Assembly (NCBI GenBank): GCA_041742825.1
Contig: JBGTNX010000075.1
Coordinates: forward strand, 9,960-73,959
Direction: 5' to 3'
Source of the DNA: Acidimicrobiia bacterium
GTDB taxonomy: Bacteria > Actinomycetota > Acidimicrobiia > Spongiisociales > ZC4RG35
Length of the DNA stretch: 64,000 nucleotides
Under the pieces are notes generated by a model. It was given only the letters and a program-made list of their open reading frames with translations. It was not told where the DNA came from and searched no databases. How positions within the stretch are numbered: the first letter of the stretch is position 1; each line of letters starts with the position of its first letter. Shown piece by piece: positions 1-64,000 of this stretch. A program made the position numbers and the translations under genes.

Positions 1-4
1 GCTC

Positions 5-3000
5 ATGAAAGATTCCGCCCCGCCGATTTGGGTGAGTGACATCGAGCGACGCTCGAACCTCACTCGTGCTCAGTACCTGATCTGGAGTGGACAGGAGCTC
101 AATCCTGATACTCCGCTGTACAACATGGCGGTCGCCTTTCACATCCTTGGTGCCGTCGATGTTCCCCGATTCGTCAGCGGATTTGAATCTCTGGTTGCAG
201 GCACAGATGCGATGCGAATGATTTTCGAAAGCGAGAAATCGGTCCCGTTCAGCCGAGTCCTCGAATTTGTGCCGGAGCCAATTTCGGTAGTGGACCTCTC
301 CGCTGAGATCGATCCGGAGCGTGCGGCCCGACAATGGATCGAAACTGACTCCCGGGCGCAGTTCAAACTAGACGAGCAGACCTTCCGGTCAGCCCTCCTC
401 GGGCTCGGAGAGAACCGATTCATCTGGTATCTGAACCAGCATCATCTGACCACCGATGGATGGTCGGTCCAGGTTCTGTACCGCAGGATGGCAGAGATCT
501 ACTCTTCTCCCACCGACGAACGGTCCGAGTATCCGGAGTTCCGGTTTTACACAGAATACGAGCGTTCCTCTCGTGATACCGATGCGTACCGGAACGCAAC
601 CAACCTCTGGGCCGAGAAGACCGCCGAGACACCCACCCCCCTGTCTTTCTACGGCATCGACCCACCGACACGGGCGACTACGAGAACCGACCGGTGGAAA
701 TTGCACCTCGACTTTGAGCGTTCCAATCGGTTGCGCCAACTGGTGGCTAACGACGACAACTCATTGACACCACTTTCGGAGTACGACCTTGCAACAACGT
801 TGTTCCTCGCTTATCTCAGCCGGGCGACCGGGGAAATGTCGTTGTCAATCCTGACCCCGGTACACAACCGTCCATCAAGGCGGCTCAAGAGCACAGCCGG
901 CCTATTCATCGAAGTGCTCCCTTACGCCGTCACACTCGACGCACACGACACTTTTCGCAGCCTGCTGCACAAGGCAACTATTGAGTCTTCTTATGTCCTA
1001 TCGCACACCGTCCCGGGAACAAGCCGCGCGGAGATCAACCGCTCCCGGTCTGTCCTCATCAATTTCATCAATGCCTCCTTGGGCCCCTTCGCAGACTTCG
1101 AGGTGAGAACCGATTGGATCCATCCCGGCCACGGTGATGCGGATCATGCAGTGCGGCTCCAGATACACGACTTTGACGGCACCGGCGAGTACGTCTTCCT
1201 TTTCGACCTCGACGCCGAAATATTCGACGAAAGCCGGGCTCGTCTCCTCCTGGAGCATTTCGAATTGATGCTCGATGCAATGCTCTCCGACTTCGACCAG
1301 CCCATCGCCGGTGTTGACCTCCTCCCACCGCCGCAAGCGGATCAGCTACTGAAACAGTTCAACGACACCGAAGAGCAATGGCATCACAACACGATTCTCG
1401 ATGCGATCAGGGCCCGATCCTCTGCCGACGGTGAGCGAGTCGCAGTAGAAGACGGAGACCGATCGATCACTTATGCAGAATTGGAGCGGGCCAGCGATGG
1501 TCTCGCTGCAGTACTCCGCCAGCGCTGCCGGAAGTCAAAGGTACGAGCGGCGATCTACTTGGATCGATCAGCTGACTACCTCATCGCGGTGCTGGCCACC
1601 CTGAAGACCGGCGGTTCTTACGTTCCCATCGATACAGACACGCCGGCAGAAAGAGTTTCTTACATCGTCGAAGACAGCGGCGCGGACCTGATCATCGCCG
1701 CCAAGAGTCACCATCCCGGCCCGAGCGACCTTCCGGTCATCGACCCGTCGCAACCGGCGATGCCCGAACCATTCTCACATCACGATTTGTCGGCAGTCCC
1801 CTCCGACCCGGCCTACGTGCTGTACACATCTGGCTCAACCGGCCAACCCAAAGGCGTGGTCGTTTCACATCTCGCCCTCGCCAACTATGTGATGTGGGCG
1901 CAAAGGGAGTACGGCGCAGGAGATTCGGTTGATTTTCCCCTCTACTCGTCGGTGGGTTTCGATCTAACGATCACATCGATGTTTGTTCCACTCGTAACCG
2001 GGGGCAGGGTGGTGGTCTACCCCGAAACGGGCGAGGGGGGCCTTGCGATTCGGGAAGTATTCCGCGAGGACAAAGTCGATGTAGTCAAACTGACGCCTTC
2101 TCACCTTTCGGTGCTCTCTCCCAACGATCTGGCTACACAACGTATTCGGAAGCTGATTCTCGGCGGCGAGGATCTTAAAACTGATCTAGCCCGGGCCGTG
2201 GCTTCCGCCGCACCAGGTCTCACCATCTACAACGAATACGGGCCGACCGAGGCGACGGTCGGCTGCATGATCCATCGGTTCGACCCCGAACGAGACAAGG
2301 CCATGTCGGTGCCCATCGGGCGGCCGATCGCCAACAGCAGGGTCTACATTCTGGATCACGATCTGAAACCAACTCCGGTGGGTGTGGTCGGTGAACTGTG
2401 CATCGCGGGGGTTGGTGTCGCAGAGGAATATTTGAATCGTCCAGAATTGACGGCAGAACAGTTTGTCCCCGACCCCCGAGACGAAACCGGGGGACTGTTG
2501 TACCGGACCGGCGATCGAGCCCGTTGGGACACCAATGGTGCCATTCAATTCCTCGGTCGCGCCGACGACCAGGTCAAGATTCGTGGACACCGCATCGAAC
2601 TCGGAGAGATCGAGGCAGTCCTGGTCGGTCACCCTGACATTGGAAGTGTGCTCGTCGATGTGGTGTCAGCCGAGACAACGGTAATGAGCTCGAGGACGGA
2701 CGGCGGCTGTGTTCGGTGTGGTCTATCGAAGAATGCTCCGGGGGGCCATCAGGATGCATCGGGGGTCTGCGCCACCTGTCATTTCTTCGACGAGTTTCGC
2801 CACCATGCCGACGGCTACTTCGGGGATCTATCCGACTTTGCCGAAATTTTCATGGATAAACCCAAGTCACCAGGAGGACAGGATTGTCTGATGCTGCTCA
2901 GTGGTGGCAAAGACAGCACATACGCCCTGTATCAACTCGTCGAGATGGGTCTGCAGCCGTTGGTTTTCACCCTGGACAACGGATTCATCTCCGAGGGCGC

Positions 3001-4261
3001 AAAAGCAAACATGCGCAGGGCATGTGACGACCTCGGCCTCGAGCTGGTTGTGGCTGCAACGCCGGGGATGAATGCAATGTTTGCCGAGAGCCTGTCCACC
3101 TTCAGCAATGTCTGTCAGGGTTGTTTCAAAACGATCTACACGCTTGCCTTGAACCTCGCCGCCGACCGAGGCATCGACACAGTCATCACCGGGCTGTCCC
3201 GCGGCCAGATCTTCGAGACACGCCTCGCGGACCTATTCCGGATCGGGATAACTGATCCATCTGATGTCGACCAAGCCATCATCGAAGCTCGAAAGGCTTA
3301 TCACCGGTCCGGCGGGGTCGCCGCCGAAGTACTTCCGTGCCAGATCTTTGAGACGGAAGACGTATTCGAACGAGTCCGCGTCGTTGACTTTTACCGGTAC
3401 GTCGACGTCGGACTCTCCGAGGTCTATTCCTTTCTGTCCGATCGGGCACCCTGGGTTCGACCATCGGACACGGGCAGGTCGACGAATTGCCTGATAAACG
3501 CTACAGGAATCTTCGTACACAAGACCGAACGGGGATATCACAATTATGCGGTCCCGTACGCATGGGATGTCAGGCTGGGGCACAAGACTCGTGACGCCGC
3601 ACTCGATGAGCTCGACGATGAGATCGACGTCGGTCAGGTCAGGGAGACCCTCGATGAGATTGGCTATCGGATGTCCGATGGCGACGCAGGGATCAACCGG
3701 GGACCAGGACAAAGGCTCGTGGCCTACTACGTCCCCATCGCCGCTCGCCCGACCAAAGGCGAGCTGCGCGCCTTCCTCGCCCATCGCCTCCCGGCCTATA
3801 TGTCGCCTTCCTTTCTCGTCCCGCTCGAGGAAATGCCGCTCACGAGAAATGGAAAAATCGACCGTTCCCGACTTCCCGACCCCAGAGCGCAAGCCACGAG
3901 AAGCACCGGAGAGTTCGCGACCCCGAGAAACGATATCGAGCGAGAACTGGTCGAGATATGGCAGTCGGTGCTCCAGGTCGACGAGATTGGCATCAAAGAC
4001 AATTTCTTCGAGCTCGGGGGCGACTCGATAATCAACGTTCAGATCGTGGCGCGGGCACGAAAGCGCGACATCGTATTTTCTCCTCGCGACCTGTTTGAAC
4101 AGCGAACAATCGCCAATCTGGCTCAAGTCGTCGACACAAAACCCAATTTCGAACAAGAAGGGGTGACAGAATCACCGATCCCGTCGATCGACCCCGGAAT
4201 CAGCGCTGAAGAACTCGCCGGAATTGTCTCACGATACGGCCAGCAAGCTGACGAGAAGTAA
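5..4261 (+). CDS. Single-module non-ribosomal peptide synthetase: C - A (interrupted by a Zn-ribbon/PP-loop ATP-pyrophosphatase-like domain) - T, with no TE/R release domain
   Basis: 1418-aa ORF. C domain has HHLTTDGW (aa 146-153). A-domain cores are LYTSGSTGQPKG (A3), FDLT (A4, Asp retained), NEYGPTE (A5), YRTGD (A7), GRADDQVKIRGHRIELGEIE (A8) and NGKIDR (A10). Carrier motif is FFELGGDS (Ser at aa 1341). About 350 extra aa (888-1235) sit between A8 and A9/A10, with CVRC..CATC and LLSGGKDS. Confidence 0.9.
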   Translation: MKDSAPPIWVSDIERRSNLTRAQYLIWSGQELNPDTPLYNMAVAFHILGAVDVPRFVSGFESLVAGTDAMRMIFESEKSVPFSRVLEFVPEPISVVDLSAEIDPERAARQWIETDSRAQFKLDEQTFRSALLGLGENRFIWYLNQHHLTTDGWSVQVLYRRMAEIYSSPTDERSEYPEFRFYTEYERSSRDTDAYRNATNLWAEKTAETPTPLSFYGIDPPTRATTRTDRWKLHLDFERSNRLRQLVANDDNSLTPLSEYDLATTLFLAYLSRATGEMSLSILTPVHNRPSRRLKSTAGLFIEVLPYAVTLDAHDTFRSLLHKATIESSYVLSHTVPGTSRAEINRSRSVLINFINASLGPFADFEVRTDWIHPGHGDADHAVRLQIHDFDGTGEYVFLFDLDAEIFDESRARLLLEHFELMLDAMLSDFDQPIAGVDLLPPPQADQLLKQFNDTEEQWHHNTILDAIRARSSADGERVAVEDGDRSITYAELERASDGLAAVLRQRCRKSKVRAAIYLDRSADYLIAVLATLKTGGSYVPIDTDTPAERVSYIVEDSGADLIIAAKSHHPGPSDLPVIDPSQPAMPEPFSHHDLSAVPSDPAYVLYTSGSTGQPKGVVVSHLALANYVMWAQREYGAGDSVDFPLYSSVGFDLTITSMFVPLVTGGRVVVYPETGEGGLAIREVFREDKVDVVKLTPSHLSVLSPNDLATQRIRKLILGGEDLKTDLARAVASAAPGLTIYNEYGPTEATVGCMIHRFDPERDKAMSVPIGRPIANSRVYILDHDLKPTPVGVVGELCIAGVGVAEEYLNRPELTAEQFVPDPRDETGGLLYRTGDRARWDTNGAIQFLGRADDQVKIRGHRIELGEIEAVLVGHPDIGSVLVDVVSAETTVMSSRTDGGCVRCGLSKNAPGGHQDASGVCATCHFFDEFRHHADGYFGDLSDFAEIFMDKPKSPGGQDCLMLLSGGKDSTYALYQLVEMGLQPLVFTLDNGFISEGAKANMRRACDDLGLELVVAATPGMNAMFAESLSTFSNVCQGCFKTIYTLALNLAADRGIDTVITGLSRGQIFETRLADLFRIGITDPSDVDQAIIEARKAYHRSGGVAAEVLPCQIFETEDVFERVRVVDFYRYVDVGLSEVYSFLSDRAPWVRPSDTGRSTNCLINATGIFVHKTERGYHNYAVPYAWDVRLGHKTRDAALDELDDEIDVGQVRETLDEIGYRMSDGDAGINRGPGQRLVAYYVPIAARPTKGELRAFLAHRLPAYMSPSFLVPLEEMPLTRNGKIDRSRLPDPRAQATRSTGEFATPRNDIERELVEIWQSVLQVDEIGIKDNFFELGGDSIINVQIVARARKRDIVFSPRDLFEQRTIANLAQVVDTKPNFEQEGVTESPIPSIDPGISAEELAGIVSRYGQQADEK

Positions 4262-4286
4262 CAAGTGGTGTGTCGGTTAAACGAAG

Positions 4287-5894
4287 ATGACGGCCCCAGC
4301 AACAATTCGCACCCAATTGCTTGGTGGAGACTCGCCGCGGGACCTTCTCGCGATCGTCGGGATGTTTGCCCTGTACGCGCTCCTGGACAACGCGACGCGC
4401 GTGCTTTCCGATATGAACGTCGCCTCGCTCGACGATCCCTTTCTCCTCACCGGGGCGATACGATCGAGTCTGATTCCGTTCCTAGCCGCCCTCGTCGGCC
4501 TGGCCTCGGTGACCTGGAGATGGCCCGGTCGAATTTGGGCTCGTTGGACCGCGCTCGACCGAGGCCCGGTGCTGAGGGCCTTGGCGGCGGCTTTCCTGGT
4601 AGTCCTGACGTGGCAAGGTTCTCTATACGAATACAACTACCTTCTGGACCAGGCACACCTTCTCGACCGTCTTGTCCTGGTCGTGCTCGCGGTGGCAAGC
4701 TTCTACCGTCCCGTGTTCTTGAGCTTCTTTGCTTTGCAAAGCCGTGTGATCGCCGGTCAATTCGAGTATCCGTTCGGAACCACGGCTGCCCAAAACATCG
4801 ACGAGCTGCTGGTCATCGCTTTGTTGGCAATCGCTGCAGCGCATCTTCTCTATGTGTTCACAGGTTCCATCGACACATCACCGGTACTGCTGATTCTCAG
4901 CGCCGCCATTGCCACTCACTTCTTTATCCCTGGTAGGTCGAAACTCGCCATTGATTGGCTGAGCACGAACGACATCTCCAACCTTCCTCTCAGCGGATAC
5001 ACCGCGGGATGGCTGGGACAGGGTGACGGCTCCTTCTCGCGACAGATGTCGAATTTCGCATCGAACTTCAACTCACCGCTGCTCGTGGGGACCCTGGCCA
5101 TAGAGTTGGGATCGGTGTTGGCGGCGATGCACTACAAACTCATGCGTTGGTGGCTCCCGATCGCCAGTCTCTTCCACCTCGTTACATTTTTGTATACAGG
5201 GTTCTGGTTCCTCACATGGCTGACTTTCGAGATCGGTCTCTTGATCATTTTCACCCGGCGCAGTCTTCGAGATTGGCTCGACGAAAACTCAACTCCCTTG
5301 CGAGCGGCCATTACGGCAGCTGCGGTGTTGTTCGCAGGCTCATTGCTCTTCCATCCTCCAAAGCTGGCCTGGCTCGACGCTCCCGTTTCCTACGGGTACC
5401 GCATCGAGGCGACCGGGGAGAGCGGAATGCGCTATCAGGTCCCGATCTCGACCTTCTCCCCTGTGGTACAGGAACTCTCGTTCTTCAACCTGAGACTCGA
5501 CACTACCGAGCCGGCCAGCGGCGGGTATGGAGCCGTCGGCTCGCCACAGCGGATACACCAACTGAGCGAAGTGACGACTTTCGCTCAACTCAAGGAGATG
5601 GAGGAGCCGTCCGACCCCGGAGTTCTTCTGCTCTCCCGGAAGTTCATGATGATTTTCATGGATAGGGCAAATGGGGTTGGAGGGACACTTTGGTCGTCGT
5701 TTGCCCCGCCGGATCATTTCTGGACGGGCAACTCACCGCCCAGCTATTCGTTCGACGAGTCGCTTGCCCGACTCGACGTCTTCGTCTTGCGGGCGATCCA
5801 TGATGGCGGCAATCCCCGATTCGAACGGGAACTGGTCCTGACCTTGACCCTCGATGAGGATGGCCATAGCCAGGTCGCCTTTCCTGAAACCTGA
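4287..5894 (+). CDS. Polytopic integral membrane protein of unknown function with a ~190-aa C-terminal soluble domain
   Basis: 535-aa ORF starting 26 nt after the NRPS stop on the same strand. The N-terminal ~340 aa is a series of hydrophobic helices (LLAIVGMFALYALL, LVLVVLAVASFY, LLVIALLAIAAAHLLYVF, WFLTWLTFEIGLLIIF). I recognised no family motif. Confidence 0.6.
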   Translation: MTAPATIRTQLLGGDSPRDLLAIVGMFALYALLDNATRVLSDMNVASLDDPFLLTGAIRSSLIPFLAALVGLASVTWRWPGRIWARWTALDRGPVLRALAAAFLVVLTWQGSLYEYNYLLDQAHLLDRLVLVVLAVASFYRPVFLSFFALQSRVIAGQFEYPFGTTAAQNIDELLVIALLAIAAAHLLYVFTGSIDTSPVLLILSAAIATHFFIPGRSKLAIDWLSTNDISNLPLSGYTAGWLGQGDGSFSRQMSNFASNFNSPLLVGTLAIELGSVLAAMHYKLMRWWLPIASLFHLVTFLYTGFWFLTWLTFEIGLLIIFTRRSLRDWLDENSTPLRAAITAAAVLFAGSLLFHPPKLAWLDAPVSYGYRIEATGESGMRYQVPISTFSPVVQELSFFNLRLDTTEPASGGYGAVGSPQRIHQLSEVTTFAQLKEMEEPSDPGVLLLSRKFMMIFMDRANGVGGTLWSSFAPPDHFWTGNSPPSYSFDESLARLDVFVLRAIHDGGNPRFERELVLTLTLDEDGHSQVAFPET

Positions 5895-6278
5895 TTCGAG
5901 ACGTCGGCCCGTTACACAATCCGAGGTTGCAGGGCGACCTAGAGAGAGTGCCAACCGACAACACAGAGTGACCAAAACCCGGTGCCCGAGGGGTCAAAGT
6001 TCAACCGATGCCAGCGGGTCAATTTTCAGCCGGTGTTGACATCAATTCCTGGATGGCTTTCGGTCACCAAGCCTTCATCGCCATGAGTGTCTCCTGGTGA
6101 TGTGTCAGCCGACCCACTGGGACCGCCAGACCGCACTTTTTTCGCCACACCTGGACCACACTGGTGTCACAAAGGGCACGAAATGGTGCGAAATGACCTA
6201 ACCAACGAGAGAAATCCAAAGGATTCCCTGGGCCGGGTTTCCTCAGGTCAGATGGCCAAAACTCCTGCTCGGAGTCGG

Positions 6279-6351
6279 AGCCGGGTACCGGATTTGAACC
6301 GATGACCTGCTGATTACAAATCAGCTGCTCTACCAACTGAGCTAACCCGGC
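6279..6351 (-). tRNA. tRNA-Thr (anticodon TGT)
   Basis: Minus-strand read GCCGGGT-TA-GCTC-AGTTGGTA-GAGC-A-GCTGA-TTTGTAA-TCAGC-AGGTC-ATCGG-TTCAAAT-CCGGT-ACCCGGC-T folds as a cloverleaf. The anticodon loop is TT[TGT]AA. CCA is not encoded. Confidence 0.92.
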
Positions 6352-6359
6352 CTGCGTCG

Positions 6360-7079
6360 CTAGGTGCGAGCCCGCATTATCTCAAATATTCCCAATGCAG
6401 CGGAAACTGACGCATTCAGAGACTCGGTGTCCGCTCTCATCGGGATCGCGGCGATCACGTCGCAGCGTTTCGCGGTGAGGTGACTCAATCCTTCCCCTTC
6501 GGCACCTATCACAATCGCCACCGGCTCGGTGAGCAAGGCGAGGCCGAATAGCGATTGGTCTCCGCCGGCGTCGAGGCCCACCGCCCACACTCCCTTCGCC
6601 TTGAGTCGCTGCAATGCCTCGGGGATCGACCCGACGACCGCCACCGGGAGGCGCTCCAGGGCGCCGGCCGCAGCTTTGAACGCTGCAGCAGACAGCGGCG
6701 CCGATCGCCGGCCCGACATCACCAGGCCGGAGCAGCCTCCGGCGAGGGCACTCCGGGCAATTGCACCGACGTTCTGCGGATCCTCGAGATGATCAAGGAC
6801 CAGGACCGAGGCGGTTTCTGTGGCCAGGGAGTCAAGTTCGACGGGAAGTATCGGCGTACAGTCGGCGACCACACCTTGCGGGGCCTCCGTCTCAGCGATA
6901 GTGCGGGTGTCGTCGACGAGCATTGTGTTCACCACGCCCACCGCGTCGATGAGCCGGGCGATCTCCTCACGAGAACTTCGTTTCCGCTCGACAGTGAGCC
7001 GCTCGACCCGGCCGGCCGCGACGGCAGCCGCGACCGCATGAAGGCCCTCGACCCTACTTCCGTAGCCAGCGGGTGCCAT
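6360..7079 (-). CDS. TrmH/SpoU-family RNA 2'-O-methyltransferase (RlmB-like)
   Basis: SpoU motifs LVLDHLEDPQNVGAIARSA, IVIGAEGEGLS and IPMRADTESLNASVSAALGIFE. The ORF opens at 7181, but I chose ATG 7079 (MAPAGYGSRVEGLHAV) to limit overlap with the cysS 3' end. The position next to cysS matches actinobacterial synteny. Confidence 0.85.
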   Translation of the reverse strand: MAPAGYGSRVEGLHAVAAAVAAGRVERLTVERKRSSREEIARLIDAVGVVNTMLVDDTRTIAETEAPQGVVADCTPILPVELDSLATETASVLVLDHLEDPQNVGAIARSALAGGCSGLVMSGRRSAPLSAAAFKAAAGALERLPVAVVGSIPEALQRLKAKGVWAVGLDAGGDQSLFGLALLTEPVAIVIGAEGEGLSHLTAKRCDVIAAIPMRADTESLNASVSAALGIFEIMRART

Positions 7080-8448
7080 CAGGCCCGTCCTCCAGAAGGA
7101 TGCCGACGGCGTCGAGCCCGTCTCTGATTGCATCTGCGTCGTCGAAGCGTCGCTCCGAACGCGCCTCGGACCTCTTCGCAATTAGCGCGCCGACCGTCGC
7201 ACTGAGGTCGCCGCTTCCGACGTGGAACCTGGACGCAAGCTCGCCAAGGTCGATCGCTGTCTCCTCGGGGAGGGTGCCTTCGTCGAGACCGAGGACCACG
7301 ACAATCTCCTCGACGGCGCCGAGCAACGCCGACGCATCTCCGCCTGCATCGTACAACTTGTTGCCCTCACGCACCGCGTCGAAAAGGATCGATACCGCCT
7401 GGGGTGTGCCGAAGTCGTCGTCCATGGCGGACTCGAAGCGGGCCATCACCTCGGGGTCCGGGACCCCAGCGACCCCGCGTTCACGGAACCGGTCGAGGCG
7501 ATCCAGCGATTCTGACGCCTCCTCCACAAGTGCCTCCGTGTATTCGAGCGGCGATCGGTAGTGGGCGCGCACCATCAGCATACGGAGGGCGCGGCCGCCC
7601 ACCTTCATGGCGAGAGAGTCGAGATCGACGAGACGGCCGGTCGACTTCGCCATTTTTTCCCCGCCCAGGTTGACCATCCCGTTGTGCAGCCAGTATCGGG
7701 CGAAGGTCTTCCCCGAGGCTCCCTCGGACTGGGCGATCTCGTTCTCATGATGGGGGAAGATGAGGTCGGTGCCACCGCCGTGGATGTCGAAACCGTGCCC
7801 GAGGAACTTCCAGGCCATTGCCGAGCACTCGATGTGCCAACCGGGCCTCCCCGCGCCCCACGGAGAGTCCCACCATGGCTCGCCCGGTTTCGCACCCTTC
7901 CACAGAGCGAAGTCGAGCGGGTCGTGCTTGGCTTCGCCAACTTCGATGCGGTATCCCGAACGGAGCTCGTCCGGGTTGTGACCGGAGAGCTTCCCGTAGG
8001 ACTCCAGGGCCCTGACCGCGAAGTAGACATCGCCTTCAGATTCGTAGGCCAGCCCGCGCTCGATCAACGTCTCGATCAGCCCGACGATTTCCTCGATCGT
8101 CTCGGTTGCCTTGGGCTCACGGTCCGGTTCAGGCACCCCCAGCGATGCGTAGCCCTCCCTGAACTTCTGCGCCATGATGACTGCTAGCTCCTCCACGGGC
8201 ACACCCGACACTTCGGCGGCTTTGATGATCTTGTCTTCGATGTCGGTGACGTTGCGGACCAGAGTCACTTCGAAGCCCTTCCAGGTGAGGTAGCGGCGGA
8301 TGATGTCGAAGGCAACCACCGATCTCCCGTGGCCCACATGGGGCTCGGACTGCACGGTGGGGCCGCAGAGGTAGATGCCGACTTTGCCCTCATCACGAGG
8401 TTGGAAGGGCTGGAGGGTGTGACCGAGCGTGTTGAAGACCTGGAGCAT
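7054..8448 (-). CDS. cysS: Cysteine--tRNA ligase
   Basis: Class I aaRS motifs HVGHGRS (HIGH) and KMAKSTG (KMSKS). Length is 464 aa. Confidence 0.97.
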   Translation of the reverse strand: MLQVFNTLGHTLQPFQPRDEGKVGIYLCGPTVQSEPHVGHGRSVVAFDIIRRYLTWKGFEVTLVRNVTDIEDKIIKAAEVSGVPVEELAVIMAQKFREGYASLGVPEPDREPKATETIEEIVGLIETLIERGLAYESEGDVYFAVRALESYGKLSGHNPDELRSGYRIEVGEAKHDPLDFALWKGAKPGEPWWDSPWGAGRPGWHIECSAMAWKFLGHGFDIHGGGTDLIFPHHENEIAQSEGASGKTFARYWLHNGMVNLGGEKMAKSTGRLVDLDSLAMKVGGRALRMLMVRAHYRSPLEYTEALVEEASESLDRLDRFRERGVAGVPDPEVMARFESAMDDDFGTPQAVSILFDAVREGNKLYDAGGDASALLGAVEEIVVVLGLDEGTLPEETAIDLGELASRFHVGSGDLSATVGALIAKRSEARSERRFDDADAIRDGLDAVGILLEDGPDGTRWLRK

Positions 8449-8532
8449 GCGCAGGTGATGTTATCGGGAGTCGCTTTGCTTTCTGTTTCCCCCACGTCTC
8501 ATATATGAGTCGCTGCGCCTTAGGAACGGGGG

Positions 8533-9036
8533 TTATTGGGTCGCGATCACCGTGACCACCGCGACGGCGGCGACGCCCTGGGAAGTGCCGGTGAAGCCCA
8601 AGCCGTCGGTGGTGGTTGCCTTGACGGAAATGACGGCGGGGGGGATTCCGAGCGCTGACGCTAGGTTTCCCCGGATCGCCTGGCGGTGCGGGGCGACCTT
8701 GATGTGCTCGGCGATGACGGTGGCGTCGACATGGGATACGGCAAACCCAGACGTGGCCGCCATCCTCGCCGCCTCACTGAGGAGGCCGAGCGAGGAGACA
8801 CCCTGATATCGAGGGTCGGTGGAAGGGAAGTGCTCACCGAGGTCGCCGAGGACGCAGGCGCCGAGGATTGCGTCGGCTATCGCATGGGCGAGGACGTCGC
8901 CGTCGGAGGTAGCGTCGAGACCTGAGGTGTCGGAGACTTCAACACCGCCGAGGAGGAGGGGTGGCCGGTCGTTGAGAGCATGGGCATCGAAACCCCAGCC
9001 CACCCTGGTTGTTGCAACCGGGGGCTCCGAACTCAA
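8533..9036 (-). CDS. ispF: 2-C-methyl-D-erythritol 2,4-cyclodiphosphate synthase
   Basis: GWGFDAHAL, SDGDVLAHAIADAILGA and LGEHFPSTDPRYQGVSS. The start overlaps the carD stop. Confidence 0.95.
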   Translation of the reverse strand: MSSEPPVATTRVGWGFDAHALNDRPPLLLGGVEVSDTSGLDATSDGDVLAHAIADAILGACVLGDLGEHFPSTDPRYQGVSSLGLLSEAARMAATSGFAVSHVDATVIAEHIKVAPHRQAIRGNLASALGIPPAVISVKATTTDGLGFTGTSQGVAAVAVVTVIATQ

Positions 9037-9548
9037 CTTTCGTCTTCGATCTCGATCTCGGGCAGGGCCCGGTCGATCTTCTTGATCGCTTCTTCCTCGT
9101 CGACCTGGAGGCTGAAGGCGATCTCCGAGCTCAGGGTGGTCCGTGCCTTGGAGAGCATGCGCTTCAGTGCCGGGCTGATGCCCTTGGTCTGCTGGGCGTA
9201 AGACAGGTCACGGACGACTTCGGCAACCTGGAAGATGTCACCCGAGGTCATCTTCTCGGTGAGCACCTTGTACCAGCGAGACCAGTTCGACCCGGCCTCC
9301 TCAGCCTCTTCCTTCAACGACTTCAGGACCTCGCGTGACTTCGTCTTCGAGATCACGGGCCGGATCAGGTCTTCGGCCTTGTCGAGCGGGACCATAACGG
9401 TGAGTTGCTCGGTGGCGATCTCGAGTATGTAGTAGTCGATCTTCTCGCCGGCGAATTCTTGTTTGACCTTCTTGAGGACCGTTGCCGCCCCGTGCTGGGG
9501 GTGAACGACTTTGTCGCCGTTGGAGTACCTTGCAGTTTTTGTTGCCAC
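9033..9548 (-). CDS. carD: CarD-family RNA polymerase-binding transcription regulator
   Basis: N-terminal Tudor-like GDKVVHPQHGAATV and a C-terminal helical domain. It sits in the conserved position between disA and ispF. Confidence 0.9.
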   Translation of the reverse strand: MATKTARYSNGDKVVHPQHGAATVLKKVKQEFAGEKIDYYILEIATEQLTVMVPLDKAEDLIRPVISKTKSREVLKSLKEEAEEAGSNWSRWYKVLTEKMTSGDIFQVAEVVRDLSYAQQTKGISPALKRMLSKARTTLSSEIAFSLQVDEEEAIKKIDRALPEIEIEDES

Positions 9549-9575
9549 GAAGACGTATTGTAACGGGCGCCAGCC

Positions 9576-10637
9576 TCAACCCGTCAGCGGCTGCCATTCA
9601 TTCGCCATCGCCCGCAAACGCTCGAAGTATGTGAGGAGTTGGTCGGCCCGGGTCTCCCCCACCCCCTCCACCGAGATCAGGTCCTCTTTGTGTGCCCTGA
9701 GGATCCGTCCCAGCGTCTTGAGCTGTCTTACCAGGTCATTCCTCACCGGATCGGGCAAGCGACCCGCCTGGGAGAGAATACGGTGCCCACGCGGTTCTGC
9801 AGGGTCGTCGATGTCGGCAAACCCCAGTTGCAGGCCGATCAGGGAGAGGTCCTCCAGGTCGCTGCCCTGGAGTTCGGCCAGGGTCGCATAGGCCTTTTGC
9901 ACCGAACCCGACCGCATCGGCCTCAGGTAGTCCTGCAGGGCGAGGCGGATCGTCGATTCCACCCCGGTGAGGAGGTCGTGGAGCTGGAGGGAGACGATCC
10001 GACCCTCATCTCCGAGGGTGGATGCACTTGCTGACACCAGATCTCCGAGACGCTCGACCAACACCGCCCGCTGGATGACGGTGAGAACGGGACGAAACGT
10101 GGCCAGCCCGGAAACCTCGAAACGGGTGAGACGCATTTCGGCGTCGTCGAGGCGACGGCGGAGGCGGTCGAGGCTCTGCAGCTCCTGGTTGACGTGGGCT
10201 GCCACCTCGGTCGGATTGGCCAGCTCGACTTTCTGCCCGCTGTAGAAGAGGGTCGCGATGTGGCGCCCCTCACTGACCGCGATCACCGCTTTTCCGGTCT
10301 GAACCGCCAGCCGCTCGGCGGTGCGGTGCCTTGCCCCCGTCTCGTCGGTGTCGATCGACCCGTCGGGGATGAAGTGCACCGCAGCGCTGACAATCCGGTT
10401 CAATGAGTCGTCGAGGACGATCCCGCCGTCCATCTTGGACAACTCGGCGAGACGTGCCGGCGTGAACGAGGAAGACCGCAGGGCAAACCCTCCGGAGCTG
10501 GCTTCGTCGACCTCGGGGCCGTGGCCGAGCACGACGAGACCGCCCTTACCCTGCTGGATTATGCGCTCGAGCGCACGCCGCATCGGGGTTCCGGGCGCAA
10601 GGCGTTCGAGCATTTCCTGGATCGATTGTCCACCCAC
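9576..10637 (-). CDS. disA: DNA integrity scanning protein DisA (diadenylate cyclase)
   Basis: DAC-domain motifs GGLVVLG, DGGIVLD and GARHRTAERLAVQTG, with a C-terminal HhH (VEGVGETRADQLL). Adjacent to radA. Confidence 0.93.
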   Translation of the reverse strand: MGGQSIQEMLERLAPGTPMRRALERIIQQGKGGLVVLGHGPEVDEASSGGFALRSSSFTPARLAELSKMDGGIVLDDSLNRIVSAAVHFIPDGSIDTDETGARHRTAERLAVQTGKAVIAVSEGRHIATLFYSGQKVELANPTEVAAHVNQELQSLDRLRRRLDDAEMRLTRFEVSGLATFRPVLTVIQRAVLVERLGDLVSASASTLGDEGRIVSLQLHDLLTGVESTIRLALQDYLRPMRSGSVQKAYATLAELQGSDLEDLSLIGLQLGFADIDDPAEPRGHRILSQAGRLPDPVRNDLVRQLKTLGRILRAHKEDLISVEGVGETRADQLLTYFERLRAMANEWQPLTG

Positions 10638-10675
10638 GGGGCTCAGGCTATCACCTGACCATCCAATCAGGGCAC

Positions 10676-11965
10676 TCAGATAAGGCCACCGCTACTGAGC
10701 GCGTCCCGGAGCCGGATCGGCTCCCCCGGGCCAGGTGAGATCCGCCGGGTAACCCCCATCCGGTCCAACTCCTCGACCCGCCTTGATTCGAACGGGATTC
10801 CCCGCACCTCACCGGCGAGACCGACCTCGCCGTATGCAGCAACCCGCCCCAGGGGCCGGTCGACCCGGGAGGAAGCGATGGCAAGCGCCACCGGGAGATC
10901 GCACCCGGGGTCGTTGATCCTCCACCCGCCGACCACGTTGACGTAGACCTCATGCTGGTAGAGCTTGAGGCCGGTGTGCCGGTCGAGCACCGCGATCACC
11001 TGGTTGACCCGGGTCGGATCGAGGCCGCGTATCGAGCGACGGGGCTGGGCCTGGTTGGTCTCCGTCACCAGGGCCTGGATCTCGACGAGGACTGCGCGTC
11101 GCCCTTCCACCGCCGGGTAGACCACCGTCCCTGAAACTTCCGATTCCCATCCGGAGAGGAACACCTTCGAGGGGTCGTCAACTTCAACGAGGCCCTCGTT
11201 CTGCATATCGAACATACCGGAGACATGGGTTGGCCCGAAACGGTTCTTCAGCGAGCGGAGCACGCGAAAACCCCGGTCTGGGTCACCTTCGAGATAGAGG
11301 ACTACATCGACCATGTGCTCGAGGAGTTTCGGTCCGGCAATACCGCCGTCTTTGGTGACATGGCCCACCAGCACCACCGGGATGCTCGACTCCTTGGCCA
11401 GGCGAACCAGACGCGCCGCCGACTCCCGCACCTGAGCCACGCCCCCCGGCGCCCCGGACAGCTCGCGAACCCCGACAGTCTGGATCGAATCGACCACGAG
11501 AAAGTCGGGCCGCGTCTTCTCGGCGAGGGCGACAATCGCGTCGGTGTCGTCGTCGGAGACCAGCTGGATCGAGTCGCCTTCGATTCCGAGACGCTTCGCC
11601 CGCATTGCGACCTGGTGCGCCGACTCCTCGGCGCTGGCGATGAGAACCGAACCGCCTTTGCCGGAAACGAAACCTGCCACCTGGAGTAGGAGCGTCGACT
11701 TGCCCACACCCGGCTCGCCGCCGACGAGAATCACCGACCCGGCGACGATTCCACCACCGAGGACACGGTCGATCTCACCCCAGCCGGTGCGGAATCGTTC
11801 CCCGATCGTGTCTCTCGCCTCGTCGAGTCCGACCGCGGTTGCGACGTTCTGATTGCGCCGCACCACCGAAGATTCCTCGGTTAGAGGGCGATCAACGCCA
11901 CACTGTGGGCAGAACCCCATCCATTTCGGGGAGCTGTGCCCACAAGAGTCGCATCGGAAAGCCAT
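10676..11965 (-). CDS. radA: DNA repair protein RadA/Sms
   Basis: N-terminal Zn finger CDSCGHSSPKWMGFCPQCG, Walker A GEPGVGKSTLLLQ, KNRFG motif and a Lon-like C-terminal domain. Confidence 0.95.
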   Translation of the reverse strand: MAFRCDSCGHSSPKWMGFCPQCGVDRPLTEESSVVRRNQNVATAVGLDEARDTIGERFRTGWGEIDRVLGGGIVAGSVILVGGEPGVGKSTLLLQVAGFVSGKGGSVLIASAEESAHQVAMRAKRLGIEGDSIQLVSDDDTDAIVALAEKTRPDFLVVDSIQTVGVRELSGAPGGVAQVRESAARLVRLAKESSIPVVLVGHVTKDGGIAGPKLLEHMVDVVLYLEGDPDRGFRVLRSLKNRFGPTHVSGMFDMQNEGLVEVDDPSKVFLSGWESEVSGTVVYPAVEGRRAVLVEIQALVTETNQAQPRRSIRGLDPTRVNQVIAVLDRHTGLKLYQHEVYVNVVGGWRINDPGCDLPVALAIASSRVDRPLGRVAAYGEVGLAGEVRGIPFESRRVEELDRMGVTRRISPGPGEPIRLRDALSSGGLI

Positions 11966-12137
11966 TTATTTCGAGTGTCTCGTTTAACGATTACGCAGTT
12001 TGTTGGTAAGAATCAAGACTGCCGCTCCTGCCAGGAGTAGTGCCATGGCCCCGAGGACTGAAGACCAGGTCCACGGTTCATAAGTCCTGATGGCGAAGAC
12101 AAGCATGTCCGTGGCACAATAACTGCGAAGGAGGGTT

Positions 12138-13115
12138 GTGGCGGTACGCAGATGTAAACAGTGCGACGCGAGCGTCGCTGCAGACGAGCAGTTCTGCCCT
12201 AATTGTGGTGCCTTCATGGACCCTCTGGGCCAGCAGACCCATGGCAACATCATTTCGGTCAGCTCCAGCGGCTTTGAGACGTTTCAGCTCAGCGAGCCTC
12301 CCGAAGAACCAAAGCGTCGCCCCGAGCGCGGCTCCACCGGCGGCCCCGGGAACTCGATCCAATGCCCCTCCTGCGGTGCGACCAACCCTTCGTCGAACCG
12401 TCACTGTGAGGAATGTGGTGCCCGACTCAGCCAGGCGCCCCTCCCCACCGCCCCGCGTCCCGCGGTCCAGGCGACCGCTGGTGTCCGCGCCGCCCTTGCG
12501 ATCAGTGGCCTCCTCTTCGGCGTTGTTGTAGTTGCACTCGCCTTCAACGTGCTCGGTGGCGAGGAAACCCCGACGTCGACAACCGTCGCCGCTACTTCAA
12601 CCACTGCCCCGACCGTGGAAGAGAACGGGCCGATTCCCGTCATCAGCGAATCTTGCTCCGTCGAAGGCATCTCGTCGTTCGTCTGCGCCAACCTCACCTC
12701 GGGCACCGAGGACTCCTACCAGGTCAATTGGGAGGAGCTTCAGGCCGAAGCCGGGATCATCACGATCCGGCTCACCTTCGACCAGCCGATGGTGGTCCAG
12801 CAGATATTGTGGAGGAACCTCGCGGACCCGGTCCGATTCCAGCAGAACTACCGGCCCCGAGGGCTCGTCGTCACCGCCTCCGACGCCATCTCCGACGTGG
12901 CACACGAGTTGGAGGATGTTCCCGGTGAGCAGGTGATCCCTTACGCTGCGGTCGGCGCCAACTGGATCGAGTTCGAGATCACCAGCGCCTGGGTGGCGAC
13001 AGTCACCGAAGGCAACGTGTTCAAAGAGATGGCAATCGACGAGATAACAATCATCGGCCGCCCCCAGGCGGCTGCCACCAACACCACAGCCACCACCTCG
13101 ACGACTGCTCCCTAG
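12138..13115 (+). CDS. Double zinc-ribbon, single-pass membrane protein with a discoidin-like extracellular domain
   Basis: GTG start preceded by AAGGAGG. Contains CKQCD..CPNCG and CPSCG..CEECG ribbons, TM segment ALAISGLLFGVVVVALAF, a Thr/Ser-rich linker and a C-terminal beta-rich domain. Confidence 0.6.
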   Translation: MAVRRCKQCDASVAADEQFCPNCGAFMDPLGQQTHGNIISVSSSGFETFQLSEPPEEPKRRPERGSTGGPGNSIQCPSCGATNPSSNRHCEECGARLSQAPLPTAPRPAVQATAGVRAALAISGLLFGVVVVALAFNVLGGEETPTSTTVAATSTTAPTVEENGPIPVISESCSVEGISSFVCANLTSGTEDSYQVNWEELQAEAGIITIRLTFDQPMVVQQILWRNLADPVRFQQNYRPRGLVVTASDAISDVAHELEDVPGEQVIPYAAVGANWIEFEITSAWVATVTEGNVFKEMAIDEITIIGRPQAAATNTTATTSTTAP

Positions 13116-13134
13116 GGCGCGACCTCCGAAGGCT

Positions 13135-14427
13135 CTACTGCTTGATATACGGTTGCCCGTCAGCGGCCGGCGCCCGGGCATGGCCGACGAGACCGGCGAC
13201 CACGATGACCGTGGCAACGTACGGCAGCATCAGCATGAACTCCGAAGGTATCCCAGTGCCGAGGATGCCGACCTTCTGGGCTAGCGCACCTGAGAACCCG
13301 AAGACCAGTCCCGCGGCGAGGGCGCCAAAGGGAAGCCATCTCCCGAAGATCATTGCGGCGAGGCCGATGAACCCGATGCCACCCGTCATGTTTTCCTCGA
13401 ACCTGGAGATCTGCGCCAGAGCGAGGAATGCTCCACCGAAGCCGGCAATCAGACCGGCACCGATCACATTGCGATATCGCACTTTGAGGACATCGATGCC
13501 CAGTGTGTCGGCTGCCTTCGGGTGCTCCCCGACAGCCCTGGCGCGCAGGCCCCAACGGGTCCTGAAGAATCCGATGTGGAGCGCGACAACGAGGATGAAG
13601 GTCACGTACACGAAAAACGTGTGATCGAAGAACATCGGCCCAATCACCGGTATGTCCGCAAGCAGGGGGATCCGGATCGAGGTGACCCGGGCCGGAGCGT
13701 TGAGGTCCTGGGCTTCGGCGAGGACACGGCTCGCCAGGAAGGAAGTCAGGCCCACGGCGAGGATGTTGATGACGACTCCGGCAATGATTTGATCCACGCT
13801 GAACCTGATCGCAAGCCAGGCGAGGAGGGCGCCGAGCAGTGCGCCAACCAGCATCGCACCCGCCACCCCGGCCCAGGTTCCGAAGGCGCTGGACAGGATC
13901 ACAGCGACAAAGGCACCGGTCAGCAGTTGGCCCTCGATGCCGATGTTGATGACTCCGGCGCGCTCACATGTGAGTCCGGTCAGGGCGCCGAGGGTGATGA
14001 CGATCGAGGAGATGACAGTCGATCGCAGCATCCCGACCAGGCTGAACGAGCTGTCCGCGGCTGCCCATGCCAGCAATGCAAGTACGAACAGAAGTAGGCC
14101 GATGCCGAGTGCGAGATTGGTCCGTTTCAGATTCCGGCGACGGAGACGATCGGCGCCGAGGGCAAATATGAGCACCCCGGCCACCGCTGAGAAGATGCGA
14201 GAATTGAACGTCCACGCGACTCCCTGGATGGAGTCGGTAGGCAGGCTCATATTGAACGTGGAAGAGGCGTCCGGGGGCACTCCGAAGGCGAAAATTCCCA
14301 TGACGACCGCGGCGAGTGCCATGAGGACGACACCGATGATCGTTGCTCTCCGCTCCTCGGCACTGGTCCGCAGCACTACCTCCGGCGTGGTGGTGTCCAC
14401 CTTGTCCATCACAGTCATGATCCCCAC
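13135..14427 (-). CDS. ABC transporter permease (BMP/nucleoside-type simple-sugar family)
   Basis: 430-aa polytopic ORF in an operon with a second permease, a duplicated ATPase and a BMP lipoprotein. Contains a GIEGQLL-type motif. Confidence 0.85.
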   Translation of the reverse strand: MGIMTVMDKVDTTTPEVVLRTSAEERRATIIGVVLMALAAVVMGIFAFGVPPDASSTFNMSLPTDSIQGVAWTFNSRIFSAVAGVLIFALGADRLRRRNLKRTNLALGIGLLLFVLALLAWAAADSSFSLVGMLRSTVISSIVITLGALTGLTCERAGVINIGIEGQLLTGAFVAVILSSAFGTWAGVAGAMLVGALLGALLAWLAIRFSVDQIIAGVVINILAVGLTSFLASRVLAEAQDLNAPARVTSIRIPLLADIPVIGPMFFDHTFFVYVTFILVVALHIGFFRTRWGLRARAVGEHPKAADTLGIDVLKVRYRNVIGAGLIAGFGGAFLALAQISRFEENMTGGIGFIGLAAMIFGRWLPFGALAAGLVFGFSGALAQKVGILGTGIPSEFMLMLPYVATVIVVAGLVGHARAPAADGQPYIKQ

Positions 14428-15626
14428 CCCGTGGTCAGCTGGGTCGGCTTCTCATCGGGGCCTTTGACCCGATAGATCGTCCGGATCATTCCCGGTGCAG
14501 CTACGAAGATCACGATCAGCGCTTGGAGAACGACCACGAGATCGATCGGCACCTGGGCCGCACCCTGCATCTCCCTACCGCCTGCGGCAAGCGCACCGAA
14601 CAACAGCGAGGCCCAGAGCACCCCGATCGGATTGGAGCGTCCGAGGAGGGCAACAGTTATGGCGTCGAAGCCCACGGCACCGGCGAGCGCAGGAGATGCT
14701 TTGTACGGCTCGAGTCCCATCACCTGGTTGGCACCTGCCATCCCGGCGAGACCGCCGGCGAGGGCCATCGCCAGAGTCACCACGACTGCAACATTCATGC
14801 CGGCATAACGTCCGGCACTCGGGTTGGAGCCAACCGCCCGGAACTCGAAGCCGATTGAGGAACGATAGAGAAGCCAGTGGACGACGAAAACGAAGGCAAT
14901 CGCGATCAGAAGCCCGATTGTCACCCGGTAGTCGGCCCCGAAGAGGCGGGGCAGGCGAGCCGTCTCCGCTAGCTCTGCTGACACTGGATTATTGCGTCCC
15001 GGGTCCTGGAGCCCGGGCGTGGTCAGGATCCACTGCATGAAGAACACCGCGATGAAGTTGCCCATGATGGTGGTAATGACCTCGTGGGCCCCAGTCCGCG
15101 CTTTCAGTAGCCCCGCCAGCCCACCCCAGATCATCCCACCGGCGAGCCCCGCCAACAGTGTCAACGGGATGTGGACGATCCCGGGAAGGCTCACGTAAAT
15201 TCCGACATAGGTTGCCGCCAGACCTCCCATCAGCATCTGGCCCTGCGCCCCGATGTTGAACAGCCCGGCACGGAAGCCCAAGGCGACGCCGAGGCCGGCG
15301 AGGATCAGCGGGGTGGCAGCAAACAGGGACTCCGAGAGGGCATTCACCGACCCGACAGAACCCCGGAAGAGCGCCCGGTAAGCTGCGCTCACCTCGGCCA
15401 CCATCTGCCCGAATGCAGCACCGGGGTCGTCGAACAACAGTCTCAGGATCTCGATATCGGAGAAGGCGATGATGAACGCCCCGATTATCAAGGCGGTAAC
15501 CACTGCCAACGTGGGCAGGAGCAGCGATCGGGCTACCGAAGTGCCAATCCCGGTGGCACGGTCCATCAGCGGACTGCGCTCCGGGGGAGGCGTTGCCTCG
15601 CTCTCAGGTGCACGGGTGTCGGTCAC
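14415..15626 (-). CDS. ABC transporter permease (BMP/nucleoside-type)
   Basis: 403-aa polytopic ORF with NIGAQGQMLMG. Overlaps both the upstream and downstream operon genes. Confidence 0.85.
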   Translation of the reverse strand: MTDTRAPESEATPPPERSPLMDRATGIGTSVARSLLLPTLAVVTALIIGAFIIAFSDIEILRLLFDDPGAAFGQMVAEVSAAYRALFRGSVGSVNALSESLFAATPLILAGLGVALGFRAGLFNIGAQGQMLMGGLAATYVGIYVSLPGIVHIPLTLLAGLAGGMIWGGLAGLLKARTGAHEVITTIMGNFIAVFFMQWILTTPGLQDPGRNNPVSAELAETARLPRLFGADYRVTIGLLIAIAFVFVVHWLLYRSSIGFEFRAVGSNPSAGRYAGMNVAVVVTLAMALAGGLAGMAGANQVMGLEPYKASPALAGAVGFDAITVALLGRSNPIGVLWASLLFGALAAGGREMQGAAQVPIDLVVVLQALIVIFVAAPGMIRTIYRVKGPDEKPTQLTTGWGS

Positions 15627-17155
15627 GGAGCCGAACCGAGCATTGCCAGGCCAATGTCAGTAACTTCGGCATCGGGCGCGAACTCACCTGCGACCTTGCC
15701 GTGGAAGAGCACGATGATCCGGTCGGCGAGTGCCCTGACCTCGTCTAACTCAGACGACACCACCAGGACTGCTGCCCCGGCATCGCGTTTTGCGACTATC
15801 TGACTGTGGATGTACTCGATGGAGCCGACATCGATGCCCCGGGTCGGTTGGGCGGCGATCACCAACTCCACCTCCCGGGCGAACTCGCGGGCGACGATGA
15901 CTTTCTGCTGGTTTCCTCCGGAGAGCGTCGATACAGGGACGTCGATGCCGGGGGTGCGCACGTCGTACTGCTTGACCAGGTCTTTGGCCATCTCCCGGGT
16001 TGCGCCCCAGTCCATGACCACGCCTCTCGAGAACGGCTGCTCGTAGTAGGAATCGAGGATCATGTTCTCGACAACGCTGAAATCCAGGACCAGGCCGCTC
16101 TCCTGGCGGTCTTCGGGGATATGGGAAACTCCCAGCTGGTGGAGATCACGGGGATTGGCGTCCGTTATGTCGGTGTGGCCTAACCGCACCGAACCGGACA
16201 TCACCGGGCGGAGTCCCGTGATTCCTTCGATCAGCTCAGTTTGGCCGTTGCCCTGAACCCCGGCGATTCCCACGATCTCACCGGCGTGAACGTCGAAGCT
16301 GACGCCGTCCACCGCCTTCACATTTCTGCTGTCGAGCACGACCAAGTCCCGGACCTCCAGCACCAGCTCGCCCGGAGAGGCCGTGGCCTTGGTTACGGTC
16401 AGATCGACCGACCGCCCGACCATGAGATTGGCCAAGTCTTGCTGGGTGGTCTCGGCGGGGAGTGCCTCACCCACCACCTTCCCGCCCCGCATCACGACGA
16501 TCCGATCCGCGACCCTGATTGCTTCACCCAGCTTGTGGGTGATGAACACGATCCCCTTGCCATCAGCCTTGAGGCCCTCGACTATCCCGAAGAACTCCTC
16601 GACCTCCTGGGGCGTCAGTACCGCTGTCGGTTCGTCGAAGACGACGAACTGCGCTTCGCGGTCCAAGACCTTGATGATCTCAACTCGCTGCTGGACACCC
16701 ACGGAGATGTTCTCGATCAACGCATCAGGATCGACTCTGAGGTTGTACCGCTCGGAGATATTCATCACCGTGGCGCGGGCGGCGTCGCGGTCGATCATGC
16801 CCCCGAACCCGGTCGGCTCCTGGCCCAGGACCACATTTTCAGTCACTGTGAAGACGGGGACGAGCATGAAATGTTGGTGAACCATCCCGATTCCGGCGGC
16901 AATGGCGTCGGCCGATGAGCCAAGGGACATTTCCTCGCCGTCGATGACGATCTTGCCTTTGTCCGCCGAGTAGAGGCCGTAGAGGATGTTCATCAGGGTG
17001 CTCTTGCCGGCTCCGTTCTCCCCGAGCAGGGCAACGACCTCACCAGGAGCAACCGAAAGGGACACATCGTCATTGGCCAGGACACCACCAGGAAAGCGCT
17101 TGGTAATCCCTTCCAGAACAAGTGCCAAACCGTCTCCTTCCCAGCTGATCCGCAC
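15623..17155 (-). CDS. ABC transporter ATP-binding protein with two fused ATPase domains
   Basis: Walker A GENGAGKST, Walker B VVFDEPT, signature LSGGNQQK and a degenerate second P-loop GVQGNGQTE, as is typical of sugar/nucleoside importers. Confidence 0.9.
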   Translation of the reverse strand: MRISWEGDGLALVLEGITKRFPGGVLANDDVSLSVAPGEVVALLGENGAGKSTLMNILYGLYSADKGKIVIDGEEMSLGSSADAIAAGIGMVHQHFMLVPVFTVTENVVLGQEPTGFGGMIDRDAARATVMNISERYNLRVDPDALIENISVGVQQRVEIIKVLDREAQFVVFDEPTAVLTPQEVEEFFGIVEGLKADGKGIVFITHKLGEAIRVADRIVVMRGGKVVGEALPAETTQQDLANLMVGRSVDLTVTKATASPGELVLEVRDLVVLDSRNVKAVDGVSFDVHAGEIVGIAGVQGNGQTELIEGITGLRPVMSGSVRLGHTDITDANPRDLHQLGVSHIPEDRQESGLVLDFSVVENMILDSYYEQPFSRGVVMDWGATREMAKDLVKQYDVRTPGIDVPVSTLSGGNQQKVIVAREFAREVELVIAAQPTRGIDVGSIEYIHSQIVAKRDAGAAVLVVSSELDEVRALADRIIVLFHGKVAGEFAPDAEVTDIGLAMLGSAP

Positions 17156-17223
17156 GATACCTTAGAACGGCCGGAGCCCCAGCGTGTGCTGGGGCTCCGG
17201 TGCGTTCCGATATTGTTTGTCGA

Positions 17224-18381
17224 CTACTCGGGTGCGGGTGCATACCTCGGGAAGTCGAGTGTTCCCGAAGCGATATCCGCGAGGATCTGCTCCACCTCAG
17301 CAGCAAGCTCTGCAGGAACCCGGTCGGCCCACGAGTGGAACTCGGACAGGCCTACACCATCGTTCTCGAGAGTTCCGTTAGAAACCCCGGGGGTCCATGC
17401 GCCAGCTGCCTGGTCCTCGATCGAGCGCTGCACCTGGATAGCGATGCCCTTCTCGATCGTGGTCAGCCACAGGTCCTGGTACTCGGCGGGAGCGGCCATG
17501 AATGCGTCCTGGTCGACACCGATGAGAGCCGCGGCGATGCCACGGTCCTGGATCGCGGTGCCACAGGGCAGGTTGATCGCGCCACCAACCGGCAGCATGA
17601 TGTCGGCGTTCTCGTCGAGGATGCTCTCACATGTGGAGCGAACAGTGGGGTCGGCGGGGTCGAAGGTACCGGTGAAGGTCCCGTCAACTGCGTCGATGTC
17701 CCAGCCGATCACACGCACGTCTGTGCCCTTGACCTCGTTGTAATGGGCGACGCCCTTGGCGAATCCGTCCATGAAGATCGCTACCGGCGGGATGTTCAAC
17801 CCACCGTAGGTCCCGACAACACCGGTCTCCGTCACACCTGCGGCAAGGTAGCCGGCTGCGAATGCGGCTTCATCGGTCTGGTAGACCAGGCCACGAACAT
17901 TCGGGATCTCGGGGTCGTATGCGAAGTCGACGATCGTCCAGTTGACATCAGGGTTTGCTGCGGCGTTGGTCGCCGTTGCGTCGCCCAGCTCGAAACCGAC
18001 GGTCACGATGTGCTGGGCCCCTTGGGTGAGGCACTGGTCGATATTCGGCTGGTAGTCGTCCTGAGCGTCGGACTCGAGGAGAATCGGGTCGGCGGCTGCC
18101 CCACCTGAGGTGACTGCATCCTGCACGCCCTGCCATGCGGCGGCGTTGAAGCTGCGGTCATCGACCCCGGCAAGGTCGGTCACCAGGCAGGTGACGACAG
18201 CCTCGCCGTCGACCATCGCTTCAGTTGTTGTTGTCTCTTCCATCATTTCGGTAGTGGTGGTCTCTTCACCGGCGGGTGCGGTGGTGGTGGTGGTGCTGTC
18301 GCCACCATCGTCATCGCCACAAGCCGCGAGCACCAGGCCCAATACCGCGATAAGCGCGACGAGCCTCATATAACGTTTCAC
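17224..18381 (-). CDS. BMP-family (PnrA-like) substrate-binding lipoprotein
   Basis: Signal peptide with lipobox LAACGDD, a Thr-rich linker and a periplasmic-binding fold. First gene of the ABC operon. Confidence 0.85.
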   Translation of the reverse strand: MKRYMRLVALIAVLGLVLAACGDDDGGDSTTTTTAPAGEETTTTEMMEETTTTEAMVDGEAVVTCLVTDLAGVDDRSFNAAAWQGVQDAVTSGGAAADPILLESDAQDDYQPNIDQCLTQGAQHIVTVGFELGDATATNAAANPDVNWTIVDFAYDPEIPNVRGLVYQTDEAAFAAGYLAAGVTETGVVGTYGGLNIPPVAIFMDGFAKGVAHYNEVKGTDVRVIGWDIDAVDGTFTGTFDPADPTVRSTCESILDENADIMLPVGGAINLPCGTAIQDRGIAAALIGVDQDAFMAAPAEYQDLWLTTIEKGIAIQVQRSIEDQAAGAWTPGVSNGTLENDGVGLSEFHSWADRVPAELAAEVEQILADIASGTLDFPRYAPAPE

Positions 18382-18490
18382 GTTTAACTTTCCTCCGTTG
18401 TTTTAAGTGTGGTCGGGGTCGAACCCGGACCGTTGTGCAGGTTAGTAGGTCGAGCGACCCTACGCCCTGCAACGGGCCTACCAAGTCGGG

Positions 18491-18515
18491 CAGAAGAGAC
18501 CACGACTTTCGTGGT
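18491..18515 (-). terminator. Putative intrinsic terminator directly after the nucleoside hydrolase stop
   Basis: The minus strand reads TGA-ACCACGA-AAG-TCGTGGT-CTCTTCT: a 7-bp stem and 3-nt loop followed by a pyrimidine-rich tract. Confidence 0.4.
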
Positions 18516-19463
18516 TCAGAGGCGGGAAATGCGGTCGACGAGGAGGTCGAAAAAGCCGTCGGCGTCGATCTCATTCATAACGAGGGCGTTTGGTTCCAGG
18601 TCGGTGACGCCCCACCAATCGACCACAGTCATACCGAGGGTTGGCCCGGGCACGACATCGATCTCCACGGAGGTCTCTTTGCCTGTGAACAGGCCGGGAT
18701 CGAGGAGGTATGCGATCACAGTCGGGTCGTGGAGGGGGCCACCTGGAAGGTCGTATTTCGCCATGTCCCACCGATCGTAGAAACCCAGCATCCCGGCCAC
18801 AGCCGCACCCGCCGGAGTGCCGATGTCCTTGAACCTTTGCAGGCGATCCGGGGTGGTCAGGGCCTTGTGGGTCACATCGAGAGGCATCATCACAACTGGT
18901 ATTCCGCTCGTGAAGACCACGTGCGCGGCATGCGGGTCGACATAGACGTTGAACTCGGCCGCCGGGGTTGTGTTCCCGCCTTCGAAGAATCCTCCGCCCA
19001 TCATCACGATCTGCTCGATGCCTTGAGCAATCGACGGCTCGCGAACCAGGGCGAGTGCGACGTTGGTGAGGGGTCCGAGGGTGCAGAGGGTCACCGGGTG
19101 CTCCGAAGCACCCACGATCTCGATGATCCTGTCCACCGCGTGGCCCGGGGCCTCCTCTAGAACGGGGTCGGGGAGATCGGCGCCGTCGAGCCCGGTGGGC
19201 CCGTGCACGTATTCGGCTGTGACCAGCTCGCGGACCATTGGACGAACGGAGCCGCGATACACCGGCACGTCTTGTCGCCCGGCCAGCTCAACCAGTGCAA
19301 GGCTGTTCTTGACTGTCAGATCGAGCGGGACATTTCCCGCAACAGCGGTTATCGCCAGAACCTCGAGCTCGTCACGGGACGCAAGCGCGACCAGGATGGC
19401 GACAGCGTCATCCTGTCCGGGGTCGGTATCGATGATTATGGGCCTTGCGATCCCAGCAGCGTA
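18516..19463 (-). CDS. Inosine/uridine-preferring nucleoside hydrolase (IunH/RihA family); its start codon is unresolved
   Basis: The frame directly after the rbsK TGA encodes YAAGIARPIIIDTDPGQDDAVAILVAL.... This holds the N-terminal Asp cluster of the family, which continues as VHGPTGLDG and NVYVDPHAA. The first ATG/GTG/TTG is only at 19268, which would delete the DTDPGQDD motif. Confidence 0.7.
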   Translation of the reverse strand, partial: YAAGIARPIIIDTDPGQDDAVAILVALASRDELEVLAITAVAGNVPLDLTVKNSLALVELAGRQDVPVYRGSVRPMVRELVTAEYVHGPTGLDGADLPDPVLEEAPGHAVDRIIEIVGASEHPVTLCTLGPLTNVALALVREPSIAQGIEQIVMMGGGFFEGGNTTPAAEFNVYVDPHAAHVVFTSGIPVVMMPLDVTHKALTTPDRLQRFKDIGTPAGAAVAGMLGFYDRWDMAKYDLPGGPLHDPTVIAYLLDPGLFTGKETSVEIDVVPGPTLGMTVVDWWGVTDLEPNALVMNEIDADGFFDLLVDRISRL

Positions 19464-20369
19464 TCAACCGCGGAGGAGTGCCTCAACATCTCCGCGAGAC
19501 GGCATTCCGGCCTGAGCTCCGGCACGGGTCACGGCGAGTGCTCCGGCCGCGACCGAGAACCCAACTGCCTGCTCGATTTCGTCGCCACGGCTCAGGGAGT
19601 AGGCGAGGGCGCCACAGAACGCGTCACCGGCACCGGTCGGGTCCACCGCCTCGACGGGGTGTGACTCGAAGGTCACCACGGAGTCGTTGCCGACGAGCAT
19701 TGCCCCGTCGCTTCCCAACGTGACCACAGTGTCCCCGTTGGAGCGGACACTCCTGGCGGCAGCAGCAACGTCGTCGTTCCGGACGAACTCGTCCCTTCCG
19801 GCGAGCACGGAGAGCTCTGATCGGTTGGGGATCAGAACGTCGACCAGCTCGAGCAATTCGCCAGGAAGAGTTTGGGCCGGGGCCGGGTTCAGGCAGAAAA
19901 TCCCGGTGCACGCCTGTGCTGCCGCCAGGACCGACTCGACAGGAACCTCGAGCTGGGCGACGACAACAGTTGCTGCGGAGATCGCGGCGGCATGGCGGGC
20001 AATGACATCGGGCGTGAGGAGTCGGTTCGCCCCCGGGCTGACAACAATTGTGTTCTCAGCGTCTGAGTCCACGGTGATCACCGCAATTCCGGTGGAGGCT
20101 CCCCCGTCGATCTCGACAGGCGAGATGTCAACTCCCTCGTCGCCAAGCCCCGCCCGCATCGTCACTCCCAACTCATCGGTGCCGACAACGGCGACCAAAC
20201 CGACCCGGCCGCCCAGTCGGGCGACTGCAATTGCCTGGTTGGCCCCTTTCCCACCGGGACCGATGAAATGACGGGTACCGATGACGGTTTCACCCGATCG
20301 GGGAAGACGCGGGGTCATAACAGTGACGTCGTTGTTGACTGATCCGATGACAACCACGTCGAAGCCCAT
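19464..20369 (-). CDS. rbsK: Ribokinase (PfkB family)
   Basis: MGFDVVVIGSVNNDV, GGKGANQA and DPTGAGDAFCGAL (the PfkB anion hole). A TTG at 20423 is an alternative start. Confidence 0.85.
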   Translation of the reverse strand: MGFDVVVIGSVNNDVTVMTPRLPRSGETVIGTRHFIGPGGKGANQAIAVARLGGRVGLVAVVGTDELGVTMRAGLGDEGVDISPVEIDGGASTGIAVITVDSDAENTIVVSPGANRLLTPDVIARHAAAISAATVVVAQLEVPVESVLAAAQACTGIFCLNPAPAQTLPGELLELVDVLIPNRSELSVLAGRDEFVRNDDVAAAARSVRSNGDTVVTLGSDGAMLVGNDSVVTFESHPVEAVDPTGAGDAFCGALAYSLSRGDEIEQAVGFSVAAGALAVTRAGAQAGMPSRGDVEALLRG

Positions 20370-20442
20370 GGGTGGTGACGCTAACCGTGAGACGGCGCCT
20401 ACGGAAGGTTGAGCTCGGCCCAAACTGCCTGCGCCGGCTTAT

Positions 20443-21099
20443 CTACTCGAGGACGCCTTCGAGATCGAGGCTGATGCCGACCGTGGGGAGGAGGTCGACA
20501 TCGATGAGACCGGCGTACTCCCAGTGCCAGGGCTCGGCAGTGACACGGCCGCAATGCGCCCATGGTGGATGGACCCATCCAAATCGCGAAGCGTTCGATT
20601 GCAGCCAGATGAATCCCCGGTCCCGACATCCAAGCGTGCTGTTGCCCCCGGAGAAGTCAACTGCACGACCCCACCCGTGGTTCGAGTACCCGGGGCGCGC
20701 AGTGGGGGGGCCGCTGCATTCGCGAACAGATTTGGTGCCGACTTCGACCTGATCTCCGGTAATCGGATCAGGTCCGAATACCGCGGTGTCGACGTAGGGG
20801 CAGCGCCGGTTGAAGGCGCCTTTTTGCTCGTTGAAAGTGCGGTAACAATCGATGGGAGCGAGGTAAACACCATCGTTGGTGGCGGCCTCCATCAGGAGGG
20901 CGTAGGTGTATGCGGCGTCCCGTTCCAGAGTGCAGTTGTCGAACGTCATGAGACGTTCTCCGGTCATGTAGCCGTTCTTATAGCCGTCGATGACCAGGTC
21001 GAAGCTAAGGGCTTCATCACCGGCAGGGACGAGTTCGGTTGCGGCTGGGGAACCCGTGAGGGAAACGGCGAGGATGAGGGAAAGAATAAACATGAGCAA
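20443..21099 (-). CDS. Secreted peptidase M15 (VanY-like D-alanyl-D-alanine carboxypeptidase family)
   Basis: Signal peptide MFILSLILAVSLTG. Zn-ligand context is GYSNHGWGRAVDF ... EPWHWEY. Confidence 0.8.
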   Translation of the reverse strand: MLMFILSLILAVSLTGSPAATELVPAGDEALSFDLVIDGYKNGYMTGERLMTFDNCTLERDAAYTYALLMEAATNDGVYLAPIDCYRTFNEQKGAFNRRCPYVDTAVFGPDPITGDQVEVGTKSVRECSGPPTARPGYSNHGWGRAVDFSGGNSTLGCRDRGFIWLQSNASRFGWVHPPWAHCGRVTAEPWHWEYAGLIDVDLLPTVGISLDLEGVLE

Positions 21100-21113
21100 T
21101 CTTGTAGCTCATG
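21081..21113 (-). terminator. Putative clpC terminator hairpin overlapping the M15 peptidase start
   Basis: The minus strand reads CATGAGC-TACAAGATT-GCTCATG-TTTATTCTTT, a 7-bp stem followed by a T-rich tail. The ATG of the downstream gene lies in the 3' arm. Confidence 0.35.
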
Positions 21114-21139
21114 TCTATTCGGCTGTTCTGCCGGCTTCC

Positions 21140-23635
21140 TTAAGCCGTTCCGGACCCTTCGGTGCCGGCCAATTCGACCGGTGGGGTGTCCGTCGGGTTG
21201 AACGATTCGAAGGTGAGCTCTTCGTTTGCGGTTTCGAAACCGACAAGGATCGTCGAACCTGCCTTGAACTCGCCGAGCAACACCCTCTCCGAAAGCGGGT
21301 CTTCGAGGAGCCTCTGGATGGCCCGGCGGAGCGGCCTCGCCCCCAGCTCGGGGTCGTAACCCTGTTTTCCGAGATGCTCCTTGGCGTCGTCGGTGAGGAC
21401 CAGGTCGAGCTTCTGCGTCATCAGTTGGGTCCTGACCCGGGCCAGCATCAGGTCGACGATCTCCTTCAGCTCAGCCATCTCGAGTTCGTGGAAGACGATG
21501 ATGTCATCGATGCGGTTGATGAACTCGGGGCGGAAGTGCTTCTTCAGCTCGTCGGTGACCTTTTCCTTCATGTACTCGTAGTCCATCTGGTTGTCAGTTG
21601 CGTGGAAGCCGACCGCCTTCTTGTGAAGGTCTCTGGTACCGAGGTTCGAGGTCATGATGATGACTGTGTTCTTGAAGTCGACCATCCGACCCTGGGCATC
21701 GGTGAGTCGGCCTTCTTCGAGGATCTGGAGGAGTGTGTTGAACACATCAGGGTGGGCTTTTTCGATTTCATCGAAGAGAACCACCGAGAAGGGTTTGCGG
21801 CGCACCGCTTCGGTGAGCTGGCCACCTTCGTCGTAACCGACGTATCCGGGGGGTGAGCCCACCAGTCGGCTGACCGTGTGCTTCTCCATGTACTCGGACA
21901 TGTCGAGTTGGATGAGTGCGTCTTCCTGACCGAACAGGAACTCGGTCAACGCCTTTGCGGTCTCGGTCTTGCCGACCCCCGATGGGCCGAGGAAGATGAA
22001 TGAACCGGCCGGACGGCGCGGGTCCTTGAGCCCGGCCCGGGTGCGGCGGATCGCCTTGGAGACTGCCTCGATGGCGTCGTGCTGGCCGATGATCCTCTTG
22101 TGGAGCTCCGACTCCATCTGGATGAGACGGGCTGTCTCTTCGTCAGTGAGGCGATGAACAGGGATGCCGGTCCACTGGGCGAGGACTTCTGCAATCCCCT
22201 CTTCGTCGATGACCCATCCGCCTTCGGCGTTTGCCGCTTCGCGGTCGGCCCGCTCCGAGAGAAGGCCGCGCTCCTGGTCGCGCAGGGTTGCTGCCCGCTC
22301 GTAGTTCTCGGTGCCAACAGCATCCTGTTTGTCGAGACGGACCGAAGACAGCTGCACGTCGAGCTCGAGGATTTCGGGGTCGTCGCTGGGGCGGTGGATC
22401 CGGGTGCGGGAGCCGGCCTCGTCGATGAGGTCGATTGCCTTGTCCGGAAGGAACCGGTCGGCGAGGTAGCGGTCGGCGAGATTGGCCGCCGAGACGATGG
22501 CCTGGTCGGTGAAGCGCACTGAGTGATGGGCCTCGTAGCGGTCCTTCAAACCGAGCAGGATCTGGATGGTGTCAGCGACGGACGGCTCTTCGACCTGGAC
22601 CGGTTGGAAGCGGCGCTCGAGGGCTGAGTCCTTCTCGAGGTACTTGCGGTACTCCTCGAGAGTCGTAGCCCCTACCGTCTGCAGTTCGCCGCGGGCGAGC
22701 ATCGGCTTGAGGATGGAGGCGGCGTCGATGGCGCCTTCGGCGGCACCGGCTCCGACCAGGGTGTGGATCTCGTCGATGAAGAGGATGATGTCCCCCCGGT
22801 TCTTGATTTCCTTGAGGACCTTCTTCAGGCGCTCTTCGAAATCACCCCGGTAGCGCGACCCGGCGACGAGCGCACCGAGGTCGAGCGTGTAGAGGCTCTT
22901 GCCGTCGAGGTTCTCCGGCACTTCTTTGGCGATGATCTTCTGAGCGAGACCTTCGACGATCGCGGTCTTGCCCACGCCCGGCTCACCGATGAGGACGGGG
23001 TTGTTCTTGGTCCGGCGGGAGAGGATCTGCATCACTCGTTCGATCTCACGCTGGCGCCCGATGACCGGGTCGAGTTTTCCTTCCCGGGCCAGCCCGGTGA
23101 GGTTGCGGCCGAACTGGTCGAGGACCGTCGAGCCCGAAGACGAGGCTTCGCGGCTCCCGCTGGAACCTGCGGGCTGTGGCCCCTGCTCCTCGCTGCCACC
23201 GGGGCCGGAGAGAAGCTGAATGACCGTCTGACGAACTTTTTGGAGTTCGGCGCCGAGTTGCTGGAGGACCTGGGCGGCAACTCCTTCGCCTTCCCGGATG
23301 AGGCCGAGGAGGATGTGCTCGGTCCCGATGTAGTTGTGTCCGAGCTGGAGCGCTTCGCGGAGACTGAGCTCGAGGACTTTCTTGGCCCTAGGGGTGAACG
23401 GGATGTGACCCGATGGCGACTGCTTCCCCTGGCCGATGATCTTGACTACTTCTTCGCGCACCGAGGCGAGGTCGATGTCGAGGCTCTCGAGAGCCTGGGC
23501 GGCGATGCCCTCGCCTTCGTTGAGCAAACCGAGGAGAATGTGCTCGGTACCTATGTAGTTGTGATTTAGTAACCGAGCCTCTTCCTGGGCCAGGACGACC
23601 ACACGGCGGGCACGGTCTGTGAACCGTTCAAACAC
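21140..23635 (-). CDS. clpC: ATP-dependent Clp protease ATP-binding subunit ClpC
   Basis: Two Clp_N repeats ([18 protein letters not shown] twice). Both AAA+ modules are present (GEPGVGKTA; GPSGVGKTE), along with a UVR-like linker and the C-terminal D2-small domain. Confidence 0.97.
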
Positions 23636-23737
23636 CTTTAACTCCTATTCCTGGCATACCCGAGTTTACCATCGACCACATCTTTCCTAACTGACCTGAA
23701 TCCTGCTCCGACAAACTGCGTAATACCATCGGCACCA

Positions 23738-24727
23738 ATGGACGACCTCCAAAGCATCATTCGTATTCCCCGAATCTGGGACTCCCTCGCCAGGGTCGAG
23801 GAGAGACTGCTGGAAGCGGCCACGGCTGATGACGCCTACCTGACCAAAATCGCGCAGCACCTGTTGCTCGCAGGAGGCAAGAGGTTCCGCCCCTTGCTCG
23901 CCCTTCTCGCCGCCGAGTTCGGGCCACGTGACGACGGCCGGCCCGTCGAAGCTGCGGTGTCAGTCGAACTGATCCATGTCGGCTCGCTCTATCACGACGA
24001 CGTCATCGACGAGTCCGATACCCGACGCGGGGCGACATCGGTCAACGCCAACTGGTCGAACACGGTGGCAATCCTCGCCGGGGACTTCCTGATGGCCCGG
24101 GCGTCTGAAGTGGCGGCCACCCATCTGAGCCAGGAGTCGGTCCGTCTCCTCGCTGCCACCTATGCCGAGCTGGTCGAGGGCCAGACCCGTGAGCTGCAGC
24201 TCGAGGGCGACTTCACCCACGGTTACCAAGAGTACGAGAAAGTGATCGGCGGGAAGACTGCGTCACTGGTGCGGACCTCGGCCCGCCTCGGAGCCATGGC
24301 TGCCGACGCCCCTCCCGAGACGGTCGAAGCCCTCTCCACCTGGGGCTGGGAGGTGGGCATGGTCTTCCAGATCGCCGACGACGCCCTCGACCTGGTCGCC
24401 GACGAATCCACGATCGGCAAGCCCGCCGGATCCGACATCCGCGAGGGCACTTTCACCATGCCGGTCCTGGCAGCGGCAGCCGGCCCCTACGGGGAACGGA
24501 TTCGAGAGCTTCTGAAGCCCGGCATCCCCTACGACGACGCCGCAGTCAACGAAGTCATCTCCCTGGTCCGCAGCGGCGGCCACATCGAAGACGCTCTGAC
24601 TGCAGCCACCGACCGCCTCACCAAAGCCGATGCCGCCCTCGCATCAATACAACCAGGCCCCGCCAACGAGATCCTCACCGAGCTCGGCAGCTTCCTGCTG
24701 GCAAGAGTCGAGCGAGCACGGGACTAG
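23738..24727 (+). CDS. Polyprenyl diphosphate synthase (trans-IPPS, long-chain type)
   Basis: First and second Asp-rich motifs LYHDDVIDESDTRRG and IADDALD. Confidence 0.9.
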   Translation: MDDLQSIIRIPRIWDSLARVEERLLEAATADDAYLTKIAQHLLLAGGKRFRPLLALLAAEFGPRDDGRPVEAAVSVELIHVGSLYHDDVIDESDTRRGATSVNANWSNTVAILAGDFLMARASEVAATHLSQESVRLLAATYAELVEGQTRELQLEGDFTHGYQEYEKVIGGKTASLVRTSARLGAMAADAPPETVEALSTWGWEVGMVFQIADDALDLVADESTIGKPAGSDIREGTFTMPVLAAAAGPYGERIRELLKPGIPYDDAAVNEVISLVRSGGHIEDALTAATDRLTKADAALASIQPGPANEILTELGSFLLARVERARD

Positions 24728-24744
24728 CGCACCTCGCTATGTCA

Positions 24745-25031
24745 TCTCTCCCTCCGCTTGCGGAGGGAGTACCGGCGACGAAGGGGCCGGGGAGGGTGGG
24801 GCGATCCCACCAACGGCACTCGAGCTCCCAGCCCGAGGAGACCTCTCCCTCCTACCTTTCTCCGCATGCGGGAGGACAGTCGATAGGCGCGAGGACCGCA
24901 ACACGGAGCGGCAGCTCTGGCCGACCGGCGTCTGTTCGACCAGCATCACCCAACCGGGCGCGATAACCGAGGGTGGTCCCCCAAGCGGAGATCAGATTGT
25001 TGACCAGGTAGCAACAGCGTCGAAGTCGGCC
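24745..25031 (+). repeat. Intergenic modular repeat, full-length copy A
   Basis: Parts in order: perfect hairpin CTCCCTCCGC-TT-GCGGAGGGAG (24748-24769); box CACTCGAGCTCCC (24817-24829); TCTCCCTCCTACCT plus a second hairpin; core GGAGCGGCAGC..GGCCGACCGGCGTCTGT.CGAC.AGCATCACCC; and tail CGTCGAAGTCGGCC. The first half recurs at 44475-44579 (inverted) and the second half at 53944-54165. Confidence 0.8.
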
Positions 25032-25036
25032 AGCAG

Positions 25037-26515
25037 TTAAAGAGGTCGCAGCGTCGGGAACAGGATTACTTCTCTTATGTGGGTTTGATCGGTCAGGAGC
25101 ATCACGAGGCGGTCGACTCCAATGCCGAGGCCTCCGGTTGGGGGCAGTCCGTATTCAAGGGCTTCTATGTAGTCGGTGTCGATGGGGTGGGCCTCGGCGT
25201 CGCCGGCCTCACGGGCAGCTGCCTGTGCCTCGAATCTGGCCAACTGGTCGGCGGCGTCGTTGAGTTCGCTGAAGGCATTGGCGTACTCGGCTCCCGCTAT
25301 CACCAGCTCAAAGCGGTCGGCGAGACGGGTGTCGGTCGCATTGCGGCGGGAGAGCGGTGACACTTCAACGGGATAATGGGTCACGAAGGTGGGCTCCCAG
25401 ATCGTCGGTTCGACCTTCTCGTCATAGATCTCGAAGATCAGCCTCCCCGGCCCCCACCCATCTTCAGCTTCGATACCCGCACCCCGGGCCAACTCGACGA
25501 GCCTATCGCTGGGGGTATCCAGACTCACTTCCTCACCAAGTGCCGTCGAGACGAGTTCGGTCATCGCCTCCCGCCGAAATGGCGTCGCCAGCGACAGCGG
25601 CTTGCCGTCATATGTGATTTCGGTGGCACCGGTCGCAGCGACAGCAACGGCGGCGATCACCTCCTCGACCAGGACCATGATGTCCTCGTAGTCGGCAAGG
25701 GCCTGGTACGCCTCGAGCATGGTGAACTCGGGATTGTGCGTCGAGTCGATCCCCTCATTGCGGAAGATCCTCCCGATCTCGAACACACGCTCCAGGCCTC
25801 CGACGACGAGCCGCTTCAGATGCAACTCGGTGGCAATTCTCAAGAACATGTCCACGTCGAGTGCGTGATGATTGGTCGCAAATGGCTTCGCCGTTGCACC
25901 TGTCGCCTGGGAGAGAAGGATCGGGGTCTCGACCTCGACGAACCCTCGATGTTCGAACTGCCTGCGCAACTCCGAGAGGATCTTTGCCCGCTTGAGGGCG
26001 ACGTCCCGTGCCTCTTCATTGACCATGAGGTCGAGGTAGCGCCGCCGGCTCCGCTGTTCGACATCCTGCAGTCCGTGGAACTTGTCCGGCAGCGGCCGAA
26101 GGCTCTTTTGGAGGATGACGAAGTCATCGACCTGCACGCTGAGCTCACCCTTCCGGGTGGTCATAACAGTTCCCGAGGCACCCACCCAGTCGCCGAGGTC
26201 GACCCGCCCGAACTCGGCAGCGAGGTCGTCGCCGATGTGGCCGCGGTCGACGAACAGCTGAATGGTCCCGGTCATGTCCCTGACCGTTGCGAACTGAAGC
26301 TTGCCGAACGAGCGGTGCAGCATCACCCTGCCCGCAACGGCTACCCGGTCTTCGGTATGTGCTCCCGGCTCGAGCCCTTCGAACTTCTCGTTGATATCAG
26401 ATGCCCAGACCGAACGCTCGAACCGGGTCGGATAGCCCGCTCCGTCGACGATCTCCTGGTGGTGCTCCTGGCGCGTCGCCTGCAGGGCTTCTGGTGGTTC
26501 GTTTGCTTCGGTCAA
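25037..26515 (-). CDS. lysS: Lysine--tRNA ligase (class II)
   Basis: OB-fold N-terminal domain ([19 protein letters not shown]) and class II core motifs ([27 protein letters not shown]). Confidence 0.96.
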
Positions 26516-26533
26516 GAGGTCCCTAACTGGCGG

Positions 26534-27421
26534 TCAGTGCAGCGTACCGAGACGGCTCGGCTCTTCGAGAATCATCCCCCTGTCGGGTTTGGCTTTGCCA
26601 TTGACCCACTCGATGGAGAGGTTGTCGATCAGACGGACCTCGCCGACATGGGCGGCAACTGCGAGCACCGCCGGACCGTCGAGGACAGATACCGGCTCCA
26701 TGGTGTCGGCCGCAACCAGTTCCACGTAGTCGGTGCCAAGCCTTGTCATCGAGCGCGAGACGGTCCCTTCGAGGCGGGCCGGGTCCCTCTCCCCTGCTTC
26801 GATCTGCATCGCCGCCTGGAACAGGCCGCGGCTGATCGCGAGAGCAGCCTCCCTGTCGGCCGGGGTGAGCCTGACATTGCGACTGGAGAGAGCCAGCCCA
26901 TCCGGATCGCGGACGAGGGGGGCGGCAACGATCTCGACCGGGAAGCGGAGGTCGGTGACCATGCCCTTCAACACGGCGATCTGCTGGGCGTCTTTCTTGC
27001 CAAAAACCGCGACATCGGGGCGGAGGCCTGCGAATAGTTTCGCGACAACAGTTGCCACGCCGACGAAATGGGACGGGCGGTACTTCCCTTCCATCCCCAG
27101 GGCTACGGCGCCAACGGTGACCTCGGTCGACGAACCGGGGGGATAGACCTCCTCGACCGAAGGGACGAAGTGGATGTCGGCTCCATGCTCAGCCGCCATC
27201 TCACCGTCGCGCTCGACATCGCGGGGGTAGGCAGCGAGGTCGGCCTCCTTGTCGAACTGGGTCGGGTTCACGAAGTTGGAGACAACAAGCGTGTCACACT
27301 GCCCCCGGAGCAGGTCCATCAAAGAGAGGTGGCCTTCATGGAAGTACCCCATCGTGGGGAGCAGTCCAATCCGCCCTTTGTAGAGCGCCCTGGTATCGGC
27401 GAAGGTCTCGACTATTTCCAA
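26534..27421 (-). CDS. panC: Pantoate--beta-alanine ligase
   Basis: PTMGYFHEGHLSL, FVNPTQF and KKDAQQ. Confidence 0.95.
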   Translation of the reverse strand: MEIVETFADTRALYKGRIGLLPTMGYFHEGHLSLMDLLRGQCDTLVVSNFVNPTQFDKEADLAAYPRDVERDGEMAAEHGADIHFVPSVEEVYPPGSSTEVTVGAVALGMEGKYRPSHFVGVATVVAKLFAGLRPDVAVFGKKDAQQIAVLKGMVTDLRFPVEIVAAPLVRDPDGLALSSRNVRLTPADREAALAISRGLFQAAMQIEAGERDPARLEGTVSRSMTRLGTDYVELVAADTMEPVSVLDGPAVLAVAAHVGEVRLIDNLSIEWVNGKAKPDRGMILEEPSRLGTLH

Positions 27422-28203
27422 TCTTTCACCTCGTTGAAACGGCCCGCAAGTATCGCAGTTGCCTCAGCCATCAGGCGAAACTGCGTGCCGACAGACTCCG
27501 AAACCTGATGGGCCGCCACCAGATGGCCGACCACCGTGTCGGTGTCGCCCCTGGCGATCGGCCCGGTGAGAGATTGCCGGCCGCCCGCCTCGAACACGTT
27601 GTCGACAACCCTGGATACGAGGGGCCCGGCGACGTCAGGTTCGATACCGGCAGCTTCGTAGAGATCGGATGCTGTCGCCAGGGCGGTCACGACGAAGTTG
27701 GCTGCTGCCGCTGAGGCGGCGTGATAGAGCGGCCGCACTGCGTCAGCGAGGGCAAACGGCTTCATATCCAAAGAGATGGCGAAAAGGATCAGAGTGTCCT
27801 CGGCGAGGTCATCGCCACCTATGCCCACATAGGAGTCGGCGAGCGCCGCGGCGCCGCGCTCGGGATCGGGAAGGGTCTGGAGCGGGTGGAAACCGCCGAT
27901 TGAGACGCCCGGAGACGCCAGAGGCTGGAGGGCGGTGACCGGGACAAAACCGGAGACATGGGCAACCACAGCGCTGTCACCCAATTTGCCGGCCAACGAG
28001 TTTGCGACCGATTCGATCTGGTCGTCCTTGACGCAGATCAGAACGAGGTCGGCCGATGGCAATGCGTCGTCGATGGCCAGCGGTGGACCGAGTCGGTCAT
28101 CGCCAGACCGCGAAACGACGCCGACGATTTCGTGTTCGGCAGCGCGGGCGGCCCGCGCGATCGATCCTCCGGCCCGCCCGGGGCCGACGATCACCAACCG
28201 CAT
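27412..28203 (-). CDS. Rossmann-fold NAD(P)-binding protein (DUF2520-like)
   Basis: N-terminal MRLVIVGPGRAGGS dinucleotide-binding motif. The position upstream of panC is as in other actinobacterial pan/fol clusters. Confidence 0.7.
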   Translation of the reverse strand: MRLVIVGPGRAGGSIARAARAAEHEIVGVVSRSGDDRLGPPLAIDDALPSADLVLICVKDDQIESVANSLAGKLGDSAVVAHVSGFVPVTALQPLASPGVSIGGFHPLQTLPDPERGAAALADSYVGIGGDDLAEDTLILFAISLDMKPFALADAVRPLYHAASAAAANFVVTALATASDLYEAAGIEPDVAGPLVSRVVDNVFEAGGRQSLTGPIARGDTDTVVGHLVAAHQVSESVGTQFRLMAEATAILAGRFNEVKDWK

Positions 28204-28251
28204 CGATTACCTGTCACCTGCGCAAGGGTAGCGGTCGGGGTGTTTGGCTAT

Positions 28252-28590
28252 TTAGGGCTGGTAGTGACGCAACTGCTCGGAGGTGATCACCGGCCAACTC
28301 GAATCGAGGTCTGCCTTCATGTCTTGATAACGGTCCCTCCGCTTCCAAAACTTTGTCTTCCAGACCCGGAAGCGCTTGGACGGGGCGGCTGTCACCGCGG
28401 GGACTTCGGGTGTCCTGCTCCGACGTACCTCGGGCAACCCGACGACTTCTTCGGGGTCGTCGACCATGTGCAGCATCTGATGTGCGGCATGGCGTACCCG
28501 ACGGTGCTCCTGTGTGCGCTCGTCACGCGAAGGACGGCTTTCGTCATAGCCGGGGATCTGGTTGCGATTTTTGCGGGACCGTTTGGCCAT
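28252..28590 (-). CDS. Small highly basic hypothetical protein
   Basis: 112-aa ORF preceded by ACAGGAGGTTCATTTAG-ATG (a strong SD). Arg/Lys-rich with no recognised motif. Confidence 0.55.
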   Translation of the reverse strand: MAKRSRKNRNQIPGYDESRPSRDERTQEHRRVRHAAHQMLHMVDDPEEVVGLPEVRRSRTPEVPAVTAAPSKRFRVWKTKFWKRRDRYQDMKADLDSSWPVITSEQLRHYQP

Positions 28591-28708
28591 CTAAATGAAC
28601 CTCCTGTGTTCTGATCGAATCAGTTCGCAGAAGGAGCGTCGGCGGGCCGCGGCCTCTTCGCATATTTCAAAGCTAGCACGAGTCGCGATGTCGGGGTAGA
28701 GGCGAGGG

Positions 28709-29659
28709 TCACCTGGCAAGGAGTGAAGGGAGGAACCGGCCCGGTACCCGCTCGAGGTATGAGCCATAGCCCGGATATGCGATCCGGAGCTGGCGCTCCT
28801 CATACTCCGACTTGAAGGCAAAGAAGCCGACGAGGAGGGCGGAAAGAATTGCTCCGGCTGAAGTCGCGAAGAGGAATGAGACACCGAGAAACAACGACAC
28901 GACCGCTGTGTACATCGGGTGCCGCACCCACCGGTACGGGCCGGAGCTGACCAGCCCACCTCCTGCCGCCGGCTCGGGCAAGGCGGTCAGGTTTCGCCCC
29001 AGGCTCCGGGCGCTCCACAGCATCAACCCCACCCCGGCCACTGCCAGGATCGCCCCACCGATGCTCCATGTAGTGACAGTCTCCGGGAGAGCGCCCTGCC
29101 AGACGACGGCCAGGCCAATCAAGGCGAAGCCGACCAATTGCGCTCCGACCCAGATCCGACCCTGTCGCGATGCTGTGACCCACTCCCGCGTGAGGTAGTC
29201 GACATCCTGACCTTCCAACTGAGCGAGATGCTGACAGGCGGTGGCCCGGCCGAGTTCGGCGTCGGGCCAGACCTCGACCAGAGGCTCGAGAACGAAGCGC
29301 CTCTCGCCGGCGCGAGGGTGCGGCACGATCAACTCGGGGCCATCGTCGACCCGGTCTCCGTCTGTGGCCACGATATCGAGGTCGAGGGTGCGCGGGCCCC
29401 AGTGCACCTCCCTTGTCCGACCCTGGCCGACCTCGATCCGGTGCAGAAGTGCCAGCAGCGCATGGGGGTCGGTCTCAGTCGCGACCACAACGACCGCGTT
29501 GAGATAGGGGTCCTGGCCGGGCCCCCCAACCGGCGCCGTCTCATAGAGAGAGGAGACAGCCTCGATCGAGACGCTTTCGGAGAGCTCGTCGATCGCCCGA
29601 CGCAAATGTCCGATACGGTCACCGAGATTCGACCCCATCGAGATGGCGAATCGAGTCAT
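28709..29659 (-). CDS. folK: HPPK (FolK) fused to a C-terminal ICMT/PEMT-like membrane methyltransferase-family domain
   Basis: The N-terminal 160 aa carry HPPK motifs (GSNLGDR, GPRTLDLDIV, VPHPRAGERRFVLEPL). The C-terminal ~150 aa have 4-5 TM helices with GPYRWVRHPMYTA and EERQL..YPGYGSYLERVP. Confidence 0.85.
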   Translation of the reverse strand: MTRFAISMGSNLGDRIGHLRRAIDELSESVSIEAVSSLYETAPVGGPGQDPYLNAVVVVATETDPHALLALLHRIEVGQGRTREVHWGPRTLDLDIVATDGDRVDDGPELIVPHPRAGERRFVLEPLVEVWPDAELGRATACQHLAQLEGQDVDYLTREWVTASRQGRIWVGAQLVGFALIGLAVVWQGALPETVTTWSIGGAILAVAGVGLMLWSARSLGRNLTALPEPAAGGGLVSSGPYRWVRHPMYTAVVSLFLGVSFLFATSAGAILSALLVGFFAFKSEYEERQLRIAYPGYGSYLERVPGRFLPSLLAR

Positions 29660-30018
29660 CTCTCCCGGCTGACAGTCACCGCAACATCAACAAACGGCAC
29701 TTCGATAGGCGCATCCGGTTTGTGGACCGTCACCCCGACCGACACCACATTCGGGTACTCCATCGCCAGATCGGCGATGCCGTGGGCAAGCTTTTCGATC
29801 AGGTCGAAGCTGTTCGAGGCGGCGTAATCGTGAGTTCGCTGGGACAGTTCCCCATAGTCGACCGTGTCCTCCAGCCGATCGCTGGCGGCAGCAGGCCCGA
29901 GATCGATGCCGAGTTCGAGGTCGATCAGGAACCTCTGGTCGTTCTGCTTCTCGAAGGCGAGGACCCCGTGTCTGGCCAGCACTTCGATACCGGAGATGCG
30001 GATCCGGTCGGTCATCAA
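29656..30018 (-). CDS. folB: Dihydroneopterin aldolase
   Basis: 120-aa FolB-like protein (DRIRISGIEVLARHGVLAFEK, VDYGEL). Translationally coupled on both sides. Confidence 0.9.
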   Translation of the reverse strand: MMTDRIRISGIEVLARHGVLAFEKQNDQRFLIDLELGIDLGPAAASDRLEDTVDYGELSQRTHDYAASNSFDLIEKLAHGIADLAMEYPNVVSVGVTVHKPDAPIEVPFVDVAVTVSRER

Positions 30019-30506
30019 CTCATGACGGAGGGAATCAGCGAGCGACCTTCCGGGCCGAGCGCCCTGCCCAGGATCTGTTGAATCACCGCAAGGGCGAGAA
30101 TCGGGTCTTCGACCATCCCGGAGTTGACCAGGAACCCGCCGAGAAGGCCGCCGACGGTGTCGTCAACCGACTCTCTGTGGACGAGAACGCGTGACTTCTT
30201 GCGTGCCATGGCCATGTCGAGAGTCTTGAAGAAAACGATCTGGTCGCGTTGGCCGATGGAGCCGTTGAGGGGCACTGTGTAGGTGGCGATTCCTGCCTCG
30301 CGGTAGGCCGCCACGTTTTGGTTTCCGGCGAGCATCGAGACCACGGTGTTGATCCGGGCTTCTTCCACCAACCAGGTGATTTCCTCTTCACGGCGCACTT
30401 TGCGGTGCTGGAACCCCGACCCACCGACACGATCTGAAACAGCCAGGCGCTCATTGATCACCCAGGTGAATCCCCGGGGCTTTAGTCCTGCTGCCATTCT
30501 TCCCAT
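30015..30506 (-). CDS. Dual-specificity-phosphatase-fold protein lacking the catalytic Cys/Arg/Asp (putative pseudophosphatase)
   Basis: Its layout parallels DSPs (WVINERLAVS, INTVVSML, AGIATYTVPL, then SRVLVHRESVDDTVGG where VxVHCxxGxxRS is expected). Overlaps the folP stop and the folB start. Confidence 0.6.
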   Translation of the reverse strand: MGRMAAGLKPRGFTWVINERLAVSDRVGGSGFQHRKVRREEEITWLVEEARINTVVSMLAGNQNVAAYREAGIATYTVPLNGSIGQRDQIVFFKTLDMAMARKKSRVLVHRESVDDTVGGLLGGFLVNSGMVEDPILALAVIQQILGRALGPEGRSLIPSVMS

Positions 30507-31291
30507 GTCTCCGGATTCACGATAGCGGCGGCAATCCGGAGCGCATCCCGGGATTGGGCCACGTCGTGAACCCGAAATAGCCGTGCACCGCGGTCGAATC
30601 CGATGGCGGTCAGCACTGCCGTCTGCCCGTCGCGTCGCTTGGGGTCTTCCTCCCCGGTCAGTTTCGCCAGTGTCGATTTGCGTGAAGCTCCGAGCATCAC
30701 CGGGAATCCGGAAGCCACGATCTCACCGAGACGTTTGACGAGCTCGAGGTTGTGACGGGTGGTCTTCCCGAAACCGAAGCCAGGATCGACGACAACAGCG
30801 GATGGGTCGACCCCAGAATCGATCAAGCGCAGGGCCTGGCCAACGACGAATGCTCTCACGTCGTCGACCACGTCGTTGTAGCGGGGCTCGGCTTGCATGG
30901 TCCGGGGATCACCGAGCATGTGCATCACGATGACGCCGGCCCGGGAGACCGCGGCCAGCTCGATCATGTCCGGATCGCGGAAACCCGTGACGTCGTTGAT
31001 CACGGATGCCCCGGACGCGATGGCGAGTGCCGCCACCTCGGGTTTGGAGGTATCGATGCTCACGGTGACTCCACGATCGACGAGGGCCCTGACTACCGGA
31101 AGCACCCTTTCGGCCTCCTCACCTGCGGGGACCGCCCCGGCCCCGGGGCGCGTCGACTCCCCGCCAACATCGATGATCGTTGCCCCATCGGCGACCATCG
31201 CCTCACCTGCGGCAACGGCCGTGTCGACATCTAGGTAGTCGCCCCCGTCGGAGAACGAGTCCGGGGTTACGTTGAGGATCCCGACCAGCAA
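30482..31291 (-). CDS. folP: Dihydropteroate synthase
   Basis: GILNVTPDSFSDGG, IIDVGGESTRPG and NDVTGF. The ORF opens at 31471, but that would overlap folE by 130 nt, so I chose TTG 31291 (M-LVGILNVTPDSF). Confidence 0.88.
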   Translation of the reverse strand: MLVGILNVTPDSFSDGGDYLDVDTAVAAGEAMVADGATIIDVGGESTRPGAGAVPAGEEAERVLPVVRALVDRGVTVSIDTSKPEVAALAIASGASVINDVTGFRDPDMIELAAVSRAGVIVMHMLGDPRTMQAEPRYNDVVDDVRAFVVGQALRLIDSGVDPSAVVVDPGFGFGKTTRHNLELVKRLGEIVASGFPVMLGASRKSTLAKLTGEEDPKRRDGQTAVLTAIGFDRGARLFRVHDVAQSRDALRIAAAIVNPETWEEWQQD

Positions 31292-31341
31292 ACCCCGGGC
31301 CAGGGAGTGCTCGGCGCCCCCGGTCCTCCAGACGCTGACGG

Positions 31342-31932
31342 CTATCTCCCGGTTCCGAAGAGGAGCGCCATCGCCTCCGATCTGGTCTTGGCGTTCGACT
31401 CCATCACGCCGCGGACTGCCGAGGTAACGGTCTTGGCGCCCGGCTTGCGGACCCCTCGCATCGACATGCATAGGTGCTCGGCCTCGATGACGACGATCAC
31501 CCCGAGTGGGTCGAGGCGCTCACAGAGGCTGTCAGCGACTTGGGCTGTCAACCGCTCCTGCATCTGCGGCCTTCGGGCGAAGCCGTCGACCAGGCGGGCC
31601 AGCTTCGACAACCCGGTTACCCGACCCCGGGGCATGTACCCGACGTGGGCTTGACCGTGGAACGGGACGAGATGGTGCTCACACATCGAGTAGAACGGGA
31701 TCTCGCGGACGATGACGATCTCCTGGTAGTGCTCGTCGCCGAAGAAGGCGTCCACTACTTCCCCGGGGTCGGTACCGATATTGGCGAAGACCTCGGCATA
31801 GAACCGTGCCACACGTTCGGGTGTCTCTCTCAGGCCTTCTCGATCCGGGTCGTCGCCGACGGCTTCGAGTATCTCCCTCACTGCCTTTTCGATCCGGCCC
31901 TTATCCACTTTGCTCTGGTCGATCTCTGCCAT
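31342..31932 (-). CDS. folE: GTP cyclohydrolase I
   Basis: [14 protein letters not shown], and LQERLT in the form [10 protein letters not shown]. Confidence 0.95.
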
Positions 31933-31967
31933 ATGGGAAGCCTAACCCGGTTATTCGACTGGCCCCC

Positions 31968-31996
31968 TTGACAAACTGTCACAGTGACGGCATAAT
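31968..31996 (+). promoter_or_regulatory. Near-consensus sigma-70-type promoter with an internal palindrome
   Basis: TTGACA (31968-31973), a 17-nt spacer, then CATAAT (31991-31996). The spacer contains the palindrome GTCAC-A-GTGAC (31978-31988), and another GTCAC half-site lies at 32011-32015. Confidence 0.6.
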
Positions 31997-32059
31997 GATG
32001 TCAATATGGTGTCACAAGATAGTCAAACCGGCATCACCAAGCATAGAAGGAGAAGGACA

Positions 32060-32137
32060 ATGATCTGGATACGATCCACCGATAGCCTCGAAGCACAACT
32101 CAACGAGCGCATCAGGCACTTCCGCAAGACAAGGTGA
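32060..32137 (+). CDS. Candidate 25-aa small ORF (MIWIRSTDSLEAQLNERIRHFRKTR)
   Basis: An ATG 7 nt after AAGGAG, about 60 nt downstream of the promoter above. Its stop is 7 nt before the next gene start. Confidence 0.3.
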   Translation: MIWIRSTDSLEAQLNERIRHFRKTR

Positions 32138-32144
32138 TAGGAAA

Positions 32145-32612
32145 ATGCAAATAGACCATCTACTCGTCGAACTGGAACAACAGGTCGAAAGCCAACTCCG
32201 ATTCGCCGACCCGCTCAAAGTGGACCTGATCAGCGAAGTTCTCGAAGTGATCCACCCCGCAGTGCGGCAAACCATGTTCCGTGTAGTCGAGACGGCCATG
32301 GCCGAGATCAACTCCCAGTTGACCGGCCAGGCCGTCGAGATCCGACTGGTGGATGGTGACCCGGAGCTACTCGTGACCGCCGCCGCCGCTCCCCCGCCTC
32401 CGCCGCCACCCGAGGCGCCCGACGCACCCGAGGCCGAGGGATTCGACGAGGCCAGGATCACATTGCGGATCCCCGGCTACCTCAAGGAGATCATCGCCGA
32501 TGCCGCCCGGAATGCGGGCGATTCGGTGAACTCCTACGTGGTGGATGCACTTCGCACGGCCGCGCCGCCGGCGAACCCGAAGAAATCTATCAACCGCAAG
32601 ATCCACCTCTGA
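32145..32612 (+). CDS. Hypothetical protein with poly-Pro linker and C-terminal ribbon-helix-helix (HicB/Arc-like) motif
   Basis: The C-terminus ARITLRIPGYLKEIIADAARNAGDSVNSYVVDAL resembles RHH antitoxin-type DNA-binding domains. AAAAPPPPPPPEAPDAPEAEG forms the linker. Confidence 0.6.
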   Translation: MQIDHLLVELEQQVESQLRFADPLKVDLISEVLEVIHPAVRQTMFRVVETAMAEINSQLTGQAVEIRLVDGDPELLVTAAAAPPPPPPPEAPDAPEAEGFDEARITLRIPGYLKEIIADAARNAGDSVNSYVVDALRTAAPPANPKKSINRKIHL

Positions 32613-33388
32613 TGGAGAAGTCCTTCGAGGTAGGCAGCGATGGTGCTCTCGACGTGCGGATCGCCTCTGGGAAGATCGAGGTGAAACGGGGCCGGGAGGG
32701 CGTCATCGTGATCAGAGGCCGCGGAGACACCGAGAACCTCGTCGTGGAGCAACACGGGTCTACCGTCTGGGTGTCTTCTGAGCCTCGTTCGACCCAGATC
32801 TCGAAGCGGATCCACATCGGGGTGGGAAGATCGGTCTATCTCTCCATCGAGGTGCCTGACGGCATCGACATCGATGTCAACGTCGCCTCCGCCGACCTGG
32901 AGTGCGATCCGGTGTCAGCCCGACTCAACGTCAACTCAGCTTCGGGCGATATCCGTTTCACCGATACCGGCGACCTGACCGTAAAGACCGCAAGCGGCGA
33001 CGTCCACGGTCGCACGGTCAGCGGAAAACTCAACTTTGTCAGCGCTTCAGGCGACCTCCACATCGATTCGATCGGCGACCGGGCTTCTGTCTCCACCGCT
33101 TCGGGAGATATTCAGATTGGGGAGGCACGGGGACCGATTACCACCTCGACGATGTCAGGCGACGTCGAAGTCCGCAGATTCGGCGGCGACGATTTCGCTG
33201 CCAAGTCGATGTCCGGCTCGATCGACATCGGGATTCCTGCAGGGAGCAGTGTCGACCTCGACGCCACGACTCTGTCCGGCGACATCATCCTCCCCGAACC
33301 CCAGGACGCGCCTTCAGGAACCCTGGCAGGGAGTGTCGACCTCAAGGTGAAACTCGTCTCCGGTGATCTCAAAGTCCGTCGGGTCTGA
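32612..33388 (+). CDS. DUF4097-family beta-repeat protein (putative adhesin fold)
   Basis: Repeated (A/M)SGD(I/V/L) strands: ASGDIRF, ASGDVHG, ASGDLHI, ASGDIQI, MSGDVEV, MSGSIDI, LSGDIIL, VSGDLKV. There is a 1-nt TGATG overlap with the upstream gene. Confidence 0.8.
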   Translation: MEKSFEVGSDGALDVRIASGKIEVKRGREGVIVIRGRGDTENLVVEQHGSTVWVSSEPRSTQISKRIHIGVGRSVYLSIEVPDGIDIDVNVASADLECDPVSARLNVNSASGDIRFTDTGDLTVKTASGDVHGRTVSGKLNFVSASGDLHIDSIGDRASVSTASGDIQIGEARGPITTSTMSGDVEVRRFGGDDFAAKSMSGSIDIGIPAGSSVDLDATTLSGDIILPEPQDAPSGTLAGSVDLKVKLVSGDLKVRRV

Positions 33389-33416
33389 CCCCAATCGGTC
33401 GAATTGAGACGGAGCG

Positions 33417-35429
33417 TCAGGCGCCGGCGTCTGCGGGGCGGCCCCTGGGGCGAAAACCCTTCTTGGCACGCGCCGGGAGCGGAGACTCGGAGTCCTCGGG
33501 CTCCTCTGCCTTCTTCGCCGCAGCCACCTGCTCCTCGTCACGGGGCTGAGGCAGCACCGGGTTCTCCGGGTAGCGGATTCGCAGCGACCCGCTCTCGGTG
33601 TGCTCCCACTTAGGAATGTCAGAGAAAATCTCGGCGACCCGCTCCCGATCGACCGTTTCATGTTCGAGCAGCTCGGCCACCATGCGCTCCATCGCTTCCT
33701 GATGATGACTCAAGATGACGCGAGCCTCCTCATGGGCAGCGTTGATCATCTTCCTTACTTCTTCGTCGATGAACGCAGCTACCTCGTCTGAATAATCCTG
33801 TTGACGCGAGTAGTCGCGTCCGAGGAAGACCTCACCGTTCGCCTTCCCATACTGCATCGGGCCCAGCTTGTCGCTCATCCCGTACTCCATGACCATCCGG
33901 CGGGCGATCTGGGTTGCCTTCTCGATGTCGTTGGCGGCACCGCTGGTCGGGTCGGCGAAGATGATCTCCTCGGCCGTGCGACCGCCGAGCAACATGGCCA
34001 GCTGGTCGACAAGCTCGGACCGGCGGATCAGGTAACGGTCATGAGTGGGTAATGCGAGGGTGTGACCGAGCGATCGACCCCGGGCGACGATCGTCACCTT
34101 GTGGACCGGGTCGGTGTTGGGCAGGGCAAAGCCGACGAGGGCATGGCCGGTCTCGTGGTATGCGATCAACTTCTTCTCTTCGTCCGTCATGACCCGCGAC
34201 TTGCGCTCCGGACCGGCAATTACCCGCTCGATCGCCTCTTCCAGTTCCGACATGCCAATCTTCTTCTTCTTACGGCGTGCCGTGAGCAGGGCTGCCTCGT
34301 TGATGAGGTTGGCGAGGTCGGCGCCGGTGAAGCCCGGCGTGCGGCGGGCGAGGACCATGAGGTCGATCTCCGAGCCAAGTGGCTTGCCCTTGGAGTGAAC
34401 TTCGAGGATCGCGGCCCGTCCTTCGAGATCGGGTGCATCGACGACGATCTGTCGGTCGAAGCGCCCGGGCCGCAGCAGCGCGGGGTCGAGAATGTCGGGC
34501 CGGTTGGTGGCAGCCATCACAATCACCCCGGAGTTGCCTTCGAACCCGTCGAGTTCTACGAGCAGCTGGTTCAGTGTCTGTTCCCGCTCATCGTGGCCAC
34601 CACCGAGCCCGGCGCCACGGTGGCGCCCGACGGCGTCGATCTCGTCTATGAAGACGATGGCTGGTGCGGTTGCCTTGGCCTGCTCGAAGAGGTCACGGAC
34701 CCGGGCCGCACCGACACCGACAAACATCTCGACGAAGTCGGAGCCGGAGATGGTCATGAAGGGGACCCCCGCCTCGCCGGCGACTGCCCTGGCGAGCAGG
34801 GTCTTACCCGTACCGGGAGGGCCGAAGAGGAGGACGCCTTTGGGGATCTTGGCTCCCATCTGCCGGTACTTGTCCGGGTTGGCGAGGAAGTCCTTGATCT
34901 CCTCGAGTTCCTCTTTCGCCTCTTCGAGACCGGCGACGTCGGCGAAGGTCACCTTCGGCTGCTCTTTACCGACGAGCTTCGCCTTCGACTTGCCGAACTG
35001 CATGACGCGGTTTCCCCCGCCCTGCATCTGCATGAAGATGAAGACCATGAACCCGAGAAGGAACAGCCAGGGCAAGAAGCTGATCAGGTAGTCGAAGAAA
35101 CCGGGGGGCTGGGAATCGACCGATACCGAGGTGCCGGTTGCAATCGCAGTTGCAGTGAGTTCCCCCTCAAAACCGTCCGGGTATGGGGCGATGCGATCCC
35201 ACGCAATTTCCGGTGTGTCGCTGGTATTCCCTTCCGTGCGACCCTGGATCTCGTTGGAGCGCTCCAGGAACTGGACCTCGGCGAATTCGCCTTCTTCCAT
35301 GGCCGAGACGAAGTCCGAAAGCGTTACCTCTTCGGGGCCTGCAACCGTGTCGAACCACCACTGTGCGACCAGGGCCAACATGATAATGGAGACCCCATAG
35401 ATGAGCAGGGTTCGCAAGGTTCGGTTCAC
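33417..35429 (-). CDS. ftsH: ATP-dependent zinc metalloprotease FtsH
   Basis: Two N-terminal TM helices, Walker [15 protein letters not shown] region and Zn motif HETGHAL. Confidence 0.97.
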
Positions 35430-35507
35430 AACTACCTCGTTTCAAGGCTGAGGAAAAAATTCGTAGCCTCAATGCTACGTCAGATAGCGCCGTAGACGAA
35501 CCCCGAA

Positions 35508-36032
35508 TTAGAGAAGTTCAGGGCCCATCACTCCCACATAAGGAAGGTTCCGGTACTTGCCGGCGTAGTCGAGGCCATAGCCGACCACGAACTCTGGCCC
35601 GATCGCAAAGCCGACGTACTTGACGTCGATCGGGACCCGCTGGATCCCTTCCTTGAGGAGCAAAGTGGCGATCTCCAGCGAGGCGGGCTTGCGTACCTTG
35701 AGACTCTTCAGCAGGTAATTCAGCGTGAGGCCGGAGTCGATGATGTCCTCGACAATGAGAACATGGCGTCCTTCGATTTCCTCGTCGAGGTCTTTGAGGA
35801 TCCGGACCACACCGGAAGTCTGCGTTGATGCGCCATATGAGCTGACCGCCATGAAGTCGAACTCGACTGGGAGGTCGATCTTGCGGGCGAGGTCGGCCAT
35901 GATCATGAATGCCCCGCGCAATACGCCGACCAGCAGGACACTCTCCCCCTTGTAGTCCTCGGTGATCTGAGCGCCCAACTCTGTGAGTTTGGTTTCGATC
36001 TCCTCGGTGGTGATCAGGGGTTTGATGTCCAT
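35508..36032 (-). CDS. hpt: Hypoxanthine phosphoribosyltransferase
   Basis: PRPP-binding motif VLIVEDIIDSGLT. Length is 174 aa. Confidence 0.93.
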   Translation of the reverse strand: MDIKPLITTEEIETKLTELGAQITEDYKGESVLLVGVLRGAFMIMADLARKIDLPVEFDFMAVSSYGASTQTSGVVRILKDLDEEIEGRHVLIVEDIIDSGLTLNYLLKSLKVRKPASLEIATLLLKEGIQRVPIDVKYVGFAIGPEFVVGYGLDYAGKYRNLPYVGVMGPELL

Positions 36033-36096
36033 GGATGCACTTTCAAGTTCGGTGAGGCTTAGAAGGTAGCCCGATATATCGGAGTTCTGCCAACCG

Positions 36097-37038
36097 TCAG
36101 CCCGCTGTCCCCGGAGTCACAACCAGATAGGCACCGCGCTTGGTGACAGAGAGCCCGCCCTCCAACTCCGCGCCCGTGCTGGCGCCGGTCAACACCTTCT
36201 CGATCCTGGCCAGCTCTGCGCCCGAGACCGTTGCCTTTTCCCGGAACGAACCGACCAGGGCTGCGATTGCCCGGGCTCTGAGCGGGGGTTCGAGAGTCAG
36301 GAGAATTCCGGCGGCGACCCGCCCCGTTTTCCCGTCGTTTTCGATCGGGGCAGGTCGCAATCTGTCGAGAAACTCGGAGTCGCCCCGAACATGCTCGGCG
36401 GTACGGGCGAGGGAGTCGACCAGGCTCGGATTGAGCTCTTCCATTCGGGGAATCAGCTCGAGCCTCACGAAGTTGCGGCGTAGTGCGATATCGGTGTTGG
36501 TCGGGTCGTCGACGAATGGCAAGCTGAGGAGTGTGGCCAGCTCACGGGTCTCGTCCCTGGTCACATCGAGAAACGGGCGATAAATCTGCGACGCTCGTTG
36601 ATACGGCATGCCGGAGAGGCCCCTCATGCCCGCACCCCGAATCAGGTTGAGGAGGACGGTCTCCGCCTGATCGTTTCGGGTATGTCCCAACAGCAGGTTT
36701 TCCTCACCCGAGATCGCCCCTTCGAGGGCCTGGTACCTGGCCTCGCGAGCCATCGCCTCTGGCGAGGCGCCCTCCGCCACGACGACGTCGACCACGTCAC
36801 ATTCCATGTCCAAGGCCCGGGCAATGTCCTGTGCCGATCCGGCGAGCCTGTCGGAGGCCGGGAGCCCGTGGTGGACATGGACGCATCGGGGCTTTGCGCT
36901 CGAGGCCAGGCCGGCGATAAAAGCGAGCGCTGCAGAATCTGCTCCTCCGGAGAGGGCGACTACGTGGGGAGACTCCGGAAAACGGGCCTGCTGGTTGATC
37001 GCATCGGCAAGTTCGGTCAGGCGACGCGGTTCAGCCAC
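36097..37038 (-). CDS. tilS: tRNA(Ile)-lysidine synthase
   Basis: PP-loop VALSGGADSAAL. Position next to hpt/ftsH. Confidence 0.9.
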   Translation of the reverse strand: MAEPRRLTELADAINQQARFPESPHVVALSGGADSAALAFIAGLASSAKPRCVHVHHGLPASDRLAGSAQDIARALDMECDVVDVVVAEGASPEAMAREARYQALEGAISGEENLLLGHTRNDQAETVLLNLIRGAGMRGLSGMPYQRASQIYRPFLDVTRDETRELATLLSLPFVDDPTNTDIALRRNFVRLELIPRMEELNPSLVDSLARTAEHVRGDSEFLDRLRPAPIENDGKTGRVAAGILLTLEPPLRARAIAALVGSFREKATVSGAELARIEKVLTGASTGAELEGGLSVTKRGAYLVVTPGTAG

Positions 37039-38039
37039 GATTTCGGGCTCTCGATCTCATCGAGGGTCGGGAGCGAACCTGCTCCCCGGAAAGCCAGGTT
37101 GACCGCGCTCCACCCCGCCTCGCGCTCCACCGTCTTGATGAACTTCTCACCCTTTGCGTACTGATTTACTTTCATCTCGAGGCCGGTAATCCGGAAGAAG
37201 GTTGCAGTCTTTTTGTCTTTCCTTCGCTCCTTCAGAACCCGGCTCATCCTCGCCTGGGACTTGAGGTGGTCGGCCCCGATCCTGTCCATCACGTAGTGGC
37301 CATGCCCTTCGAGCACAGTCATCAGCGCCTGGACACGGTCGACGATCTCGGTCTGCTCAGGGGTGGCAATCAGACCGAAAATTCCCCTCTCGTCGATCAT
37401 CGGCGCTCCCCGGCGGCGGCGGTCGATCACCTCACCGAGTATCGACCCGAGACGTCCCGGGTCCGGGCCGGAAGCTTCGACGAGTTCCTCGACAAGGCCG
37501 CGGAAGTAGCCACGCAACCAGGGAACCCCGGTGAACTGGGCTCGGTGGGTCAACTCGTGCAGAGCGACCCAGAAACGGAATTCCGACGGCCGGAACTGAT
37601 GGATCCGCTCCATCTGGAGGAGATTGGGGCCCACATAGACAACGCTGTCCCCATCCTCGCCGGTGGGCAATACCAGTTCGTATTGGCCGAGTACCCTCCG
37701 CGACAACACGCTGAGCAGGGCGCTGCTCTCCCGGTCGACCAGTTTTTCGACCGTTGCAGCCTGTTCCGGGTCCCGTGATTCGGTCAGCTTGCGGGTCGCG
37801 GGCTCAATGAGGTGTTTGAAACTGGCGAGATTTCGATCCACCCACTCAGTGCGGTCGATGATTGTGGTGCTGGGCGCACCGGTCAGGGCGAGGCCGGTCC
37901 CTGCGGCAACGAGTTCGGAGACGATTGGTGTGATCTTCGCCATTTCGGCATCGAGAGCCGCAAGGTGATAGGTGTCAGCGAGGGGATATTGGCCCGCAAT
38001 CCGACCGGTGATGCCGCTGGTCTGAGACTGCGCGGTCAC
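37017..38039 (-). CDS. Zinc-dependent metalloprotease (actinobacterial Rv3626c-like family)
   Basis: HELTHRAQF (HExxH). I chose GTG 38039 because it forms a GTGA overlap with the upstream gene stop. Confidence 0.75.
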   Translation of the reverse strand: MTAQSQTSGITGRIAGQYPLADTYHLAALDAEMAKITPIVSELVAAGTGLALTGAPSTTIIDRTEWVDRNLASFKHLIEPATRKLTESRDPEQAATVEKLVDRESSALLSVLSRRVLGQYELVLPTGEDGDSVVYVGPNLLQMERIHQFRPSEFRFWVALHELTHRAQFTGVPWLRGYFRGLVEELVEASGPDPGRLGSILGEVIDRRRRGAPMIDERGIFGLIATPEQTEIVDRVQALMTVLEGHGHYVMDRIGADHLKSQARMSRVLKERRKDKKTATFFRITGLEMKVNQYAKGEKFIKTVEREAGWSAVNLAFRGAGSLPTLDEIESPKSWLNRVA

Positions 38040-38344
38040 TCTTCGACGATTCGGTATCGCTTCCTCACCACATTGGTGAAGTACCGACCGGTGGTGGCGA
38101 TTACCACCAGGAGGGCCAGGGCGATTCCCGTCGGGACGAGATAGCGATAAGTCCAATCAGCGATGGCAGCGTCGGGAGGGGGTGTCGTCACTTCGACGGC
38201 AGGACTGATATCAGAGGTGACCGGTGGGGTCTCCCCGACCTCTTCGGGGTCGTCCCCCTCGGTCGCGAACACGGGGAGGGCGAGCAGGACCAGAGCCAGC
38301 AGCGTTGCGAGGGAGAGCGAAGCGGAGCGAGCGGATTTCGTCAT
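38036..38344 (-). CDS. Small secreted, C-terminally membrane-anchored acidic protein
   Basis: Signal peptide SLATLLALVLLALPVFA, an acidic/Pro-Thr segment and a C-terminal TM helix GIALALLVVIATTG. Confidence 0.55.
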   Translation of the reverse strand: MTKSARSASLSLATLLALVLLALPVFATEGDDPEEVGETPPVTSDISPAVEVTTPPPDAAIADWTYRYLVPTGIALALLVVIATTGRYFTNVVRKRYRIVEE

Positions 38345-38411
38345 CGGGGCTCAGAATACCCACGCCCGGGCGATGAGTCGAACCTTGCGAAGGGAGGGAT
38401 CCGGGGCGCAA

Positions 38412-38678
38412 TCAACGATGAGCCGCCTCGTCGTCGAGGGCCTTCCGCAGTTTGATCAAGAAAACATCGGGGACTTCCTCGGACAGCCGCTCCCTGACCA
38501 CGACCTTAAGCCGGCGCTCGAAGTCGAAGCCGCCGTTACAAGGGCTGCAGCCATCGAGATGAGACCTGATCCCGTCAGCCGTCGCCTCGTCCATCTCTTC
38601 GTCGAGATACTCGTAGAGACGTTCCAGGGCTTCGTCACAATTGTGCGCGCCGGTGTCGACGCAGTCGTTGTCCGTCAT
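38412..38678 (-). CDS. rsrA: Zinc-binding (ZAS) anti-sigma factor, RsrA/RshA-like
   Basis: HLDGCSPC matches HxxxCxxC, with an upstream Cys (HNCDEAL). There is an ATGA overlap with the sigma factor stop. Confidence 0.8.
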
Positions 38679-39253
38679 GGCCTCTCCGCATTCTCCGGGA
38701 GCAGTCCGCGTTTGCTTGCAAACTCCCACAACGCTTTTTGCATCGCTTTTCTTCCACGATGCAGTCGGGACATAACGGTACCGATCGGAATATCGAGGAT
38801 GTCGGCGATCTCCTGATAGGACAGACCTTCGAGATCGGCAAGCAAGACCGGGATGCGGAAGTTCTCGGGGAGGCTCTCCACGGCTCTCTTGATGTCTGCC
38901 TCGACGAGACCGTCGAGCACCCGGTCCTCGGTCGTCCGCGACGCCTCAGCCGACTCTTCGGACCCGATCCTCCGATACAGGTAGAGGTCTTCGACGTCTC
39001 CGAGATCGACCTCATCGGGGCGACGCGCCGCCTTCCGGTACTTGTTGATGTACGTGTTGGTCAGGATCCGATACAGCCACGCCTTGAGATTGGTCCCGGC
39101 AGTGAAGCTGTCATAGGCGCGGTATGCCTTCAGGAAAGTCTCCTGGACGAGGTCCTCGGCGTCCGACGGATTCCGGGTCATCCGCATCGCAGCGGCGTAC
39201 AACTGCTTGGAGTACTGCATTGCATCGTCGGCGAAAGCGGCCTGATCTGCCAT
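38675..39253 (-). CDS. sigH: ECF sigma factor (SigH/SigR group)
   Basis: Region 2 [16 protein letters not shown] and region 4 [24 protein letters not shown]. Paired with a ZAS anti-sigma factor. Confidence 0.85.
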
Positions 39254-39293
39254 TCCCAGAGACGCTACCGGTGTTCGGCCTCATAGGGAATTC

Positions 39294-39368
39294 TGGAGCC
39301 GGAGAGGGGAGTCGAACCCCTGGCCTATTCATTACGAGTGAATTGCTCTACCACTGAGCTACTCCGGC
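39294..39368 (-). tRNA. tRNA-Thr (anticodon CGT), CCA encoded
   Basis: Minus-strand read GCCGGAG-TA-GCTC-AGTGGTA-GAGC-A-ATTCA-CTCGTAA-TGAAT-AGGCC-AGGGG-TTCGACT-CCCCT-CTCCGGC-T-CCA. Confidence 0.92.
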
Positions 39369-39411
39369 GGCGACGGAATAGTAATTGCTGGAGCGTGCCT
39401 ATTTCCAGGCG

Positions 39412-41970
39412 TTATTCGGCGAGACGCTCTCTGCGGGCCGCAAGCAAGTCCGCGGCGCGATCGAGGGTGATGCTCTCGGGGCTGTCGCCCTGACGCAGCG
39501 ATGCGTTCACGTCTCCGTCTGTCACGTACGGACCGAAGCGCCCGGAACGGACAGTCACCGGCTTCTTCGACACGGGGTCCTCGCCGAGCTCCTTGAGCGG
39601 CCCGGCTGCTTTCTGTCCCCGGCGCTTCGGCGGCTCGGCCAGAAGCTTCAGGGCCTCGGGAAGGGTGAACGTGAACAGCTGCTCCTCTGATTCGAGGCTG
39701 CGCCGGTCGCTCCCCCGCTGGATGTAAGGCCCGTAACGCCCGTTCAGGGCGAGGATTTCGACCCCATCCTCATCCTCGCCGATGACCCTTGGAAGCGAGA
39801 GCAGTTGCAGAGCGTCATCGAGACCGAGGGCGTCGATCTCCATGCCTTTCAACAAAGAGGCACGTTTCGGCTTCTCCTTGCTCCCCTCCTCCTGTTCGCC
39901 AAGCTGAACATAGGGGCCGAACCTGCCGGTCTTACCCAAGACCACGAGCCCTGACACAGGATCGGTGCCGAAGATCTTGTCGCCGGCATTCTGGGTCTCC
40001 AGCAGTTCGACAGCCATCGCGACGTCGAGCTCGTCGGGCGCGACATCTTCCGGGATCGAGGCCCGTTCCTCCTCACGCTGGACGTAAGGGCCGTATCGAC
40101 CGATCCGGGCGACGATCTTCCGGCCCTGGTCGTCGGATCCAACCGGAATCGAGTTGATGACTCGGGGGTCGATCTCATCGAGACGCTTGGCAACCTTTTC
40201 TTTGAGGCCGTCGTCGCCGAAATAGAACCGGTGCAGCCACGGCACCGACTCTTCCTCACCGGAGGCGATCCGGTCGAGATCGTCTTCCATCCCTGCGGTG
40301 AATTCGTAGTCGATCAATTTCGGGAAATGCTCCTCGAGCAGGGTGACAACCGCGAACGCTGTGTATGTGGGGACCAGCGCCGAACCCTTCTTCCAGACGT
40401 AGCCACGGTCCTGGATCGTTGACATGATCGACGCATAGGTCGAAGGTCGCCCGACGCCGAGCTCTTCCATTTTCTGGACCAGTGAAGCCTCTGTGTAGCG
40501 GGCGGGGGGACGGGTCTCATGGCCGACAGGCTCGAGTCGCTCGACAGCGATGGGGTCGTCCGGGGCGAGCTCGGGGAGCCTGGTCTCCTTATCGTCGAGA
40601 TCGGCCGAGTCGTCACTCCCCTGCACGTACGCCTTGAGGAAACCCGGGAAGGTAATAGTCCGCCCGCCTGCGCTGAAGAGGGCCTCCCTGCCGTCGGCCG
40701 CAGTAGCCGCAATTCGCACCGACACCGTGAAGCCTTTGGCGTCGGCCATCTGGGAGGCCACCGTTCGCTTCCAGATGAGGTCGTAGAGACGGGCCTCGTC
40801 CTGACCCACCTTCGCGGAAACCTGCTCGGGTGTGGGAAAGGTCTCCCCCGAGGGCCGGATCGCCTCGTGGGCCTCCTGGGCTCCCTTCACCTTCGCCGAG
40901 TAGACCCTGGGCTTCGGGCTCAGATATTCGGCGCCATACAGTTTCTCGATCTGTGACCGGGCCGCGATCACCGCCGTCTCGGAGAGGGCGATCGAGTCGG
41001 TCCTCATATAGGTTATGTAGCCGTTCTCATAGAGGCGTTGGGCGACCGACATGGTCCGCGACGAGGAGAACCCGAGCTTACGGCCGGCGTCCTGTTGCAG
41101 TGTGGAGGTCCGGAACGGCGGATACGGGCTTCGCTTGTATGGCTTGGAGTCGACCGAACGGACCGTGAACTCCGAGTCGGTCAACCCGGTGGCAAGGGCC
41201 GTTGCCGAATCGGAGTCGAGAACGAGCACACCCGCCTTGGGTGTGCCTTCACGATCGAAGTCCTTGCCGGTGGCCACCCGGGTCCCGTCGATTTCGAGAA
41301 GCGACGCATCGAAGGGCAGGTCGAGATCTGTTGTCTTCGCCAGGGAGGCGTCGATGCTCCAATAACCGGCAGCCGTGAAGGCGATCCGCTCCCGTTCGCG
41401 TTCGACGATGATTCTGACGGCGACACTCTGCACCCGGCCCGCCGACAGGCCCTGTTGAACCTTCCGCCACAAGACGGGCGACACTTCATAGCCGTAGAGC
41501 CGGTCCAGGATGCGCCGGGCCTCCTGGGCCTGGACGAGCCGATCGTCGAGCTGGCGGGGATTGCGGAACGCCTCGTCGATGGCGCTCTGGGTGATCTCGT
41601 GGAACACCATGCGATGGATCGGGATTTTCGGCTTGAGGACTTCGATCAGATGCCAAGCAATCGATTCGCCTTCGCGGTCTTCGTCGGTGGCGAGGAAGAG
41701 CTCGTCGGCGTCTTTGAGCAGCGCTTTCAACTTCTTGATCCGGTCGCGCCGTTCTTTGGGCACCACGTAGAGCGGCTCGAAGTCGTTGTCGACGTTGACC
41801 CCGAGACGCGCCCACGCCTCTCCCTTTGCTTTCGCAGGGATTTCAGCAGCGGACCGAGGCAGGTCCCGGATGTGGCCCATAGAAGATTCCACGACGGAAT
41901 CGGCTCCGAGAAACGCGGAGATTGTCTTCGCCTTGGTCGGCGATTCAACGATTACGAGACTCTTTGTCAT
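39412..41970 (-). CDS. topA: DNA topoisomerase I
   Basis: Toprim LVIVESPTKAKTI, ATDEDREGE, and the catalytic Tyr region ITYMRTDS. The C-terminus has repeated GRFGPYV/GRYGPYV motifs. I preferred ATG 41970 over the upstream TTG at 41997. Confidence 0.96.
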   Translation of the reverse strand: MTKSLVIVESPTKAKTISAFLGADSVVESSMGHIRDLPRSAAEIPAKAKGEAWARLGVNVDNDFEPLYVVPKERRDRIKKLKALLKDADELFLATDEDREGESIAWHLIEVLKPKIPIHRMVFHEITQSAIDEAFRNPRQLDDRLVQAQEARRILDRLYGYEVSPVLWRKVQQGLSAGRVQSVAVRIIVERERERIAFTAAGYWSIDASLAKTTDLDLPFDASLLEIDGTRVATGKDFDREGTPKAGVLVLDSDSATALATGLTDSEFTVRSVDSKPYKRSPYPPFRTSTLQQDAGRKLGFSSSRTMSVAQRLYENGYITYMRTDSIALSETAVIAARSQIEKLYGAEYLSPKPRVYSAKVKGAQEAHEAIRPSGETFPTPEQVSAKVGQDEARLYDLIWKRTVASQMADAKGFTVSVRIAATAADGREALFSAGGRTITFPGFLKAYVQGSDDSADLDDKETRLPELAPDDPIAVERLEPVGHETRPPARYTEASLVQKMEELGVGRPSTYASIMSTIQDRGYVWKKGSALVPTYTAFAVVTLLEEHFPKLIDYEFTAGMEDDLDRIASGEEESVPWLHRFYFGDDGLKEKVAKRLDEIDPRVINSIPVGSDDQGRKIVARIGRYGPYVQREEERASIPEDVAPDELDVAMAVELLETQNAGDKIFGTDPVSGLVVLGKTGRFGPYVQLGEQEEGSKEKPKRASLLKGMEIDALGLDDALQLLSLPRVIGEDEDGVEILALNGRYGPYIQRGSDRRSLESEEQLFTFTLPEALKLLAEPPKRRGQKAAGPLKELGEDPVSKKPVTVRSGRFGPYVTDGDVNASLRQGDSPESITLDRAADLLAARRERLAE

Positions 41971-42109
41971 AACACTTTCGGTCTGAGTTGACCCCAACTA
42001 GTGGGGCTATGTCAACACGACCCACACCGAATCTGCGGCATTAGCGTGGTACTTCGATGCCACCGACTACTCGCAACCGCCCCATCTCCAACCCAGCGCG
42101 GTCCACTTG

Positions 42110-42700
42110 ATGGGTGCCTATATCGCCATCGAAGGCGGGGACGGCAGCGGCAAGAGCACCGTCGCCACAGCTGTCTCCGAACAGCTGAAGGCGCTCGGCC
42201 ATGGGACGGTGATGGTCAGGGAGCCGGGCTCCACCGCACTCGGCGAGGAGATCCGCAAGCTGCTTCTCGACGGCGAGCATATGACACCCTGGGCCGAGGC
42301 CTTCCTATTCGCCGCACAACGCGCCCAACTCGCGACCGAAGTCATCGCCCCCGCCCTGAGCGCCGGGAAATGGGTCATCAGCGACAGGACATACTTCTCT
42401 TCGGTCGCATATCAGGGGGCCGGGCGTGGACTGGGGACCGAGACCGTTCGAAGTATCAACGAGACGGGATTGGAGGGTGTCGAACCCGACCATGTGTTCG
42501 TCCTGGACATCGATGTCGATGTCGCCCTCGGGCGCCAGGGCCGGCCCGACCGGATTGGAAGCGAGGAGGCCTCGTTTCATCGCGCGGTGCGCGGCGCCTA
42601 CCAACAGCTCGCCGAGACCGAGCCCCGGCGGGTCAAGATCATCGACAACAGCATGGGCCTGGAGATCGTGGTTGCAGAGATCATGGGACAGCTGACATGA
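42110..42700 (+). CDS. tmk: Thymidylate kinase
   Basis: P-loop IAIEGGDGSGKST and DRY-like SDRTYFSS. Confidence 0.92.
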   Translation: MGAYIAIEGGDGSGKSTVATAVSEQLKALGHGTVMVREPGSTALGEEIRKLLLDGEHMTPWAEAFLFAAQRAQLATEVIAPALSAGKWVISDRTYFSSVAYQGAGRGLGTETVRSINETGLEGVEPDHVFVLDIDVDVALGRQGRPDRIGSEEASFHRAVRGAYQQLAETEPRRVKIIDNSMGLEIVVAEIMGQLT

Positions 42701-43734
42701 CGACAGTCTTCGCCGACTTGATCGGAAATGCTGACGTAGCCGACCTCCTGGAACGGGAGTTCGAGGTTCCCAACCAGGCCTATCTGTTTGTCGGGCCCGA
42801 ATCCGTGGGCAAGGACTCGTTTGCGGTCCGATTTGCCGCAGGATTGTTGTGTGATCGGTCCGGTCACCACGACGACCCCTGCCGGACCTGTCGCCTGACC
42901 CTGGCACGGACCCATCCCGACCTCATCGTGATCGAACCGGAGGGCGCCACATCGATCGGGGTCGAACAAGCGCGGTCGATGGTGACAAGGGCATCGATGG
43001 CCCCTGTTGAAGCAGACCGGACGGTGTTCTTGATTCCTGACGCCGGTGCGATGACGGAGCAGGCCGCTAACTCGCTCCTCAAGACCCTCGAGGAGCCTAT
43101 CGCCCCGGTCACGTTCCTTCTCGTCGCAGAAAGCGAGGACGATTTCCCCGCAACAATCGCCTCACGCTGTCGGACCATCCACATGGGTCGGGTGCCTTCC
43201 GATCAGCTCATTGCCGCTCTCACCGGCAAAGGGATCGAACCGGCGCAAGCCGAAAGTGTTGCAGTCGTCGCTGGGGGGCGTCCCGGGCTGGCGCTTTCAT
43301 TGATGTCACGGCCGGAGGTGGCGGAGTTCCGGGCGATGTGGCTGGCGATCCCCGAAAAGGTCACACCGCATCCCGGCGATGGCCAGCGTCTCGCCTCGGT
43401 TGTGATCGATGCGATCAAACCCCTCGTCGAGAAGTCCATCGACAAAGACCTGGCGAAAGACGCACAGCAGCGGGCACGACGGCGGATCGAACAGTCTCTT
43501 CTGATCGGCGGTCTCGAGATTCTGGCGTCGTGGTATTCCGACTCCGCCTCCCTGCAGTTGGGCGGGCCGGTCCGGAACCGCGACCTCGACCTGACCACCC
43601 TCACCGACGTCAGCCCGCGCCGTGCCGTCCTTGCCGCGGAGAAGGCTCTCGACGCGGTGGTCGACATCCAGGCCAACCTCCGCAGGGAACTGGTGCTCGC
43701 AAACCTATTTACGGGTCTCGGCTCAGAGGATTAG
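42697..43734 (+). CDS. holB: DNA polymerase III subunit delta'
   Basis: AYLFVGPESVGKDSFA and ANSLLKTLEEP. There is an ATGA overlap with tmk. The annotated 577-aa ORF merges this gene with an out-of-frame stretch over tmk. Confidence 0.85.
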   Translation: MTTVFADLIGNADVADLLEREFEVPNQAYLFVGPESVGKDSFAVRFAAGLLCDRSGHHDDPCRTCRLTLARTHPDLIVIEPEGATSIGVEQARSMVTRASMAPVEADRTVFLIPDAGAMTEQAANSLLKTLEEPIAPVTFLLVAESEDDFPATIASRCRTIHMGRVPSDQLIAALTGKGIEPAQAESVAVVAGGRPGLALSLMSRPEVAEFRAMWLAIPEKVTPHPGDGQRLASVVIDAIKPLVEKSIDKDLAKDAQQRARRRIEQSLLIGGLEILASWYSDSASLQLGGPVRNRDLDLTTLTDVSPRRAVLAAEKALDAVVDIQANLRRELVLANLFTGLGSED

Positions 43735-43737
43735 ACC

Positions 43738-44217
43738 TCAAGACGCCCGGCGCGCTCCCTCGAGTAAGGCTCGGCGGACGTCGCCCGGGTTTACCCCCGC
43801 ACTGCGGAGGACCCTGATGGCGCGGTCGTGCTCGGGGAGACGGGTGATCGCGAGAGTGATGTGCTCTGGCCCGATCCGGCGGCTCCCGACAGCCTTGGCC
43901 TCTTTGAGTGCCTGGACCAGCGCCCCCTTGCCAGCACCGGTGAAGGGCCGATGGAGCCGCCGGCCCCGGGAACGGGCATCCGGGCCCCCAGTGGCCTCTC
44001 CCGGATCAATTCCAACCGAAGCCAGCGCCTCGGTGTCGAGGCGTCCCAACTCCCGCCGCGCAGTTGCCGCGTCGACTCCCAACCTGTCGAGGACACCAAC
44101 GCGGCAGGCACCAATCAACAGGTGCTCGGTCCCGATGCGGGTATCTCCCCGGCTTTCGGCTTCCTCGACTGCCGTGGTCACCGTTTGCCGTGCCTCGGAC
44201 GTGAACTTTTCGAACAT
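43738..44217 (-). CDS. Clp N-terminal-domain (Clp_N repeat) protein
   Basis: MFEKFTSEARQTV..GTEHLLIG and a second repeat IGPEHITLAI. There is no AAA+ module. Confidence 0.8.
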   Translation of the reverse strand: MFEKFTSEARQTVTTAVEEAESRGDTRIGTEHLLIGACRVGVLDRLGVDAATARRELGRLDTEALASVGIDPGEATGGPDARSRGRRLHRPFTGAGKGALVQALKEAKAVGSRRIGPEHITLAITRLPEHDRAIRVLRSAGVNPGDVRRALLEGARRAS

Positions 44218-44221
44218 CGCT

Positions 44222-44422
44222 CTATCTCCCGTGTTTCTTGTGTACTGCCTGTCGCGACACTCCCAGGGCGTCGCCGATCTCCTGCCAGGTCCAACCCGCG
44301 GTCCGAGCCGAATCGACGTAGGTGCCTTCCAGCCGATCGGCGAGTCGCCGCAACGCCACCACAGCCTGCAAGCCCTGCGCTGGCTCGCGGTCCTCGACAG
44401 CAAGTCCGGTAGTCGAATCCAT
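44222..44422 (-). CDS. Small helix-turn-helix DNA-binding protein (sigma-70 region-4-like)
   Basis: WTWQEIGDALGVSRQAVHKKHGR. The ATG lies 6 nt after a -10 hexamer, so the transcript is likely leaderless. Confidence 0.7.
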   Translation of the reverse strand: MDSTTGLAVEDREPAQGLQAVVALRRLADRLEGTYVDSARTAGWTWQEIGDALGVSRQAVHKKHGR

Positions 44423-44428
44423 GCTGTC

Positions 44429-44470
44429 ATCGTAGGTTGACAAATCACCCGTGTCAACCCTGGTTGACAA
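44429..44470 (-). promoter_or_regulatory. Promoter with operator-like repeats for the HTH/Clp_N pair
   Basis: On the minus strand: TTGACA (44457-44452), a 17-nt spacer, then TACGAT (44434-44429). The 8-mer GGTTGACA occurs three times, forming the perfect palindrome TGTCAACC-CT-GGTTGACA (44452-44469) over the -35, plus a direct copy at 44435-44442. Confidence 0.6.
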
Positions 44471-44474
44471 CCGT

Positions 44475-44579
44475 CCTCCCCTCGGGCCGGGAGCTCGAGT
44501 GCCGTTGTTGGGAACGCCCCACCCTCGTCGCCGGCCCTATCGGTCCGGCGCCACTCCCTCCGCAAGCGGAGGGAGAGAC
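44475..44579 (-). repeat. Intergenic modular repeat, half copy B (first half of copy A, inverted)
   Basis: Hairpin CTCCCTCCGC-AA-GCGGAGGGAG (44554-44575). Reverse complement of box CACTCGAGCTCCC at 44489-44501. The intervening GAGGGTGGGGCG(A/T)TCCCA(C/A)CAACGG matches copy A. Confidence 0.75.
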
Positions 44580-44589
44580 GAGCACGTTC

Positions 44590-44630
44590 AACCCGTCAGG
44601 GGGATACAAGGGGGGTCGCCCCCCCTTGCA
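44590..44630. repeat. G/C-hairpin element, copy 1
   Basis: AACCCGTCAGGGGGATACAAGGGGGGTCGCCCCCCCTTGCA contains the stem CAAGGGGGG/CCCCCCTTG. Confidence 0.75.
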
Positions 44631-44700
44631 ATTTCACAGTCCGAATCACCAACCCGACCGAAGTCACCTCGTGTATCCCAGCCCAAACCAGACGCAACCC

Positions 44701-44740
44701 AACCTGTCGGGGGGATACAAGGGGGGTCGTCCCCCTTGCA
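44701..44740. repeat. G/C-hairpin element, copy 2 (begins 4 nt past the phoH2 stop)
   Basis: AACCTGTCGGGGGGATACAAGGGGGGTCGTCCCCCTTGCA is a near-identical direct repeat, 111 nt from copy 1. Confidence 0.75.
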
Positions 44741-44743
44741 GTC

Positions 44744-46078
44744 TCAGAGAATCGTCGCGGCCATTTCGGCGAGGGGGGATCGGACGGAGCGTTCGAGGGT
44801 GACGTGGCCGAAGAGGGGGGAGCCCTTGAACTTCTCGATGAGGGCGGCCATGCCCCCGAACGGGGAGATGTAGGGGTTGTCCACCTGGGAGAGGTCGCCG
44901 CAGAAAACAACTTTGGAGTCACGGGACATCCGGGTCAGGATCACCTTCAGTGTCGACAGCTCCAGGTTCTGCGCCTCGTCGATGATGACGTATTCGCCGG
45001 TGATGGAACGTCCCCGGAGATAGGTGACCGCGGCCATCTCCAACTCGTTGCGATCGATCAGCTCGTCGATAGCGTGCCGTGCCCCGTCGACGCCGGCGTC
45101 GGAGAAGAGGGCGAAGAGATTGTCGTGAACAGCGGCCATCCAGGGGGCGAGCTTCTCGTTCAGGTCACCGGGCAGATAGCCAACCTCCTGTCGGCCGACC
45201 GCGACCAGGGGGCGGTAGACAGATACTTTCCGATATCGCCCTTGTTCCAGAACTTGCTCCAGTGCGGCGGCCAAGGCCAGGAACGTCTTCCCTGTGCCGG
45301 CCATACCCATCATCGAGACCGCAGGGATGTCAGGGTCGAGCAGCTGGTGCAGCGCCACGGTCTGCCGAAGGTTTTTCGGCTCGACCCCAAACGCCTTGGC
45401 ATGGGTGGGGACCCGTTCCACAATCAGCGTCGGGTCGGATTGGATCACCCGGGCCAGGGCCGAACGTGAGGCTCCCTCCCGGAGGACCACGAATTGGTTG
45501 ATCATCGCCTCAACACCGGCGAGCTCGATCTTGCCCTCTTCGAAGAGCCTGTCGATGGTGAGCCCGTCGGTGCGGAACTCGACGATTCCGGAGTGCAGCT
45601 GCTCGACAGGGACGGTGTCGGCCCGGTAGTCCTGAACGGGAACACCGAGTTGCGCACCCTTGATCCTGAGGGCGGCATCCTTGGTGACCAGCACGGGGTT
45701 GTCGGCGTCGGGGAGGTTGAGGCAGGTGGCGAGGATGCGGTGGTCCGGGGTCGTCGGGTCGAGGACCCTGGGCAAGCGATCCGACGTCACGCCGTTCAAC
45801 TCGATACGGAGCGAGCCACCGCTCGGGAGGTCTACCGGTTCGCGAAGCCCGCCCTCGCGGCTTGCGCCGAGGTCTTCGAGAAGGCGGATCGCGGCCCGGG
45901 CGTTCGCTCCGACTTCGTCGAGCCGGGTCTTCATCCGGTCCAGTTCCTCGACCACCACGAGTGGGATTACCACATCGTGTTCATCAAATCGGAGGGCGGA
46001 GCGGGGGTCGGCGAGCAGGACGCAAGTGTCAAGGACGAAGGTATTTATCACCTGAGCGGGCTCCTTTGGTGACGCCAA
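44744..46078 (-). CDS. PIN-domain + PhoH-like ATPase (PhoH2)
   Basis: N-terminal PIN (FVLDTCVLLADP) and a C-terminal PhoH domain with Walker A GMAGTGKTFLA and IIDEAQN. Confidence 0.9.
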   Translation of the reverse strand: MASPKEPAQVINTFVLDTCVLLADPRSALRFDEHDVVIPLVVVEELDRMKTRLDEVGANARAAIRLLEDLGASREGGLREPVDLPSGGSLRIELNGVTSDRLPRVLDPTTPDHRILATCLNLPDADNPVLVTKDAALRIKGAQLGVPVQDYRADTVPVEQLHSGIVEFRTDGLTIDRLFEEGKIELAGVEAMINQFVVLREGASRSALARVIQSDPTLIVERVPTHAKAFGVEPKNLRQTVALHQLLDPDIPAVSMMGMAGTGKTFLALAAALEQVLEQGRYRKVSVYRPLVAVGRQEVGYLPGDLNEKLAPWMAAVHDNLFALFSDAGVDGARHAIDELIDRNELEMAAVTYLRGRSITGEYVIIDEAQNLELSTLKVILTRMSRDSKVVFCGDLSQVDNPYISPFGGMAALIEKFKGSPLFGHVTLERSVRSPLAEMAATIL

Positions 46079-46133
46079 GGCTCACAGCTTCACCGTTTCG
46101 GATTCAAATTACAAGCATCGTATTCGGGGACGC

Positions 46134-46559
46134 TCAGGTGACGATCTTGAAGACGGGATGGCTGTCGGCAACCACGGCGAAGTCCTCCGGTTTCGGGTCG
46201 CGGGGGACGTCGAAGTAGGGGCGGGTGATCCTTTGCTCGTTCCAGTACTGATGGAGGAGGATCCCGCGCCGTGTCACAGGTACCTCGGCCAGAGTCACTT
46301 TGCGATCGTTGCGCCCGTGGCGAAGCCAGACGGTCCTGTCGGCGCGAACGTTCTTGACCCAATCCACTTCGCCATACGGGGCGACGATGTAACCGACTCC
46401 TCTGATGTCGAGCGGGGATACCGGGACTGATCGGGGCTTGCCCGACGTGCGACCCGTTGTGGTCAGCACCACCTGTTTTCCCAGGCCCCGCCGGGCCACC
46501 CAGCTGGTGAATGCGTTGACCCTGCGGGTTCCTCTGGTGACAACGTAGATCCGCGCCAT
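46134..46559 (-). CDS. Deazaflavin (F420)-dependent nitroreductase-family protein (DUF385/Ddn-like)
   Basis: VVLTTTGRTSGKPRSVPV and YIVAPYGEVDWVKNVRA. I chose ATG 46559 to avoid overlap with polX. Confidence 0.75.
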   Translation of the reverse strand: MARIYVVTRGTRRVNAFTSWVARRGLGKQVVLTTTGRTSGKPRSVPVSPLDIRGVGYIVAPYGEVDWVKNVRADRTVWLRHGRNDRKVTLAEVPVTRRGILLHQYWNEQRITRPYFDVPRDPKPEDFAVVADSHPVFKIVT

Positions 46560-46581
46560 ATGACCCAACCTAGCGGTACGG

Positions 46582-48336
46582 CTATCCCCGGCGCCGACCC
46601 AGCCACTCGATGAACGCCTCGGGTTCGCGGGCGTTGACAACCCGGTCGGTGGTCACCCAACCGCGGCGGGCGTATTCGACGCCGTAGTCCATTCGGACCA
46701 GGTCGGAGGGGTGATGGGAGTCGGTGTCGATCATGACGTCTACCCCGGAGGCCATTGCCTGGCGGCACACCCCGGCGTCGGCATCGAGGCGGTCGAGGGC
46801 ACCGTTGACTTCCAATGCAACCCCGGTCACTGACAGTGCCTCGAGAACCACATCTATGTCGAGCTCGACGCCGGGACGTCGCCCGATCTTGCGCCCGCTG
46901 AGATGCCCGATCGCGTCAACCGACGGGTCGCTCAGGGCGATGAGGATGCGCGACGTCTGCTGGTCGCGGTCGAGATCGAAGTGGGAATGGATGGACGCGA
47001 CGCAATAGTCGAACTCCGCCCTGAACTCGGGGTCGTAATCGAGTTGTCCGCGGGGCCCGATGTTGAGCTCACACCCGAAGAGAAGTCGGATGTCGGGGTA
47101 ACGCTCCTGAAGGTGGCGAATCCGGTCGCGGTGCTCGAGCATCAACTCGCGGGAGGAACCGTTTATGGCGAGATCCTCCCCGTGCTCGGTGAACGCCACA
47201 TACCGGTATCCCGCGCCGACCGCAGCTTTCACCATTTCTTCGAGGGTGGCGCGACCGTCGCCCGACCGGTCGGAGTGGTAGTGCAGGTCTCCCAGGATCT
47301 CATCGCGAGCGATCAAATGGGGAAGCAGGCCCTCCGCTGCGAGGTCGACCTCACCGCTGCCTTCCCGGATCTCGGCCGGAACCCACGTCATGTCCAAGGC
47401 CCCGTAAATGTCCTCTTCGGTCTTCGAGGCGACCACCCTCTCTCCGTCGAACAGGCCGTATTCACTGAGCAGCCAACCGCGATCGATCGCGCGCTGGCGG
47501 AGAGCGATGTTGTGCGCCTTGGACCCGGTGAAGTACAGGATCGCCGACCCGAGTTGATCGACAGTGACGGTTCTAACGTCCACCTGGAAACTCTCCCTGG
47601 TCAATACCGAAGTCTTGGTGTCTCCGGACCCGATCACTTCGCTGACTTCGGGCCACCCCGCAACCGAACCGTGGACCACCTCTGGCTGCGACGTCGCCAC
47701 TACCAGGTCGACGTCGCCGATGGTTTCGGCGAAACGACGAACCGAACCGCAGGGGACCACGTCGACAACTCCCTCCAGCCCGCGCAGCCTCTCGGCGAGG
47801 ACACGGGCCAAGGGCAACGCCTCGGCGAGGGGGGTGCGTCGATCCTTGCCGTGGAGGCCAAGCCGCTCGATAGCCTTGGCGATCTTCTCCTCCGAAGTCT
47901 TGCCCAGACCGGGCAGATCGCGGAGACGCTCTTGTTCGATGGCGGCCTTGAGGTCGTCGATGTTCTCGACACCGAGTTCCCGGCGGATCGTCTTCAGTGT
48001 CTTGGGGCCGAGGCCCGGAATCCGGGTCAGCTGGACGAAGGCCGGCGGGTACTTCTCCCGCAGCATCTTCAGCTTGGCGACGGACCCCGTCTTCTCGAGC
48101 TCGATGAGTTTGTCGGCGGTCGAGTTCCCGACACCCTTGATCTTCACCAGGTCGGCCTTGGTTGCCTGGGTCAGGTCGCCGTCATAGCCCTCTAACCCGT
48201 GAATCGCCGCCTCATAAGCCCGGACCTTGAACGCCTGTGGGCTCCCCTCCTCGAGCGCCGTGAGACGGGCGAGTTCGACGAGCATCCGGATTGCTTCAGA
48301 ACGGGAGACCATGACCGCCGATGGTATCCGGCGCAA
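46582..48336 (-). CDS. polX: DNA polymerase X family protein with C-terminal PHP domain
   Basis: HhH motifs (IKGVGNSTADKL, IPGLGPKTL), Pol-beta palm GSVRRFAETIGDVDLVV and PHP His cluster GDLHYHSDRSGDG. Confidence 0.9.
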   Translation of the reverse strand: MRRIPSAVMVSRSEAIRMLVELARLTALEEGSPQAFKVRAYEAAIHGLEGYDGDLTQATKADLVKIKGVGNSTADKLIELEKTGSVAKLKMLREKYPPAFVQLTRIPGLGPKTLKTIRRELGVENIDDLKAAIEQERLRDLPGLGKTSEEKIAKAIERLGLHGKDRRTPLAEALPLARVLAERLRGLEGVVDVVPCGSVRRFAETIGDVDLVVATSQPEVVHGSVAGWPEVSEVIGSGDTKTSVLTRESFQVDVRTVTVDQLGSAILYFTGSKAHNIALRQRAIDRGWLLSEYGLFDGERVVASKTEEDIYGALDMTWVPAEIREGSGEVDLAAEGLLPHLIARDEILGDLHYHSDRSGDGRATLEEMVKAAVGAGYRYVAFTEHGEDLAINGSSRELMLEHRDRIRHLQERYPDIRLLFGCELNIGPRGQLDYDPEFRAEFDYCVASIHSHFDLDRDQQTSRILIALSDPSVDAIGHLSGRKIGRRPGVELDIDVVLEALSVTGVALEVNGALDRLDADAGVCRQAMASGVDVMIDTDSHHPSDLVRMDYGVEYARRGWVTTDRVVNAREPEAFIEWLGRRRG

Positions 48337-48345
48337 CAGCCTGCG

Positions 48346-48735
48346 TCAGCCTCCGAGCCATGAGATCGGGTCGAATTCCCCGGTAGCCCCCGCTCGCACC
48401 TTGAGGGTGCCGAAGTACGGGACCGTCACCTCCTTTTCGACGATCACCGTCGCCGACCTGACCTCGAGCCCGGAGTCGATTGGGCAATCACATCTCACCA
48501 CTACCGCACCGTTGGCACCGGCGTAGCGGGCTGCCTCGGCTCGTGGATCACCCGCTCCGGCCGGCGGATAGGTGGCGACTGCCGCCGCCAGGGCTGCTGC
48601 ATCTGCTGCATTGTTCGCTTCGGCCCTCACTCCATACAGGACGGTTAGGGACCCGAGGCCGACGAGCGCCGCCATCACCAACGCGATGAGCATGGCTGCA
48701 ACCACCGATGCGGACCCGTGGTCAGCCCGGTTCAC
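48346..48735 (-). CDS. TadE-like pseudopilin of the actinobacterial helicase/secretion-neighbourhood type (Rv3654c-like)
   Basis: N-terminal GSASVVAAMLIALVMAALVGL hydrophobic segment. Last gene of the tad operon. Confidence 0.7.
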   Translation of the reverse strand: MNRADHGSASVVAAMLIALVMAALVGLGSLTVLYGVRAEANNAADAAALAAAVATYPPAGAGDPRAEAARYAGANGAVVVRCDCPIDSGLEVRSATVIVEKEVTVPYFGTLKVRAGATGEFDPISWLGG

Positions 48736-49112
48736 TTTTCTGTGCGCATTGTGGCCCGGGCTGGAATGTCGAACTCGAGGTCGGGGAGGATGAAGAAGTC
48801 GACAACCTGCCGGAACGTCGCGGTCACCGTGGCCATCTGACCGGGGACCGACGGCCGGGTGACCGAGATCCGGGTTCTGGAAGCCATCTCCGGGTCGAGA
48901 GCACCAACCACCGCGTCGACGGCGCGAGAGGGGTCGGGTGTCGTTGCCGCCACCCGTGCCCCCTCCCGCACAGCCCCGATCAGTTCGATCTTCACCCTCG
49001 CCACCGACACCAACTGGAGACCAGCCACCAGGAGGAGGACGACGAGAGGGAGAACCAGGAAGAACTCCACGGTGACCGAGCCCTCCTCAGTCAGAACTTT
49101 CCGACCACCCAC
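48732..49112 (-). CDS. TadE-family protein
   Basis: GSVTVEFFLVLPLVVLLLVAGLQ is a TadE-type N-terminus. Confidence 0.75.
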   Translation of the reverse strand: MGGRKVLTEEGSVTVEFFLVLPLVVLLLVAGLQLVSVARVKIELIGAVREGARVAATTPDPSRAVDAVVGALDPEMASRTRISVTRPSVPGQMATVTATFRQVVDFFILPDLEFDIPARATMRTEK

Positions 49113-49285
49113 GAAATTACCTTCCCGAACAGCCCGCCGAGCAGGCCGCTGCCGCTGCCCGACTGCAGCCAGTTGAGCCCGATGATGGCCAGGGCAGTTG
49201 CGGCCAGGATGACCAGAAAGTACTCAACGGTTCCCTGCCCTCGCTCATCATGTGCCAGCAGCACCAGCTTTGTCCATAAACGCAT
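49091..49285 (-). CDS. Flp-like pilin (DUF4244-like)
   Basis: 64 aa. GQGTVEYFLVILAATALAIIG matches the Flp G/xxxEY processing-site context. Confidence 0.7.
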   Translation of the reverse strand: MRLWTKLVLLAHDERGQGTVEYFLVILAATALAIIGLNWLQSGSGSGLLGGLFGKVISWVVGKF

Positions 49286-49356
49286 TTGCGCTCCTCTCCT
49301 TGTCCGGCAACCGGCCGGCGACGGGAGGAAGTGCGGTTCTCTCGGCGGCCTGGTGC

Positions 49357-49893
49357 TCAGTCAAAAGGCGCCACCAGTCCATCCAGAAGCGAAAGAATCG
49401 TGGGGCCGTAAGCAAGAAGCACCACCCCGGGGAGCGTCAAAAGGCTGAGCGGCAGCATCAGTCTCACCGGCAGTGCCTTGAGCCTCGCCTGCCTCGAGGC
49501 CCGCTCCCTGGCGAGGTCGTCATCGAGGAACCTCCTCACCGCGTCGGCGGCCGATGCACCTGTGGCCTGGGCCCTGGCAAGGTGGATTAGAAGAAAGCGG
49601 AGGCCTCCCCGCGTCTCCTCCACGGCCGCCGTCAATCCGGCGACAGAGGCCACACGGACCGCTTTCTTCAGCTCCCCGGCTTCGGGAAATCGGCCTGCAG
49701 CCGATTGGAGCGCGGATAGCACCGACCTACCCCCGCGAAGCTCGACCAACAGCACCATCATGATCGGCCGCAGATCGTCCTCCCGGCGCCGGCGAGGCAA
49801 GTGGCGGCGGAGACCGAGGACGAGGACCGCGGCAACGGCGCCGGGAAATCCGAGGAAGTTCAGACCCAACGACCCCACAACCAGATAGCTCAA
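49357..49893 (-). CDS. Type II secretion system F-family protein (TadC-like)
   Basis: 178-aa membrane protein with a cytoplasmic helical domain between TM segments. Position in the operon supports the call. Confidence 0.7.
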   Translation of the reverse strand: MSYLVVGSLGLNFLGFPGAVAAVLVLGLRRHLPRRRREDDLRPIMMVLLVELRGGRSVLSALQSAAGRFPEAGELKKAVRVASVAGLTAAVEETRGGLRFLLIHLARAQATGASAADAVRRFLDDDLARERASRQARLKALPVRLMLPLSLLTLPGVVLLAYGPTILSLLDGLVAPFD

Positions 49894-50534
49894 AGTGCCC
49901 TCCTGACCAGAAGGACGCTCACCAGGAGACCGGCACCGGCGAGGCCAATCCCAACCAACGCCACCCCCTGTTGCGCCGGATCTCCCAGAAGATCGCCAAT
50001 GGCGCCGGTGGACAACTGGTAGCCGATGTAGAGGGCGGGAAGGCCGACGAGGACCGCTATCGAGGCACGGGCGGGAGAGGTGGCGACTCTGATATCCTCG
50101 GTGGTCTCCACGCGGGCCAGTGCGAGATCGCCGAGTTCCTGGAACAAAGGCGCCGCTGCCGAGCCGGTCTCGGCGATAGCAGCCACCAGGGCTCCGATCT
50201 CCTGGCCGATCTCGGGAAATTCAGCCCTGAGGTCGGGGATCACATCTTCGAGGAGGCTCCCCGAGTCGAGCGACCCGCTGATCGCATGCGCTTCGACTGA
50301 TCGAGCGGCTTCGGCGATCGCACCCCGAAGAGGTGCTCCGCTGCGGAGCTCTCGCCCGACCGCCTGGCAAAAAAGAGCAGACCTCGTCGATGTGCCCGGC
50401 CGGTTGGCCAGCACGTGAATGGCAAGGCCGGCGAGCGCCCACAAAGGGAAGATCAAAGAAGCAAGAAGGAGTGCGACAACTCTCCAATCCATCCCGGCTG
50501 ATAGTGCCCATGCGACCACCAGCCACTCAGACAT
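49890..50534 (-). CDS. Type II secretion system F-family protein (TadB-like)
   Basis: I chose the start MSEWLVVAWALSAG (50534). The longer ORF would run through the tadA 3' end. Confidence 0.7.
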   Translation of the reverse strand: MSEWLVVAWALSAGMDWRVVALLLASLIFPLWALAGLAIHVLANRPGTSTRSALFCQAVGRELRSGAPLRGAIAEAARSVEAHAISGSLDSGSLLEDVIPDLRAEFPEIGQEIGALVAAIAETGSAAAPLFQELGDLALARVETTEDIRVATSPARASIAVLVGLPALYIGYQLSTGAIGDLLGDPAQQGVALVGIGLAGAGLLVSVLLVRRAL

Positions 50535-51609
50535 CGATCTCCTCCATGTGGCCGTCGCTGCCCACCGAGGACAGCGAGGAGACGTACCGACGCTCAGCGG
50601 AGCGGGCCACCTGCACCACCAGGTCGACCGCCGCGAAGAGCTGGCGCCGAATTGCGTCGGGTGATGCCGCACCGTCGAGCAACGCCAGCGTCTCCAACCG
50701 CCACATCGCCTCCTCGGGCGAGTTGGCATGGACTGTTGACATCGAACCGCGGTGACCGGTGTTCAATGCTGTGACCAGGTCGAGTGCTTCGGGTCCGCGG
50801 ACTTCGCCGAGCACAATCCGGTCCGGGCGGAGCCGGAGGGCCGAACGCAGCAGTTGACGGATACTGACCTCACCGAAACCCTCCGCATTTGCAGGCCGGG
50901 CCTCGAGGCGCACGACGTGACCGGGAAAGTCCAGTTCAGCTGCGTCTTCGACTGTTACCAGACGCTCATTGCGGGGGATCTCCGCTGCAAGCACATTGAG
51001 CAGCGTTGTCTTCCCGGTCCCGGTCCCTCCGGACACGACAATTGTCTTCCGGGCCCCTACCGAAGAGCGGAGGAATGCCGCGCACCCATCGCTCACCGCT
51101 CCCAGCGAGACGAGGGCGGGGAGGTCGCGGACTGTAGGGCGGAACCTGCGGATGGCGATCACAGGATTGTCCACGGTTGCCGGGGGTATCGCCACATGGA
51201 TCCTGGAGCCATCGGGCAGCCGTCCATCGACCATCGGCGACGTTCGATCAACGCGCAGGCCGAGGGTGGCAATGGTTCGCTCCACCGTGGCCATGAGATC
51301 GGCGACCGAGGCGAACGAGACGGGGACGAGCTCGAGGTCGGACCCCCGGTCGACCCAGATCTCACCGGGCCCGTTGACGAGGATGTCTGTAATCCGGGGG
51401 TCGTCGATCAATGGCTGCAATGGACCCAGACCGAGAACCCGGTCGACAACATCGCCAACGAGGATGTTGGGGCTGAGGGGCGCTTCGATAGCGAGCAGTC
51501 GCCCGGCCATCTCGGCTACCTCACCACGGACCGACGTGGCGCCGTCGCGGGCGACGAGGGTGGCTACCCGGTCGGCTAGGCCCATGGCATCTCCCAGATA
51601 CCCCGCCAA
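50527..51609 (-). CDS. TadA/CpaF-family secretion ATPase
   Basis: Walker A VSGGTGTGKTTLL, Walker B VTVEDAAEL and His box TGHRGSMSTVHA. Confidence 0.9.
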   Translation of the reverse strand: MAGYLGDAMGLADRVATLVARDGATSVRGEVAEMAGRLLAIEAPLSPNILVGDVVDRVLGLGPLQPLIDDPRITDILVNGPGEIWVDRGSDLELVPVSFASVADLMATVERTIATLGLRVDRTSPMVDGRLPDGSRIHVAIPPATVDNPVIAIRRFRPTVRDLPALVSLGAVSDGCAAFLRSSVGARKTIVVSGGTGTGKTTLLNVLAAEIPRNERLVTVEDAAELDFPGHVVRLEARPANAEGFGEVSIRQLLRSALRLRPDRIVLGEVRGPEALDLVTALNTGHRGSMSTVHANSPEEAMWRLETLALLDGAASPDAIRRQLFAAVDLVVQVARSAERRYVSSLSSVGSDGHMEEIDV

Positions 51610-52121
51610 GAATCAACCCATCGCCTCGCCTGCGGGGTCTTGCCCTCGAGCATCGCCATCACCGGGCGGCGGCCGAGACGGGGCAGAACCGGGCCGGGCA
51701 GGGACGGCACCGATACGCCGGTCGCCGGTTGCCAGACTGACGGGGACGCTGCTCCGGGCCCGAGGAAGCCGGGCAGAATCGCCCGGTACGGCACGGTCGG
51801 TCCCGGCCACAACTTCCCGTCGGAGCGGACGACGAGTGCCGGCCAGCGACCGGCGAGAATCTCGACCGCATGGGTCAACTGGTCGCCGGTCATCGCGCCA
51901 GATGCGATTGTGGCCACCCCGCGGCGGCCCGGGCTGAGGTCGAGGAGGGTCGGGCCGTCGACCATCAGCTGGGCCAGGGTCTTCGTGCCCGGAAGGTACC
52001 GGGTGCGGACGTCGACGATCAGTGCCGTCCCTGCCGCCAGTGCCAGGCCGATCGGGCCGATCCACGAAAGCACCGGGTCCTCGGCATGGACCCCCAGAAC
52101 CTGACGTCTCCTACTCCCCAT
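51576..52121 (-). CDS. Short CpaE/Ssd-like protein lacking a P-loop
   Basis: Occupies the first position of the tad operon, as Rv3660c does. It is 181 aa and I saw no KGGxGK(S/T) motif. Confidence 0.5.
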   Translation of the reverse strand: MGSRRRQVLGVHAEDPVLSWIGPIGLALAAGTALIVDVRTRYLPGTKTLAQLMVDGPTLLDLSPGRRGVATIASGAMTGDQLTHAVEILAGRWPALVVRSDGKLWPGPTVPYRAILPGFLGPGAASPSVWQPATGVSVPSLPGPVLPRLGRRPVMAMLEGKTPQARRWVDSWRGIWEMPWA

Positions 52122-52195
52122 CCTCTGAAGGTATGGGGCGGGGCAGGCGACTTCAAGAGGGTTGGTGTGGCCAGATCCCGGCTAACTTGAAGACC

Positions 52196-52972
52196 GTGAC
52201 CGAAGCAGCGTTCTTCGACCTCGACAAGACGATCATCGCCAAGTCATCCACCCTCGCCTTCACCAAGCCGATGTTCAAGGCGGGGATGTTGAATCGGAGG
52301 ACCCTGGCGAAGGCGGGCATCGCCCAGGCCTACTACCAGCTGTTCGGCGCCGACCACGAGCAGCTGGAGCGGGTCAAAGCCGAGATGGCGTCATTGACCG
52401 CAGGCTGGGACCGCGATGAAATCGTCGCCATGGTCGAAGAGACCGTCAGCGGGATCGTCCCGCCCCTCGTTTTCGCCGAGGCTCTGGCCATCATCGAAAG
52501 CCATCGGGGCAAAGGGAGGCGGATAATCGTCGTTTCGTCGAGCCCCGAGGAGATCGTCCAACCGCTGTGCCGGTATCTCGCCATCGATGAGGTGATCGCC
52601 ACCCGAGCCGAAGTTGGACCCGACGGCAAGTACACCGGACAGATCGCTCAGTATGCCTACGGACCGGGGAAGGCGGTTGCCATGGCCGAGCTTGCGGAGC
52701 GGGATGGGATCGACCTCGCCGCCTCCTACGCATACAGCGACTCCGCTACCGACATCCCGATGCTCGAGCTCGTCGGGCACCCGGTGGCGGTCAACCCGGA
52801 TGCCGAATTGGAGAAGCATGCCAAAGAAAAGGGTTGGGAGATAAGGACTTTCCTCAACCCCGTGTCACTACGCGATCGGCTCAACGAGTCGAAGTTGCAA
52901 GGTGCCGCCCTGGCCGGGGGATTCGCCGCGCTTGTGACCTACTGGGCTCTCAGAGGCCGTCGCTCTCGATAG
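52196..52972 (+). CDS. HAD-IB family hydrolase (SerB-like)
   Basis: Motif I FFDLDKTII, and AYSDSATDIPML (motif IV). I chose GTG 52196; ATG 52133 is the alternative. Confidence 0.8.
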   Translation: MTEAAFFDLDKTIIAKSSTLAFTKPMFKAGMLNRRTLAKAGIAQAYYQLFGADHEQLERVKAEMASLTAGWDRDEIVAMVEETVSGIVPPLVFAEALAIIESHRGKGRRIIVVSSSPEEIVQPLCRYLAIDEVIATRAEVGPDGKYTGQIAQYAYGPGKAVAMAELAERDGIDLAASYAYSDSATDIPMLELVGHPVAVNPDAELEKHAKEKGWEIRTFLNPVSLRDRLNESKLQGAALAGGFAALVTYWALRGRRSR

Positions 52973-53306
52973 CGACCAGCCCGACCTCGCTCACCCTGAG
53001 CAGTTCCACAATTTCGGCCACAGAGTCAGCACCCTCGAGGTTCGTCACGAGATCACGGTGCAGCGAAACGCCGGCAATCTCCCACACCCCGCTGCGGTCG
53101 AGTGAGCCGGTCACCAATCCGGAGTGGGTGGTCTTCAGCGCATCGGTCGCCGCGGTCACGATTACCGCCGCTGGTGGGGCATCCGGACCGAGGCCCCAGT
53201 TTCGGGGACTGCCTGAGGAATCCAGATCACACCGGTCGTCGCCGCCGCCTTCGAGGAATGCAGAGATGGTCTCACTCAGTCGCATGGAGGCAAAAGTAGT
53301 CTGCAT
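52950..53306 (-). CDS. Hypothetical protein
   Basis: 118-aa ORF convergent with the HAD gene (23-nt overlap). No motif recognised. Confidence 0.4.
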   Translation of the reverse strand: MQTTFASMRLSETISAFLEGGGDDRCDLDSSGSPRNWGLGPDAPPAAVIVTAATDALKTTHSGLVTGSLDRSGVWEIAGVSLHRDLVTNLEGADSVAEIVELLRVSEVGLVAIESDGL

Positions 53307-53309
53307 CGA

Positions 53310-53942
53310 ATGAAACGTCGTTCGATGGTCATTGTCGCTGCCGGCTCGTCATCGAGATTCGGCACCGACAAGCTGATGGCGGATATCTCCGGGAGTCCCC
53401 TCATCGCCCTTACCGTGCAGGTAGTCAGGGCGGCAGTCGACTTCTGCGTGCTGGTCGCCCGTGAAGACCAGATCGACGACCTGACGGCAATGGACCTCGA
53501 TATTGACATCGTCCAGGGCGGGGCGACCCGCACCGAAAGTGAAACCGCTGGCCTGGCCGCCGTCCCGCCCAGCCGTCTGATCGGGATCCACGACGGCGCC
53601 CGCCCTGCGATCACCCCCGGATTGATCGACCAGCTCTTCGAGGCCGCCTCCGTCCATGGTGGCGCCGTCCCCGGCCTGGCCCCGCGGGCAGCCCTGATCG
53701 ACCGAGACGGTCATACCCCGGTGAGGCATGCAGTGGCTGTGCAGACACCGCAGGTCTTCTGGGGCGCCGAACTAAAAGCCGCCTACCTCGCCGCCAACCA
53801 ATCGGGCTTCACCGGCTACGACACCGCCGACGTAGTCCGCAACTTCACCAACCTGGAAGTAGCAGTGGTCCCCGGCGACCCCCAAAACATCAAGATCACC
53901 TATCAAGAAGACCTGGAGCGGGTTCGGCTGACGCTCTCCTAG
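53310..53942 (+). CDS. ispD: 2-C-methyl-D-erythritol 4-phosphate cytidylyltransferase
   Basis: VIVAAGSSSRFG..DKL, IHDGARP and VQTPQVF. Confidence 0.9.
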   Translation: MKRRSMVIVAAGSSSRFGTDKLMADISGSPLIALTVQVVRAAVDFCVLVAREDQIDDLTAMDLDIDIVQGGATRTESETAGLAAVPPSRLIGIHDGARPAITPGLIDQLFEAASVHGGAVPGLAPRAALIDRDGHTPVRHAVAVQTPQVFWGAELKAAYLAANQSGFTGYDTADVVRNFTNLEVAVVPGDPQNIKITYQEDLERVRLTLS

Positions 53943-53943
53943 A

Positions 53944-54165
53944 CACTCGATCTCCCAGCTCATTGGATCTCTCCCTCCTACCTACCGGCCCTTCCGGGCC
54001 GGCAGGGACCTTCGGCTTCTGAGAGGCGACCAACGTGGAGCGGCAGCCCGGCCGACCGGCGTCTGTCCGACGAGCATCACCCCCAAAACACGGCACGGCG
54101 TAAGTTGATCCCCCCGTCCCGCGGAGAAATTCAGGACCAGGGAGCCAATCCCGTCGAAGTCGGCC
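53944..54165 (+). repeat. Intergenic modular repeat, copy C (second half of copy A)
   Basis: Parts in order: box CACTCGATCTCCC (53944-53956); TCTCCCTCCTACCT; hairpin CCGGCCC-TTCC-GGGCCGG; core GGAGCGGCAGCCCGGCCGACCGGCGTCTGTCCGACGAGCATCACCC; and tail CGTCGAAGTCGGCC (54152-54165). Confidence 0.8.
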
Positions 54166-54210
54166 GGCAATTGAATTGACAAATGGTCGGGAATAGTCGA
54201 CCATACGGGA

Positions 54211-54795
54211 ATGGCCGACCATTTGGTCCCGGACTATGAGCTGGAGGAGACCCTGGAGGTCGATTCTGTCGAGATGTTCAAGGCGGTGTTCGATGAGACC
54301 CGGATGCAGATCACTGACCTTCTGACCGAGCGGGCGGCCACAACTTCTGAAATCGCTGACACCCTGGGGAAGCCGAAAGGAACCGTTGGCCACCACGTGC
54401 AGGTACTGGAAGAAGCAGGGCTTATCCGGGTGGTCCGCACTAAGAAGGTGCGGGCGATCGAGGCCAAATACTATGGCCGGGTCGCCCGGACCTTCCTCCT
54501 CACTTCACGGGTCAAAGACATCGACGTCGGGATCAGTCCCGACTACTTCCTGACCTCGGCGGCTGCCGACTACGCCAACGCCGCGCACACCCACGACGAT
54601 GAGATGCCGATGATGAGCAGCCTTCGCTACGCCCGAATCCCCGAGGAGCGGGCCCGGGAGTGGGTGCTTCGACTGGGTGAGCTCACCCAGGAGTTCGTTG
54701 CCGATGTGCGGGACGGTGAAACTACCTATGGAATGCTTGTCGCGTTCTACCCGACCGACCGTCCCCATCTGCCTGACCGGGAGGATACGGAATGA
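54211..54795 (+). CDS. ArsR-family winged-helix transcriptional regulator
   Basis: FKAVFDETRMQITDLL...TSEIADTLGKPKGTVGHHVQVLEEAGLI. Overlaps the downstream MFS gene. Confidence 0.85.
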   Translation: MADHLVPDYELEETLEVDSVEMFKAVFDETRMQITDLLTERAATTSEIADTLGKPKGTVGHHVQVLEEAGLIRVVRTKKVRAIEAKYYGRVARTFLLTSRVKDIDVGISPDYFLTSAAADYANAAHTHDDEMPMMSSLRYARIPEERAREWVLRLGELTQEFVADVRDGETTYGMLVAFYPTDRPHLPDREDTE

Positions 54796-56147
54796 AGGAG
54801 AAGCTGGGAGCCAACTACTGGAAGCTCTGGACGGCGTCGGTTGTCACCAACTTCGGCGATGGCGTCGGTGCTGTCGCCTACCCGTGGCTGGCCTCCGCGG
54901 TGACCCGTAACCCGCTCCACATCGCCCTGGTTGGCGTTGCCACCCGCCTCCCCTGGCTCGTTTTCTCCCTGCCCGCCGGGGTGATAACCGACCGGGTGGA
55001 CCGCAAGCGTCTGATCAGCTCCATGGACATCCTCCGGTTCTTGATCACGCTGGGTGTCGGGGTGGCCGTGCTGGCGTCTGAGTCGGAGCTTGCCAGACCG
55101 GACGAGATCGCCGCCGGGACCGCGGCTACACCGGCAAACAGCGCCTTCCTCCTTGCGGTCATCTACGGTGCCGCCCTCCTCCTCGGTATGGCCGAGGTGC
55201 TTCGGGACAACTCGGCGCAGACGTTGATGCCATCGATCGTCACCAAGTCGAACCTGGAGCGCGCCAACGGGCGGCTCTGGGGAGCTGAAGTTGTGATGAA
55301 TTCCTTCGCGGGACCACCTGCGGCCGGCTTCCTGATCGCGGTTGCCTTCTCGCTTCCCTTCTTTGTCGACGCCGCCACGTTTGCGGTTTCAGCGGCATTG
55401 ATATTCAGCATCTCGGGCCAGTTCCGGGCGAAGCAGAACGCCGGAATACCGGCACGCGAGCGTCCGTCGTTCAAAGAGGAGCTGAAGGAGGGCGTGAAGT
55501 GGCTGTGGTCTCACCCCCTCTTTCGACCAATGGCAATTTCCCTGGGCATCATCAACGCCCTTTCCACCCTTGCTCTCGCCACTGCAGTTCTCTTTGCCCA
55601 GGAGGTCCTCGAGCTCGACGCAACCCAATTCGGAATCCTGCTCACCGCGGCCGCGGCCGGCGCAGTTCTCGGGTCTTTCCTCGCCCCGAAGATCTCGGAG
55701 AGGATCGGTCAGGGAGCGTCTCTGTTCGTCTCGATCGGGGCCTTTGGACTGACCCTTGCTGTCATCGGACTGACTTCGTCCGCCATCGTGGTCTGGGTGA
55801 TGTTCGCCGTTCAGTCGATATTCGTGATGTTGTGGAACATCATCACCGTGTCACTGCGGCAATCGTTGATCCCCGACAATCTCCTCGGGAGGGTCAACTC
55901 CGTTTACCGGTTCCTGGGTTGGGGCATGATGCCGATCGGCGCGATCCTGGGGGGAGTCCTGGTCTCGGTGATGGAGCCGATCGCCGGACGGGACTGGGCT
56001 CTTAGGATTCCGTTCTTGGTCGCAGCCGGAGCAACAGCCCTGATGTTCTTTTACGCGCTGCCCCGGCTCAACAGCACGAGAATCGCCGAGGCGCGTCAGA
56101 TGTCGTCGTCAGCCGACTCCGTCGAGTCGTCGTTTGAAGAGGCCTGA
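54792..56147 (+). CDS. MFS transporter (EntS/MFS_3-like)
   Basis: 451 aa with about 12 TM helices. The N-terminus reads YWKLWTASVVTNFGDGV. Confidence 0.85.
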   Translation: MKEKLGANYWKLWTASVVTNFGDGVGAVAYPWLASAVTRNPLHIALVGVATRLPWLVFSLPAGVITDRVDRKRLISSMDILRFLITLGVGVAVLASESELARPDEIAAGTAATPANSAFLLAVIYGAALLLGMAEVLRDNSAQTLMPSIVTKSNLERANGRLWGAEVVMNSFAGPPAAGFLIAVAFSLPFFVDAATFAVSAALIFSISGQFRAKQNAGIPARERPSFKEELKEGVKWLWSHPLFRPMAISLGIINALSTLALATAVLFAQEVLELDATQFGILLTAAAAGAVLGSFLAPKISERIGQGASLFVSIGAFGLTLAVIGLTSSAIVVWVMFAVQSIFVMLWNIITVSLRQSLIPDNLLGRVNSVYRFLGWGMMPIGAILGGVLVSVMEPIAGRDWALRIPFLVAAGATALMFFYALPRLNSTRIAEARQMSSSADSVESSFEEA

Positions 56148-56617
56148 CGTGAATCACCACCCAGAACCCAGAACGCGAGCGCCGACAGCGAGGCAGCTCC
56201 GAAGGCGATTGCGAGCCAGAGCCACCGGGTGACGTCTTCGGGCAGATTCTCAGGATCGGTTGTTGTCGTGCTCTCGATTCCAACCGCCCGAAGCTCAACA
56301 CCGAGCTCCATCAGGGATGTCGGCTCCGATCGCGCCGGGTCCGGCCCGATGAGCTCGAAGACGACCCTGTAGTTGACTGCCTTCAGCTCGGTGCGGATAC
56401 CAAAGACCCCGGGCTCACGCTGGAGGAGCGGGAGTGCCAGCGGCGACTCCCCTTCGGCGACCAGATGGGCGATGACCGTCTCTGCTGATTGAGTGACTTC
56501 GACACGCAGATCCACCTGAATTGCATTAGAGGTGGTGGAGACCAACTCAGCTGAGGCGGCGCCGAAGCCTGCGCCGAGTTCGACCGCGAGTAGAACGTGG
56601 GCAATAGTCCGCAGCAT
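56096..56617 (-). CDS. Hypothetical secreted protein with C-terminal TM anchor and acidic tail
   Basis: Signal-like N-terminus IAHVLLAVELGAGFGAASA, C-terminal TM helix WLWLAIAFGAASLSALAFWVL, and an SNDDSTESADDDI tail. Confidence 0.5.
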   Translation of the reverse strand: MLRTIAHVLLAVELGAGFGAASAELVSTTSNAIQVDLRVEVTQSAETVIAHLVAEGESPLALPLLQREPGVFGIRTELKAVNYRVVFELIGPDPARSEPTSLMELGVELRAVGIESTTTTDPENLPEDVTRWLWLAIAFGAASLSALAFWVLGGDSRQASSNDDSTESADDDI

Positions 56618-56701
56618 CCTCGCGACGGTAGCCCCCTAAGATGCCCGGCCGGTGCGGATGAACCTATCAGTCACGGCTAGGACCAACAGGGGGAGGCAAC
56701 A

Positions 56702-59317
56702 ATGCTGAGGACTCCTCCGTTCCTACGCGCCCCTATCCTCCTCTTCTCCCGGCCCGCGGTCCTGGTCACAGTCATCGGAGCGACCGCAATCCTCGGGATG
56801 GTCGCCGCTCTCACCCCCCTCTTCCTGTCGTCTGCTTCGAGTGCCGCTCTGCAGCAAGAGCTGGAAGGACGATGTCCGGCATCCTTTGGGGGTCTTACCC
56901 ACAACTACGACTTCCCCGACGTGGTCCGTGAGGAACTGACGCAGGCAACGGCCCACGACCCGGCATTCCTGCCACCTCGCCTCTACCTCGAAGGCACCCT
57001 GATCACCGCAAGCAACGCTTCAAGCGACGGTCTGACCATCCCCTTCCGGTTCGCCGCCCGCGACGAGTTCCGGGACCACATCGAGTTGCTGGAAGGCGAG
57101 CACGGCCCGGGGGCATACCTGGACGACGTAGCTGCCGAAAACCTGGCCGCCGGACCCGGCGACACCATCATCTTCAACGTTCAAGGAGACCGGCACGAAT
57201 TCACGGTTCAAGCTGTGTACAGGGGCCTCTACGATCGCACGACTGATCCTTACTGGTGTTTCCTCGAGGGTGTCCTCGCTATAAATGTGATGGGCGACCT
57301 TCCCCCTCCGTTGGTGTTGATCGACACCGACTTCTTCGAGTTCGAAAGCGCGCTCTATGGCAGCGTCTTCTCACGGTCCTTCGGTGGAACCGGGGACTGG
57401 GAGATCCCGATCGACGTGGACGGCCTGACCGTTCCCGGGGCGGAGCGGGCTGCGGCCACGATGACCGCGGCCGAGGAGACGATCCACGATTTGAGGCCGT
57501 TCTCGTCGGCAATCCAATCCGATCTGCCGACCGTCACCGCCAGGGTGTCATCGCTGGCAACGGCACTGCGCACCTCGATCATCCCACTTGCTGCAGTTGT
57601 GCTCCTCGCAGCTGTCGGGCTGGTTGCTGCCGCCGGTTCGTACTGGGTAGATCGTCGCAAGCTCGAACTCCAGTATCTCTCCTCACTCGGCGTCGGCCCG
57701 GGTGGAATCGCCTTCAAGGCCGTTCTGGAGTTCCTGATCCCGATGCTGGCCGGCGGGGCGCTGGGCTGGGGTGTGGCCAACCTCGCAATCTCCGGGCTCG
57801 GACCATCTCCAGACGTCGACCCTGGCTTCCGCCTCATCTCCGCATGGACGGTCGGCGGCGCGGTGCTTCTTTCGCTTCTGGCGGTTGCGGTTATCGTTGG
57901 AACGAGAGCGAAGACCCTGCTCGACCACAAACCGAGATCCCGGCGCAAGATGACATGGCGGATTCCGCTGCTGATTGCCTCCGCAGCGGGAGCGGTCCTG
58001 GTCAGGATCGCAATCGGCGACTCGGCGGTGGTGACCGAGGAGAACGACCTGGTTGGCTCGGTCGACCCTCTCGTTCTGTTCTTGCCCCTCCTCACCTTCA
58101 CCGCAGCGGTGCTGTTGGTTTCTGAGATCGTGATTCGCCTGTTCCCGTTGATCCGCAAGCTCGGAGCCAAGGGCCATGCTGCGTATCTGGCGTCGCGGCG
58201 CATCGTCAGCGCGCCAAGCCTGGTGATTGTCCTCATCGCCGGTGCAGCCCTCCCGGTGGCAACTCTCGTCTACGCGGGCTCGTTGACCCGTTCGGCGACC
58301 TCGACAATCGACGCTAAAGGCAAGACCTTCATCGGTGCCGACATCTCCACTCCGGTTTTCGGGGCGATCGAGCCCCCGGGAACGCTCGGGGACTCGTCCA
58401 CCGTCGTGATCAAGACCGAGAGAGTCGACTTCGACGGCACGCAGGTCGATGTGCTCGCCGTCGACTACGACACCTTTGAACAGGGTGCATTCTGGGAGGA
58501 GGAATACGCGGAGGTGCCGCTGCAGACGATCCTCGACGGACTCCGCGGCGACAGCGAAGGCGCCCCTCTCGATGCCTACCTGGCCACCAGTGGTGTCGAC
58601 CAGGAATTCGACGACGGTGAGCTCTTGATCAGGAGCGAACGTGTCACTGTCAACATAATCGACGAACTGGAGACCTTCCCCGGGAGCAGGCGCAACCGCC
58701 CCCTCCTGATCGTCGACCGGGACCGCTTCGTCAACGTTTTCGCCGACGATGAGGGGCGGCTGTCGGGCAGCCGCTATCTGATGTGGACGCTCGACCACAC
58801 TGAGGACGAGGTCGAGTTGGAGATGAAGACTGCAGGTGTCGGTTTCGCCTTCACCACCGCTGCCTCCACCACGCTCGACCAGCTGCGGTTCGCCGCCCTC
58901 ATCTGGACCTTCGACTTCCTCGAGATCTACTCGTATCTGGCCGGCCTGATCGCGATCGGGGCGGTCCTCCTCTACGTGGACACCCGCCAGCGGGCACGGA
59001 ATCTCTCCTACGCCCTGGCCCGGCGAATGGGCCTCACCAGACGGGAGCACCTCGCGGCCGGTCTGATCGAGGTCGGATCGCTGACCCTGCTCGGTGTCTT
59101 CACCGGGGTAATCGCCGGGAGGATCCCGGCACGCCAGCTCTACCGGATCCTCGACGCCGTCGCCGAGACGCCTCCTCCTCCCCGATGGGTCGGAGCGATG
59201 GACCTCGTTGTCATCTCGGTTGTCGTGGCAGTGTTGGTTTCTATCGTCGCAACTATCCTCGCCCAGCGCACCGCCGACGGTGCCGATACTTCGGAGCTGC
59301 TCAGACATGGCGAATAA
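56702..59317 (+). CDS. FtsX-family ABC transporter permease with two FtsX modules and large extracytoplasmic domains
   Basis: 871 aa. An N-terminal TM helix is followed by a ~250-aa loop, then the first FtsX bundle (RRKLELQYLSSLGVGPGGI). A second loop of ~230 aa leads to the second bundle (RQRARNLSYALARRMGLTRREH). Confidence 0.85.
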   Translation: MLRTPPFLRAPILLFSRPAVLVTVIGATAILGMVAALTPLFLSSASSAALQQELEGRCPASFGGLTHNYDFPDVVREELTQATAHDPAFLPPRLYLEGTLITASNASSDGLTIPFRFAARDEFRDHIELLEGEHGPGAYLDDVAAENLAAGPGDTIIFNVQGDRHEFTVQAVYRGLYDRTTDPYWCFLEGVLAINVMGDLPPPLVLIDTDFFEFESALYGSVFSRSFGGTGDWEIPIDVDGLTVPGAERAAATMTAAEETIHDLRPFSSAIQSDLPTVTARVSSLATALRTSIIPLAAVVLLAAVGLVAAAGSYWVDRRKLELQYLSSLGVGPGGIAFKAVLEFLIPMLAGGALGWGVANLAISGLGPSPDVDPGFRLISAWTVGGAVLLSLLAVAVIVGTRAKTLLDHKPRSRRKMTWRIPLLIASAAGAVLVRIAIGDSAVVTEENDLVGSVDPLVLFLPLLTFTAAVLLVSEIVIRLFPLIRKLGAKGHAAYLASRRIVSAPSLVIVLIAGAALPVATLVYAGSLTRSATSTIDAKGKTFIGADISTPVFGAIEPPGTLGDSSTVVIKTERVDFDGTQVDVLAVDYDTFEQGAFWEEEYAEVPLQTILDGLRGDSEGAPLDAYLATSGVDQEFDDGELLIRSERVTVNIIDELETFPGSRRNRPLLIVDRDRFVNVFADDEGRLSGSRYLMWTLDHTEDEVELEMKTAGVGFAFTTAASTTLDQLRFAALIWTFDFLEIYSYLAGLIAIGAVLLYVDTRQRARNLSYALARRMGLTRREHLAAGLIEVGSLTLLGVFTGVIAGRIPARQLYRILDAVAETPPPPRWVGAMDLVVISVVVAVLVSIVATILAQRTADGADTSELLRHGE

Positions 59318-59972
59318 CGGGTCTTTGATCTGCCGCGACATCCGCCGGGCATACCAGACCGACGCCGACCTGGTCTGGGCGCTCTGGGACGTCGATGTCG
59401 AGGCCCGGCCCGGGGAGATCACCGTGCTCGCCGGCCCTTCCGGGTCAGGGAAGTCGACACTGCTCAGGGTCATGGCAGGGATCGACCGGCCTGATCAGGG
59501 ATCGGTCGAGATCGCCGGATCCGACATCTTTGCGATGAATGCCCGCCAGCGGCGGAAGTGGCGCAAGAAGCACATCGGATTCGTGTTCCAGGACCCCGCG
59601 GCGAACCTGCTCGGGTACATGACGGTTGTGGACCATCTCAAACTGGCAGCCCGTGTCCGCCACGCCAGTTTGGACATGTCAATCCTCGAACACCTCGAAA
59701 TCCCCGAGCTCGCCGGTGAGGTCCCGTCACACCTCTCCGCTGGCCAACAGCAGCGGGTCGCCCTCGCCGCAGCGGTAACCGGAGGCCCCGACGTGGTGCT
59801 CGCCGACGAGCCCACCGCCGAGCTCGACACCCAGTCGGCAAGACTGGCGGTCGAGGCGTTGACCCGGCTCCGCGACCTGGGCACAACCCTTGTCGTCACC
59901 AGCCACGACCCGGAGGTTGTCGATATCGCCAACAGAGTTGTTCGAATCGAACACGGGATGGTCAAGAAATGA
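59307..59972 (+). CDS. ABC transporter ATP-binding protein (MacB/LolD-like), subunit 1
   Basis: GPSGSGKSTLL, LSAGQQQRVALA, VVLADEPTAELD and TSHD. ATG 59307 overlaps the permease stop. Confidence 0.9.
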   Translation: MANNGSLICRDIRRAYQTDADLVWALWDVDVEARPGEITVLAGPSGSGKSTLLRVMAGIDRPDQGSVEIAGSDIFAMNARQRRKWRKKHIGFVFQDPAANLLGYMTVVDHLKLAARVRHASLDMSILEHLEIPELAGEVPSHLSAGQQQRVALAAAVTGGPDVVLADEPTAELDTQSARLAVEALTRLRDLGTTLVVTSHDPEVVDIANRVVRIEHGMVKK

Positions 59973-60598
59973 GCCTGTTGAGCCTCCAGAACGTGGGCAA
60001 GTCGTTCCACCGAGGAGAAACCGAGGTGGTAGTCCTCGACGGGCTCGCCGCCACAGTCGAGCCGGGAGAGGTGGTGATCATCAGAGGACGCTCCGGCTCC
60101 GGGAAGACCACTTTGCTCAACCTCCTCGCCGGCTGGCAGGAACCGGACCGCGGAAGCCTCAACTGGTCGATCGAGTCCCCCGAGCGATGGGAGAACGTCG
60201 CAGTGGTTCCCCAATCTTTGGGCTTGCTTCCCGAGTTGACCCTGGGTGAGAACATCGGCCTGCCCGGGCGACTCGCCGACGACGACAACGACGTAAACGA
60301 GATTGCCGAGAAGTTGGAGATCGGACACCTCCTCGACCGGCCGACCACGGGCGCATCGCTGGGAGAACAGCAACGGGCCGCAATCGCCCGGGCCCTGATC
60401 CGCCGTCCCGCCCTGCTCCTCGCCGATGAGCCGTCCTCGCACCAGGATCTCGAGCGCCTCCACCTGGTGTGGCGCCTCATCTCCGAAACCGCGGCTGCAG
60501 GCACCGCAGTGATCGCAGCAACCCACGACCCCGACGGCTTCACCTACGCCGACAGAATCCTCGACCTCCAGGAAGGCAAACTAGTCCAGGCCCGGTGA
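59969..60598 (+). CDS. ABC transporter ATP-binding protein, subunit 2 (divergent signature motif)
   Basis: GRSGSGKTTLL, SLGEQQRAAIARA in place of LSGGQ, LLLADEPSSHQD and ATHD. ATGA overlap with subunit 1. Confidence 0.88.
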   Translation: MSLLSLQNVGKSFHRGETEVVVLDGLAATVEPGEVVIIRGRSGSGKTTLLNLLAGWQEPDRGSLNWSIESPERWENVAVVPQSLGLLPELTLGENIGLPGRLADDDNDVNEIAEKLEIGHLLDRPTTGASLGEQQRAAIARALIRRPALLLADEPSSHQDLERLHLVWRLISETAAAGTAVIAATHDPDGFTYADRILDLQEGKLVQAR

Positions 60599-60629
60599 GC
60601 GGGAGGGACAGCTGCGGTCGGTGGGAGAG

Positions 60630-61406
60630 TTACTCGAGGATCTCCATCAGAAGGTCGATTCGGTCAGTGACTATGCCGTCTACACCCAAATCGATCAGCT
60701 CTTGCATTCTGGCGGGCTCGTTGATGGTCCAGACGTGGACCTGAAGGCCGCGATAGTGGGCGGCGTCGACGAGCTTGCGGTCGACGACGCGTACTCCCCT
60801 CCTCTGCAGCGGTAGCTGCAGTGCGCTGCCCGGGCCGGACAGGCTCTGTCCGAGACGGGAGGCGAGGAGCCACGACCTCGCCCTCGCAGAACCGACCGAA
60901 GTCGGCACGGTTCCCTCGGTGAGTTTGCGGAAGCGGACGAGCCGGGCATCGGAGAAGCTGCCGACGATAAGTCGCTCGCCGATGTTGAGCCTGCGCACCA
61001 GTTCGGCCAAAGGCTCGACGACAGCGTCTTCCTTGAGGTCGACCACGATATGGACGTCGGGAAGAGATGTGGCGAGCTCCTCGAAAGTCGGGATCCGCAC
61101 CCCGACCGACCGGAACGGAAACCCATCGGCCGTCGCATGCCCGAAACCTGCGTCGAGTGTGACGATTTCCTGGCTGGTGAACTGCGAAAAAGGCCCGGAC
61201 GCATCGGTGGTTCGATCTACAGAGGCATCGTGGACGCAATGGACGATCCCGTCTGCCGACACCCTGACATCGGTCTCGAGATGACGGGCACCGACCTCGA
61301 CGGCCGCGGAGAACGCAAGCATCGTGTTTTCGGGCCACAAATGCCTGCTCCCGCGATGTGCAATTGCCACCGGGGCATTCCATCTGTCGGGGTCGAGCAT
61401 GGTCAC
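60630..61406 (-). CDS. Glycerophosphodiester phosphodiesterase family protein
   Basis: VAIAHRGSRHLWPENT, ETDV and VHVWTIN. Confidence 0.85.
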   Translation of the reverse strand: MTMLDPDRWNAPVAIAHRGSRHLWPENTMLAFSAAVEVGARHLETDVRVSADGIVHCVHDASVDRTTDASGPFSQFTSQEIVTLDAGFGHATADGFPFRSVGVRIPTFEELATSLPDVHIVVDLKEDAVVEPLAELVRRLNIGERLIVGSFSDARLVRFRKLTEGTVPTSVGSARARSWLLASRLGQSLSGPGSALQLPLQRRGVRVVDRKLVDAAHYRGLQVHVWTINEPARMQELIDLGVDGIVTDRIDLLMEILE

Positions 61407-61461
61407 AAAGTAATAGGCCCCGTCCGTGGACAGGGCCTATCGGTTTGGGAGTCGGTTTCAG

Positions 61462-61755
61462 TTACTCGGCAACCCTGTCCTTCAGGCCTTTGGCGGCCGA
61501 GAAGTGTGCGTAGTTCTTGGCGGCGATTGTGATCGTCGCACCTGTCGCCGGATTACGACCCTGGCGCTCCGAGCGCCGCTTCAGGGTGAAGTTGCCAAAC
61601 CCGCTGAGGTTCACTTTGCGGCCCGCATCAAGTTCGACGGCGATAATTCCCTCGCCATCTTTCGTGGAGAAGATGTGCTCCACAATCTCAGCAGCCTTGG
61701 CTTTGGAGATGTCCGCCTTGTCGGCGAGCTTATCTGCCATCTCAGATTTGTTCAC
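61462..61755 (-). CDS. hup: HU-family nucleoid-associated DNA-binding protein
   Basis: (V)NKSEMADKLADKADISKAKAAEIVEHIF...GFGNFTLKRRSERQGRNPATG. I chose the GTG start at 61755. The rest of the 324-aa ORF is antisense to the neighbouring gene. Confidence 0.9.
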   Translation of the reverse strand: MNKSEMADKLADKADISKAKAAEIVEHIFSTKDGEGIIAVELDAGRKVNLSGFGNFTLKRRSERQGRNPATGATITIAAKNYAHFSAAKGLKDRVAE

Positions 61756-61881
61756 GTGGCCCCTCCTTAGGGTCGACGATTGACGTCGTCGGTATTGGCG
61801 ACGATTGACTAACGATAGGCCAAACCGGCGTAATTCCTTGACATTCCCGCCTCTTATGTACGCTGGCGCACCGGAGGATCT

Positions 61882-62670
61882 ATGAACGTAACCTACGAAC
61901 TCGACGCCGACATCGCCATCGTCACCCTCAACCGCCCCGACTCCTTCAATGCGGTCACCGGCGACCTCACCGCCGAACTGGCAGGTGCAATTGCGCGGGC
62001 GGGCGGCGAAGCACGGGCTGTCATCGTCACCGGGGCGGGCAAGGCCTTCTGCGCCGGGGCCGACCTCGCCGAAATCGCTGCCGGCTACGAGCGGGACGGC
62101 CCCCGACTCGGCTCGGTGTTGGACCGCAACTTCCATCCCGCCGTCCATGCCCTTCTCAACGCTCCGGTACCCACCGTTGCTGCGATCAACGGCGCCGCTG
62201 CCGGAGCGGGCCTTGGTTTGGCTCTGGCGTGTGACCTGCGGGTAATGAGCGAAACCGCCTTCATGATGTCGGCGTTCGCCGGGATCGGACTCGCCCCGGA
62301 CAGCGGGACCACGTGGTGGCTGCCCCATCACCTCGGCGTGTCCCGGGCTCTGGAGCTCACCCTCACCAACCGGCGGGTTCCGGCCGAGGAGGCAAGAGAA
62401 CTGGGGCTTTGCCTCGGTACCTTCCCCGCAGACCAACTCATGGCGAAAGCGAAGGGATACGCAACCGAACTCGCCGACCTACCCACTGATGCGTTGGTCA
62501 CCACCAGGCGGCTGATCCGTCAAGCTGCAGGCTCCGATTTCGACACCGCGCTCGAGATGGAACGGACCGAACAGGACCGTCTCGGGCGGAGCGCAGAGCA
62601 TGCAGAAGGTGTCAGTGCCTTCCTCGCCAAACGGAAGCCCGATTACCGGGCCCCGCACGGCTCCGGCTAG
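61882..62670 (+). CDS. Enoyl-CoA hydratase/isomerase family protein
   Basis: VIVTGAGKAFCAGADL and the crotonase fold GAAAGAGLGLALACD. Confidence 0.88.
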   Translation: MNVTYELDADIAIVTLNRPDSFNAVTGDLTAELAGAIARAGGEARAVIVTGAGKAFCAGADLAEIAAGYERDGPRLGSVLDRNFHPAVHALLNAPVPTVAAINGAAAGAGLGLALACDLRVMSETAFMMSAFAGIGLAPDSGTTWWLPHHLGVSRALELTLTNRRVPAEEARELGLCLGTFPADQLMAKAKGYATELADLPTDALVTTRRLIRQAAGSDFDTALEMERTEQDRLGRSAEHAEGVSAFLAKRKPDYRAPHGSG

Positions 62671-63074
62671 TTCCGGACTATGTAGACCTCGAGGCCGATC
62701 TTGCCGTCGGCACCTGAGCCGAGGGCTACGCCGATCTCGTTGTTGAGCCAGGCGAGATCTTCGTTTCCAGTCTCGAATACCAGCAACTCCCTGGGGTTTG
62801 CCGATCGATCAGGGTTGGCGATAGAAACCCCGGTTCCCCGATAAGAAACGGCTTCGCGCTTCTCCCCGATGACGCCGTGGATGTCGAGGACCATATTCCC
62901 GTCCCTGCGGACCGTCACGTAATCTATACCTGTGACCGGCCGCTCCCCTTCCCAATGCTTCGAGGTTGCGACCCCATTGAATGGGAAATCGATCCGCCTG
63001 CCGGCGGGGGCGTCGCCGATCATCTTCATGCCGAGGTCGGCCTGGATGGTGCAGAAAAGCTCAAGATCGGGCAC
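62667..63074 (-). CDS. DUF3237-family protein
   Basis: GDAPAGRRIDFPFNGVATS and DYVTVRRDGNMVLDIHGVI. GTG 63074 is preceded by AAGGAG-AAAC. Confidence 0.7.
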   Translation of the reverse strand: MPDLELFCTIQADLGMKMIGDAPAGRRIDFPFNGVATSKHWEGERPVTGIDYVTVRRDGNMVLDIHGVIGEKREAVSYRGTGVSIANPDRSANPRELLVFETGNEDLAWLNNEIGVALGSGADGKIGLEVYIVRN

Positions 63075-63130
63075 GTTTCTCCTTCGTCGGTTGGTGCTGC
63101 CTGGCACCGTAGCCGATCAAACCGCCCGGC

Positions 63131-64000
63131 TCACACGTAACGGGCCAGATAGCTTTCCATCTGGGGAAACACCTGTTCGAGGTAGGACATAGCCTCTTCG
63201 AGCGACAGGGTGCGGGCTGCGTAGTTCATCAACATCAGCTGACGCGCCGCGTGCAACCCGTCGAGCTGTTCCTCGTCTTCGATCGGCCAGGTCGAGAACT
63301 GTTCGAACCCGTCCCGGAACGCGTTGCGGATCTCGTCGGTGCGCGGGGCGGCGCGCGAGGAGTAGAGACAGACGGACACGTCCTGTGCGGGGGTGGCGAC
63401 CATCACGTCCTCGAAGTCGAAGGCGTAGAGACGGGTCCCGACCAGGTGCACATTCCATTCGTGCAGGTCGCCGTGGACGATTTGCGGCTGGCCATTCGCC
63501 CATGTGTTCTTGATGACCTCTTCGACCACCGGGATCACCTTCTCGATCAGCGCACGCCTGGTGTGCCGGAAAAGATGGTCATAGTGGCCGTCGAAGATCA
63601 CCAAGGGGTTCTGGCTCTCGTCGTAGTAGAAGACACGATCCCAATGGCGGAGGTCGACAGGATCGTCCGGGAGCCAGGTCTTGCCATGCAACTGGAGTTG
63701 GGCGCACATGGCCCCGATCATCCGGTATGCGAAGGTTCCTGCTCCCACTCCCACCGGGCTTCCCGGCACCCAGGTGAAAAGGACACAAGGCCGATTGTGC
63801 CCGGTCAGCGGGTCCGAGATATCAGTGACAAATCGCCCGCTGGCGGTCGGGAGCGGCTGGACCAAATCGAGCTCGGTGTCGCGGTTGAGCGCCACCAGCC
63901 ATTCGGTCTCGTAACGCAGGTTGGACCGGGTGTTTGCCGATGGTGTCCCGACCCTGAGGACCATTTGCCGGCCATCCTTGGCGATGACGCGGTACATCAC
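63131..64000 (-). CDS. Phosphotransferase (APH/choline-kinase-like) family protein, 5'-truncated by the window edge
   Basis: Catalytic loop IVHGDLHEWNVHL and DFED. The ORF is open to position 64000. Confidence 0.8.
   Translation of the reverse strand: MMYRVIAKDGRQMVLRVGTPSANTRSNLRYETEWLVALNRDTELDLVQPLPTASGRFVTDISDPLTGHNRPCVLFTWVPGSPVGVGAGTFAYRMIGAMCAQLQLHGKTWLPDDPVDLRHWDRVFYYDESQNPLVIFDGHYDHLFRHTRRALIEKVIPVVEEVIKNTWANGQPQIVHGDLHEWNVHLVGTRLYAFDFEDVMVATPAQDVSVCLYSSRAAPRTDEIRNAFRDGFEQFSTWPIEDEEQLDGLHAARQLMLMNYAARTLSLEEAMSYLEQVFPQMESYLARYV

Follow-up and report, generated by a model that had tools for sequence, protein, structure and literature searches.

Why does an NRPS gene carry ~350 additional residues inside its adenylation (A) domain, and what would they do to the amino acid that this domain loads? 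The gene lies at 5..4261 of the window, by which we mean the whole 64,000-nucleotide stretch of DNA analysed; all features described below are on the plus strand. According to the ORF list, the translation, and Pfam and NCBIfam domains, it encodes 1418 amino acids in an unbroken frame, forming one C-A-T module with the order C-A(N-terminal part)-AMDH insert-A(C-terminal part)-T. The protein collection contains an identical 1418-aa product, encoded on a single NCBI contig of 80,635 bp. From sequence comparison we consider it likely that the insert is an adenine-nucleotide-alpha-hydrolase (PP-loop) domain, AMDH, from the family that also includes the CysH and AlbIV inserts.

The condensation domain (aa 17-449, 53..1351; PF00668, E 1.2e-50) has its active-site motif HHLTTDG at aa 146-152 of the translation. 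It is followed by the large A subdomain through core A8 (aa 473-884, 1421..2656), where Pfam AMP-binding (PF00501) covers aa 473-810 and NCBIfam AA-adenyl-dom (TIGR01733) aa 489-884, with A8 itself, GRADDQVKIRGHRIELGEIE, at aa 851-870. The remainder of the small A subdomain (aa 1237-1287, 3713..3865) consists of the strand RLVAYYVP, A9 (LPAYMSPSF, aa 1262-1270) and A10 (NGKIDR, aa 1282-1287), and AMP-binding_C (PF13193) is placed at aa 1234-1284. The thiolation (T, carrier) domain (PP-binding, PF00550, E 4.2e-14; aa 1314-1375, 3944..4129) has the phosphopantetheine serine S1341 (nt 4025-4027) within FFELGGDS, and an acidic tail of ~45 aa follows it. Pfam placement assigns nothing standard to aa ~885-1233, and the AMDH insert (aa ~888-1235, 2666..3709) lies here, between A8 and A9. 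Domain placement and motif positions together confirm the a8-a9 site given by a first-pass annotation of this DNA, whose extra residues and listed motifs were all found where it had put them. The gene sits at the window edge in a lower-GC stretch, and the region upstream is outside the window.

Interrupted A domains with methyltransferase, ketoreductase or monooxygenase inserts are reportedly the subject of a 2015 review by Labby et al. They resemble the present module in having a tailoring domain in the small A subdomain, at a8-a9, and a substrate held on the neighbouring T domain. Those inserts are SAM, NAD(P)H or flavin enzymes, however, and the one here is a PP-loop ATP pyrophosphatase.

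Such an insert might be a relic without activity or no more than a structural spacer, and the ORF might have arisen through faulty assembly or a frameshift. This reading was considered solely for the window-edge position and lower GC; we found no support for it. The 1418-codon frame has all NRPS core motifs in order. The same domain order, with the insert ~960–1000 aa from the N terminus, occurs in 78 of the 80 loci fetched from other genomes, and an exhaustive search found this architecture in 150/150 best representatives. The insert family comprises at least 569 cluster representatives from many phyla, and mean column identity among insert relatives is 65% across phyla. All catalytic-looking residues are invariant; the invariance of SGGKDS and of seven cysteines in 71 loci, with this column identity, indicates purifying selection. 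The conservation data refute the relic or artefact reading in practice, and with it the chimera or frameshift that the first-pass annotation had named as a way for its claim to fail; we regard it as scarcely credible.

The identity of the insert was approached through curated families, predicted structure and its closest characterised relative. In a search with the insert alone, TIGR03573 (WbuX N-acetyl sugar amidotransferase) is matched at E 3.7e-24 from profile position 4 to 325 of 344; the score, 85.8 bits, is far below the curated family cutoff of 203.2 bits. The best Foldseek match of its AF2 model (pLDDT 85) is LpNASAT (8wex, E 4.5e-10, TM 0.54, identity 16–18%), and other matches include TtuA, YcfA, LarE, asparagine synthetase and TilS. 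Profile matches were to LarE, NASAT, GMP synthase and QueC, and NCBIfam matches to TtuA and ThiI were marginal (17–18 bits). The TIGR03573 match falls between AMP-binding and AMP-binding_C, as had been predicted, and with 8wex it bears out the earlier view of a PP-loop domain with an N-terminal Zn ribbon, kin to the WbuX/WbpG group. Closer than any of these is the AMDH domain of CysH, taken from the source data of PMC7966384, with 46% identity over 327 aa (E 8e-112).

CysH is the cystobactamid NRPS of Cystobacter velatus (Groß et al., Nat Commun 2021, PMC7966384). It shares with the window the insertion site, an Asn A domain and, in the insert, the motifs SGGKDS, Zn-ribbon, NVCxGCFK, GRSTNC and PY(S/A)WDVR. 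Its AMDH acts on T-bound Asn, converting carrier-bound L-Asn to beta-cyano-L-alanine or isoasparagine; CysH loads Asn and then shows a change of -18 Da, a loss not seen with CysH without AMDH, and AMDH deletion in vivo abolishes the isoAsn and cyano-Ala linkers (PMC7966384). The albicidin NRPS AlbIV of Xanthomonas albilineans (Cociancich et al. 2015, through the passages on it in PMC12283262 and PMC7966384) likewise has an Asn-code A domain and an adenine-nucleotide-alpha-hydrolase-type insert of ~342 aa with SGGKD, compared here by description, and proposed in those passages to make beta-cyano-L-alanine in situ. As described there, AlbIV differs from the window module in lacking a C domain and in belonging to a PABA-type gyrase-inhibitor pathway. 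The first-pass annotation's statement that no PP-loop insert had been characterised does not hold, since PMC7966384 reports both the in vitro reconstitution of the CysH AMDH and its deletion in vivo, and the AlbIV insert was described earlier (PMC12283262, in the passages mentioned). A tie to a known product was by that annotation's own account a refutation, and the architecture is already tied to known products, so its claim of novelty fails.

The substrate can be predicted from the A domain code. Derived first by hand and afterwards from an alignment of 71 loci, the window code is DLTKIGEVG(K), of asparagine type, and the relatives have DLTK[IV]GE[VI][GA] in 71/71. Hand-reading of the AlbIV and CysH N-terminal A domain sequences gave DLTKIGEVGK in both, as in the window, and this code is assigned to Asn and to the beta-cyano-Ala domain of albicidin (PMC12283262). 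We infer that the window A domain activates asparagine.

The conserved residues of the insert fall into three groups, each invariant in 71/71 loci. The cysteines C902, C905, C922 and C925 (CVRC, aa 902-905, and CATC, aa 922-925, as CVRC-x16-CATC; 2708..2779) lie upstream of the PP-loop, in alignments at the position of the LpNASAT tetracysteine C44/47/79/82, which binds Zn (PMC10607449); by this analogy we read them as ligands of a structural Zn. The PP-loop SGGKDS (aa 966-971, 2900..2917), the ATP alpha-beta pyrophosphatase signature, lies within LMLLSGGKDSTYALYQL (aa 962-978) and is followed by LVFTLDNGFISE (aa 986-997); it agrees with 'SGGKD', core motif 1 of AMDH (PMC7966384), and with 122-SGGKDS-127 of LpNASAT (PMC10607449). 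The third group is a CXXC-C motif, whose first two cysteines are C1037-x2-C1040 (CQGC, aa 1037-1040; 3113..3124) and whose candidate third ligand is C1162 (3488..3490), in an invariant GRSTNC and kept in the CysH AMDH. These three cysteines, which complete the invariant seven, probably bind a metal centre; it may be a [4Fe-4S] cluster and could serve as a Lewis acid or in some other way.

Could the insert be a WbpG/LfnA/PseA-like amidotransferase, adenylating an N-acyl amide or the Asn side-chain carbonyl so that ammonia replaces the oxygen to give an amidine or amide? TIGR03573 is the best curated-family match and 8wex the best structural one, and the NASAT enzymes (WbuX, WbpG, LfnA, PseA; 8WEX, PMC10607449) share the N-terminal tetracysteine Zn ribbon, the SGGKDS after it and a Rossmann-like fold. 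They work, however, as stand-alone proteins in LPS and glycan pathways, where they form acetamidino groups, a different substrate and outcome, and both the bit score and the identity to 8wex are low. The closer homologue, the CysH AMDH, yields the -18 Da nitrile and isoAsn and no amidine. The metal ligands reported for LpNASAT (PMC10607449) do not include the CXXC-C cysteines, and neither a glutaminase nor a HisH/HisF-like ammonia-donor family was present among the gene families recurring near AMDH in 80 loci. We judge this reading very unlikely.

The CXXC-C motif raises a second alternative for the insert, a sulfur insertase of TtuA/LarE type in which a tri-cysteine [4Fe-4S] cluster with a non-core sulfide replaces the adenylated oxygen to form a thioamide; the product would be thio-asparagine or a backbone thioamide, a soft metal ligand. 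Together, SGGKDS and CXXC-C mark the [4Fe-4S] PP-loop sulfur insertases (PMC9283937). C1037/C1040 align residue for residue with C128/C131 of TtuA from Pyrococcus horikoshii and with the CxxC in LarE 8cnz, a [4Fe-4S] protein, and Foldseek ranks TtuA, YcfA and LarE among its best matches. Purified CysH was moreover dark brown (PMC7966384). TtuA/Ncs6 and [4Fe-4S]-dependent LarE share with the insert the PP-loop and a similar fold, and follow a logic of adenylation and then substitution. Sequence similarity to them is marginal, however, the third cysteine is a candidate ligand, and they act on tRNA or a pyridinium nucleotide. Sulfur insertion is unseen in AMDH-pathway products: cystobactamid and albicidin linkers are nitrile, Asn or isoAsn, with no thioamides, and CysH gave -18 Da in vitro. 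This reading, too, is very unlikely. The earlier prediction of amidination, amidation or thiolation is thus not the best one, because the characterised CysH AMDH dehydrates or isomerises Asn.

We therefore return to the AMDH reading, in which the domain, nested in an Asn-activating A domain, dehydrates or isomerises tethered Asn; taken as a whole it is probable. The A domain would adenylate L-Asn and load the adjacent T domain, as the code suggests and as shown for CysH. The AMDH would then act in cis on the tethered residue, as the first-pass annotation had proposed and the CysH analogy supports, using a second ATP at SGGKDS to adenylate the side-chain carboxamide oxygen. Loss of AMP would give the nitrile, beta-cyano-L-alanyl-S-T; the dehydration is shown for CysH. 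QueC (7-cyano-7-deazaguanine synthase, PF06508) is a PP-loop enzyme that turns a carboxamide intermediate into a nitrile with ATP. For CysH too, the route by adenylation and elimination is a proposal, modelled on such PP-loop chemistry. QueC itself is distant (profile match to 2pg3, E 0.0076), with a free small-molecule substrate, a C-terminal Zn site and no NRPS around it; a PF06508 match is precomputed for many AMDH homologues. Alternatively, the AMDH may turn Asn into isoasparaginyl-S-T, also shown for CysH. In cystobactamid biosynthesis the hydroxylase CysJ and the O-methyltransferase CysQ steer AMDH to isomerisation, and the window has no CysJ-like or CysQ-like gene beside the NRPS gene. 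Since identity to CysH is just 46%, a shifted outcome is possible, and the insert may perform either known reaction or a third. The C domain would couple the alpha-amine to an acyl or peptidyl group supplied from upstream, before or after the AMDH reaction.

The module's own C domain and a different cluster type set it apart from CysH and AlbIV, both free-standing A-T modules that feed a PABA assembly line. For CysH, an A(AMDH)-T module, transfer of the product to that line falls to CysB, and CysJ and CysQ do the tailoring; CysB-like partners are also absent in the window. A gene 25 nt downstream (4287..5894) encodes a 535-aa polytopic membrane protein with no Pfam or NCBIfam match, and its AF2 model (pLDDT 94) has no significant PDB fold match (best GGCX, E 0.14). 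Its homologues adjoin AMDH-NRPS genes in 11 other loci, all 62 of them carry the name 'hypothetical', and the gene probably belongs to the same cluster as the NRPS. Release through the C domain to a free amine, which the first-pass annotation had thought plausible, would be a possible end for the product; the closest relatives of the NRPS gene run on into further NRPS modules. In place of PABA line partners, relatives have in common a His module, a cassette for a pyrrole-2-carboxyl starter and transport genes of HupE/TonB type. The donor for the C domain there would very probably be pyrrole-2-carboxyl-S-PCP from the PltF/PltL/PigA-like cassette. The HupE/UreJ and TonB-receptor genes of related clusters can be counted for the sulfur insertase reading, and the shared cassette, His module and transport genes suggest an unassigned metallophore.

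The AMDH domain type was already known from the albicidin and cystobactamid pathways, and the window would hold another copy, in an orphan cluster of an uncultured actinobacterium. What this copy and its relatives add are the seven invariant cysteines with their CXXC-C motif, the breadth of the family and the cluster context of the relatives.

The NRPS gene (window 5..4261, + strand) is a single unbroken open reading frame of 1418 codons in both the ORF list and the translation, and an identical 1418-aa product has already been recorded by gene callers, in the protein collection and on the NCBI contig of 80,635 bp. Pfam domains in the product follow the order Condensation (aa 17–449), AMP-binding (aa 473–810), AMP-binding_C (aa 1234–1284) and PP-binding (aa 1314–1375), and the NCBIfam amino-acid-adenylation model covers aa 489–884. 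Core motif A8 lies at aa 851–870, A9 at aa 1262–1270 and A10 at aa 1282–1287. The insert between A8 and A9/A10 (aa ∼885–1236, nt ∼2657–3712, + strand) carries two zinc-ribbon motifs, CVRC (aa 902–905) and CATC (aa 922–925), the ATP-binding core motif of the PP-loop, SGGKDS (aa 966–971, invariant), and the further motifs LVFTLDNGFISE (aa 986–997) and CQGC (aa 1037–1040). From these positions it follows that ∼350 residues split the small A subdomain between A8 and A9. The first-pass annotation had named the same motifs, from A8 through to A10, and each was found at the residues it gave. Its concern that the frame might be an assembly chimera or frameshift product can be dismissed, as 78 of 80 AMDH-NRPS loci fetched from other genomes show the same arrangement, and so do all of the best 150 matches of the HMMER search described below. 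Full-length C-A-T genes of the fetched loci place the PP-loop 940–1060 aa from the N terminus.

The T domain is followed by an acidic tail of ∼45 aa (window 4130–4258) that contains ISAEELAGIVSRYG and is similar, on alignment, to ‘S(D/A)EE(A/L)’ tails in many homologues. This tail may serve to dock, as a helix, a partner synthetase whose gene lies elsewhere.

The excised insert matches the N-acetyl sugar amidotransferase (NASAT) profile TIGR03573 (WbuX) with E 3.7e-24 over profile positions 4–325 of 344, the hit that had been predicted, while matches to TtuA, ThiI and Dph6 in Pfam and NCBIfam are marginal only. Its TIGR03573 score of 85.8 bits is below the curated NCBIfam cutoff of 203.2 and, taken with the E-value, denotes a homologous superfamily rather than membership of the TIGR03573 family; scores for TtuA (NCBIfam, 17.8 bits against a cutoff of 450) and ThiI (Pfam, 16.6 bits against 20.5) are likewise below threshold. 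An AlphaFold2 model of the insert, built on 26 sequences (pLDDT 85, pTM 0.85), was compared with solved structures using Foldseek. The closest is the Legionella NASAT structure 8WEX (LpNASAT; E 4.5e-10, TM 0.54), followed by the [4Fe-4S] sulfurtransferase TtuA, YcfA, asparagine synthetase, TilS and the [4Fe-4S] protein LarE. A profile of 11 inserts searched against the PDB matches LarE (8cnz, E 2e-8), 8wex (9e-8) and GMP synthase, and QueC weakly. The Foldseek and profile matches agree with the structural part of the first-pass annotation, which had described a PP-loop ATP pyrophosphatase with an N-terminal zinc ribbon, nearest the NASAT group, and they show that this assignment was right.

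The four cysteines upstream of the LpNASAT PP-loop bind zinc (PMC10607449). Insert residues C902, C905, C922 and C925, together with SGGKDS, occupy the tetracysteine and PP-loop positions of LpNASAT; the zinc ribbon of 8wex aligns, and the Rossmann-like fold is common to both. NASATs, however, are stand-alone enzymes of glycan or LPS loci that act in the making of acetamidino sugars, whereas the insert is embedded in an NRPS in 150 of the 150 best representatives and in all fetched loci. The insert is a superfamily relative of NASAT/WbuX and not a member, and it is related to TtuA and LarE at the level of fold and motif only.

A closer relationship was reached by full-text search for the specificity-code string of the host A domain, literature searches on PP-loop and amidotransferase terms having given nothing. 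The code reads DLTKIGEVG(K), and this code type is conserved in 71 of 71 loci used for residue conservation. A 2025 survey gives DLTKIGEVGK as an Asn code that is also used at the beta-cyano-alanine position of albicidin (PMC12283262), and the N-terminal A-domain sequences of the albicidin NRPS AlbIV and the cystobactamid NRPS CysH, taken from the source data of PMC7966384, read as DLTKIGEVG, the same as the window NRPS. The CysH insert was named the AMDH domain by Groß et al. (Nat Commun 2021, PMC7966384). They loaded the CysH T domain with L-Asn and then observed a loss of 18 Da, indicating beta-cyano-L-alanine, that did not occur in CysH lacking the AMDH; deletion of the AMDH in a heterologous producer removed all isoasparagine and cyano-alanine linkers. 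The same study reported that the AMDH carries an SGGKD motif, that purified CysH is dark brown, that the A domains of all AMDH BLAST homologues are predicted to be Asn-specific, and that mechanism and structure were lacking in 2021 (PMC7966384).

By BLASTP the insert shares 46% identity and 64% positives with the CysH AMDH over 327 aa (E 8e-112), with all conserved blocks in common; CysH, whose AMDH sequence came from the source data of PMC7966384, is the only characterised AMDH that was aligned with the insert. This homology over the conserved blocks, with the shared host code, places the insert in the AMDH family, and homology, the A8-A9 insertion site, the Asn code and SGGKD are all present. 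On sequence grounds, then, the insert is an orphan new member of the known AMDH-interrupted adenylation domains. The first-pass annotation had supposed that no PP-loop insert was yet characterised and had itself allowed that a tie to a known product would undo this; since the architecture is already tied to cystobactamid and albicidin, the claim of novelty falls.

The chemistry can be proposed from what has been shown for the CysH homologue. The A domain would activate Asn and tether it to the T domain, after which the AMDH would act in cis, converting the side-chain amide to a nitrile or Asn to isoAsn. A second ATP would presumably bind SGGKDS so that the carboxamide oxygen becomes adenylated, and AMP would then depart with loss of the N-H proton, leaving the nitrile. 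This logic of adenylation followed by elimination is general to PP-loop enzymes, and is seen particularly in the amide-to-nitrile step of QueC; matches of AMDH sequences to QueC are weak in the homologue search as in the PDB profile search. In the cystobactamid pathway, the AMDH is steered to isomerisation when CysJ has first carried out beta-hydroxylation (PMC7966384). No CysJ-like hydroxylase adjoining the NRPS gene was seen among the window genes. Most likely, by this analogy, the insert dehydrates T-bound Asn to beta-cyano-Ala and/or isomerises it to isoAsn. Amidination of the tethered residue, as the first-pass annotation had modelled it, is a formal possibility, and so is thiolation, but the products of the two characterised AMDH pathways contradict both, and the known AMDH products are without added sulfur. 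The chemistry first put forward is for this reason probably wrong.

Besides the four zinc-ribbon cysteines, C1037, C1040 and C1162 are retained without exception, both across the 71 loci and in CysH. The CxxC of the insert aligns residue for residue with C128/C131 of Pyrococcus TtuA (PhTtuA) and also with the CxxC of the [4Fe-4S] LarE (MmLarE). The combination of SGGXDS with CXXC-C is recognised as marking PP-loop enzymes in which three cysteines hold a [4Fe-4S] cluster (PMC9283937), and the insert has this motif combination of TtuA/LarE-type sulfur insertases. In the 2021 study a CxxCxxxC motif was sought in the AMDH and none was found, the brown colour being left unexplained (PMC7966384); in an Fe-S reading, the cofactor would have been missed because the search was for that pattern. 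We found no discussion of an AMDH CXXC-C motif in the literature searched. The dark brown of purified CysH is the sole hint of Fe-S binding by an AMDH. Given the invariant CXXC-C, its alignment with TtuA and LarE, the motif signature and the unexplained colour of CysH, a tri-cysteine Fe-S or Fe site in the AMDH is a reasonable hypothesis.

The domain is widespread. A pattern scan using one genome per species gave at least 539 confirmed AMDH loci. The species genomes that carry the domain number more than 500 and span over a dozen phyla, with representatives in groups such as Acidimicrobiia, Alpha- and Gammaproteobacteria, Gemmatimonadota, Chloroflexota, Acidobacteriota, Cyanobacteria, Planctomycetota, Bacteroidota, Desulfobacterota and Verrucomicrobiota. 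When 1.84 billion cluster representatives at 50% identity were searched exhaustively with HMMER, at least 569 AMDH matches were obtained at E ≤ 1e-30, and the best 150 of these 569 are all in multidomain proteins of NRPS length, mostly 1400–3100 aa, some being shorter and apparently truncated. These figures agree with and extend the remark that the AMDH has ‘numerous homologs’ (PMC7966384). A split ‘AMDH-Asub-T’ protein was also considered, the first homologue matches having all been fragments of ≤630 aa; it was rejected because the N termini of these fragments begin inside A domains and because the exhaustive search returns full-length NRPSs.

Only 4 nt separate the NRPS gene from the left edge of the window, so its upstream partners lie out of view. 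Downstream, after 25 nt, lies a gene for a 535-aa polytopic membrane protein (4287..5894, + strand) with a beta-rich C-terminal domain, whose exact product is also in the protein collection. It belongs to no Pfam or NCBIfam family, and its 62 homologues are all named hypothetical; its AlphaFold2 model (pLDDT 94) has no significant Foldseek match in the PDB, the best being vitamin-K gamma-carboxylase at E 0.14 and TM 0.28. Homologues of this protein are encoded beside AMDH-NRPS genes in 11 other loci. Beyond it are the convergent housekeeping genes for a SpoU methylase, cysS, ispF, carD, disA and radA, which is an actinobacterial arrangement. G+C is 57–58% in window 1–6000, which holds the NRPS and membrane-protein genes, against 60–67% in the other 58 kb, and this low-G+C stretch abutting the housekeeping block is consistent with a horizontally acquired island. 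The closest relatives are from Acidimicrobiia MAGs. An 89-aa ORF at 6064–6333 (− strand) has no family match. A 325-aa protein at 12138–13115 (+ strand), adjoining radA and two branched-chain amino-acid permease genes, has two N-terminal zinc-ribbon or double-zinc-ribbon matches (PF13248, PF12773, PF13240) and no further recognised domain.

The setting differs from that of the characterised systems. Cystobactamid and albicidin clusters have a free-standing A(AMDH)-T protein without a C domain, whereas the window NRPS has a C domain fused at its N terminus. Of the CysB-like shuttling, CysJ-like hydroxylase, CysQ-like O-methyltransferase and PABA machinery expected for that cluster type, none is in view within the window; in place of such partners the window NRPS is followed by the membrane protein and then by housekeeping genes, and its relatives have pyrrole-cassette and His-module genes. 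The window NRPS does not belong to clusters of the cystobactamid/albicidin type, that is, for PABA oligoamide gyrase inhibitors.

Neighbours were counted in the 48 related loci for which ≥6 kb of upstream sequence was available. The commonest upstream of the AMDH gene is an HupE_UreJ_2 membrane protein (33 of 48), followed by a free-standing A protein (30 of 48), an acyl-CoA-dehydrogenase-like protein (26 of 48) and an ornithine cyclodeaminase-like protein (OCD, 13 of 48); a carrier protein of ∼95 aa is often encoded directly upstream. The recurrent HupE_UreJ_2 (PF13795) protein is ∼400–430 aa long, with the domain C-terminal and an extracytoplasmic N-terminal part, and in some Chloroflexota loci it is replaced by a classical HupE/UreJ of 197 aa. 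A TonB-dependent receptor is also encoded in five loci from Acidobacteriota and Bacteroidota, and classical HupE/UreJ permeases, ABC exporters, glycosyltransferases and sulfotransferases recur as well. The highest scores of the dehydrogenase are to PigA (401 bits) and RedW, an L-prolyl-PCP dehydrogenase (367 bits), with other acyl-CoA dehydrogenases well behind, and among single-domain PDB matches the free-standing A protein is closest to the L-prolyl-carrier-protein ligase PltF (E 3e-93). By these similarities the cassette proteins resemble enzymes of pyrrole formation, and together they make up the classical cassette that converts proline to pyrrole-2-carboxyl-S-PCP. In the closest locus, L001, the A and PCP genes are immediately upstream of the C-A(AMDH)-T gene. 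In the 64-kb window, tblastn for the cassette proteins (A, PCP, PigA-like dehydrogenase, OCD and HupE_UreJ_2) found only the A domain of the NRPS itself, so the cassette lies upstream of nt 1 or is absent here.

The module that follows the AMDH has the code DSALIAEVW, or a variant with one residue changed at position 3 or 5, in 40 loci; the code DSALIAEVWK is assigned to His (PMC12283262). With the pyrrole cassette, the His-code module and the metal-transport genes of related loci, the AMDH cluster family looks like one that makes pyrrolyl-Asn*-His(-...) peptides. No assigned product for a cluster of this pyrrole/AMDH/HupE type was found in the literature searched. Among the carriers of a complete cluster are the cultured Tropicimonas sediminicola DSM 29339 (L045) and Adonisia turfae CCMR0081 (L043). 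In a separate observation, the module downstream of the AMDH gene in one fetched locus, L008, consists of three coupled ORFs (12807–15725, 15722–16513 and 16510–17187), as it does in L012, L016, L018, L019, L054 and L063. The ORFs use different frames and either overlap in ATGA fashion or are separated by <30 nt; the first encodes C and the A core up to A8, the second a methyltransferase-like protein of 263 aa, and the third starts just before the A9 strand and continues through A10-T-C. The arrangement resembles an A domain divided at the same a8/a9 position, the tailoring enzyme having a gene of its own.

A joint reading, which we consider unlikely, is that the AMDH is a PP-loop enzyme with a tri-cysteine [4Fe-4S] or other Fe site and that the orphan cluster family makes a small Ni/Co/Cu metallophore. 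The parts for such a product would be the pyrrole-2-carboxyl starter, an AMDH-modified Asn, usually a His module, permeases of HupE/UreJ type, TonB receptors and ABC exporters. Speculatively, the pyrrole nitrogen, two backbone amide nitrogens and the His imidazole could form an ATCUN-like four-nitrogen chelate, and the nitrile, isoAsn or other group made by the AMDH might tune or complete the ligand set.

The architecture is not new, AMDH-interrupted Asn modules being already known from two clinically relevant gyrase-inhibitor pathways. For annotation pipelines, AMDH (Asn to cyano-Ala or isoAsn) is the label to give inserts of this kind, not ‘amidotransferase’ or ‘QueC’. The invariant CXXC-C, aligned with the residues that ligate Fe-S in TtuA and LarE, and the link to the NASAT fold lead to testable cofactor and active-site hypotheses for the AMDH mechanism. 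The AMDH domain moreover marks a very large orphan cluster family without an assigned product, whose pyrrolyl-Asn*-His core and metal-transport genes suggest a widespread, undescribed class of metallophores in marine and soil bacteria.
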